IMG/VR virus record: IMGVR_UViG_3300028025_000556
Coordinates: 1-27,658 of that record
Direction: 5' to 3' (one strand)
Origin: a virus
Lineage: Duplodnaviria > Caudoviricetes
Length of the DNA: 27,658 bases
Shown here: one piece after another, positions 1 through 27,658 of the stretch
Layout: every line of letters starts with the position of its first letter
Position numbering within the stretch: the first letter of the stretch is position 1
Position numbers and translations under genes: made by a program
Notes under the pieces: model-generated
Told to the model about the DNA's origin: nothing
Database searches by the model: none
Seen by the model: the letters and a program-made list of their open reading frames with translations, nothing else

Positions 1-109
1 CCGCCTCATTGACAAATAATGTGCCGTGAGTTGTCCAAGCGGTTTTGGTTTTACCCTCTGATTCATATTCACGGGCAGCAAATTTAATATCAAGCATTTG
101 TTTAGACAT
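1..109 (-). CDS. Partial hypothetical protein, possibly ssDNA-binding (runs off window start)
   Basis: Hand translation from ATG 109: MSKQMLDIKFAAREYESEGKTKTAWTTHGTLFVNEA. Start overlaps the exonuclease stop (102-104). Beta-hairpin-like pattern and position after the exo/SSAP pair. Confidence 0.55.
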   Translation of the reverse strand, partial: MSKQMLDIKFAAREYESEGKTKTAWTTHGTLFVNEA

Positions 110-728
110 TTTTGACTTTCATAAGTTGAGCAATTTTTATATCAAGTTCATTTAAGAATTTGACGATTTCATCTTCCATCAGTTTGATATACATATTGTC
201 CCTTGGGATACGTTTAACAAACAATTGAAGTTCTGCTGGTAGGCGATTGTCAAAACTGACAAAATCACACCAGCTACGGTCTGTGCAAGCCATTTGAAAT
301 TGCATTTGCGTGTTGTACTTGTTAGGCACAGTTTGACTAAGCAAAGTCTCAATGTGCGTGGCGGTGTTAGGGCATTTGATTTCTAGCAAACCATCATCCC
401 CCACAAGCCCGTCAGGGGACGCACCAGCCATTTCAATTGTGGGATGGGGTACAAACCCCACTTCATCCACTAAAACGTCTTTGAACGACTCATAAGCGGC
501 TCTGGCAAGAGGTTCTGTGTCTGTGCCATGTTGCATTGCTGAAGAAATAAAGAATTCTTCACGTTGCCTCGTTAGGCGCTCACACACCAACTGAGCCATG
601 TAGTTGGCTCGGGTTGCGGCATAGCCTGACTGTGTTTTGGCAAGTACATCAGCTACACGGGATGCTGTAACTTTACCAATTCGTGCCGCAAACCATTGGT
701 CTGAGCGTTGTTCAATCATTTCAATCAT
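102..728 (-). CDS. YqaJ-like (lambda exonuclease family) viral recombinase exonuclease, 208 aa
   Basis: QRSDQWFAARIGKVTAS, HGTDTEPLAR, GASPDGLV...LLEIKCP (PD-(D/E)xK), QMQFQM. Start moved to ATG 728, which overlaps the upstream stop (ATGA). Confidence 0.93.
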   Translation of the reverse strand: MIEMIEQRSDQWFAARIGKVTASRVADVLAKTQSGYAATRANYMAQLVCERLTRQREEFFISSAMQHGTDTEPLARAAYESFKDVLVDEVGFVPHPTIEMAGASPDGLVGDDGLLEIKCPNTATHIETLLSQTVPNKYNTQMQFQMACTDRSWCDFVSFDNRLPAELQLFVKRIPRDNMYIKLMEDEIVKFLNELDIKIAQLMKVKNV

Positions 729-1282
729 TTTAATTTTGCCTTTGCTTTGTCTTTGGCGGCAATAACTTTTATTTGCCAAGCCTTATCACCATCACAAGCC
801 GCATAAGCTACTTTGTAAGCTAGCTTTAAATCATCTTCTGTGGCGGCTGATTCAATAGCAGCAAACAAGTCTGTCATGCTATCTTCCTCAATGGTTGACT
901 CAGGCTCTACACCCTCTGGCAAATCTTCACCAGCGTAAATGTATAAACCCAAACCATGCAAGCCAAGTGCTTTAGTCATGCAACGCATGATTGCTGTATT
1001 GACTTGGAAAGCATCAGGGCTTTGAATGGCTTTGTTGCGATGATCCATTACAGGAAGTTGGCAAGTCATTGGTTTATCAAACATAGTAGCTGTGACCCAA
1101 ACCATTGCTGTGCCGTTTATGTCCATGAAACATTTATCACCAAACATTTCAACTTTAAACGTGGCTTTTGGATCAGCTTTAAGTGCTTCAGCCCATGCCC
1201 ATGCCCATGACAAATAAGTTAGGTTAACTTTTTTCTCTGTTTTGTGGCTTACATCAAGTTGTAAAAGTGTATGTGCATTCAT
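725..1282 (-). CDS. Single-strand annealing protein, Sak3/DUF1071-like
   Basis: LTYLSWAWAW, LPVMDHRNKAI, RCMTKALGLHGLGLYIYAGEDLP motifs; coupled to the exonuclease gene. Confidence 0.85.
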   Translation of the reverse strand: MNAHTLLQLDVSHKTEKKVNLTYLSWAWAWAEALKADPKATFKVEMFGDKCFMDINGTAMVWVTATMFDKPMTCQLPVMDHRNKAIQSPDAFQVNTAIMRCMTKALGLHGLGLYIYAGEDLPEGVEPESTIEEDSMTDLFAAIESAATEDDLKLAYKVAYAACDGDKAWQIKVIAAKDKAKAKLK

Positions 1283-1464
1283 GTTTCTTCCTTTAAATAA
1301 GCCGTGAGGCGTTTGATTCGGTCAAGGTGATAGTCACCCATGCGCCTGGCATATTCCTGTGCGCTAAGAGCCACTAACAGTTTGCGATGTGCCATTTCAA
1401 GTTCTTTAGCTGCTAACTCTTTAGCTGATGGCAAACGGAAGTAATCTTTGATGTGGTCAATCAT
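1279..1464 (-). CDS. Hypothetical helical protein, 61 aa
   Basis: MIDHIKDYFRLPSAKELAAKELE...; ATG 1464 overlaps the upstream TAA and the stop overlaps the SSAP ATG. Confidence 0.7.
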   Translation of the reverse strand: MIDHIKDYFRLPSAKELAAKELEMAHRKLLVALSAQEYARRMGDYHLDRIKRLTAYLKEET

Positions 1465-1556
1465 TAGCCTCTCCATGCAAGCATTACGCCAATGCCGCCA
1501 AAGATAATGATGGCAAGCACACATTCAATAAGTGTTTGGATAATCTTAGATTTCAT
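1464..1556 (-). CDS. 30-aa single-pass membrane peptide (absent from ORF track)
   Basis: MKSKIIQTLIECVLAIIIFGGIGVMLAWRG*; fills the gap between neighbours, TAATG overlap with next gene. Confidence 0.7.
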   Translation of the reverse strand: MKSKIIQTLIECVLAIIIFGGIGVMLAWRG

Positions 1557-1818
1557 TTTGTTCTTTCAGCATACGAGCGTGGTGAATCTTGGTTTTAGAC
1601 ATGATGTGTTGAAATTCGGATAAAGGCAGATCGCAAGAAATGTTGTCACCTTTTAGGTTAAAGACAAACACATCGTAAATTTCCGCTGAATTGTGGTCAT
1701 GCGGCATATTGATTTCTGCGGGGTAGTAGTCATAGCCGACTTTGACGTTTTCAAGCGTTGTGCCATTGTCATAAGACACAACGTCATCAAAATGGTATTG
1801 GAGTTTGTAGTCAATCAT
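1546..1818 (-). CDS. Hypothetical protein, first gene of leftward early operon, 90 aa
   Basis: ORF with AAGGA RBS upstream on minus strand, downstream of leftward promoter. Confidence 0.75.
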   Translation of the reverse strand: MIDYKLQYHFDDVVSYDNGTTLENVKVGYDYYPAEINMPHDHNSAEIYDVFVFNLKGDNISCDLPLSEFQHIMSKTKIHHARMLKEQNEI

Positions 1819-1865
1819 GCATCGTCCTTAAAAGTCCCTTATGCGTTGTGCTAGGGCATGGGTGG

Positions 1866-1895
1866 ACTATAACTTACCTTATATAACCAAGTCAA
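1866..1895 (-). promoter_or_regulatory. Leftward sigma70-type promoter (pL-like)
   Basis: Minus strand TTGACT (1895-1890), 18 nt, TATAGT (1871-1866). Confidence 0.7.
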
Positions 1896-1935
1896 CTGTA
1901 AGGTTATTAGCCAACTAATATACAATCTGCCTTAT
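1868..1935. promoter_or_regulatory. Three 14-bp pseudo-palindromic operator-like sites
   Basis: ATAAC-TTAC-CTTAT (1869-1882), ATTAG-CCAA-CTAAT (1906-1919), ACAAT-CTGC-CTTAT (1922-1935). They overlap both divergent promoters. Confidence 0.6.
1921..1926 (+). promoter_or_regulatory. -10 element for the Cro-like gene (probable leaderless transcript)
   Basis: TACAAT 7 nt before ATG 1934; no Shine-Dalgarno; no good -35. Confidence 0.55.
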
Positions 1936-2092
1936 GGACAAAAACAAGTTTATTGCACTAGCTGGCTCACAAGATGAGCTTGCCAAATTGTTAGGCATAA
2001 GCCAAGCGGCTGTGTCTCAATGGAAAACTGTGCCTCAAGCAAGAATTTGGCAATTAAAACTTTTGAAACCTGAATGGTTTGACAAGGCTTAA
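1934..2092 (+). CDS. cro: Cro-like HTH transcriptional regulator, 52 aa (absent from ORF track)
   Basis: MDKNKFIALAGSQDELAKLLGISQAAVSQWKTVPQARIWQLKLLKPEWFDKA*; classic HTH SQxELAKLLGISQAAVSQW; first rightward gene at the divergence point. Confidence 0.9.
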   Translation: MDKNKFIALAGSQDELAKLLGISQAAVSQWKTVPQARIWQLKLLKPEWFDKA

Positions 2093-2108
2093 AAAATATG
2101 TTTATAAT
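2079..2108 (+). promoter_or_regulatory. Consensus sigma70 promoter for the structured leader and replication operon
   Basis: TTGACA (2079-2084), 18 nt, TATAAT (2103-2108). Confidence 0.8.
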
Positions 2109-2511
2109 GAAATCGTCTGAGTGGCATCGGACGATGAAAGCAATTGAGAACCCCATAGATTTTTGTGTGGTCTTGCCTGACAACAGGCGAACTTTTGATT
2201 GCTTTCAATCGTTTGTTGTTGCTCTCGCCAAGAGCCAAGACCACAGAGCAATTTATGGGGTTTTTTGCGTTTGGCGGCTGTGCAATGCGGTACGTCGGTG
2301 GTTGCATTTAGGGATACCCTGTTACACGAGCGAACTAAAGCAGGGGCGGTGGGCGAAGGATAGAGCCGAGTGGTTTGGACGCAAGTCTAATAAGTCTGTC
2401 TTATGCGATGCGATGACATGGCTCCGAAGGGAAGTTATCCACAAGCAAAGCGATTGCTGTTTCAATACGGTAAGGCTTTGCTTTGCTCAAACAATCACCA
2501 AAGGGAAGTAA
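2098..2511 (+). CDS. Possible leader ORF spanning the structured RNA (start 2098 or 2134)
   Basis: Open for 137 codons; TAA 2509-2511 abuts ATG 2512 in the same frame. No recognisable domain; may be non-coding. Confidence 0.3.
   Translation: MFIMKSSEWHRTMKAIENPIDFCVVLPDNRRTFDCFQSFVVALAKSQDHRAIYGVFCVWRLCNAVRRWLHLGIPCYTSELKQGRWAKDRAEWFGRKSNKSVLCDAMTWLRREVIHKQSDCCFNTVRLCFAQTITKGK
2112..2266 (+). ncRNA. Structured leader/attenuator RNA ending in a U-tract
   Basis: Hairpin 2112-2120/2127-2135; long stem 2149-2161/2250-2262 and 2166-2175/2236-2245; inner stems 2179-2190/2209-2220 and 2221-2225/2231-2235; T6 at 2261-2266. Confidence 0.7.
2435..2443 (+). promoter_or_regulatory. DnaA box
   Basis: Exact TTATCCACA about 70 bp upstream of the replication gene. 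Confidence 0.5.
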
Positions 2512-2916
2512 ATGCAAGACTTATTCGGCAATGAGATACCTGAACAACAAAAGAAAACAGACGAAGGCTTTGATGAATTCTGGTCTGTTTACCCTAAGTG
2601 CTTCAGAAAAGGTGAGAAGGCTGCTTGCAAGAAAAAGTGGGCTGAGTCTTACTACTTTTCTCAGAAGCACATCATCTTAAAACACGTTCAATGGATGGCA
2701 ACCACAACGGCCTGGTTAAAAGATAACGGGGCATTTATTCCAGCCCCTAAGGTTTATTTAAACCAACAGCGATGGGATGGCGCTGACATCCCTGATGTAA
2801 AGCCTAAAGACTTGATAGACCCCGCCCTGGCTAAGATTGAAGCTGATTCAAAGAAGGCCGCACCGATGCCTGATCACATAAGACAAAAAATTGCACAAAT
2901 GAAAGGTAGGTCATGA
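2512..2916 (+). CDS. Replication protein resembling the C-terminal domain of phage replisome organisers, 134 aa
   Basis: FDEFWSVYPK...K...W and FIPAPKVYLNQQRWD motifs; lambda O position; no N-terminal HTH visible. Confidence 0.7.
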   Translation: MQDLFGNEIPEQQKKTDEGFDEFWSVYPKCFRKGEKAACKKKWAESYYFSQKHIILKHVQWMATTTAWLKDNGAFIPAPKVYLNQQRWDGADIPDVKPKDLIDPALAKIEADSKKAAPMPDHIRQKIAQMKGRS

Positions 2917-3739
2917 ATGAGTTGGCTCTTTTCGCAGGCGCTGGTGGAGGAATTCTCGGAGGCCATTTGCTTGGATGGCGAACAGTCTGTGCAGTTGAAT
3001 GGGAACAATACCCCGCAAGCGTACTGTGCGCCCGACAAAATGACGGGCTTCTCCCGCCTTTCCCGATTTGGGATGACGTACAAACCTTTGACGGAAACCC
3101 GTGGCGAGGAATTGTTGACGTTGTATCGGGAGGCTTTCCCTGTACGGACATTTCCATTGCTGGACGAGGCGCAGGGCTTGACGGAGAAAGTTCCTCAATG
3201 TGGTATCACATGGCGAGGGTGGTTAGCGAAGTTAGACCCAGATTCGTATTCGTGGAAAACAGCCCAATGCTCATTCATAGAGGAATCGGGAGAGTGCTTG
3301 CAGACCTTTCCAGCCTCGGGTTTGACACGAGGTGGACTGTTATGGGAGCAAATGAGGTCGGAGCGCCCCATCAAAGGGACAGAACGTGGATTGTGGCGCA
3401 CTCCAGACAGGGGGGGGGGGGGACATCTGGACTTCTCAAACAAGGCCAGAATCATCGAAAGAATGGCCAGCCCATCCAAATCAGATTGGTGGATCAAGTG
3501 AACAATCCAAGACTCTGGCCCACACCAGTAGCGAGAATGTACAAAGACGGGGGAAGCCCAGCGGAATACGCCAGGAACGAGATACCCCTAGCGGCACAGG
3601 TTGGTGGGCCGTTGAACCCAGAGTGGGTCGAGTGGCTGATGGGGTGGCCGCAAGAGTGGACAGACTTAAAGCCATTGGCAACGGACAAGTTCCACAAGTG
3701 GTCGCAGCAGTCTGGAGGAAATTAAGTGAATCACTATGA
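2913..3739 (+). CDS. C5 cytosine DNA methyltransferase, alpha-type chain (motifs I-VIII and X), frame-disrupted at the G13 tract
   Basis: LFAGAGG (I), SGGFPC (IV), VENS (VI), APHQRDR (VIII) in the 2913 frame. Motif X (RLKAIGNGQVP) lies in the 3386..3739 frame. As sequenced, the 2913 ORF ends at 3725. Confidence 0.85.
2917..3725 (+). CDS. Overprinted MTase beta-type chain (WxTP repeats and motif IX), frame-disrupted at the G13 tract
   Basis: ATG 2917 in +1 frame (ATGAATGAG double start behind AAGGTAGG), open 194 codons to 3501. With one extra G it continues into LWPTP...LNPEWVEWLMGWP and stops at 3725. Confidence 0.65.
3410..3422 (+). repeat. G13 homopolymer tract
   Basis: 13 consecutive G; I saw no comparable homopolymer elsewhere in the window. 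Confidence 0.95.
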
Positions 3740-3962
3740 AGCAAACAGAATTCTTGATCGGGTCAGAGAAGGACAACAATTTAGCGAGTTTGTCATTACA
3801 AGAGCGCTTGAACTTACGGGAGACTATGAGGAACACAGAAGCCCAAGAATGGATCAGGCGTTATCGGAAGAAAGCCTTGGAGGAGGGCAGGGGAGAAGCC
3901 CAATACTGGTGGCAACAGACATTGTTGGACATAGCGAGAAGGCGTGGGGAATCAGCCGCTGA
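3726..3962 (+). CDS. Hypothetical protein overlapping the next gene in another frame
   Basis: GTG directly after TAA 3723-3725 with GGAGG RBS upstream; amphipathic helical N-terminus (ANRILDRVREG...ITRALELTGD). Confidence 0.5.
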   Translation: MNHYEANRILDRVREGQQFSEFVITRALELTGDYEEHRSPRMDQALSEESLGGGQGRSPILVATDIVGHSEKAWGISR

Positions 3963-4005
3963 TGACTTACGCAGACGCATGAACGAACAGAAAGACAAAA
4001 AATGA
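3736..4005 (+). CDS. Hypothetical helical protein, 89 aa
   Basis: ATGA overlap with the MTase motif-X frame stop (3737-3739) and ATGA overlap with the rusA start; EAQEWIRRY...DIARRRGESAADDLRRRM. Confidence 0.65.
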   Translation: MKQTEFLIGSEKDNNLASLSLQERLNLRETMRNTEAQEWIRRYRKKALEEGRGEAQYWWQQTLLDIARRRGESAADDLRRRMNEQKDKK

Positions 4006-4421
4006 TTCAGATTATGTTCACGATCTATGGTGAGCCTGTACCCAAGGGCAGACCAAGGTTTTCCACAAGGGGAAAGTTCCCTGTTGCCTACACACCTGAA
4101 AAGACTAAAAACTATGAATCTGAGGTCGCAATGATGGCAAAGTCGGCAATGGGTGCATCAGAACCGCTAGAAGGGGCTTTGGAGGCATTTATTTACGTCA
4201 CCTTTCCTGTTCCCGCCTCTTACTCAAAAAAACGCACTGAGGCTTGTTTGAGCGATTCTGAGAAACACACCAAAAAGCCCGACTTGGATAATGTTGTTAA
4301 AGCGGTGCTTGATGGAATGTCAGACATCGTGTTTTTATCGGATTCACAAATCACATCCATCCATGCCACCAAGGTTTATGGCGAAGTGGCAAAAGTTGAA
4401 GTAATAGTGAGGCAAGCATGA
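4002..4421 (+). CDS. rusA: RusA-family Holliday junction resolvase
   Basis: GEPVPKGRPRF, KKPDLDNVVKAVLDGM, DSQI motifs. Confidence 0.92.
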   Translation: MIQIMFTIYGEPVPKGRPRFSTRGKFPVAYTPEKTKNYESEVAMMAKSAMGASEPLEGALEAFIYVTFPVPASYSKKRTEACLSDSEKHTKKPDLDNVVKAVLDGMSDIVFLSDSQITSIHATKVYGEVAKVEVIVRQA

Positions 4422-4819
4422 TTGTCACCCTACACAACAGCCAGCAGGCTCACACAGTCCTGAAAGACTTATGGCCCAAGATCAAAGAAACCTTACAGGC
4501 TGGTAAACAACTGCGATTGGAGGTCAAAAAAGCCACCCGCAGCACAGATCAGAACGATATGTTCCATGCCTTGATTGACATGGTTGCCAAGCAAATGAAG
4601 GGCGCTGGCAGTGCCTGGTCATCAGACGATTGGAAAAGGCTTTTAATCGACCAATGGGCGCATGAAACAGGGCGCAAGGTGGGCAAGGTTGCCCCAAGCC
4701 TAGACGGGGAACGAGTTGTTCAATTGGGACTGCAAAGCCACAAATTCACCAAAGAAGAAGGCTCAGAATTTATTGAATGGCTTTTGGCATGGATGGCAGA
4801 CAAAGGAATAGAAACATGA
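4418..4819 (+). CDS. ninB: NinB (Orf)-family recombination protein
   Basis: RSTDQNDMFHALI...W..DDWKRLL...PSLDG..VVQLG.QSHKF...SEFIEWL; nin-region position. Confidence 0.85.
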   Translation: MIVTLHNSQQAHTVLKDLWPKIKETLQAGKQLRLEVKKATRSTDQNDMFHALIDMVAKQMKGAGSAWSSDDWKRLLIDQWAHETGRKVGKVAPSLDGERVVQLGLQSHKFTKEEGSEFIEWLLAWMADKGIET

Positions 4820-5043
4820 TGTGTCCCCGTTGTGGCTCTGAAACCCTTAAAGTTTTAGACACCCGATCAAACCCCGAATTTGTAAGCCGCAAGCGCCAAT
4901 GCGAAAACAACCACAAGTTTTACACCAAAGAATATGCAATACCCGAAACACAAGTATGTGAGAAGCCAGAAACTGCTAAAATTAGTGGCGGCTCTATCCT
5001 GTCAGCTTTGTGGAACAGAACATGGAATTCAAGCAGCACATAG
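4816..5043 (+). CDS. NrdR-N/Ogr-like zinc-ribbon protein, 75 aa
   Basis: MMCPRCGSETLKVLDTRS...RKRQCENNHKFYTKE; ATGA coupling with ninB. Confidence 0.75.
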   Translation: MMCPRCGSETLKVLDTRSNPEFVSRKRQCENNHKFYTKEYAIPETQVCEKPETAKISGGSILSALWNRTWNSSST

Positions 5044-5260
5044 CAATTGGGGTGGCGGTAAAGGCCGTGGCATCAAAGCCGATGACAATCTAGTGGCGGC
5101 TTTATGCCAAACTTGTCATTACGACATTGACCAAGGTGCAAAGTGGTCAAAGGCTGAAAGACAGCAAGCATGGAACATAGCCCACTTTAAAACAGTTCAA
5201 TTGTTAGTGGACACAAACCAATGGCCTGTTGACATTCCTGTACCGGACATTGCAAAATGA
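4934..5260 (+). CDS. Zn-binding HNH-related putative nuclease (YbcO/DUF968-like)
   Basis: CQLCG...QAAHSN...GKGRGIKADD...ALCQTCHYDID. Confidence 0.7.
   Translation: MQYPKHKYVRSQKLLKLVAALSCQLCGTEHGIQAAHSNWGGGKGRGIKADDNLVAALCQTCHYDIDQGAKWSKAERQQAWNIAHFKTVQLLVDTNQWPVDIPVPDIAK
5229..5258 (+). promoter_or_regulatory. Candidate late promoter
   Basis: TTGACA (5229-5234), 18 nt, CAAAAT (5253-5258). Confidence 0.5.
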
Positions 5261-5290
5261 GTACGCTGACAAAATGCAGTTGCCAGCTTT

Positions 5291-5315
5291 TGGGGGCTGA
5301 TGCTCCCATTTTTTT
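5291..5315 (+). terminator. Intrinsic terminator between early and late regions
   Basis: TGGGGGC-TGAT-GCTCCCA stem followed by T7. Confidence 0.8.
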
Positions 5316-5324
5316 GAGGACACC

Positions 5325-6542
5325 ATGCTAAAAATTGTGCAAAAGCCTGTAGATAAATTGATACCTTATGTCAACAACAGCCGCACCCACTCTGATGAGC
5401 AAATAGCCCAGATTGCCTCAAGCATCAAAGAATTCGGCTGGACTAACCCGATATTGGTAGATGGGGAGAACGGCATCATTGCAGGACATGGCAGGCTGAT
5501 GGCAGCAAGAAAGCTGGGCTACAAAGAAGTTCCCACCATCGAGTTAAAAGACCTGACAGAGACCCAGCGCAAGGCTTACATCATTGCCGACAACCGCCTG
5601 GCACTCAATGCAGGATGGGACAATGAAATGCTGACCATAGAATTGAATGATCTATTGGCAGACGGGTTTGCGCTAGAAATCTTGGGCTTTGACACTAAGG
5701 AACTAAACGCCCTGCTAGAGCCAGAGGTAGTGGAAGGGCTGACAGACGAGGATGCCGTTCCTGACATTCCTGATGAGCCTAAGACCAAGTTAGGCGACAT
5801 TTACCAACTAGGCAATCACCGCCTAATGTGTGGGGACTCCACTAGCATTGACGCTGTTGACAAGTTGATGGATGGGCAGAAGGCCGATATGGTGTTTACC
5901 GACCCGCCTTATGGCGTGGCTTATGAAGGTGGACATAATCAAAAGAAACGTAAAGGCATAATTGCTGATACTTTAGAAGGTGATGATCTAACAGGTTTGT
6001 TTTATGGTGCTTTAATGGCTGCTGTACCAAATACCAAGGATGGTGCGGCTTTTTATATTTGGTATGCCTCTGGCAAATCAATAGAAACTTATGCTGCATT
6101 ATCAAAATTGCCACTAAAACTTAGGGCGGTAATTCAATGGTACAAAGTAAAGTCTGGTCTTGGGGCTTTTATGTCTCAATATATTCCAAACTCCGAGCCA
6201 TGTATGTATTTGCATAAAGACAAATGCTCTCCTGCATGGTATGGCCCGACAAATGAAAAAACTGTTTGGGAATTAAAGAAAGAATCAAAAAATATTTATC
6301 ATCCAACTCAGAAGCCTGTTGAATTGCCAGAAAGAGCAATAAATAATTCAAGTAAGGGTGGTGATTTAATCCTTGATCTTTTTGGTGGCTCTGGAAGCAC
6401 ATTAATTGCCTGTGAAAAAATTAATCGTCATGCAAGATTGATGGAACTAGACCCCAAGTATTGCGATGTAATCGTTAAGCGTTGGGAAGACTTCACAGGC
6501 AAGAAAGCCGTTCTTTTGACAGAAACAGTAGAATCTGCTTAA
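5325..6542 (+). CDS. ParB/Srx N-terminal domain fused to an N6-adenine/N4-cytosine DNA methyltransferase (beta class)
   Basis: PYVNNSRTH...FGWTNPIL...IIAGHGRLMAA...ADNRL (ParB); DPPY, HPTQKPV, LDLFGGSGSTLIA; GAGGA RBS. Confidence 0.93.
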   Translation: MLKIVQKPVDKLIPYVNNSRTHSDEQIAQIASSIKEFGWTNPILVDGENGIIAGHGRLMAARKLGYKEVPTIELKDLTETQRKAYIIADNRLALNAGWDNEMLTIELNDLLADGFALEILGFDTKELNALLEPEVVEGLTDEDAVPDIPDEPKTKLGDIYQLGNHRLMCGDSTSIDAVDKLMDGQKADMVFTDPPYGVAYEGGHNQKKRKGIIADTLEGDDLTGLFYGALMAAVPNTKDGAAFYIWYASGKSIETYAALSKLPLKLRAVIQWYKVKSGLGAFMSQYIPNSEPCMYLHKDKCSPAWYGPTNEKTVWELKKESKNIYHPTQKPVELPERAINNSSKGGDLILDLFGGSGSTLIACEKINRHARLMELDPKYCDVIVKRWEDFTGKKAVLLTETVESA

Positions 6543-6545
6543 CAT
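6516..6545 (+). promoter_or_regulatory. Candidate promoter for the terminase genes
   Basis: TTGACA (6516-6521), 18 nt, TAACAT (6540-6545). Confidence 0.5.
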
Positions 6546-6566
6546 TACGCAAATTCCCCTCTATAA

Positions 6567-6920
6567 ATGAACCACGAACACGAGCCAACGGCAGAATCCC
6601 GCAAACTGGTTGAATCCAGTAGCGGATTAGGCTTGCCTCACGAGTCCATTGCCTGCTTGGTTGGCATCGATGACAAGACCCTCCGCAAGTATTACAGGCA
6701 CGAGCTGGACATGGGCAAAGCCAAAGCCAATGGGCAGATTGCCAAGACGCTGTACAGCAAAGCCGTGGGTGGAGACACCACAAGCCTGATCTGGTGGACA
6801 AAGACACAAATGCGCTGGGCTGAGACTGTTAAGCAAGAACACACTGGTGCAGATGGTGCGCCCCTGCTGTTTGAGCGCATTGAACGTGTGGTGGTGGATG
6901 CAAAAAATACTGAAGATTGA
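6567..6920 (+). CDS. terS: Terminase small subunit
   Basis: HTH (IACLVGIDDKTLRKYY), IWWTKTQMRW, EHTGADGAPL tail; directly upstream of and overlapping terL. Confidence 0.8.
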   Translation: MNHEHEPTAESRKLVESSSGLGLPHESIACLVGIDDKTLRKYYRHELDMGKAKANGQIAKTLYSKAVGGDTTSLIWWTKTQMRWAETVKQEHTGADGAPLLFERIERVVVDAKNTED

Positions 6921-8124
6921 TACGCCTCGCTGGGCATTGCCATTGACAAAACCAAGCCGATACAAGGGCGCATGGGGTGGTCGGGGCAGCGGAAAGTCTC
7001 ATGCCTTTGCCGAGTTGATGATTGAGGAGCACATCATTGACCCCAAGCGCAGAAGCGTTTGTGTTCGTGAAATACAGAAATCCTTGAATCAATCTGTTAA
7101 GCGATTGCTGGAAACCAAGATCGAGGCCATGAACGCAGGGGCTTACTTTGAAGTCCAAGATTCGGTCATCAAGTCCAAAAAGGGCGATGGTGCGATTATT
7201 TTCCAAGGTATGCAAAACCACACAGCCGACAGCATTAAGTCGCTAGAAGGCTATGACTGCGCTTGGGTTGAGGAAGCCCAAAGTCTGAGTCAGACCAGCC
7301 TGGACTTGCTGAGACCAACAATCCGCAAGCCAAACAGCGAGTTATGGTTCACATGGAATCCAAGGCAGCAATCAGACCCTGTGGATTTTCTATTGCGTGG
7401 GCCAGAGCCGCCAGCCAATGCCTCGGTAATCAAGGTCAACTTTGGCGATAACCCGTGGTTTCCACAAGTCTTAAAAGACGAAATGGAGTACGACAAGCGC
7501 AGAGACCCTGACAAATATCAGCACGTTTGGATGGGTCAATACCTGCAAAACAGCAACAGCAAGGTATTCAAGAACTGGAAAATTGACGACTTTGATGCAC
7601 CGCCAGATGCTATCCACCGCCTTGGTGCTGATTGGGGTTTCTCAGTTGACCCGACAGTTTTGGTGCGTTGCCACATAATTGGGCGCACCCTTTACATTGA
7701 TTACGAAGCCTACATGGTGGGCTGTGAGATTATCAACACCCCTGAGTTATTCATGCAAATACCAGAGGCTGAGAAGTGGCCTATCGTGGCAGACTCAGCC
7801 AGGCCGGAAACCATCAGCCACATGAAGCGCAACGGCTTTCCAAAGATAATGACTGCAATCAAAGGGCCAAAGTCAGTAGAGGAAGGCATCGAGTTTTTGA
7901 AGAACTACGACATTGTGGTTCACCCTCGTTGCATTCACACAATTGACGAGTTGAGCCTGTACAGTTATAAATCAGACCCATTGACAGGCAGAATTCTGCC
8001 CATGCTTGAGGACAAAAAGAATCACGTTATTGATGCTTTGCGTTATGCGTGTGAGGGCATCAGGCGGTCAGCGGTAACAAAATCGGCTACATTTACACCA
8101 TTGCCCAATGTCAAACGCTGGTAG
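6898..8124 (+). CDS. terL: Terminase large subunit, PBSX/XtmB family, 408 aa
   Basis: Walker A GGRGSGKS, Walker B WVEEA, TWNP coupling motif, nuclease GADWGFSVDP and NHVIDALRYA; ATG 6898 preferred. Confidence 0.96.
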   Translation: MQKILKIDTPRWALPLTKPSRYKGAWGGRGSGKSHAFAELMIEEHIIDPKRRSVCVREIQKSLNQSVKRLLETKIEAMNAGAYFEVQDSVIKSKKGDGAIIFQGMQNHTADSIKSLEGYDCAWVEEAQSLSQTSLDLLRPTIRKPNSELWFTWNPRQQSDPVDFLLRGPEPPANASVIKVNFGDNPWFPQVLKDEMEYDKRRDPDKYQHVWMGQYLQNSNSKVFKNWKIDDFDAPPDAIHRLGADWGFSVDPTVLVRCHIIGRTLYIDYEAYMVGCEIINTPELFMQIPEAEKWPIVADSARPETISHMKRNGFPKIMTAIKGPKSVEEGIEFLKNYDIVVHPRCIHTIDELSLYSYKSDPLTGRILPMLEDKKNHVIDALRYACEGIRRSAVTKSATFTPLPNVKRW

Positions 8125-8129
8125 ATAAT
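8101..8129 (+). promoter_or_regulatory. Candidate promoter upstream of portal
   Basis: TTGCCC, 17 nt, GATAAT; AAGGA RBS before ATG 8148. Confidence 0.45.
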
Positions 8130-8147
8130 CGCCCCAAAAGGACAAAT

Positions 8148-10211
8148 ATGGCACGAATACCCAACGACCAACGCCTTGCAAACTTACACGCTGAAGCACT
8201 GCGGCAGTTCAATGATATACAAACTGCGCTGCGGGATGAGCGTCTGCAATGCTTACAAGACAGGCGTTTTTACTCGTTGTGCGGCTCTCAGTGGGAAGGC
8301 CCATTGTGGGATCAATACGAAAACAAACCCAAGTTTGAGGTCAACAAAATCATGTTGGCGGTCATTCGCATCGTTAACGAATACCGCAATAATCGCATCA
8401 CCGTTGACTATGTAAGCAAAGACGGTACTGAGAACGACAAACTGGCAGAAGTCTGCGATGGCCTTTATCGTGCTGACGAACAAGCATCGGTCGCTGATGA
8501 GGCTTACGACAATGCTTTTGAGGAAGCTGTTGGCGGTGGCATTGGTGCATGGCGACTGCGTACTGTTTACGAAGACGAAGAAGACCCAGAGAATGAACGC
8601 CAGCGCATCAGGTTTGAGCCAATCTTTGATGCCGACTCTAGCGTATTCTTTGACCTGAACGCCAAGCGGCAAGATAAGTCAGATGCCAAATATGCTTTTG
8701 TGGTCAACAGTATGACCCGTGAAAGCTACAAAGAAATCTACAACGATGACCCAACTGATTGGCCTAAAATCATTCACCAATACGAATTTGATTGGGCAAC
8801 GCCTGATGTTGTGTTTGTGGCTGAGTACTATAAGGTTGAGGAAAAAACCGAGGTAATCCGTATATTTGAAGCCATTGATGGCACTGAGGAACGCTATACA
8901 GCCCAAGACTTTGCAGACGATGAAATGCTAGAAGAAACCCTGATGGCGGTCGGCACAAGGGAAGTTCGCCAAAAGCGCATCAAGCGTATGCGGGTTCGCA
9001 AATACATCATGTCTGGCGGCAAGGTGCTGGAAGATGCAGGCTACATTGCAGGCAAAAACATCCCCATTGTGGTGGTCTACGGCAAGCGATGGTTTGTGGA
9101 TAACATCGAGCGTTGCATGGGTGCTGTGCGCTTGGCTAAAGATGCCCAACGCCTGAAGAATATGCAACTGTCCAAGCTGGGCGAGATTTCAGCCTTGTCC
9201 AGTATTGAGAAGCCCATCATGACCCCAGAGCAAGTGGCTGGGCATCAGGTAATGTGGGCAGAAGATAATCTGAGGGATTACCCTTATCTGCTGATTAACC
9301 CTGTCACTGGTGCTGATGGCGGCACACAAATCAGTGGCCCTGTGGCTTATACAAAGTCGGCACAAATCCCACCAGCTATGGCGGCTTTACTTGCCATCAC
9401 TGAACAGGATATGCAGGACATTTTGGGCAACCCACAAGGGGCTGACAAGATGATTTCAGGCGTATCAGGCAAAGCGGTTGAGATGATTCAAACCCGTGTG
9501 GATATGCAGACGTTCATTTACATGAGCAACTTTGCCAAGGGCATGAAGCGATGTGGTGAGATTTGGCTCGGCATGGCAAAGGAAATCTACACCGAAGACA
9601 AGCGCAAGATGAAAACTATTGCCGCTACTGGTGAGGCTGGAATGGTCGAGTTGATGCAGCCCACAATTGACACCGAAACTGGTGCTGTGGTGATGGCAAA
9701 TGACCTATCTAGTGCCACATTTGATGTGGTTGCTGAAGTTGGCCCATCCTCTAGCAGTAAACGTGCGGCAACTGTCAGGGCTTTGACAGGAATGCTTCAG
9801 ATCACCCAAGACCCAGAGACAGCCCAAGTGCTGACTGCAATGGCAATGATGAACATGGAAGGCGAGGGCGTTGGGGATGCAAATGCTTATTTCCGCAAGA
9901 AGTTACTGCGGATGGGCGTTGTTCAACCAACAGACCAAGAGGCAGAAGAACTTATGGCAGAAATGCAGGGCAAGCCTCAAGACCCGAACGCAATGTATTT
10001 GCAGGCCGCAGCCGAGAATGAAATGGCAAAAGCCGCAAGAGCAAGAGCTGATACTGTTGAAACTGTAGCAAGCGCAGAACTTAAACGGGCGCAAACGCTA
10101 GAGACTTTGGGCAAGGTTGAAGAGACAGCACAGAGCATGGCGATGACCAACGCCCAGGCAGTGCAAGAAATTTTGCAAGGTCAGATTGTGCAACCTGTTG
10201 CGAATCAGTAA
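8148..10211 (+). CDS. P22-like portal protein (gp1)
   Basis: 687 aa after terL; DRRF...GSQW, FEVNKI, AFEEAVGGGIGAWR, GAVRLAKDAQRLKN, SGKAV; Q/A-rich helical C-terminal barrel. Confidence 0.95.
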   Translation: MARIPNDQRLANLHAEALRQFNDIQTALRDERLQCLQDRRFYSLCGSQWEGPLWDQYENKPKFEVNKIMLAVIRIVNEYRNNRITVDYVSKDGTENDKLAEVCDGLYRADEQASVADEAYDNAFEEAVGGGIGAWRLRTVYEDEEDPENERQRIRFEPIFDADSSVFFDLNAKRQDKSDAKYAFVVNSMTRESYKEIYNDDPTDWPKIIHQYEFDWATPDVVFVAEYYKVEEKTEVIRIFEAIDGTEERYTAQDFADDEMLEETLMAVGTREVRQKRIKRMRVRKYIMSGGKVLEDAGYIAGKNIPIVVVYGKRWFVDNIERCMGAVRLAKDAQRLKNMQLSKLGEISALSSIEKPIMTPEQVAGHQVMWAEDNLRDYPYLLINPVTGADGGTQISGPVAYTKSAQIPPAMAALLAITEQDMQDILGNPQGADKMISGVSGKAVEMIQTRVDMQTFIYMSNFAKGMKRCGEIWLGMAKEIYTEDKRKMKTIAATGEAGMVELMQPTIDTETGAVVMANDLSSATFDVVAEVGPSSSSKRAATVRALTGMLQITQDPETAQVLTAMAMMNMEGEGVGDANAYFRKKLLRMGVVQPTDQEAEELMAEMQGKPQDPNAMYLQAAAENEMAKAARARADTVETVASAELKRAQTLETLGKVEETAQSMAMTNAQAVQEILQGQIVQPVANQ

Positions 10212-10226
10212 AAAACAAGCGACAAT
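10198..10226 (+). promoter_or_regulatory. Candidate promoter upstream of scaffold
   Basis: TTGCGA, 17 nt, GACAAT; predicted start near 10233. Confidence 0.45.
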
Positions 10227-10232
10227 TAAAAC

Positions 10233-10264
10233 AACGGTTACCACCCAGCCGTTTAAAGTGGGTG
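10233..10264 (+). promoter_or_regulatory. Predicted H-type RNA pseudoknot in the scaffold leader
   Basis: S1 AACGGT(10233-38)/GCCGTT(10248-53); S2 CACCCA(10242-47)/TGGGTG(10259-64). Confidence 0.55.
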
Positions 10265-10270
10265 AGTTGA

Positions 10271-11116
10271 ATGGGGTCAAAGATGAATCAAAAGGCAGTA
10301 ATTGAGGACAATGAAGTCGAGGTAGTAGAAGAGGAAATCGAAGTCAACGAATCCGTTGATGAGGTTGAGCCAGAAGATACCGAAGAAGTTGTTGTCAGCA
10401 TTGGTGAGGAAGCGCCACCTCCCGAAGAACATACTCCTGCGCCTGAATGGGTAAAAGAGTTGCGTAAGACGAACCGAGAACTGCAACGGCAGAATCGTGA
10501 ACTGCAAGCAAGGGTACAAGCCGCACCACCTGAGACCAAACCAGTGGTGATTGGAAATAAGCCCAAGCTAGAAGATCACGACTATGACGCTGATGCATAC
10601 GAGGAAGCATTGACAAGTTGGTTTGAGCGCAAGCGACAGGCCGATGAAATCAACGCCAAGCAAGAAGCTGAAGTTATGAATCAGCAAAAGGCATGGCAAG
10701 CCAAGTTGGATGGTTATGGCAAGGCGAAAGCCGAGCTAAGAGTGAAGGACTTTGAGGATGCTGAAGAAGTTGCTCAACAAGTTTTTTCTATCACCCAGCA
10801 AGGCGTTTTGCTGCAAGGTGCAGATAATCCTGCACTCGTTGTTTACGCACTCGGTAAGAACCCTGCAAAGGCTAAAGAGTTGGCTGAAATCAAAGACCCC
10901 GTAAAGTTTGCCTTTGCGGTAGCAAAACTGGAGAAAGACTTGAAAGTTACAAATCGCAGGCAAGCACCCGCCCCAGAGCGTATCGTTACAGGAACTGGAA
11001 GATCATCTGGTGCGGTTGACTCAACACTTGAACGGCTGAGAGAAGAAGCGGCTCGTACTGGCAATATGACCAAGGTCATACAGTATAGGGCGCAGAAACG
11101 ATCAGCATCCAAATAA
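10271..11116 (+). CDS. Capsid scaffolding protein (P22 gp8-like); start 10271 or 10283
   Basis: Between portal and coat; acidic N-terminus, coiled coils, basic C-terminal coat-binding helices. Confidence 0.88.
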   Translation: MGSKMNQKAVIEDNEVEVVEEEIEVNESVDEVEPEDTEEVVVSIGEEAPPPEEHTPAPEWVKELRKTNRELQRQNRELQARVQAAPPETKPVVIGNKPKLEDHDYDADAYEEALTSWFERKRQADEINAKQEAEVMNQQKAWQAKLDGYGKAKAELRVKDFEDAEEVAQQVFSITQQGVLLQGADNPALVVYALGKNPAKAKELAEIKDPVKFAFAVAKLEKDLKVTNRRQAPAPERIVTGTGRSSGAVDSTLERLREEAARTGNMTKVIQYRAQKRSASK

Positions 11117-11133
11117 TTTAATAGGAGCTTATT

Positions 11134-12420
11134 ATGAGCAATAGTTTTTCAAAAGAAGAGCGTGTAGCGTTTGAGGACATCCTCGAAGGCTTTAACGATG
11201 CTTTGGTTTTATCCCGCAACGTGTCCATCTACAACACAGATGGCTCGATGATGGAACGCACCAATAACGTGATCTATCGTCCACAGCCTTACATCGCACA
11301 ATCGTACGATGGCATGGATCAGACTAACAACTTCACAGCTTACACACAGCTTTCAGTACCAGCGACACTCGGCTTTCAAAAGTCTGTGCCGTTCATTCTC
11401 GATGCTTTGGAATTGCGTGACGCTTTGCAAGAAGGTCGTTTAGGCGAAGCCGCCAAGCAGAAATTGGCATCTGACATCAACATCGCCATCATGAACGTGG
11501 CTGCGGCTCAAGGCTCTTTGGTCGTGACCGTGAGCACTGCCGCTGGTGACTATGACGATGTGGCCTTGTGCGACAGCATCATGAACGAGCAGGGTGTTCA
11601 AGCCTTTGATCGTTACTTGGCTTTGTCAAGCCGTGACTACAACGGCATCGCTGGCAACATTGCTGGTGGTACTGGTGGCGCATCTGTGTCACGTAGTTTC
11701 GCAGGTACTAAGTCAAACAGTGCTTTCGAGCGTTCTTACGTTGGTATGGTTGCAGGTTTTGATACCTACAAACTTGACTACGCCAACCGCCTCGCAGGTG
11801 CAACTGGTGCTGACCCAACAATGAGCACTTTGGCTGCCGCCAATAACTACTACGTGCCTGTGGCAACCGCCACCGCAGCAACTGGTGAAACTCAGAACGT
11901 GGACAATCGTTTCCAAACGATTACCGTGTCTAGCACCACCAACTTGCCTGCTGGTTCAGCCATTGAGATCAGCGGAGTTGAGGCTGTCCATCACATCACC
12001 AAGCAAGGTACTGGATTCTCCAAGACTTTCCGTGTGGTGCAAGTGGTCAATTCCACAACTTGCGTTATTACACCTCCAATCATTTCTGCTCAAGGTGGAA
12101 CTGATGCTGAGTTGCAATACCAAAACTGTATCGTTACACCTAACGCATCCGCAACCATCAACCGCTTGAATACCACAACTGCACCTGTTAACTGCTTCTG
12201 GCAGAAAGATGCGTTGGAGATTCTGCCTGGTCGTTACGCTGTTCCCTCTGATGCTGGCGTTGCAGTAATGCGTGCCTCTACAGATCAAGGCATCGAATTG
12301 GTCATGCAAAAGCAATACGATGTGAATACCATGAAGACCAAGTACCGTTTGGATACTTTGTTTGGCGTGGTCAATAAGCAGCCAGAAATGTCTGGTATTT
12401 TGCTGTTTAATCAAGCCTAA
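11134..12420 (+). CDS. Major capsid protein (P22 gp5-like)
   Basis: 428 aa; AGGAG RBS; AAKQKLASDI, YRLDTLFGV...PEMSGILL C-terminus; synteny. Confidence 0.93.
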   Translation: MSNSFSKEERVAFEDILEGFNDALVLSRNVSIYNTDGSMMERTNNVIYRPQPYIAQSYDGMDQTNNFTAYTQLSVPATLGFQKSVPFILDALELRDALQEGRLGEAAKQKLASDINIAIMNVAAAQGSLVVTVSTAAGDYDDVALCDSIMNEQGVQAFDRYLALSSRDYNGIAGNIAGGTGGASVSRSFAGTKSNSAFERSYVGMVAGFDTYKLDYANRLAGATGADPTMSTLAAANNYYVPVATATAATGETQNVDNRFQTITVSSTTNLPAGSAIEISGVEAVHHITKQGTGFSKTFRVVQVVNSTTCVITPPIISAQGGTDAELQYQNCIVTPNASATINRLNTTTAPVNCFWQKDALEILPGRYAVPSDAGVAVMRASTDQGIELVMQKQYDVNTMKTKYRLDTLFGVVNKQPEMSGILLFNQA

Positions 12421-12429
12421 GGAGTAATC

Positions 12430-13044
12430 ATGAGCTATCAAGTAATTTTTGCACAAGGTACAGCCACTGTTGCAGTACCCGCAGGCGAGAAAATCGCTGT
12501 TCAAGCCTTTTCACCAGCACAAGTGTTTCAAGAAGTTGGTTTCCCCAACTTTCCTGAAGCCAATGATCTGCTGACTACGGTTGACAACACCACCTATGTT
12601 TCAGGCGCATTTACCAATGCCACCAACGTGATTATTCAAGCTGGTGCATCGGGTGCGTACTACTCAGTTGGCGTTGCTCCTGATATCAGCAACAATGGCA
12701 ACTGGCAACCTCAAGGTGCGCCAGCCAACATTGCTGATGGCGGCTCGATGGCGGCAACTGCTGCTAACGTGTTGACAGGCATCATTACTGCTACTCCCAC
12801 AGCAAGCCGTGACATTCAATTGCCAACAGGTGCAAACCTTGATTTGGCAACTGAGTGGGCTATCGGTGATTCGTTTGACTTCAGCGTCATCACTTTGGCT
12901 GCATATGCTTTGACATTGACTGTCAACACAAATGTGACCATCGTTGGTTCTGCTGCAACTGCGGCTACGGCTGGTGCTTCTGCACGTTTCCGTTGCCGTA
13001 AGACTGCGGCTGACACCTTTGTTGTCTATCGTATCGGTGGTTAA
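12430..13044 (+). CDS. Putative capsid decoration/minor virion protein, 204 aa
   Basis: Strong RBS, follows coat before terminator, Ala/Thr-rich beta-type sequence. Confidence 0.6.
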   Translation: MSYQVIFAQGTATVAVPAGEKIAVQAFSPAQVFQEVGFPNFPEANDLLTTVDNTTYVSGAFTNATNVIIQAGASGAYYSVGVAPDISNNGNWQPQGAPANIADGGSMAATAANVLTGIITATPTASRDIQLPTGANLDLATEWAIGDSFDFSVITLAAYALTLTVNTNVTIVGSAATAATAGASARFRCRKTAADTFVVYRIGG

Positions 13045-13050
13045 ACCAAG

Positions 13051-13079
13051 ACAGGCCAGCAGAGATGTTGGCCTGTTTT
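13051..13079 (+). terminator. Intrinsic terminator after the capsid genes
   Basis: ACAGGCCAGCA-GAGA-TGTTGGCCTGT 11-bp stem, GNRA loop, short T run. Confidence 0.8.
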
Positions 13080-13094
13080 ACTTAGGAGAGCAAA

Positions 13095-13259
13095 ATGCCA
13101 ATGAAAAAAGGTTACTCAGACAAGACCATTTCCAAGAATATCAAAATGGAAATGAAATCAGGCAAGCCCCAAAAGCAAGCCGTTGCAATGGCACTTGGTA
13201 TGGCTACTAAGTCGGCAAAAGCCGCTGGCAAGCCTAGCAAAGCACCAATGAAAAAATGA
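13095..13259 (+). CDS. Small very basic protein, 54 aa (absent from ORF track)
   Basis: MPMKKGYSDKTISKNIKMEMKSGKPQKQAVAMALGMATKSAKAAGKPSKAPMKK*; AGGAG RBS; ATGA overlap with next gene. Confidence 0.85.
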   Translation: MPMKKGYSDKTISKNIKMEMKSGKPQKQAVAMALGMATKSAKAAGKPSKAPMKK

Positions 13260-13594
13260 TTAAGTCAGCCGCAATCGTTAAGACCAAAACTCTTGCCCCG
13301 TGGAAAGAGTTGCGGTTGCAAAAGCGTAAGCTGAAAAAAGCCAATGCCGCACAGCGCAAAGCAATAAAGCAGATTCGCCCATCGCCCATCGGTTCACAAG
13401 TTATTGATGTGCCTGATGAGCCTATTGAAATGCTTGAAGTTGTTGAGACTGTTGATGACAGCCCACCAACTCGTGAGGAAATGCTACAACAGGCTGAAGC
13501 CATTGGCATGAAGGTTGACAAACGCTGGTCAGATGCGACACTTCTGAAACACATTGAGGAATCAGCATGGGCTACAGAAAACGACAATTCATAA
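13256..13594 (+). CDS. Hypothetical protein with C-terminal HeH/Rho_N-like helical motif
   Basis: TREEMLQQAEAIGMKVDKRWSDATLLKHIEE; basic N-terminus; translationally coupled start. Confidence 0.65.
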   Translation: MIKSAAIVKTKTLAPWKELRLQKRKLKKANAAQRKAIKQIRPSPIGSQVIDVPDEPIEMLEVVETVDDSPPTREEMLQQAEAIGMKVDKRWSDATLLKHIEESAWATENDNS

Positions 13595-14049
13595 GCGCAG
13601 CCTTTGAGGAAATCGGGCTTGCGTCTTACGTGTTTGATTTACAACCTGAACAGCTTGAATCTGCCTTGCGTAGATTAGATGCAATGATGGCAGACTGGAA
13701 CGCCAAGGGCATCCGCTTGGGTTACCCTTTGCCATCCAGCCCACAAGATAGCAGCCTAGATGAAGAAACTCTCGTGCCTGATTCGGCTTACGAGGCCATT
13801 ATTTGCAGTCTAGGCATTAGGCTTGCGCCAAGTTTTGGCAAGCAAGTAATGATTGAGACAAAGACCACTGCCAAGCAGGGTTACGATATTCTGTTGCAAA
13901 GAGCCACATTCCCGCTTGAACAACAACTTCCGGCAACAATGCCTGCTGGTGCTGGCAATAAGCCTTGGAGGGTCTACGATAATCCGTTTATCAGACCACC
14001 AGCCAATCCTGTTACTGCTGGCCCTGATGGGCCTCTCGAATACTATTAA
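13567..14049 (+). CDS. Tail accessory/head completion protein (P22 gp4-like)
   Basis: AAFEEIGLA...PEQLESALRRLDAMMADW...LGIRLAPSFG...MPAGAGN; GAGGA RBS. Confidence 0.88.
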   Translation: MGYRKRQFISAAFEEIGLASYVFDLQPEQLESALRRLDAMMADWNAKGIRLGYPLPSSPQDSSLDEETLVPDSAYEAIICSLGIRLAPSFGKQVMIETKTTAKQGYDILLQRATFPLEQQLPATMPAGAGNKPWRVYDNPFIRPPANPVTAGPDGPLEYY

Positions 14050-14057
14050 GGACAGTC

Positions 14058-15098
14058 ATGCCACAAATCAATCAGTTACCCGTACTCAGCACTGTTTCAA
14101 GCGGAGACCAATTACCCGTTTACTCACCCAACAATGGTGATGCTCGCAGAACCTCGATTGGTTCTTTGCTGACTTTCTTTCAACAAAGTTTTGCATCGCC
14201 AACTTTGTCGGTGAATCTGTATGTGCCTGGCTCTGGCTTCAACATCACTGTGCCAACTCCTGTTAGCCAAGATCAGTGGATGCTGTTGCAACCTGCTGGA
14301 ACGCTGGCAACTGGCACAATTACCCTGCCTTTGAATACTGGTGTGCCTGATGGCACTACGGTGCTGATTACGACCACCCAAGAAATCACATCCCTGACGA
14401 TTGCGCTGAATGGTGCAACCGCACTTTATGGTGGTGTAACATTCTTAGGCGCAGGAACTGCAACAGCCATTCGTTTTTATCAGCCCACAAACTCTTGGTA
14501 TCAAATTAATGCTGATGCAGTTTATGGCACAAATGTGCAGGCTTTCTTGGCTGTGCCATCAAGTGCCAATCTACGGGCGGCAATGACAGATGAAACTGGT
14601 ACAGGTTCATTGGTCTTTGCAACAAGCCCAACGCTAACAACTCCAACGATCACAAACCCAACAGTCAGCACTGGAACATTCACAAGCCCAACTTTGGTTA
14701 CACCAGCAATCGGTGTGGCTACTGGCACAAGTTTGACAGCTACTGGTGTGATTGCATCAACTGGAACGGCTGGTGTAGGTTATGCCACAGGCGCAGGCGG
14801 CACAGTAACTCAAGGCTCAAGCCGCATCACAGGTGTGACATTGAATAAGACAACTGGTGCAATCACACTATTTAGCGCTGCTGGTTCAGCCACTGCTGCA
14901 ACATTTACTGTGACCAATAGCACTGTTGCGGCAACTGATGTCATTGTCCTGAATCAAAAATCAGGCACTGACCTATATGACTTGATGGTCACTGCTGTGG
15001 CGGCTGGTAGTTTCAACATTACTTTCCGTACCACTGGCGGCACAACAACTGAACAGCCAGTATTTAACTTTGCAGTCATCAAAGGCGTAGCTGCATAA
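14058..15098 (+). CDS. Thr/Gly-rich virion fibre-like protein, 346 aa
   Basis: INQLP..N-terminal adaptor-like motif, SPTLxTP repeats, beta-rich C-terminus; tail module. Confidence 0.6.
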   Translation: MPQINQLPVLSTVSSGDQLPVYSPNNGDARRTSIGSLLTFFQQSFASPTLSVNLYVPGSGFNITVPTPVSQDQWMLLQPAGTLATGTITLPLNTGVPDGTTVLITTTQEITSLTIALNGATALYGGVTFLGAGTATAIRFYQPTNSWYQINADAVYGTNVQAFLAVPSSANLRAAMTDETGTGSLVFATSPTLTTPTITNPTVSTGTFTSPTLVTPAIGVATGTSLTATGVIASTGTAGVGYATGAGGTVTQGSSRITGVTLNKTTGAITLFSAAGSATAATFTVTNSTVAATDVIVLNQKSGTDLYDLMVTAVAAGSFNITFRTTGGTTTEQPVFNFAVIKGVAA

Positions 15099-15283
15099 TG
15101 GCAACGAAGCCTAAATCATCGGTCAATGAGGCTGGCAACTACACGAAGCCAACCATGCGTAAGCGTCTCTTTGAGGAAATCAAGGGTTCTGCTGTGCAAG
15201 GCACTGCGGCTGGTGAATGGTCGGCTCGCAAAGCCCAATTATTGGCAAAGAAGTACAAAGAAAAAGGTGGCGGTTATAAATGA
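15098..15283 (+). CDS. Small basic protein, DUF5872-like N-terminal half
   Basis: YTKPTMRKRLFEEIK...GEWSARKAQLLAKKYKEKGGGYK. Confidence 0.75.
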   Translation: MATKPKSSVNEAGNYTKPTMRKRLFEEIKGSAVQGTAAGEWSARKAQLLAKKYKEKGGGYK

Positions 15284-15513
15284 AAGCCACACAAAAAAGC
15301 CTCAAAGATTGGTCAAGTCAAAACTGGCGCACCAAGTCGGGAAAGCCATCGTCTGAAACAGGCGAGAGATATCTGCCTGAGAAGGCGATTAAGGCATTGA
15401 CAGCGGCTGAATATGCGGCAACCACAAGGGCAAAGCGTGAGGCTACAAAGGCTGGGAAGCAGTTTGCCAAGCAGCCCAAAAAGATTGCTGAAAAGATCAA
15501 GGGGTTCAGATGA
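15280..15513 (+). CDS. Small basic protein, DUF5872-like C-terminal half
   Basis: QKSLKDWSSQNWRT...GERYLPEKA...GKQF; ATGA overlaps on both sides. Confidence 0.75.
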   Translation: MKATQKSLKDWSSQNWRTKSGKPSSETGERYLPEKAIKALTAAEYAATTRAKREATKAGKQFAKQPKKIAEKIKGFR

Positions 15514-15788
15514 AAGACCCAAGACTAACTCGTGCTGGTGTTGAAGGTTTTAACAAACCCAAGCGTACCCCAAGTCACCCAACAAAAAGCCATGTCGTTG
15601 TGGCAAAGGCTGGTGATGAAGTGAAGCTGATTCGTTTTGGTCAACAGGGCGTGTCTGGTTCACCTAAGCGTGAGGGCGAATCCAAAGCCGACAAAGCAAG
15701 ACGTGAATCATTTAAGTCTCGCCATTCTGAAAATATTGCCAAAGGCAAAATGAGTGCAGCATATTGGGCTGATAAGGTGAAGTGGTAA
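15510..15788 (+). CDS. Small basic hypothetical protein, 92 aa
   Basis: KLIRFGQQG...RRESFKSRH...SAAYWADKVKW; coupled on both sides. Confidence 0.75.
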   Translation: MKDPRLTRAGVEGFNKPKRTPSHPTKSHVVVAKAGDEVKLIRFGQQGVSGSPKREGESKADKARRESFKSRHSENIAKGKMSAAYWADKVKW

Positions 15789-17194
15789 TGCAAATCCCTA
15801 TCTTGAATGGTATCTACACCGACAGCACCCCTGAACTGCGTACCAGTTACCCAGTGAACCTTGTGCCTGTGCCAAAGCAATCAGGCATCAGCAATGGGTT
15901 TCTGCGACCAGGCGATGGCATTGTGGCAAACGGCACAGGGCCAGGAGTCGACCGAGGCGGCATCAATTGGCAAGACAACCTATATCGAGTGATGGGTACA
16001 AAGTTGGTGGAAATCGACAGCGCAGGCACAGTTACAGTACTTGGCGATGTGGGTGGGCCAACCAATCAATTGGTGACATTTGATTACAGCTTTGATTTAC
16101 TTGCTATTGCATCTGGTGGTCGCTTGTATTACTGGAATGGTTCAACACTGACGCAAGTGACTGACGGTGACTTGGGCGTAGTTCTTGACTTCTGCTGGGT
16201 TGATGGTTACTTCATGACCACAGATGGGGAGTTTTTAATCGTCACCGAATTGTCTGACCCATTGGTTGTGAATCCATTGAAGTACGGTAGTTCAGAAGTT
16301 GACCCTGACCCTGTGGTTGCTTTACTGAAATTGCGTAATGAGGTTTATGCGCTGAACAGGAACACCGTAGAAGTATTCGATAATGTGGGCGGTGAACTTT
16401 TCCCATTCGCTAGAATTGATGGCGCACAAATACAAAAGGGTGTTATTGGAACACAGGCTTGTTGCGTTTTTATCGAACGCATTGCATTTTTAGGCAGTGG
16501 AAGAAATGAAGCTCCAAGCATTTACATAGGTGCGGCAGCAACAACGCAAAAAGTAAGCACTCAGGAAATAGACAATCTTTTGCTTGAATACACCGAGGCT
16601 CAATTATCCTTGGTTAAGTTGGAGGCTAGAAATGACAAGAGTCACCAACACCTTTATGTGCATTTGCCTGACCGCACCATAGTTTATGACGCATCCGCAT
16701 CTGAGGCTTTACAAACTCCTGTCTGGTTCACGCTGACAACAACAATAGTTGGATTTGAACAATACCGAGCCAGAAACTTAGTTTGGGTGTACGACAGATG
16801 GATGGTTGGCGACCCACAGTCCACCAATATCGGTTACTTGGTTCAAGATACAGGACACCATTGGGGTCAACGAGTGCGCTGGGAATTTGGCACATTGATT
16901 GTCTATAACGAGAGCAATGGTGCAATATTTAACAAGATGGAATTGGTCAGTCTGACAGGAAGCATTGTGCTTGGTAAAAATCCGCAAATCAGCACAAGTT
17001 ACTCTTTGGATGGGCAGACTTATTCACAAGAAAAGTTTATTCCTGTCGGCACGATTGGCAACCGCAATAAGCGTTTGGCTTGGTTTCAGCAGGGTCACAT
17101 GAGGAACTGGCGTATCCAGCGTTTCCGTGGCGATAGTGATGCCCATGTGTCTTATGTGCGCTTAGAGGCACAGATTGAAGCATTGGCATACTGA
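15788..17194 (+). CDS. Tail hub / packaged DNA stabilisation protein (P22 gp10-like), 468 aa
   Basis: beta-propeller-like sequence, LYRVMGTKL, WVDGYF, SEVDPD; TAATG-coupled ATG 15788; synteny. Confidence 0.88.
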   Translation: MQIPILNGIYTDSTPELRTSYPVNLVPVPKQSGISNGFLRPGDGIVANGTGPGVDRGGINWQDNLYRVMGTKLVEIDSAGTVTVLGDVGGPTNQLVTFDYSFDLLAIASGGRLYYWNGSTLTQVTDGDLGVVLDFCWVDGYFMTTDGEFLIVTELSDPLVVNPLKYGSSEVDPDPVVALLKLRNEVYALNRNTVEVFDNVGGELFPFARIDGAQIQKGVIGTQACCVFIERIAFLGSGRNEAPSIYIGAAATTQKVSTQEIDNLLLEYTEAQLSLVKLEARNDKSHQHLYVHLPDRTIVYDASASEALQTPVWFTLTTTIVGFEQYRARNLVWVYDRWMVGDPQSTNIGYLVQDTGHHWGQRVRWEFGTLIVYNESNGAIFNKMELVSLTGSIVLGKNPQISTSYSLDGQTYSQEKFIPVGTIGNRNKRLAWFQQGHMRNWRIQRFRGDSDAHVSYVRLEAQIEALAY

Positions 17195-18063
17195 TGGCAA
17201 CCGCACCGATCTCTCGCAGACTTAACTTAACCCGTGACCAGCTTGCGGAGTTTTTGACCGATCAACAACAGATCAGGCAGTTTGAGTTGCTGTTTTCTAC
17301 TGTTGATGTACTTCAAGTTCTTGTTGGGACTGACTTTGAATATCAGGCTGGCAATGCTGCGGCAACCGCAAATGATGCGCTGGCGCAGATTCAAGCACTT
17401 TCGCAAAATACTGCGGTAGAAGATGCGGCATTAAGCGCAAAGGCACAGGATGCACTTGATAGGATTGCACTGTTGGCGCAAGAAACTGCGGTGACTGTGG
17501 CATTGGCTGAAAGCAAGGCAAATCAAGCCTTGGCATTGGTGGACAAACTGAATAAAGCGGTTGAGGGCTTGCAGATGACCCCACCACCAAGGGAGTTCAA
17601 AAGGGCAAGATATGGTTCGTTTTACGACACTACCACTCAGACAGCTACCACAATCAACACAGCCAAGGCCATCACGTTTAACAATACCGATCTGAGCAAT
17701 GGGGTATTTATTGGAAGTCCAACATCAAGAATCGTGGTGGATAGCGAGGGCATCTACAACTTTGACACCTCGTTCCAGTTGGATAAAACATCAGGCGGTA
17801 CGGCAGAGTTCTATTTTTGGTTTCGGCTCAACGGTGTGGATGTGCCAGACAGCGCAAGCCAAATCAGGGTTCAGGGTAATAATGGTGAGATTTTTTCATC
17901 GCTGAATTTCTTTTTTGACCTCAAAGCCAATGATTATGTTGAACTGATGTTTTCGGTGAGCGATCTCAGTGTTGAATTACTTTCTGTTGCCGCAACCGCC
18001 CCTGTTCCAGCTATTCCATCCATAATTCTCACAGTCAACAACAATATCGGAGGTGTCCAATGA
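17194..18063 (+). CDS. Tail needle-like protein (gp26 position) with coiled coil and C-terminal knob
   Basis: Ala/Leu/Gln heptads residues ~50-125, then beta-sandwich with GIYNF and NDYVELM (C1q/TNF/BclA-like pattern). Confidence 0.65.
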   Translation: MATAPISRRLNLTRDQLAEFLTDQQQIRQFELLFSTVDVLQVLVGTDFEYQAGNAAATANDALAQIQALSQNTAVEDAALSAKAQDALDRIALLAQETAVTVALAESKANQALALVDKLNKAVEGLQMTPPPREFKRARYGSFYDTTTQTATTINTAKAITFNNTDLSNGVFIGSPTSRIVVDSEGIYNFDTSFQLDKTSGGTAEFYFWFRLNGVDVPDSASQIRVQGNNGEIFSSLNFFFDLKANDYVELMFSVSDLSVELLSVAATAPVPAIPSIILTVNNNIGGVQ

Positions 18064-18395
18064 CAGTCATAGTAAAAGTGCTAATCCCTGCGAAGCAAGC
18101 AGAAAATGCGCAGACCACCCAATACACCGCAACAAATGTCAAGGCAATTATTGACAAGTTTACGGTGACCAATACCAGTGCCAACAATGTGACTTTTAGT
18201 TGCAATTTAGTCACTGTGTCTGGCTCAGCAAGCGCATCCAACCTGATTATTGACACACGCACCATCGTGCCAGATGAAACTTACACTTGCCCAGAGTTGG
18301 TGGGTCAGGCATTAGACGTTGGTGGGTTTATTTCAACAATCGCAGGAACGGCAACGTCCCTGACTATCCGAGCATCAGGCCGAGAAATTTCATAA
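18060..18395 (+). CDS. Putative virion protein, 111 aa
   Basis: ATGA-coupled, GGAGG RBS, beta-rich. Confidence 0.7.
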   Translation: MTVIVKVLIPAKQAENAQTTQYTATNVKAIIDKFTVTNTSANNVTFSCNLVTVSGSASASNLIIDTRTIVPDETYTCPELVGQALDVGGFISTIAGTATSLTIRASGREIS

Positions 18396-18405
18396 GGAGC
18401 TAGAA

Positions 18406-18801
18406 ATGAAAGAATTTATGGTTATTCCACGGGGCTTTAATGGCTTGCCGATGGAAGAAGAATTTTTGACCAATGCAGAGAATAAAAAGAACTATGCCGT
18501 TGCGGTTGCTGATTGGAACTATGGCCCTGAAATGCCCACCAATGAGGCTGGCGCAAATAAGGAGTTTTACGCTGGTTTGGCAGAGGCTATGCAATGCGAT
18601 GAAAAAGACGCAAGACGCAAGCATTGCTCAAACTGCGAGTATTACGACAACAGCTTCATGACCCAAGTCAGGATTGAGCGCATCCCAATGGCGGCTTATG
18701 ACAAGGGCGCAGGATTCAGGGGTCATTGCGAAAAGCTGAACTTTATCTGCAACGATATGCGGGTTTGTCAGGCTTGGGAAGATGAAGAAGAAGAGGATTG
18801 A
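18406..18801 (+). CDS. Cys-motif (HiPIP-like) metal-binding protein, 131 aa
   Basis: AGGAG RBS; CSNCEYY...GHCEKLNFICNDMRVCQAW. Confidence 0.65.
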   Translation: MKEFMVIPRGFNGLPMEEEFLTNAENKKNYAVAVADWNYGPEMPTNEAGANKEFYAGLAEAMQCDEKDARRKHCSNCEYYDNSFMTQVRIERIPMAAYDKGAGFRGHCEKLNFICNDMRVCQAWEDEEEED

Positions 18802-18854
18802 CCTTTTGTCAATTTGTGCGAAAATCAAGCCGCTGAGTTCTGGCATCCAGCGGC
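18798..18854 (+). promoter_or_regulatory. Candidate promoter plus leader hairpin for the ejection module
   Basis: TTGACC, 16 nt, TGc-GAAAAT (18798-18825); stem GCCGCTG(18829-35)/CAGCGGC(18848-54). Confidence 0.45.
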
Positions 18855-18857
18855 CTG

Positions 18858-18870
18858 CCCTAATTAGGAG
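18858..18870 (+). repeat. 13-bp repeat CCCTAATTAGGAG, copy 1
   Basis: Identical to 23675-23687; contains palindrome CCTAATTAGG and the RBS. Confidence 0.85.
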
Positions 18871-18876
18871 TTTTGG

Positions 18877-19320
18877 ATGACCAATGGACTGCGAGAAAAC
18901 TTGACAAAAGTTTTTATGCTACCTGCGCCAGCCGTAGAGTGGCTACTCATGGTCTTTGACGCAATCCAAGTCTTTGATGATGTTGCCGATGGCGACCAAG
19001 TGGCACGAGAAGACCTCAATGCGACCATTTGGAACACATTGGTGGGTATGCACCAGAACTCTTTTTTTATTGCCAACAGCGCCCATTTAACGCCTTTGCT
19101 GGCGACAATGATTCTCAAGTGGCAAGCCTCGGACACGGCAGAGCGAAATAAACAAGCAGATGCCAAGTCGTTCATTTGGCGAGCCGGATATTACGACTTG
19201 ATTTTAATGACCGTTTCGCTAGTACATGGGGCTGGATATGCCACAAAATATGGTCATCATGTGATGGCTTTGTATGGCGAAACTTTTGAAGATTATATGA
19301 AGGAGTTTGGCGATGCCTGA
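18877..19320 (+). CDS. All-alpha hypothetical protein with DDxxD motif, 147 aa (P22 gp14 position)
   Basis: FDAIQVFDDVADGD; AGGAG RBS; precedes the ejection proteins. Confidence 0.7.
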   Translation: MTNGLRENLTKVFMLPAPAVEWLLMVFDAIQVFDDVADGDQVAREDLNATIWNTLVGMHQNSFFIANSAHLTPLLATMILKWQASDTAERNKQADAKSFIWRAGYYDLILMTVSLVHGAGYATKYGHHVMALYGETFEDYMKEFGDA

Positions 19321-20032
19321 TCCAATAACCGCCCTAGTAGTTGGTGGAAGCCAACTTATCGGAAGTTCAATGCAAGCCAAAGCCGCAGGTTCAGCGGCAG
19401 ATATTCAATCTGGCGCAGCTCAAGCAGGCATTGAAGAACAACGCAGACAGTTTGATGCTTTGCAAGCGATATTGAAACCCTATGTAGAGGTTGGTGCGCC
19501 AGCGATTACTGGTTATCAAGAATATGCTGAAGCAGGGCCAAAAGCCTTTGAACAACAGCAAGCATTAGCTGGTGTTCTTGGCCCTGAGAGACAGAGAGCA
19601 GCGATTGCCGAAATTGAGCAGGGCGCTGGATTTCAAGCCAGAGTGCGATCTGGTGAAGAAGCGTTATTGCAACGTGCATCTGCCACAGGTGGATTGCGTG
19701 GTGGGAATATCCAAGCGGCATTGGCTCAATTTAGACCACAAATGTTGGAAAAAGAAATTGAGACTCAATACGGAAGGCTTGGTGGCTTCTCAGATATTGG
19801 GCGTGAAACACAGGCTAATTTGCTGAAAATTGGTCAAGCATCTGCCGCAGGAGTAGGCGCACAAGGCATAACTACTGGAACGAATATTTCAAACTTGTTG
19901 GCTCAACAGGGTGCAGCACGAGCTGGTGGTGAGATCGGTGAAGCAAAGGCTTATGGTTCATTATTCAACTTGCCTGGTCAATTGCTTGGTTTCCAATATG
20001 GCGCAGGAAAAACTCCAGGACTTGGGTTTTAA
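19313..20032 (+). CDS. DNA ejection/transfer protein (P22 gp7-like), 239 aa
   Basis: Hydrophobic Gly/Ala N-terminus, ASATGGLRGGNIQAALAQF motif; AGGAG 19301-05 supports ATG 19313. Confidence 0.8.
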   Translation: MPDPITALVVGGSQLIGSSMQAKAAGSAADIQSGAAQAGIEEQRRQFDALQAILKPYVEVGAPAITGYQEYAEAGPKAFEQQQALAGVLGPERQRAAIAEIEQGAGFQARVRSGEEALLQRASATGGLRGGNIQAALAQFRPQMLEKEIETQYGRLGGFSDIGRETQANLLKIGQASAAGVGAQGITTGTNISNLLAQQGAARAGGEIGEAKAYGSLFNLPGQLLGFQYGAGKTPGLGF

Positions 20033-20042
20033 GGATTAGAAC

Positions 20043-21476
20043 ATGGCAACGATTAACCCTTTAATGCCCCCAATTAATTACACAGTGGATGTGCAAAGTC
20101 CATTTGAGTCTGCTTTAGGCGGGTTCAAACTTGGTGCTGGAGTTGCTGAAATACAAGCGTCACAGCAAAGGCGTGAACTTGAACGCAAAGCATTAGAGCA
20201 AGCACAGCAACGACAAACTGAACTTGCTGATTTGTATAAAAACCCCAATGCAACAGCGGCAGATTATGAACGTGTAGCGGCATTTTTGCCTAAAGATCAA
20301 GCAGGAATCGTAATGCAGGGTTTTGAAAGAAAAACCAAAGAGCAACAACAGGCTGATTTGCGTATTGGCGGTGAAGTTTACTCAGCCATCAAATCGGGAA
20401 ATATTGATATTGCAAAACGTAGACTTACAGAAAAAGCAATTGCATTACGCAACAGTGGTCGTGAAAGTGAAGCAAAGGCCGCAGAAGATTCTTTGGAATT
20501 AATAAATTTAAATCCAACAGGAGCGCAAGCAACAATTGGTTTATACATGGCAAGACTGCCTGGTGGCAAAGAGTTTCTTGAGAGTGCTGACAAAGCACTT
20601 AGCACAATAAGAACAGAAGAACTCCAGCCAGCCGCATTGAAAAAAGCCGTGGCAGATTCCGAAAAAGCTGTTTCTGATGCAATAGTAGCAAAAGAAACAG
20701 CAACAAATGCACCAGCAATGGCAAAAGCTGATGCAGATTTAAAAGCTGCTCAAGCACAAAAAGCACAAGTTGAAGCTAAGTATGCAGAACAAGTTACTAA
20801 GTTAGGCATCCGAAAAACTGAAGAAGATATCATCATCAATAAAGAGAATGCTCGTATTTCTGCATTAAATGCAGCGATAGCAAGAGAGACAAATGTAATC
20901 AGACAGGGAGAATTACGGCAAAAAATTGATGATGCAAAAGAAAAGCGTGATGCGGCTGATAGAGAACAACAAGCAACACTTGCCAATCAATCGGCAGACA
21001 TTGACAACTTTATCAACACTGCCACAAGAATCAAGCAGACACCAAGAAATATTATCAATTCTGCTACTGGCCCAATAGCATCAAGATTACCAACTACCAA
21101 TCAGGATGTTGCTGATTTTGAGGCATTGGTTGAAACACTTGGTTCACAGGCGTTTCTTGCCCAGATTCCAAAGATTAAGGGAACTGGTAACTTGACTGAA
21201 AAAGAGGGTGACAAACTTCAAGCATCTTTGCAGAACTTGTCACTAAAACAATCACCAGATCGATTATTGGCAAATGTGGATGAAGCAGTGCGATTGTTGG
21301 AAAAAGCAAGAGTTACTATTACAGCCCGTTCAGGATTGCCAACTGTGCCAAGTGATGTGCCAGCAAGAGAATTGAACGTTACAGTTGGTGGGATTACATA
21401 CAATTTCCCAACAAAAGCTGCTGCTGATGCGTTTAAAAATTCGGATGCTTACCGAAGAGCCGCAGGGACTAGATAA
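20043..21476 (+). CDS. DNA ejection protein (P22 gp20-like)
   Basis: Helical Q/A/K-rich; KGTGNLTEKEGDKLQASL motif; synteny. Confidence 0.75.
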   Translation: MATINPLMPPINYTVDVQSPFESALGGFKLGAGVAEIQASQQRRELERKALEQAQQRQTELADLYKNPNATAADYERVAAFLPKDQAGIVMQGFERKTKEQQQADLRIGGEVYSAIKSGNIDIAKRRLTEKAIALRNSGRESEAKAAEDSLELINLNPTGAQATIGLYMARLPGGKEFLESADKALSTIRTEELQPAALKKAVADSEKAVSDAIVAKETATNAPAMAKADADLKAAQAQKAQVEAKYAEQVTKLGIRKTEEDIIINKENARISALNAAIARETNVIRQGELRQKIDDAKEKRDAADREQQATLANQSADIDNFINTATRIKQTPRNIINSATGPIASRLPTTNQDVADFEALVETLGSQAFLAQIPKIKGTGNLTEKEGDKLQASLQNLSLKQSPDRLLANVDEAVRLLEKARVTITARSGLPTVPSDVPARELNVTVGGITYNFPTKAAADAFKNSDAYRRAAGTR

Positions 21477-23680
21477 TGTCAAAAGAACTTGAAGCACTAG
21501 CAAAGCAATTGGGCGGTACGGTTCAGTCATCTGCCGAGCCTTTTCGTGTAGAAATCTCTGGTGGTGTACCCATCTTTGCTGAAAGTCCAAAAGCAAGCAC
21601 TATTACACCTCCATCAGGTTTTCAATTATTGTCAGTAAAACAAGCTGATGTAAAACCATCAGGTTCTTACTATGACGAGACATTGAACGCATGGTTTGCA
21701 CCTACAGGCCAAGCAATAGCAGAACCCGCTAAAACAGAAGACCTTGCGGCACTTGCAACTCAATTGGGTGGAACTGTTGCAGTACCCGCAACAACAGCAA
21801 CTGGACTTGCTGGTGCGGCAACCAGAGGATTGGCTTTGCCTGCGGCTGGTGCGGCTTTAGGTGCTGCTATGGGTGCTCCATTTGCTGGTGTTGGTGCGAT
21901 ACCAGGCGCTATTGCAGGAGCTGGTGCTGCGACACTTGCAGGACTTCTTGGCGACCCAATTATTAGCGGTGTAAATACTATTTTCGGCACAAAATACACT
22001 TTGCCAACAGATGCAATGGAAGACTTGCTGACTCGTGTTGGCGTGGCTGAACCTCGCACAGCAGCCGAACGTATTTTGCAAACTACAGCCGCTGGCGCAA
22101 GTGGTGGCCTTGGTGGTGTTGCTGTGGGCAAAGCTGTAGAAGCTGCGGCAACAAGTCCAGTTACCCGTGAAGTTGGCAGATTATTGGCAACGACACCAGC
22201 ACTTCAAACAATTAGTGGTGGTACTGCTGCTGGTGCTGGCGGCCTTGCAAAAGAGGCGGGTGCTGGCACTGCTGGGCAGATTGCGGCAACCGTTGGCGGT
22301 GCTTTTGTTCCATCTATACCAGCGGCAACTAGGGCGGTGACTCAGCAAGTTGCAAGGCAGATTGCACCAACGGGTGCTGGTATTCGTGAAAGACTCGAAC
22401 CAACAACGATTCAGCAATTACGTGCCGGAAAAGAAGCTCCAACCGAACCAACCACTAGAGAATCTTTGCAAAGCATCAAAGCGACTGTAAGTGAAAAAAT
22501 CTCACCACAAGAGCAACAAAATATTGCAAAACAGATTCAGCAAAGTCCAGACTCTACTGAAGTCGTTAATTTCCGTCTTTCAGGCACACAGGCTGTTCCT
22601 GATAATCAAGCAGTAGATGCCATCAAGCAAGGCTGGAAAGATGGCACGATTGCAAGCATCAAGGCGGCATCTGACAAAGATCGTCAAGCCATGACCAAGA
22701 TGCTTAATATGTTCAAGATAGGTGAAAAGAATGAGAAGTTTCGTGCTTTAAACCGACCTGCTGATGTTCTTGGTGATACTGTTGATTCAAGAATTCAGTT
22801 CTTGTCAAGTGCCAATAAACAGGCTGGTGCTGATATAAATAAAATTGCTAATGCTCAATTGCGTGGTCAGAGAGTTGATTTTGACCCTGCCGTAAATACT
22901 TTTCTTGATGACCTTGGTGCTTTGGGCGTTAAGGTTGAACTTGACGCAAACGGGGTCGCCAAGGCCAATTTGCAAGGTTCTGACATACAGGGAGACAGAC
23001 AGGCTCAACGTGTCTTAAACATGGTTTTAGAGCGTTTGAGCACCGTTAAAGCCCCTGATGCTTATGGCGTTCATACGGCCAAGAGATTTATTGATACTCA
23101 GGTTGATTTTGGCAAAAGAAGTCTTGCCAATCCGTTGACTGCACAAGCTGAACGCACATTGAAGAATTTGCGTAGAAATTTGAACACGACGCTTGGTGAT
23201 AGTTTCCCTGAGTACAGAGCCGCCAATGAGAAGTATTCAGACACCATCACTGCGCTTGATGACTTGCAAAAAGCCGCTGGCACAAACATCGATTTTGATT
23301 CAGCAAATGCAAACAAGCAACTTGGCACAGCGATGCGTAAGTTGACTAGCAACTATGGCACACGAGCAAATTTGATTGACGCACTTGACCAAGCCAATAG
23401 CACATCAACAAAATATGGTCTGAAGTTAGATGATGACATTGTGAATCAGCTTATCTTTGTCAATGAACTAGACAGGATGTTTGGAGCAGCCGCCCAGACC
23501 TCATTAAAGGGTCAAGTTGCTGAAGCGATGCAGACAGGTGTTGACATAGCCCGAGGTGGTGCGGCAAGACGAGCATTAGAATTGCTTGCTGAAAAGGCTG
23601 AAGAATTGCGTGGCATTAACAAAGAAAATGCTGTCAAAGCAATGGAAGAATTGCTCAAGCGTAAAGCTGGTCAACCCTAA
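21476..23680 (+). CDS. DNA ejection protein (P22 gp16-like)
   Basis: 734 aa; Gly/Ala-rich membrane-like segments then helical domain; third of three; TAATG coupling. Confidence 0.75.
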   Translation: MSKELEALAKQLGGTVQSSAEPFRVEISGGVPIFAESPKASTITPPSGFQLLSVKQADVKPSGSYYDETLNAWFAPTGQAIAEPAKTEDLAALATQLGGTVAVPATTATGLAGAATRGLALPAAGAALGAAMGAPFAGVGAIPGAIAGAGAATLAGLLGDPIISGVNTIFGTKYTLPTDAMEDLLTRVGVAEPRTAAERILQTTAAGASGGLGGVAVGKAVEAAATSPVTREVGRLLATTPALQTISGGTAAGAGGLAKEAGAGTAGQIAATVGGAFVPSIPAATRAVTQQVARQIAPTGAGIRERLEPTTIQQLRAGKEAPTEPTTRESLQSIKATVSEKISPQEQQNIAKQIQQSPDSTEVVNFRLSGTQAVPDNQAVDAIKQGWKDGTIASIKAASDKDRQAMTKMLNMFKIGEKNEKFRALNRPADVLGDTVDSRIQFLSSANKQAGADINKIANAQLRGQRVDFDPAVNTFLDDLGALGVKVELDANGVAKANLQGSDIQGDRQAQRVLNMVLERLSTVKAPDAYGVHTAKRFIDTQVDFGKRSLANPLTAQAERTLKNLRRNLNTTLGDSFPEYRAANEKYSDTITALDDLQKAAGTNIDFDSANANKQLGTAMRKLTSNYGTRANLIDALDQANSTSTKYGLKLDDDIVNQLIFVNELDRMFGAAAQTSLKGQVAEAMQTGVDIARGGAARRALELLAEKAEELRGINKENAVKAMEELLKRKAGQP

Positions 23681-23687
23681 TTAGGAG
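23675..23687 (+). repeat. 13-bp repeat CCCTAATTAGGAG, copy 2
   Basis: Identical to 18858-18870. Confidence 0.85.
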
Positions 23688-23696
23688 AATAAATAA

Positions 23697-24182
23697 ATGT
23701 CCGCACTATTAGTAGAACCGCCATATCCAGCATTTGCGGATGCTGATGGACAGCCGCTTGATGATGGTTACATCTGGGTTGGCACTGCAAATTTAAACCC
23801 AATTACAAACCCGATTGCGGTCTATTGGGATTCATCACATACGATTTCTGCTGTGCAGCCTATTCGCACAAGCGGAGGTTACCCTGTCTATCAAGGCACA
23901 CCAAGCCGTATTTACACAGCAAGCGATTACTCCATTCAAGTCCAGAATAAAAACGGCACGGTGGTTTATACCTCGCTGAATGACAATGCTGCTGGTGGCG
24001 GTAGTGTGGCAAGTAATGCAACAGGCAATGGAACGCAGACTATTTTCTCTGTTGCTTCTGCGCCAAGTGCGATCTACATTAATGGTGTGTATCAAAATCA
24101 AAACACTTACTCATTTGCAAATGGTAATGTTACGTTCACAGAAGCTCCACCATTCACCTCTATCATTGAATTCGTGTTCTAA
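23697..24182 (+). CDS. Stand-alone tailspike head-binding domain (adaptor), 161 aa
   Basis: GQPLDDGYIWVGTANLNP...QPIRTSGGYPVYQG...YSIQVQNKNG resembles the P22 tailspike N-terminal domain; no catalytic beta-helix. Confidence 0.8.
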   Translation: MSALLVEPPYPAFADADGQPLDDGYIWVGTANLNPITNPIAVYWDSSHTISAVQPIRTSGGYPVYQGTPSRIYTASDYSIQVQNKNGTVVYTSLNDNAAGGGSVASNATGNGTQTIFSVASAPSAIYINGVYQNQNTYSFANGNVTFTEAPPFTSIIEFVF

Positions 24183-24193
24183 GGAGAACCAGA

Positions 24194-25111
24194 ATGTTAA
24201 AAACAGTCTCGTCCATCACCAACGCCATTGGTGCATTGAATTACAAAGGCACATGGGATGCCAATGCCAATAGCCCTCTGCTGACTTCCAGCGTTGGCAC
24301 AAAGGGCGACTACTATGTGGTCAGCACAGCAGGCACAACCAATCTGAATGGCATCAGCAATTGGGGCGTTGGCGATCTAGCAACTTTCAACGGCTCGGTT
24401 TGGCAAAGGGTTGAGGGTGGTGCAGACTTGAATGGCGTGAATTTATCAGTTTCAGGCACAAGCACACTGTCAGGCTTGACCGCATCTACTGCGCTGGCAC
24501 TGAACGCAAGCAAAGAGATAGTCAGCGTAACTAATACTGGAACTGGCAACAACGTACTTGCCACAGCCCCGACTTTGGTTGGTGATGTATCTTTGTCCAC
24601 TGGCAACTTAATTATTGGAACATCTGGAAAAGGCATTGACTTTTCTATCACATCTCACCCAGCAGGCATGACCAGCGAATTATTGGCTGACTATGAAGAA
24701 GGTACTTGGACTCCTGCTTACACCACCAGTGCTGGTGCATACGCAAGCGTAACTCATTCTATCCAACTTGGACAATATCGAAAAGTTGGCAGTCTGGTTT
24801 ACATCACGCTGTCATTGAGAACTTCTGCGGCAGATATTACTGGCGCAACAGGCCAAATGCTTATCTCAGGTTTGCCATATACAGCGGCTACACAATCCCA
24901 AGGAATTGCAAGCATGAGCGTAAGTTACGCAACCATTTTTGCAAGTATCCGACCAATGGGCGCTTATGTTCCTAGTGGTGGAACTACCATGTATTTGACA
25001 TACATCACAAGTCCAGTTGGCTCAAACTGGGGTGAACTTGCGGCAACACAATTGTCCACAGGAAACCCAGCTAACATTCTTTTGTTGTCTGGCTGCTACA
25101 TCGCCGCTTAA
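24194..25111 (+). CDS. Tail fibre-like protein, 305 aa
   Basis: YKGTWDA...GDYYVV...W.VGD module; GKGIDFS...LADYEEGTWTP C-terminal module. Confidence 0.75.
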   Translation: MLKTVSSITNAIGALNYKGTWDANANSPLLTSSVGTKGDYYVVSTAGTTNLNGISNWGVGDLATFNGSVWQRVEGGADLNGVNLSVSGTSTLSGLTASTALALNASKEIVSVTNTGTGNNVLATAPTLVGDVSLSTGNLIIGTSGKGIDFSITSHPAGMTSELLADYEEGTWTPAYTTSAGAYASVTHSIQLGQYRKVGSLVYITLSLRTSAADITGATGQMLISGLPYTAATQSQGIASMSVSYATIFASIRPMGAYVPSGGTTMYLTYITSPVGSNWGELAATQLSTGNPANILLLSGCYIAA

Positions 25112-25120
25112 GGAATAATT

Positions 25121-27319
25121 ATGGCACTGACCAAAGTTAGTTTTTCGATGATTACTGGTGCGTACACCAACGTCAAAGATTTTGGCGCGACAGGTGATGG
25201 CGTCACAAATGACACTGTTGCAATTCAAACGGCGTTGGATTCTCTTACCGGTGGCGGGGTTCTTTATTTCCCACCTGGCGAGTACAGAATTGCTAGAAAC
25301 ATTGGAACCAATGATCGTTGGGGCATTAAGGTAACAAACAGCAACATCACGATCAAAGGCGATCAGGCATATTTTCGTAGATTTAACACGGATATTTCAA
25401 CTTATGCGTTATCGTATCCGCTTTTGTTTGTTGGCACACCTGACAGCAATGTTGCCGCGCAAACGCAAAATGTGGTTATTGATGGCGTTTCGTTCATTGG
25501 TGAAAACGTGCGGCACAATGTGCCTGGTGCTGGAATTTTTGATTTTAGAACTGCCATCGTGTTTAAAAACACAGAAAACACTTCAGTGTTGAATTGCAGT
25601 TTTACAAAAGTGGATTCATCGGCGATTTGCTATGAGCAAATTGCAACATACGATTACGTGAACAACGTCTACTACAACACAACCAAAAATTACAAATCAA
25701 AAATTAGCGGTTGCACGTTTATTGCTGAACCCCATGCAGTTGCGGGTCGTGCGCTATTACATTGCGTCAATGCGGATGGTATTGATGGTTTGGTGATTGA
25801 CGGTAATTCTTTTGAATGGACTGACGTTTGCTTGTCGGGTGAATCTACTTACGACACAGCCGATCAATTAGAAACCGCAACATTTACTTATGCATCACCA
25901 CCATCACGCAATGCACTTGGTGCTGTAAAACGTCAAACACGCGACATTGTTTTTTCAAACAACAACTGCTACAACTGCTCAGAGCACCCAGCTTATCCAG
26001 CAATGGTTAGCGTAATTATTTCAGGCAACACGTTCACAACCGACACCCCCTTGATTTGCGACACAAGCCCAATTCAGTTGCGTTGCCGTGGCGTATCGGT
26101 TACGGGTAACACTGTCATTGGATATTCAAATTTCATTGCGATTACCACCCCATCATCCCAAGTCACAGTATCTGGAAACGTTTTTTATGCGAACGATGTT
26201 GCAGATAAAGAAGGCGGTGCAATTCAGATTCAATCGGCTGGATTGGCTTCATACATTACCAACCGAAGCCCATATCTAACAATGATTCCAATGGGCGACA
26301 TTGCAATTACAGGAAACAATGTTGTTGGCCCTGAAGCCTTAGTGCCAACTGGGCAGCTTTATCAAAATGCTGTTCGTGTCTACACTGACGCATACGATGC
26401 AACAAATTTTCCAGATGGACAGATTTTAAGCATTGCAGTTAGCGGTAACACTTTTAGCAATTGGCAAAACGGCTTTTACTTTATTGATGACCAATACCGC
26501 AACATGGTCATCAGTAACAATGTGTTGAGAGCCAAAGCGTTTACCGAGGCTGGTTTTAACGCCTCAACAACCATGCTGACTCGATCAGTCATATTGACTT
26601 ATGGTCAAGTTGAGGCTGAAGGCCGATACGCTAGTTTTGTCAATAATACAGTTTATGGCGCAAAGTATTTTCACGATACATTCCGCTTAGATGCCCCTGC
26701 AAACTCTTTGTATTCACCAGAGCCAATCCAAGGCAACAGACTTGATTACATTCAAAATATCAAAACACCAGTGGTGCGTGACTTTAATGCTCTAAATCAT
26801 TTTGTCAATAATGTCGGAATTCTTTTTCTTGACAGAGCATGGTCAACTAACATGATGATGAATTCATTGTCTGATGGCACTGGAACAACAGAATTAAAAT
26901 GGAACTTTGCCTATGGTGGTGGCCCACCAGCCGCCCTGCTGTTTTATCCAGCAGATTCTGGGCCACCTATTCGGTTGGCTCAAAAAAGCACGTGGACACC
27001 ATCTCAAGGTTCTGGTCTAACTGTTGTTGGTGCATTTTCATCTGCTGGCGAGTATGTTCGTAATGGCAGCATGGTGACAATCAATGGATATGTTCAAGGT
27101 GCTACTAGCGTAGCTTGTGCTGCTGGTGGAATCTTAACCTCTAGTTTGCCGTTTACACCTGATGGAAGTACAGTTACGTTTTACACTGGTACAGCCGCTA
27201 ATTCAGCAATAACATCAGGAAGTCAAATTGTGGTTACTTCCGATATCAATACAATTGACGCTATTACAGCAGCAAGCCGAATTTATTTTACGGCAACGTA
27301 CTTTTTCGTTCCATTCTGA
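25121..27319 (+). CDS. Tailspike with pectate-lyase-like right-handed beta-helix (putative depolymerase)
   Basis: NVKDFGATGDGVTNDTVAIQ...LYFPPGEY; repeated (I/V)SGNT rungs. Confidence 0.9.
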   Translation: MALTKVSFSMITGAYTNVKDFGATGDGVTNDTVAIQTALDSLTGGGVLYFPPGEYRIARNIGTNDRWGIKVTNSNITIKGDQAYFRRFNTDISTYALSYPLLFVGTPDSNVAAQTQNVVIDGVSFIGENVRHNVPGAGIFDFRTAIVFKNTENTSVLNCSFTKVDSSAICYEQIATYDYVNNVYYNTTKNYKSKISGCTFIAEPHAVAGRALLHCVNADGIDGLVIDGNSFEWTDVCLSGESTYDTADQLETATFTYASPPSRNALGAVKRQTRDIVFSNNNCYNCSEHPAYPAMVSVIISGNTFTTDTPLICDTSPIQLRCRGVSVTGNTVIGYSNFIAITTPSSQVTVSGNVFYANDVADKEGGAIQIQSAGLASYITNRSPYLTMIPMGDIAITGNNVVGPEALVPTGQLYQNAVRVYTDAYDATNFPDGQILSIAVSGNTFSNWQNGFYFIDDQYRNMVISNNVLRAKAFTEAGFNASTTMLTRSVILTYGQVEAEGRYASFVNNTVYGAKYFHDTFRLDAPANSLYSPEPIQGNRLDYIQNIKTPVVRDFNALNHFVNNVGILFLDRAWSTNMMMNSLSDGTGTTELKWNFAYGGGPPAALLFYPADSGPPIRLAQKSTWTPSQGSGLTVVGAFSSAGEYVRNGSMVTINGYVQGATSVACAAGGILTSSLPFTPDGSTVTFYTGTAANSAITSGSQIVVTSDINTIDAITAASRIYFTATYFFVPF

Positions 27320-27334
27320 TCACAGGAGAAAATC

Positions 27335-27583
27335 ATGGCTTTAAAAAAGAACTTTGAACATAACGGAATGAAAATTGTTGATGGCTATTTGAAAGTAATC
27401 AACGTGAATGGCGATAAAAATCGTATGGCTGTTGTGTTGTCCTATGCAGTAGATCAATCACACAATCTGATCAAAACAGAGCAATTTAGCTTTGTGCCAA
27501 ACATGGATGCTGGCAACTTTATCCAGCAAGGCTACAAATACATCAAGTCATTAAATGGCTTTGAAGACGCAACCGATTGTTAA
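27335..27583 (+). CDS. Putative tail fibre assembly/chaperone protein, 82 aa
   Basis: AGGAG RBS; NFIQQGYKYIKSL..FEDATDC; follows the tailspike. Confidence 0.6.
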   Translation: MALKKNFEHNGMKIVDGYLKVINVNGDKNRMAVVLSYAVDQSHNLIKTEQFSFVPNMDAGNFIQQGYKYIKSLNGFEDATDC

Positions 27584-27589
27584 ACCAAA

Positions 27590-27609
27590 GCCCAAGTGGA
27601 TTCTTGGGT
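27590..27609 (+). promoter_or_regulatory. Intergenic hairpin without U-tract
   Basis: CCCAAG-TGGATT-CTTGGG just upstream of an AGGAG RBS. Confidence 0.5.
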
Positions 27610-27626
27610 CATACTAGGAGAGCATC

Positions 27627-27658
27627 ATGCTTGAGAAAATTGAAATTGTTGACAAAAT
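27627..27658 (+). CDS. Partial ORF (MLEKIEIVDK...), probably tail-associated
   Basis: AGGAG RBS and ATG 27627; runs off window end. Confidence 0.6.
   Translation, partial: MLEKIEIVDK

Follow-up and report, generated by a model that had tools for sequence, protein, structure and literature searches.

A phage leader RNA family with fast-changing pairing keys, probably a self-terminating attenuator of replication genes

What controls entry into the replication operon of a phage in which no CI-type repressor can be found? The window analyzed here (the whole stretch of DNA, a 27.7-kb linear virus record that is 80% complete) raises this question. It carries genes for a P22-like portal and coat and a Cro-like protein, leftward genes for Sak and YqaJ, and rightward genes for a methylase, RusA and NinB; a CI-type repressor was found neither in the window nor in related records. 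An earlier note, made from the sequence alone, had placed ahead of the rightward operon a switchable RNA with the logic of the phage C4 and CI RNAs, in which two loop elements would each match sites both upstream and downstream in the same transcript. RNA-based immunity is understood in a small number of temperate enterobacterial phages (P4, P1/P7 and N15). On the basis of the analysis below, our preferred reading, to which we give a probability of about 0.6, is that this leader RNA terminates itself and attenuates the downstream replication operon in a key-specific manner. The features of the locus are listed in Table 1.

Table 1. Features of the leader region in the window
Feature	Position	Strand	Remarks
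Cro-like HTH gene	1934..2092	+	PF14549 P22_Cro, E=1e-11; final codons overlap the promoter
Sigma-70-type promoter TTGACA-N18-TATAAT	2079..2108	+	12/12 consensus positions; predicted start ~2114-2116
5' hairpin H1	2112..2135	+	3/4 consensus pairs covary; loop 2121-2126 is site a1
Site b1, variable upstream target	2136..2146	+	605/642 cells paired with b'; pairing reaches over 2131-2149
Core RNA: long stem P1 (13+10 bp) closing a three-way junction	2149..2262	+	Predicted terminator stem
Hairpin P2	2179..2220	+	Loop 2191-2208 bears the variable key b' (2196-2206); 4/8 consensus pairs covary
Hairpin P3	2221..2235	+	Loop CGCCA is element a'; 100% paired
U-tract after P1	2261..2272	+	Predicted intrinsic termination site; at least 6 T in 8 in 100/107
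Module D1, second structured module, exchangeable	2270..2511	+	Covarying hairpins in 23 sequences
Short replication-initiator-like gene	2512..2916	+	Opens the rightward operon; then methylase, RusA, NinB

The RNA element, its family and its locus

The fold of the element in the window reached -83.6 kcal/mol (z -6.35), which none of 200 shuffles equaled. Much of the architecture described in the earlier note was recovered, including a full-consensus promoter directly before the element, a long stem (2149-2161:2250-2262 and 2166-2175:2236-2245), a junction with two hairpins, a U-tract at 2261-2266, and all four short words that had been named as loop partners, each where it had been placed. Two details needed adjustment. 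The 5' hairpin with loop GTGGCA, described as 9 bp long, is present, but it would have only 6-7 bp if transcription starts ~7 nt past the -10 box, as inferred here. Likewise, the word ATTGC is in place, but the family consensus has an open loop of ~18 nt or more there rather than a small loop of that sequence.

Homologs were collected by scanning viral contigs with the neighboring protein and two DNA patterns, which gave 239 instances, 128 of them distinct and 107 remaining after de-replication. The first DNA pattern was estimated to occur in ~340 stored stretches of the viral collection, and a similar pattern in ~310 stretches of metagenomes, where each of the contigs listed (80 of 120) was at most 38 kb long. 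Across the family, the consensus fold of 38 pairs was formed in 98.6% of cells, compared with 91.7% after shuffling and 35-54% in slid registers. Covariation across related phages, which the earlier note had named as a check, was observed, with double changes in 19 of the 38 consensus pairs; within P1 they affected 10 of 22 pairs, and 98.4% of cells were paired. The 5' hairpin, the long stem, the two inner hairpins and the U-tract were all conserved, and the -10 box at fixed spacing matched at 6/6 positions in 68 homologs, 5/6 in 33 and 4/6 in 6. An alternative hairpin at 2173-2190, which appears in the early fold of the window, had weak alignment support and is not relied on (80.6% paired vs 78.0% shuffled, and 83.6% in a slid register). 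We also observed a longer variant (L039:2023-2232), in which the 5' hairpin is the same, a key is present and the P2 region is extended; it scored 56.7 bits with RNA model R1.

A second suggested check was a search with the Rfam models of C4-type RNAs. C4, c4-2, c4-a1b1 and isrK gave no match in the window at gathering score or at E up to 10, and none in 20 and 14 related loci, nor did any other relevant Rfam family, whereas the controls scored 74.9 and 60.8 bits (P4) and 68.8 and 51 bits (P1). No match to the region was found by blastn among GenBank phages and PLSDB plasmids. A pattern scan of GTDB gave 23 hits, of which 22 lacked the element and one was real but located on a 2-kb MAG contig that is possibly misbinned. 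We found no description of the element in the literature; two short motifs were absent from the six files of PMC10690425 that were searched, and the motif may be among the 10,006 candidates of that paper. The phage RNA family is real and apparently uncatalogued.

With regard to its location, the position ahead of a replication operon held for most of the loci compared: an initiator-like gene came next in 34 of 40 motif-selected loci and was not so placed in the other six. Of 18 loci with long flanks, 11 had a Cro-like gene 5' of the element. Promoter and RNA were instead placed after the terminase gene in three loci, G007 among them, and thus the unit is portable; in G007 (L331:13611-16262), the promoter, switch and D1 are flanked by an intein-containing terminase gene and a 59-codon ORF, and the phage's own initiator and DnaB genes are distant. 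Downstream of the U-tract there were at least five exchangeable non-coding modules, with D1 in 59 of the 107 homologs, D2 in 20, D4 in 10, D5 in 8, D3 in 7 and others in 3, and one key occurred with different downstream modules. A consensus scan of the plus strand revealed no promoter of their own for module D1 and the following gene.

A DNA-level element, either an origin or a cruciform beside a truncated initiator gene, could also be considered at this position. The next gene (2512-2916) matches only positions ~170-248 of phrog_9474 and phrog_270, a stretch of ~80 residues in the middle to late region of these longer initiator profiles, and an exact DnaA-box word occurs at 2435. However, many G-U pairs were retained in the family alignment, the element is enclosed by promoter and U-tract on a single strand, the DnaA-box word at 2435 was kept in just 5 of 23 D1 modules, and the element of G007 is remote from replication genes. 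Such a role at the DNA level therefore appears very unlikely.

Several additional observations were made on these loci. A search limited to shorter forms gave 368 relatives of 73-235 aa for the gene at 2512-2916. Another exact DnaA-box word lies at 9095. D1, which has no Rfam match, contains a direct repeat whose copies (2424-2434 and ~2498-2508) change together, the second lying over the likely ribosome-binding site. The Rfam int-alpA RNA scored barely above gathering score at the end of D2-type leaders (L047:2179-2252 and L083:706-778). Accessory genes in relatives encode a zeta-toxin-like kinase domain (L333:6460-7377), Cpn10 (L323:9939-10193) and a PAPS reductase domain (L325:6519-7460). 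A 137-codon frame at 2098-2511 was rejected as a conserved gene; it had no Pfam match, the frame was closed in 28 of 107 homologs and its spacing varied modulo 3.

The variable upstream key

Two upstream sites, a1 in the hairpin loop and b1 behind it, are complementary to two unpaired elements further downstream. For the second pair, the long complementarity reported earlier was reproduced as a 19-bp helix with one bulged base between 2131-2149 and 2193-2212 (-19.3 kcal/mol); it reaches into the arms of H1 and P2, in line with the proposed competition with the 5' hairpin and an inner stem. The match of the ATTGC loop to the upstream GCAAT (2140-44) was likewise borne out by the family. With both segments anchored on conserved columns, b1 and b' covaried: 605 of 642 cells were paired at the six positions that vary most, vs 316±12 shuffled. 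Entropy in the b1 columns reached 1.9 bits. The result persisted on the 61 unique keys (340 of 366 paired vs 182±8 shuffled, and 101-187 of 366 in slid registers). In a partly overlapping metagenome set, with the best register picked alike for real and shuffled pairs, 81 of 81 elements had 7/7 pairs, vs 9% shuffled. The viral and metagenome sets united contained 76 distinct keys. These keys were nearly orthogonal: cognate pairing was -12.4 and non-cognate pairing -3.0 kcal/mol, and only 69 of 3660 non-cognate pairs came within 2 kcal of the cognate. Loops paired with their own upstream segments at -13.4 and with those of others at -6.7, and the complement of the loop 5-mer was present upstream in 72 of 107.

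The rate at which the key changes was unusual. Among 158 RNA pairs differing at two or fewer of 115 scaffold bases, doubly changed pairs amounted to 1.74 of 6 in the key and 0.17 of 6 in variable P1, a difference of about ten times; at least two such pairs were found for the key in 83 and for variable P1 in 2 of these near-identical RNA pairs. On the scaffold tree, the key columns had 187 changes vs 86. Since key pairs change far faster than P1 pairs, we infer that there may be selection for new specificities, which would in turn point to pairing between molecules.

The other pair behaved differently. The upstream partner claimed for the CGCCA loop (TGGC, 2122-25) was confirmed in that both the GTGGCA loop and the CGCCA loop were nearly invariant, partly by construction because the search pattern fixes the loop. 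A loop-free pattern recovered eight further real elements among 35 rows, and in the two of them with a changed core (L207 and L264) a1 had changed upstream in compensation. At the same site, some relatives (L016, L017, L349, L434, L451 and others) possess a sister element with another fold, in which a long stem followed by a U-tract contains a bulge that can pair with the loop of a 5' hairpin, and in which the a key varies instead. Its a key was complementary in 49 of 49 cases (one chance row dropped) with four keys, the commonest being the P4 key; neither Rfam nor RNA model R1 matched it.

The same pairings could be accommodated by a static, doubly pseudoknotted RNA, in which b1:b' and a1:a' form in cis together with P1-P3. 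Its transcription would stop at the U-tract every time, and it would have a separate function. P2 plus the b helix is about as long as P1, so that, by the rules that govern RNA junctions, docking in cis was estimated to be geometrically possible. The b helix mostly measured 8-14 bp and the linker to P1 mostly 1-7 nt, and a TTT just before b' was invariant, all of which would suit such a structure. We regard it as unlikely, however. It leaves unexplained why the key changes about ten times faster than the variable pairs of P1, and it also leaves unexplained why A-C never occurs at 2131:2212, the invading pair whose formation is incompatible with H1 and P2 (0 of 106; Fisher 2e-10, uncorrected for kinship, with p=0.5 and only three independent pairs in a kinship-aware test). 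In addition, read-through is needed because the downstream module and gene lack a consensus promoter of their own.

Alternatively, the element might be a cis-only attenuator, in which the speed of the polymerase or a protein sets read-through as the two folds compete on the growing transcript, no RNA acting in trans. Every folding result reported here is intramolecular and would agree with it. Inverted repeats can also be re-matched by template switching, which would speed compensation in the absence of selection. On the other hand, template switching should also hit the arms of P1, yet these change far less, and a switch confined to cis gives no reason for 76 nearly orthogonal keys. Consequently, this explanation also appears rather improbable to us, and a key-specific attenuator that is reached in trans is preferred.

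Downstream sites and comparison with known systems

The downstream half of the earlier proposal, in which TTGGCG (2271-76) and GCAAT (2282-86) were second targets as in canonical C4/CI systems, did not survive comparison. Both words are in the window, and each would be uncommon by chance within 30 nt (0.02 and 0.07, respectively); furthermore, TTGG follows the U-tract in 90 of 107 homologs. However, the longer forms TTGGC and TTGGCG were present in only 33 and 12, respectively. GCAAT, which lies inside a hairpin of the exchangeable module D1, stayed unchanged when the loop changed, and the complement of the loop 5-mer occurred downstream in only 6 of 107. Cognate pairing to the 150 nt downstream was no stronger than non-cognate pairing (-8.09 vs -8.23, p=0.83; 105 of 107 elements). 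All 46 sister elements compared had their 6-mer upstream, and three of them had it downstream. The P4 and P1 controls showed both upstream and downstream sites, and the element had no Rfam C4, c4-2, c4-a1b1 or isrK match. Thus, the downstream sites do not covary, and a canonical C4/CI system with a second target pair is hardly tenable here; TTGG is possibly a 4-nt remnant site. As for the claimed C4/CI-like switch as a whole, the arrangement of an a1 loop followed by a single-stranded b1 in pairing order was upheld, and the two-target logic was not. Because the downstream targets fail here and are present in P1 and P4, the element is not a member of the C4 family. It is a one-target variant that is predicted to terminate itself, and probably a key-specific attenuator.

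The closest parallels are found in P4. As with the P4 CI RNA (C4, RF01695), seqA (isrK, RF01394) and seqC, the RNA shares strand and transcript with its target. Both have an a1 hairpin loop followed by a single-stranded b1 and a long closing stem, both lie ahead of replication genes, and the words aUUGGcA of isrK and UGCCAA of C4 resemble the a pair of the element. This layout together with the similar a words suggests a distant kinship with P4 CI/seqA. The differences are considerable: the P4 targets lie at -160/-144 and +92/+123, whereas the element has no downstream target; a' is placed on an unpaired junction strand in C4 and in a hairpin loop here; the tetraloop hairpin of C4 is missing, though a long stem and three-way junction are present; and the U-tract directly follows the closing stem, with no terminator between b1 and the core. 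Neither our RNA model nor the Rfam C4/isrK models score the other, and, unlike P4, the carriers have no integrase that could be found. P4 CI RNA ends transcription of the replication genes early (PMC4825925).

The C4 RNA of P1/P7 (RF01695) and c4-a1b1 (RF03163) also have two unpaired elements, with a1/b1 just after the promoter. C4 is cut by RNase P; its targets are a2/b2, which precede icd-ant, and its effect is to block translation. By comparison, the element has no a2/b2 and no CCA or GGW end, and its likely output in our model is intrinsic termination; no Icd-like or antirepressor match was found among the ORFs scanned. The specificity of C4 comes from a variable loop (PMC5320573), and c4-2 is a distant homolog of C4 (PMC5737381).

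Attenuation in the leader of a replication gene is also found in plasmids. The antisense-RNA transcriptional attenuation of pT181 is comparable, and in pIP501 RNAIII binds the nascent repR leader and causes premature termination (PMC4981023). RNAIII, however, is made from a convergent promoter on the opposite strand, so that complementarity is automatic, whereas in the element regulator and target share a strand and a new key requires two mutations. A consensus scan found no minus-strand promoter in 2100-2500. IsrK of Gifsy-1 has short and long forms from one promoter, and RNA-RNA pairing switches the long form (PMC4825925). In IsrK it is the target-like 5' part that is terminated and that activates translation, whereas the element has no terminator after b1.

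A proposed attenuation cycle and its carriers

The proposed cycle would begin on the nascent RNA, in which b1 would pair with b' and invade the flanking stems; covariation of the two segments was observed, and the timing is predicted. The 5' strand of P1 would then be trapped in a loop, the terminator would form too late and the polymerase would read through. A part of the transcripts would nevertheless stop at ~2266, giving a 150-nt RNA that shows b' and a' in loops. This RNA may bind a1/b1 of a new transcript in trans, and the bound transcript would fold straight to the three-way junction and U-tract and terminate, producing more of the RNA. In other words, cis pairing of b1 and b' would be a kinetic antiterminator, and binding in trans would set up a key-specific positive feedback. 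Only matching keys would respond, so that a phage could silence its own genome copies and incoming phages that share its key, and escape variants with new keys would be favored.

Folding of growing transcripts was compatible with this order of events. The b helix was part of the MFE structure in 97 of 107 homologs once b' emerged, in 94 after P2 and P3, in 71 after inner P1 and in none at full length, where inner P1 was present in 107 and outer P1 in 104. For nested refolding, the barrier between the two folds had a median of 32 kcal/mol, which is an upper bound. The features of a predicted terminator, stem and U-tract, were conserved, and an alternative competing fold was predicted. Several points speak against the cycle. 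First, the terminated fold is ~14 kcal/mol more stable at full length, and thus read-through would have to depend on kinetics. Second, the terminated RNA keeps its own a1/b1 and could mask itself or dimerize if the leader stays in place. The sequence does not point to the RNase P processing seen with C4, since CCA followed P1 in none of 128 sequences and P1 begins with AACC rather than GGW. The small number of independent pairs behind the A-C avoidance at 2131:2212, the loci in which the module does not lie ahead of the replication gene and the missing integrase, resolvase, ParA and prophage copies (see below) also weigh against it.

We also examined 23 related virus records, of which 20 had the element, two the sister element and one the longer variant; 20 were at least 90% complete and six had terminal repeats. 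None of the 23 contained a tyrosine integrase, and no S24 domain, resolvase or ParA was found in any of the 24 records when the window was included. There were five sub-cut-off matches to HTH_3, the one in the window being its Cro-like gene. Thus, the lack of CI appears to be general among carriers, and so does that of integrase. No prophage copy was found in the GTDB pattern scan or in searches of Burkholderiaceae-related genomes. The RNA model had no hit in 151 genomes, a sample of one Burkholderiaceae family, and the DNA search had none in 401 genomes of the order of Burkholderiaceae; it should be noted that this host is a guess and that both results show little. Among named records, the nearest is that of an uncultured spring phage, whose Sak is 74% identical. 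As neither integrase nor prophage copy was found, classical lysogenic immunity is not established. The predicted attenuator could replace the CI protein, as the earlier note had supposed; any immunity that the RNA confers would operate in a carrier state, among copies of the genome or between phages that infect together.

The family extends the logic of RNA immunity to uncultured phages for which the searches revealed neither an integrase nor a CI-type repressor, in a system reduced to one target and a built-in predicted terminator, and it raises the question of how such phages persist or exclude each other. As a tentative broader interpretation, a 150-nt RNA may have taken the place of both the CI repressor and integrase-based lysogeny in a large and apparently non-integrating phage group. 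This RNA would serve simultaneously as target, antisense regulator and terminator, and its password of 7-10 nt would be under escape selection (at least 76 types). Co-infecting phages would then fall into incompatibility groups encoded by RNA, and their leaders would form a natural library of orthogonal terminators triggered by RNA. With dozens of natural lock-and-key alleles on one scaffold, the rules of specificity are directly testable in a matrix of cognate and non-cognate pairs, and the natural keys could serve as orthogonal RNA-controlled terminators.

Follow-up and report, generated by a model that had tools for sequence, protein, structure and literature searches.

The locus at positions 2913 to 3739 of the window, a 27,658-base IMG/VR virus record taken at its full length, is an M.EcoHK31I-like overprinted methylase that probably carries a poly-G ON/OFF tract. 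From comparisons of sequence, we lean, with modest confidence, towards the G-run being a real contingency tract, that is, a switch under selection. The claim of the initial annotation that a G13 run at 3410-3422 crosses both frames of an overprinted two-chain C5 methyltransferase was borne out by the reading frames and by the PF00145 and PHROG matches. The window encodes a P22-type portal, coat genes and a terminase, and the methylase locus is flanked upstream by a replication-initiation-like gene and on the other side by RusA/NinB. The parts of the locus are as follows.

2512..2916, + strand: replication-initiation-like gene (phrog_9474, E=1e-13)
2913..3409, + strand: alpha chain, N-terminal part, with C5-MTase motifs I-VIII (PF00145, E=7e-29)
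2931-2948 (I), 3129-3143 (IV, GGFPC), 3252-3263 (VI) and 3372-3389 (VIII), + strand: motif positions in alpha
2917..3409, + strand, +1 frame, overprinted: beta chain, N-terminal part, an open frame (phrog_1008, E=7e-10)
3410..3422, + strand: poly-G tract, G13 as assembled, Gly-coding in both frames
3423..3725, + strand: beta chain, C-terminal part, with two WxTP-type variable modules and motif IX (3612-3650), from the beta alignment
3422..3739, + strand: alpha chain, C-terminal part, with a poorly conserved linker and motif X (3662-3694)

Two overlapping chains and their family

The N-terminal part of alpha matches a profile of M.HhaI (E=5e-17), and motifs I, IV (PC), VI (EN) and VIII (RxR) are present and in order, as expected of a PF00145 C5-methyltransferase. 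As assembled, frame A runs from the ATG at 2913 to the stop at 3725, and its 270 aa form a chimera in which motifs I-VIII are followed by motif IX; frame B starts at the ATG at 2917 and stays open until 3501 (194 aa). The numbers IX and X are those that we take to apply to the two C-terminal motifs. Motif IX (LNPEWVEWLMGWP, 3612-3650), which is read in frame A as assembled, aligns in register with M.HhaI 269-289 in a weak match that is non-significant alone. Motif X (RLKAIGNGQVP, 3662-3694) lies in a third frame that stops at 3739; this segment matches phrog_32758 (E=5e-16) and phrog_363 (E=2e-10), and residues D250, R251, K253, G256, N257, G258, Q259 and V260 are invariant around it in the alpha alignment. 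The N-terminal part of beta also has invariant residues among 35 aligned homologues. The stop of the upstream gene shares bases with the alpha ATG (ATGA) and lies directly next to the beta ATG (2913-2919), which suggests that the two chains are translationally coupled.

Elsewhere in the window, a second methylase (5325-6542), with a ParB-like domain fused to an N6/N4 methyltransferase, lies just before the terminase genes, and a Sak and YqaJ recombination module runs leftward (102-1282, - strand). A 52-aa rightward ORF (1934-2092, + strand) is presumably Cro-like, and the approximately 115 nt between the divergent ORFs hold no obvious repressor gene.

The same two-chain layout is found in relatives. 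Among 80 homologous loci, most have motif X in the alpha frame and motif IX in the +1 frame, and the division of M.EcoHK31I, with a beta that lies inside alpha in the other frame and holds motif IX and an alpha that holds motifs I-VIII and X, is kept in the in-frame relatives, two of which (L006 and L009) have an alpha of 275 aa and a beta of 269 aa. The beta query matches an estimated 2,300 IMG/VR stretches, and in cultured phages tblastn placed beta homologues beneath genes annotated as MTases (66 records, of which 11 are nearly full-length). Both frames match phage PHROG families labelled DNA methyltransferase, phrog_363 for alpha and phrog_1008 for beta, which the PHROG library does not link as overlapping subunits, and those beta proteins that carry a name are mostly called hypothetical. 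Alpha and beta are predicted to assemble into one C5 cytosine methyltransferase.

Target recognition is probably located in beta, since this chain holds modular WxTP cassettes and the matching stretch of alpha is unconserved in the alignments of the two chains. By analogy with M.HhaI, the WxTP modules are presumably the TRD and the Gly loop a DNA contact. The tract itself sits inside the first WxTP module of beta (WRTPDT-GGGG-TSG). The beta profile gave no match in the PDB, beta matched only hypothetical-protein clusters in the ESM Atlas, and AlphaFold2 models were of too low quality for use (pLDDT 40 for beta and 43 for the chimera of the window). A tblastn search of plasmids with beta returned 6 records, none named M.EcoHK31I.

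In L423, L439 and L444, the same recognition cassette is found in distant alphas with stops upstream in the beta frame; beta starts later in these three, nearer to the M.EcoHK31I layout, and the cassette moves between alpha lineages. WRTPDTG-x-GG also occurs as the second or a later module of longer betas (L400, L415, L448, L455, L459 and L469), from which the WxTP modules appear to be shuffled units. One recorded protein, P0108, is a chimera of the alpha N-terminal part and beta with an interrupted TGAGG loop, which places its shift elsewhere in the gene.

Reading registers and the allele of the window

The G13 tract is the sole G/C run longer than 5 in the whole window, where about 2e-4 such G-runs are expected from base composition. 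The usual cut-off for an in-gene G/C contingency run is 7 or more in the available text on PhasomeIt; the in-gene G13 exceeds it, and its length sets the frame. Frame bookkeeping reproduced the products that the initial annotation had assigned to each register. A 14-nt tract gives an alpha of 275 aa and a beta of 269 aa, and an 11-nt tract gives 274 and 268 aa; a 13-nt tract yields the chimera of motifs I-VIII with IX and a truncated beta, and a tract of 12 or 15 nt yields a truncated alpha and a fusion of the beta N-terminal part with motif X. In the -1 register, motif X is not translated and the WRTPDT of the first module is cut off; in the +1 register, neither the recognition modules nor motif IX is translated. 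Both registers are predicted to be null. The 11-nt (-3) allele, which had also been proposed as repaired, does restore the frames, but it may fall short of full repair, since its loop is shortened: all 20 interrupted alleles among the relatives keep four residues.

The in-frame allele of the relatives is C+G13, read as ...SRHGGGGDIW in alpha and as ...PDTGGGGTS in beta, and plain G14 occurs in none of them; the proposed G14 repair is correct in its 14 nt but not in its composition. An A directly before the run is found in 0 of 81 IMG/VR relatives, where C or T stands instead, and every Logan contig listed over 3410 in the public runs X1, X2 and X5 has C. The G at 3410 of the window is probably a post-homopolymer miscall, in which case the true tract would be C+G12 or C+G13, and the Q-/R-GGGG junction peptides predicted earlier are consequently probably wrong. 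In the best-matching public run (X1), a Logan contig over 3165-3590 with a depth of 138 reads 14 nt, in frame; over this stretch it differs from the window by 4 other letters and 1 gap, and its origin may be a sister strain or the source sample. Because this contig is in frame and the C before the run is missing in the window, the OFF state of the window's own copy is uncertain.

Tract length among relatives and recurrent G-runs

Relatives were collected by two IMG/VR pattern scans without selection on the tract, which gave 81 distinct contigs with both anchors (L098 and L104, in which the downstream anchor is absent, stand outside this set), and tract lengths were read from assembled contigs, which hide minor alleles. 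In the comparison of homologous loci that the initial annotation proposed, 61 of the 81 relatives have a pure run that varies in length, and 20 have interrupted, length-stable codons (G-x-G-G). Relative to the in-frame C+G13, the 61 pure runs are offset by -3 in 2, -2 in 11, -1 in 14, 0 in 19, +1 in 9 and +2 in 6, so that 21 of 61 are in frame, whereas all 20 interrupted alleles are in frame at a single length (Fisher P=9e-8, for assemblies and confounded by dataset number and read errors). A metagenome pattern scan (27 of 64 parts covered) found 22 true homologues among 119 matches; leaving aside L245, whose length and coordinates are those of the window, and L185, which is the same contig as L142, it gave 18 independent pure runs from -4 to +5, 5 of them in frame, and 2 interrupted alleles, both in frame. 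A GTDB pattern scan (8 of 64 parts) gave 0 true homologues among 120 matches and no isolate or prophage copy, and a blastn search of cultured phages with the tract region returned 3 partial matches, none covering the tract.

In a tree built from the flanks, the pure alleles group in a single clade (support 98/100, 72 of 89 rows) with a total length of 2.52 changes per site. At the flank rate, 13 G's should have collected about 33 substitutions, and 1 internal interruption was found (L433). The run likely arose once, from the G-x-G-G loop of the first recognition module. Dual Gly coding as the sole cause of the run was rejected, for 20 relatives use other codons. Apart from the tract, 39 of 41 out-of-frame alleles and 22 of 22 in-frame alleles have no other lesion, and the two exceptions lack the 5' end; this integrity test was not applied to interrupted alleles, 7 of 14 of which it flags owing to insertions or to a beta that starts later. 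Frame states do not cluster on the tree (32 changes vs 33.3 when shuffled).

G-runs recur in this methylase family. In the 80 homologous loci, G/C runs of at least 8 number 21 in 67 kb of gene vs 2 in 211 kb of flank, and the 21 in-gene runs comprise 16 at the focal site and 5 elsewhere. A second site, with a poly-G of G9-G17 just after motif IV, was found in 120 loci (L480-L599, e.g. L482, L498 and L536; about 150 estimated). There, 81 of 116 scorable loci (70%) are in frame, 91 of 92 are dual-coded, and on a tree of weak resolution the run requires 25 gains or losses, no fewer than 3 of them forced. Among 120 sampled exact-G14 runs in IMG/VR (about 370 estimated), 10 belong to this methylase family; the focal site accounts for 6 and site 2 for 3, and the remaining one stands at the end of a contig. 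A third run, a G9 approximately 30 nt after motif I, is seen in L071 and L073, and the recorded protein P0074 is a natural chimera produced via a shift at site 2.

These counts bear on a broader and more tentative proposal, which we hold possible but doubtful: that poly-G switches have evolved repeatedly in overprinted phage C5 methylases (at least 2 sites, about 8% of sampled IMG/VR G14 runs) and toggle both subunits together, which would make them one of the commonest contingency loci in uncultured phages, and that, in a cell with both OFF registers, the complementary halves could restore an active enzyme in trans through their swapped C-termini. The -1 and +1 registers jointly encode all motifs, and their trans complementation is conceivable.

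Slippage, sequencing error and selection

Slippage at the G-run would move the phage between C+G13, the one active register, and two others that are predicted to be inactive. Such a switch supposes that the chains form a heterodimer, that the polymerase slips in the phage and that activity is lost in the shifted registers. Selection would act on it in that methylated DNA passes methyl-blocked restriction, yet is cut by methyl-dependent nucleases. Palindromes are avoided in the window (seen/expected: CGCG 6/106, CCGG 12/89, CGNCG 10/91 and CCNGG 38/114), GGCC, AGCT and GATC are also strongly avoided, and many six-base palindromes are absent, which is consistent with restriction pressure. In an infected cell, every genome would be exposed to the enzyme in trans; consequently, the mixed methylation among progeny suggested by the initial annotation would arise between bursts rather than within one, and methylation would lag behind the genotype.

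The weightiest challenge to a selected switch is that the pure run is real but populations are fixed in frame, the length spread and the frameshift of the window being Illumina, PCR or assembly error in an always-on two-chain methylase. We consider this account rather unlikely. Higher dataset ids go with longer tracts (Spearman rho 0.54 over n=58, P=1.5e-5): ids below 30000 have a mean offset of -1.35, none positive, and ids of at least 40000 a mean of +0.42, where reading the dataset numbers as old, mid and new is our assumption. Moreover, at 16 of 97 loci the sequence breaks off or is garbled in or close to the run (of the 13 that have ids, 10 come from low-numbered sets), and the base beside the run is replaced in several contigs in a manner that resembles post-homopolymer error. 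In the accessible part of PMC8002175, post-homopolymer substitution is a known Illumina error, and error is worse for G/C runs on most platforms. The in-frame X1 contig at depth 138, the in-frame allele as the modal one in the highest-numbered sets (9 of 19 at ancestral length) and the frame state without phylogenetic signal, as random error predicts, point in the same direction, and the intact flanks of the out-of-frame alleles are expected here too. On the other hand, site-2 runs of similar or greater length in the same collection are mostly in frame, and their era trend is opposite (rho -0.27). In the low-numbered sets, 26 of 38 site-2 runs are in frame and only 2 of 38 are at -1, so G10-G11 is readable there; runs of 13-16 are found in none of these sets vs 11 of 38 in later ones, an absence that would fit long runs breaking old assemblies while short alleles survive. 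Site-2 runs of at least 14 G are in frame in 10 of 15 cases (10 of 14 in a Fisher test from which L507, a G17, was omitted). At the focal site, the era trend disappears within the 7 lineages present in both eras (the newer tract is longer in 2 and shorter in 2, and 3 are ties). Error alone would also have to produce a spread of -4 to +5 and out-of-frame lengths that agree within strains (-2 for four contigs and +2 for two), and it leaves the recurrence of G-runs in this family unexplained. Flank-identical contigs tend toward equal length at borderline significance (P=0.059, 6 clusters), and flank-identical pairs within one era differ by up to 3-4 nt. Chimeric proteins are on record in ENA, NCBI and JGI; 7 contigs carry one identical chimera, and 13 carry one in-frame beta. 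We are fairly confident that the length polymorphism is real; technical noise in the assemblies likely adds to it, and error likely explains part of the spread.

Even if the tract does slip, it may be a neutral trap, in which codons for Gly in both frames drifted into a pure G-run that slippage then maintains, and the methylase is so often dispensable that OFF alleles drift. This is improbable to us, although the three frames hold about one third each (21 of 61 in frame, binomial P=0.89), Gly in both frames requires G at all three codon positions by sequence logic, and the two G-run sites each began as a Gly-rich motif, with a single origin for the focal run. Purity of the run is also no proof of selection, because slippage itself can purge interruptions. 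However, the gene would be stabilised by interrupted codons, which 20 alleles show to be tolerated in both frames, yet hardly any occur over 2.5 changes per site; 70% of site-2 loci are in frame, and OFF alleles have not decayed further, a pattern that sequencing error likewise predicts. As for the three functional methylation states by swapping of C-termini that the initial annotation had envisaged, we regard them as very improbable. The swap is real at the level of sequence and natural chimeras are on record; moreover, in the available passages, C5-MTases tolerate splitting (PMC3404938), and C-terminal phase variation is described in Helicobacter canadensis. Nevertheless, the shifted registers lose motif X and WRTPDT (-1) or the modules and motif IX (+1), a separate start for motif X in the -1 state at the internal GTG at 3386 was rejected as unconserved (many relatives have CTG there), and fragment complementation of M.SssI appeared to need an intact small domain in the part of PMC3404938 at hand. 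The selected ON/OFF switch is the reading that we retain, at the modest strength given above.

M.EcoHK31I, to which the locus is likened by layout from descriptions, reportedly comes from E. coli HK31, has the target YGGCCR and is said to have been described by Lee, Kam and Shaw in 1995. Its alpha holds motifs I-VIII as well as X, and its beta, wholly within alpha in the other frame, holds motif IX, according to the portions of PMC2836561 and PMC3404938 available; the motifs are divided between the chains in the same way here. In contrast to M.EcoHK31I, whose TRD the same portions place in alpha, beta here is overprinted on nearly the full length of alpha and contains the variable modules; the gene is also a phage gene with no adjacent restriction gene and has a poly-G tract. 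Another phage DNA methylase with a poly-G that differs between isolates is the adenine methyltransferase bpm of Bordetella phages, with G8 in BPP-1 (AY029185) and G9 in BIP-1 (AY526909) at the same place in GenBank; the run (29922-29929 in BPP-1, 29922-29930 in BIP-1) is the only G/C run of at least 8 in either genome. Unlike the present locus, bpm is a single-frame adenine methylase with a shorter run, two isolates and no overprinting. In the accessible text of bioRxiv 10.1101/2025.10.21.683753, the poly-G of the BPP-1 methylase is mentioned as unstudied, and T2 agt is described as undergoing reversible slippage, shown experimentally, that hedges TgvAB against McrA/BC. T2 agt likewise slips in a phage DNA-modification gene, but through poly-A runs in a single-frame glucosyltransferase, whereas here a poly-G spans two frames and the hedge would be of the kind proposed above. 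The repeat of cj0031 of Campylobacter jejuni is said to be poly-G. Phase-variable ON/OFF methylation by cj0031 alters phage restriction in the available part of PMC4889913; unlike the present enzyme, it is a host-encoded, single-polypeptide, adenine-specific Type IIG enzyme. The novelty claimed for the locus may hold for the combination, as no paper on overprinting together with a repeat switch was found in the open-licence literature, but not for the components, each of which has precedent.

If the spread of lengths were an artefact, long G-runs in metagenome assemblies could mimic phase variation with a one-third in-frame signature. The locus is also an annotation trap, as what gene callers present as a normal methylase is a single frame or a chimera. 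If the switch is real, a very large gene family of uncultured phages would have a heritable on/off switch for methylation of their own DNA, in which one slip governs two overlapping subunits, and bet-hedging by phages between methyl-blocked and methyl-dependent restriction could be tested in it.

Follow-up and report, generated by a model that had tools for sequence, protein, structure and literature searches.

A candidate two-frame heterodimeric C5 methyltransferase of phages, with a variable G run that may act as a phase-variation switch

The window, i.e., the whole stretch of DNA analyzed here, is a linear virus record of 27,658 nt. It contains a C5 methyltransferase gene in which two reading frames of the same strand overlap. 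We call alpha the chain that would carry motifs I–VIII plus X, and beta the chain that would carry motif IX and the likely DNA-recognition modules; the E-x-x-M-x-W-P block and GNGQVP are what we take to be motifs IX and X, respectively. The features of the locus are as follows.

2512–2916, plus strand: upstream ORF of 134 aa with a weak match to replication-initiation PHROGs; its TGA (2914–2916) overlaps the alpha ATG and abuts the beta ATG.
2903–2910, plus strand: SD-like AAGGTAGG, 5′ of both starts, with an anti-SD pairing of −3.9 (alpha) and −6.6 kcal/mol (beta).
2913–2919, plus strand: ATGAATG double start, with the alpha ATG at 2913 and the beta ATG at 2917.
2913–3725, plus strand: ORF of 270 aa, the alpha front joined through the G run to the beta back, with putative recognition modules and motif IX but without motif X.
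2928–2948, 3129–3149, 3255–3263, and 3369–3389, plus strand: motifs I, IV, VI, and VIII, respectively, in the ORF that starts at 2913.
2917–3501, plus strand: ORF of 194 aa, the beta front followed by a short tail in an otherwise unused frame, ending at TGA 3499–3501.
3386–3739, plus strand: ORF of 117 aa from a GTG, the alpha back (free linker, and motif X at 3665–3694), stranded in a third frame in this copy.
3394–3408, plus strand: WRTPD in the beta frame, the putative head of recognition module 1.
3410–3422, plus strand: run of 13 G (9–18 G in relatives), out of frame in this copy.
3423–3501, plus strand: otherwise unused frame that is kept stop-free in alleles with the tract.
3488–3501, plus strand: SD-like GGTGGA (3488–3493) and GTG 3498–3500 overlapping TGA 3499–3501, a candidate re-initiation site.
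3498–3725, plus strand: candidate 75-aa peptide with module 2 (WPTP, 3516–3527) and the motif IX block (3615–3650).

The 270-aa ORF is a member of the C5 methyltransferases (PF00145, E = 7e-29, residues 4–166, with motifs I, IV (PC), VI, and VIII). The initial annotation took this ORF for alpha and described a second chain in the +1 frame that overlapped it along nearly its whole length. As described, the +1 frame runs without a stop through motifs I, IV, VI, and VIII; when the first 166 alpha codons were randomized, it stayed open in 29 of 20,000 cases under phage codon usage and 4 of 20,000 under uniform usage. However, the +1 ORF ends at 3499–3501 after 194 aa, without the motif IX block, i.e., the near-complete overlap is absent from the window copy. 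The ORF at 2913–3725 proved to be a fusion of an alpha front and a beta back without motif X, the frame switch at the poly-G run having been overlooked. The motif-IX-like block (3615–3650) sits in the frame of 2913, and GNGQVP (3665–3694) in the frame of the ORF at 3386–3739. Two PHROG profiles are split accordingly: phrog_363 matches residues 1–185 of the ORF at 2913 (profile 54–236) and residues 33–114 of the ORF at 3386 (profile 238–313), and phrog_1008 matches residues 34–163 of the ORF at 2917 (profile 9–138) and residues 233–253 of the ORF at 2913 (profile 262–282). The window copy is thus out of register, and the profiles cross over, because of the G13 run at 3410–3422; in the 27,658 nt, no other homopolymer reaches 7 nt (G or C) or 8 nt (A or T). 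With 11 or 14 G at this position, the near-complete overlap is obtained: alpha becomes 274 or 275 aa long and has motif X, and beta becomes 268 or 269 aa long and has motif IX. We therefore rejected the possibility that the 270-aa ORF is an intact monomer or an intact alpha, given that motif X is outside its frame and that the run is where the profiles cross over.

To describe the family, we used the best 80 of 576 related viral loci, consisting of the 20 closest and 60 more distant loci. Among the more distant loci, motif X was in the alpha frame in 57 of 60, and two others were cut by contig ends. In L041, the frames are swapped, with the beta front joined to motif X and no long homopolymer, and L048 has a stop in beta. 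In relatives that are in frame (e.g., L081), motif X is in the chain that bears motifs I–VIII, and the second chain is nested within the alpha gene in a different frame, as in M.EcoHK31I; in the window, motif X is outside that chain, and the locus is out of register. As a separate observation, six of the best 150 beta-like database proteins had motif X without the motif IX pattern.

The conservation of both frames and the suppression of synonymous variation in homologues had been proposed as a check of the two-frame reading, and both frames were found to be under purifying selection in 95 distinct collinear alleles. Over the first 160 codons, these alleles contained no stops in alpha, one in beta, and 877 in the third frame. 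The initial annotation had stated that frequent +1-frame stops among homologues would speak against it; silent alpha changes able to stop beta yielded one stop versus approximately 763 expected (1,786 allele-sites), a contrast whose significance is overstated by the relatedness, and hence non-independence, of the alleles. In 45 independent pairs, substitutions that were silent in alpha and changed beta occurred at 0.069 (transitions) and 0.035 (transversions) per opportunity, versus 0.179 and 0.157 for substitutions silent in both frames, so the former were 2.6 to 4.5 times rarer. On the 3′ side of the tract, the roles reverse (43 pairs): the values were 0.002 for beta-altering and 0.046 for alpha-altering changes, and no alpha stop was found among 578. 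Full-length dual coding on the same strand, with selection on both frames, is rare, and these sequence comparisons support the view that two chains in overlapping frames are maintained by selection in this family.

All 60 in-frame alphas matched PF00145, and the profile aligned to M.HhaI (E = 4e-18). Beta has 0–4 modules per chain, headed by WxTP and in shuffled combinations. We infer that these are recognition modules and that the middle of alpha is a linker. The mid-section is kept in beta and free in alpha, and the M.EcoHK31I arrangement, in which the TRD is in alpha and beta has only motif IX, was therefore not found here. The heterodimeric methyltransferase proposed in the initial annotation is consistent with the family as a whole, given the selection on both frames and the predicted complex, but not with the window copy, which is out of register. 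As to the complex, a structure prediction of alpha with beta from the in-frame relative L081 gave a score of 0.88, versus 0.00 for the best of three controls; 116 of 157 solved complexes, compared with 2 of 215 mismatched pairs, attain the mark set for this score. At least 71% of the contacts were common to the runs, the pLDDT of the partner was at least 57, and the motif IX block packed against motif X in the model. This score may stem from the likeness to solved monomeric C5 methyltransferases. The AlphaFold models of beta alone and of the 270-aa window chain (pLDDT 42 in both cases) were too poor for use. The beta profile had no match in Pfam or among solved structures, and the motif-X ORF had none among the families and solved relatives searched. 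It had also been predicted that annotation would miss one of the chains, and this was so in all three GenBank records inspected. In MW202462, alpha is annotated and beta is omitted, and in Ralstonia phage Gerry and Pseudomonas phage phPA-G (L208, MT740739.1, and L209, PP083311.1), only beta is recorded, as a hypothetical protein, and the catalytic alpha is omitted.

The ATGAATG double start with the upstream TGA (2914–2916) inside it is read directly from the sequence, as first described. The beta ATG is kept in 95 of the 95 distinct alleles, and the alpha start is ATG in 68, TTG in 13, GTG in 7, and TTA in 7. In 100 distinct upstream sequences, a single SD-like core lies mostly 3–6 nt 5′ of the alpha start, i.e., 7–10 nt 5′ of the beta start. 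This spacing suits both starts, and it is plausible that they have an RBS in common. The overlapping TGA ends the upstream gene in only 38 of 83 testable upstream contexts, and a universal coupling to the upstream stop was thus rejected. Two other features of this region were observed. In L001 and L005, there is an extra beta-frame ATG about 27 nt upstream, the product of which also begins with MSWL, and the alpha start there is TTG. In the window, two abutting ORFs (137 and 134 aa, 2098–2916) precede the methylase, where L162 and L207 have a single ORF of 233–258 aa.

The G run was present in all 20 closest loci of the best 80 of 576. All of its lengths were taken from assemblies, and Logan contigs are blind to mixtures of lengths within a sample. 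Among 83 related alleles with the tract, the length ranged from 9 to 18 G, and the three phases were represented by 25, 28, and 30 alleles. We also considered 84 distinct contigs, including the window, in 64 of which the phase could be read, the other 20 being cut too near the run. These 64 consisted of 22 in frame (two of them tract-free), 21 with the phase of the window, and 21 with the other phase (20/21/21 for tract-bearing contigs). In a metagenome scan that allowed any 9–18 bases at this position, 44 of 44 were pure G or T+G runs, with phases of 13/13/18. Versions of the tract peptide with G-A-G-G, G-Q-G-G, and G-S-G-G exist. For the same module, each of the 15 alleles without a tract was in frame, versus 26 of 83 alleles with a run. 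The run is not forced by a Gly-Gly-Gly in both frames, since these 15 tract-free codings exist and the alpha linker is free. The alleles with the tract may share one origin. On a tree of 49 contigs with full flanks, the phase was scattered (22 changes, versus a shuffled mean of 23.1), and the sole match in GTDB, a Burkholderiaceae MAG, was out of frame. The 58 out-of-frame copies contained no further stops versus approximately 21 expected, and their pattern of selection was unchanged; the window copy has no second lesion either, and its interpretation as a decayed pseudogene was rejected. A coding repeat that varies in length among near-identical genomes, as expected of a contingency locus, was found at the level of assemblies. 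The absence of decay and the scattered phases fit reversible off states, but assembly error predicts the same. Long homopolymers were also seen elsewhere in the dual-coded gene of other family members (L049, L058, L061, L065, and L078): a G11 about 250 nt into alpha, a C13 near the module junction, and a G8–9 in the glycines of motif I. These may be independent switch sites.

The third frame behaves differently in alleles with and without the tract. From the run to 3501, it is stop-free in 81 of 83 tract alleles (one of the two exceptions, the G7 allele L025, belongs to the tract-free type), and it contains a stop in 14 of 15 tract-free alleles. A TGA overlapping a beta-frame GTG ends this frame in 82 of 83 tract alleles versus 6 of 15 tract-free alleles. 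What is novel here is that the third frame of the tract alleles is open up to a stop that overlaps a fixed GTG (3498–3501). On a tree of the 83 alleles, silent changes that make a third-frame stop 3′ of the tract arose once, versus 16.4 expected, and downstream of the GTGA they arose 4.4 times versus 5.6 expected. At one Val codon, there were six origins of GTC and a single origin of GTA. With either codon, alpha has Arg and beta has Val, and a third-frame stop results from GTA alone. When real sites were resampled, P was about 8e-4 for stop avoidance and 0.013 for the fixed GTG, in a post hoc test that involves four sites and possibly one clade. The anti-SD energy of GGTGGA is −4.9 kcal/mol in the window and on average is no stronger in tract alleles than in tract-free ones, and an in-frame NTGA also precedes 12 of 39 internal modules of tract-free relatives. 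A possible reading of the pattern is that a 75-aa peptide, comprising module 2 and motif IX, is made by re-initiation. The signal favors real frame switching, because translation of this frame would occur chiefly in out-of-frame alleles or following slippage. A dedicated third start 5′ of the run, at GTG 3386 or 18 codons before it, was not supported: it was present in 84 of 87 alleles of the clade but also in 41 of 45 distant tract-free relatives, and it follows from the Trp codons of alpha.

The interpretation that we favor, and regard as probable with some reservation, is a heterodimeric phage C5 methyltransferase encoded in two overlapping frames, with a contingency-type (phase-variation) switch at the G run. 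In the in-frame state, both chains would begin 4 nt apart at ATGAATG. The run would slip during replication, so that progeny would alternate reversibly between an intact enzyme and out-of-frame states, and both chains would exchange their back halves simultaneously upon a one-base change. The long chain of the window state has no motif X, and we predict that it is inactive or weak unless GTG 3386 is used. We infer an off or weak enzyme because truncated M.SssI fragments are inactive alone and complement each other in pairs, according to the available text of PMC3404938. In the other out-of-frame state, every motif would still be made if ribosomes re-initiated at GTG 3498. This interpretation presumes the translation of both chains, their binding and activity, switching in vivo, and evasion of host restriction.

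A bolder version, which we consider possible but doubtful, is a switch of specificity that uses three frames. When in frame, the enzyme would use modules 1 and 2, and in the +1 state it would methylate only target 2. In the latter, the alpha front would read the third frame to the GTGA at 3498–3501, the 75-aa peptide would be re-initiated, and the beta front would bear motif X, giving a three-piece enzyme. Such a state is plausible because C5 methyltransferases, such as M.AquI and other split enzymes, can assemble from separate inactive fragments (PMC3404938). The window state would be off in this version, or rescued by GTG 3386.

An alternative that we consider unlikely is that the phages are truly in frame and have a plain two-frame methylase, and that the spread of lengths is Illumina and assembly error. 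According to PMC8808543, homopolymers can show spurious indels in Illumina data, above all when they exceed 14 bp. Several features of the assemblies point in this direction. Miscall-like bases occur at the edge of the run in L086, L112, L128, L130, L131, L155, and L008, and at G 3410 of the window, and 15 of 32 contigs cut upstream start at the run or just 3′ of it. A contig of run X1 (depth 138) that has four differences in 427 nt from the window (99% identical) is in frame, and therefore the phase of the window itself may be an error. The absence of decay and of clustering on the tree also fits. Among contigs with identical 217-nt flanks, 18 of 37 pairs disagreed in length, a result equally compatible with fast switching and with noise. 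Against error, the lengths are flat over 11–13 G, without a dominant in-frame mode, and some identical phages repeatedly give the same out-of-frame length (five of six in the L122 group, although these may share reads). Error also does not account for the retention of a pure run in a clade in which many pairs are < 88% identical and tract-free codings exist. The avoidance of third-frame stops is likewise left unexplained; a sequencing artifact alone would not yield it, which favors the switch.

We regard it as quite improbable that the run is an unselected hot spot, i.e., that a Gly-coding stretch turned into pure G on one occasion and at present disrupts a gene that the phage can do without, with the broken copies reverting or being lost fast. 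A single origin of the tract is compatible with the data, slippage can purge interruptions of homopolymers without selection, and the gene is accessory, one X1 contig skipping 2880–3749. Two thirds of the copies are out of frame, yet purifying selection is strong, also in pairs that are both out of frame. In addition, about 26 silent changes interrupting the run would be expected, in a set filtered for runs of ≥ 9 G; none was found in the unfiltered 44, and one was found in L107. Finally, it is very unlikely that polymerase or ribosome slippage gives all frame combinations, so that the phase in the DNA is nearly neutral and tunes the enzyme level: the even thirds, the absence of decay, and the open third frame would be expected if every phase yielded some full enzyme, and a tuning role has been proposed for the BPP-1 methylase G tract (cited in the available text of PMC4791379), but a neutral phase alone gives no reason for the fixed GTG at the end of the third frame (82/83 vs. 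6/15).

The favored reading, a two-frame enzyme with a phase-variable run, has counterparts in several known systems. In the literature outside subscription papers, we found no description of this two-frame phage family, of its G tract, or of a run that shifts two overlapping chains. The C5 methyltransferases of Bacillus phages SPR and phi3T are multispecific, monomeric, and single-frame, with tandem exchangeable modules between motifs VIII and IX. The family described here resembles them in its tandem exchangeable modules, of which each beta has 0–4, headed by WxTP and shuffled. The parts of M.AquI are encoded in separate genes, and their frames do not overlap. Its split also differs in position, lying between motifs I–VIII and IX–X as far as the available source goes. 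M.EcoHK31I (E. coli HK31, YGGCCR) is the closest in layout, with two chains from alternative frames of one gene, motifs I–VIII and X in alpha and IX in beta, and beta nested in alpha, as in the phage family when in frame (available text of PMC2836561 and PMC3404938). The phage system differs in that the chains start 4 nt apart and are of near-equal length, the variable modules are in beta, whereas the TRD of M.EcoHK31I is in alpha (same sources), it is phage-borne with no restriction enzyme among the 12 window ORFs scanned, and the G run shifts both frames. M.EcoHK31I could be rescued by translation from internal starts (PMC2836561). Variable G tracts are described in phage genes, including the methylase of BPP-1, BIP-1, as well as BMP-1 (phages of Bordetella) and the polyG tracts of Fletchervirus (available parts of bioRxiv 10.1101/2025.10.21.683753 and PMC4791379). 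These phage contingency loci are similar in having a variable homopolymer as a frameshift hot spot within a gene. As described there, however, the BPP-1 and Fletchervirus genes are single-frame (the BPP-1 gene being an adenine methylase, PMC4791379), whereas one slip here would swap the back halves of both chains. The out-of-frame HNH of ShiLan in actinophage methylases is also a hidden product of an alternate frame, but it is a selfish insertion, and the available text of PMC11855218 and PMC9957025 mentions neither a beta subunit nor a homopolymer switch.

Several features of the surrounding genome were also recorded. The methylase gene acts like a cassette that can be exchanged. In 158 loci, 100 different 30-mers occur upstream of it, and in one X1 contig (depth 10), 2880 is joined to 3749, so that the whole methylase is skipped. 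A second methyltransferase, with a ParB N-terminal domain fused to an N6/N4 methylase domain, is located at 5325–6542, before the terminase genes. Over both strands of the whole window, palindromes and related sites are strongly avoided: CGCG (6 vs. 106 expected), CCGG (12 vs. 89), GGACC (0 vs. 20), and GGCACC (0 vs. 24). The depletion of palindromes was considered as a pointer to the methylase target and failed to identify it.

The family defined by beta is large: its profile matches 17,536 protein clusters (50% identity) at E = 1e-10 or better, as well as 102 of 50,697 GenBank phage records, and it has no Pfam model, annotations recording one chain only. With a hypermutable run that shifts both chains at once, a phage population may be able to hedge its bets where some hosts cut unmethylated DNA and others cut methylated DNA. 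If re-initiation in the third frame is true, it would represent a novel mechanism for changing the specificity of DNA recognition, in which one run would reprogram the sites that are methylated.
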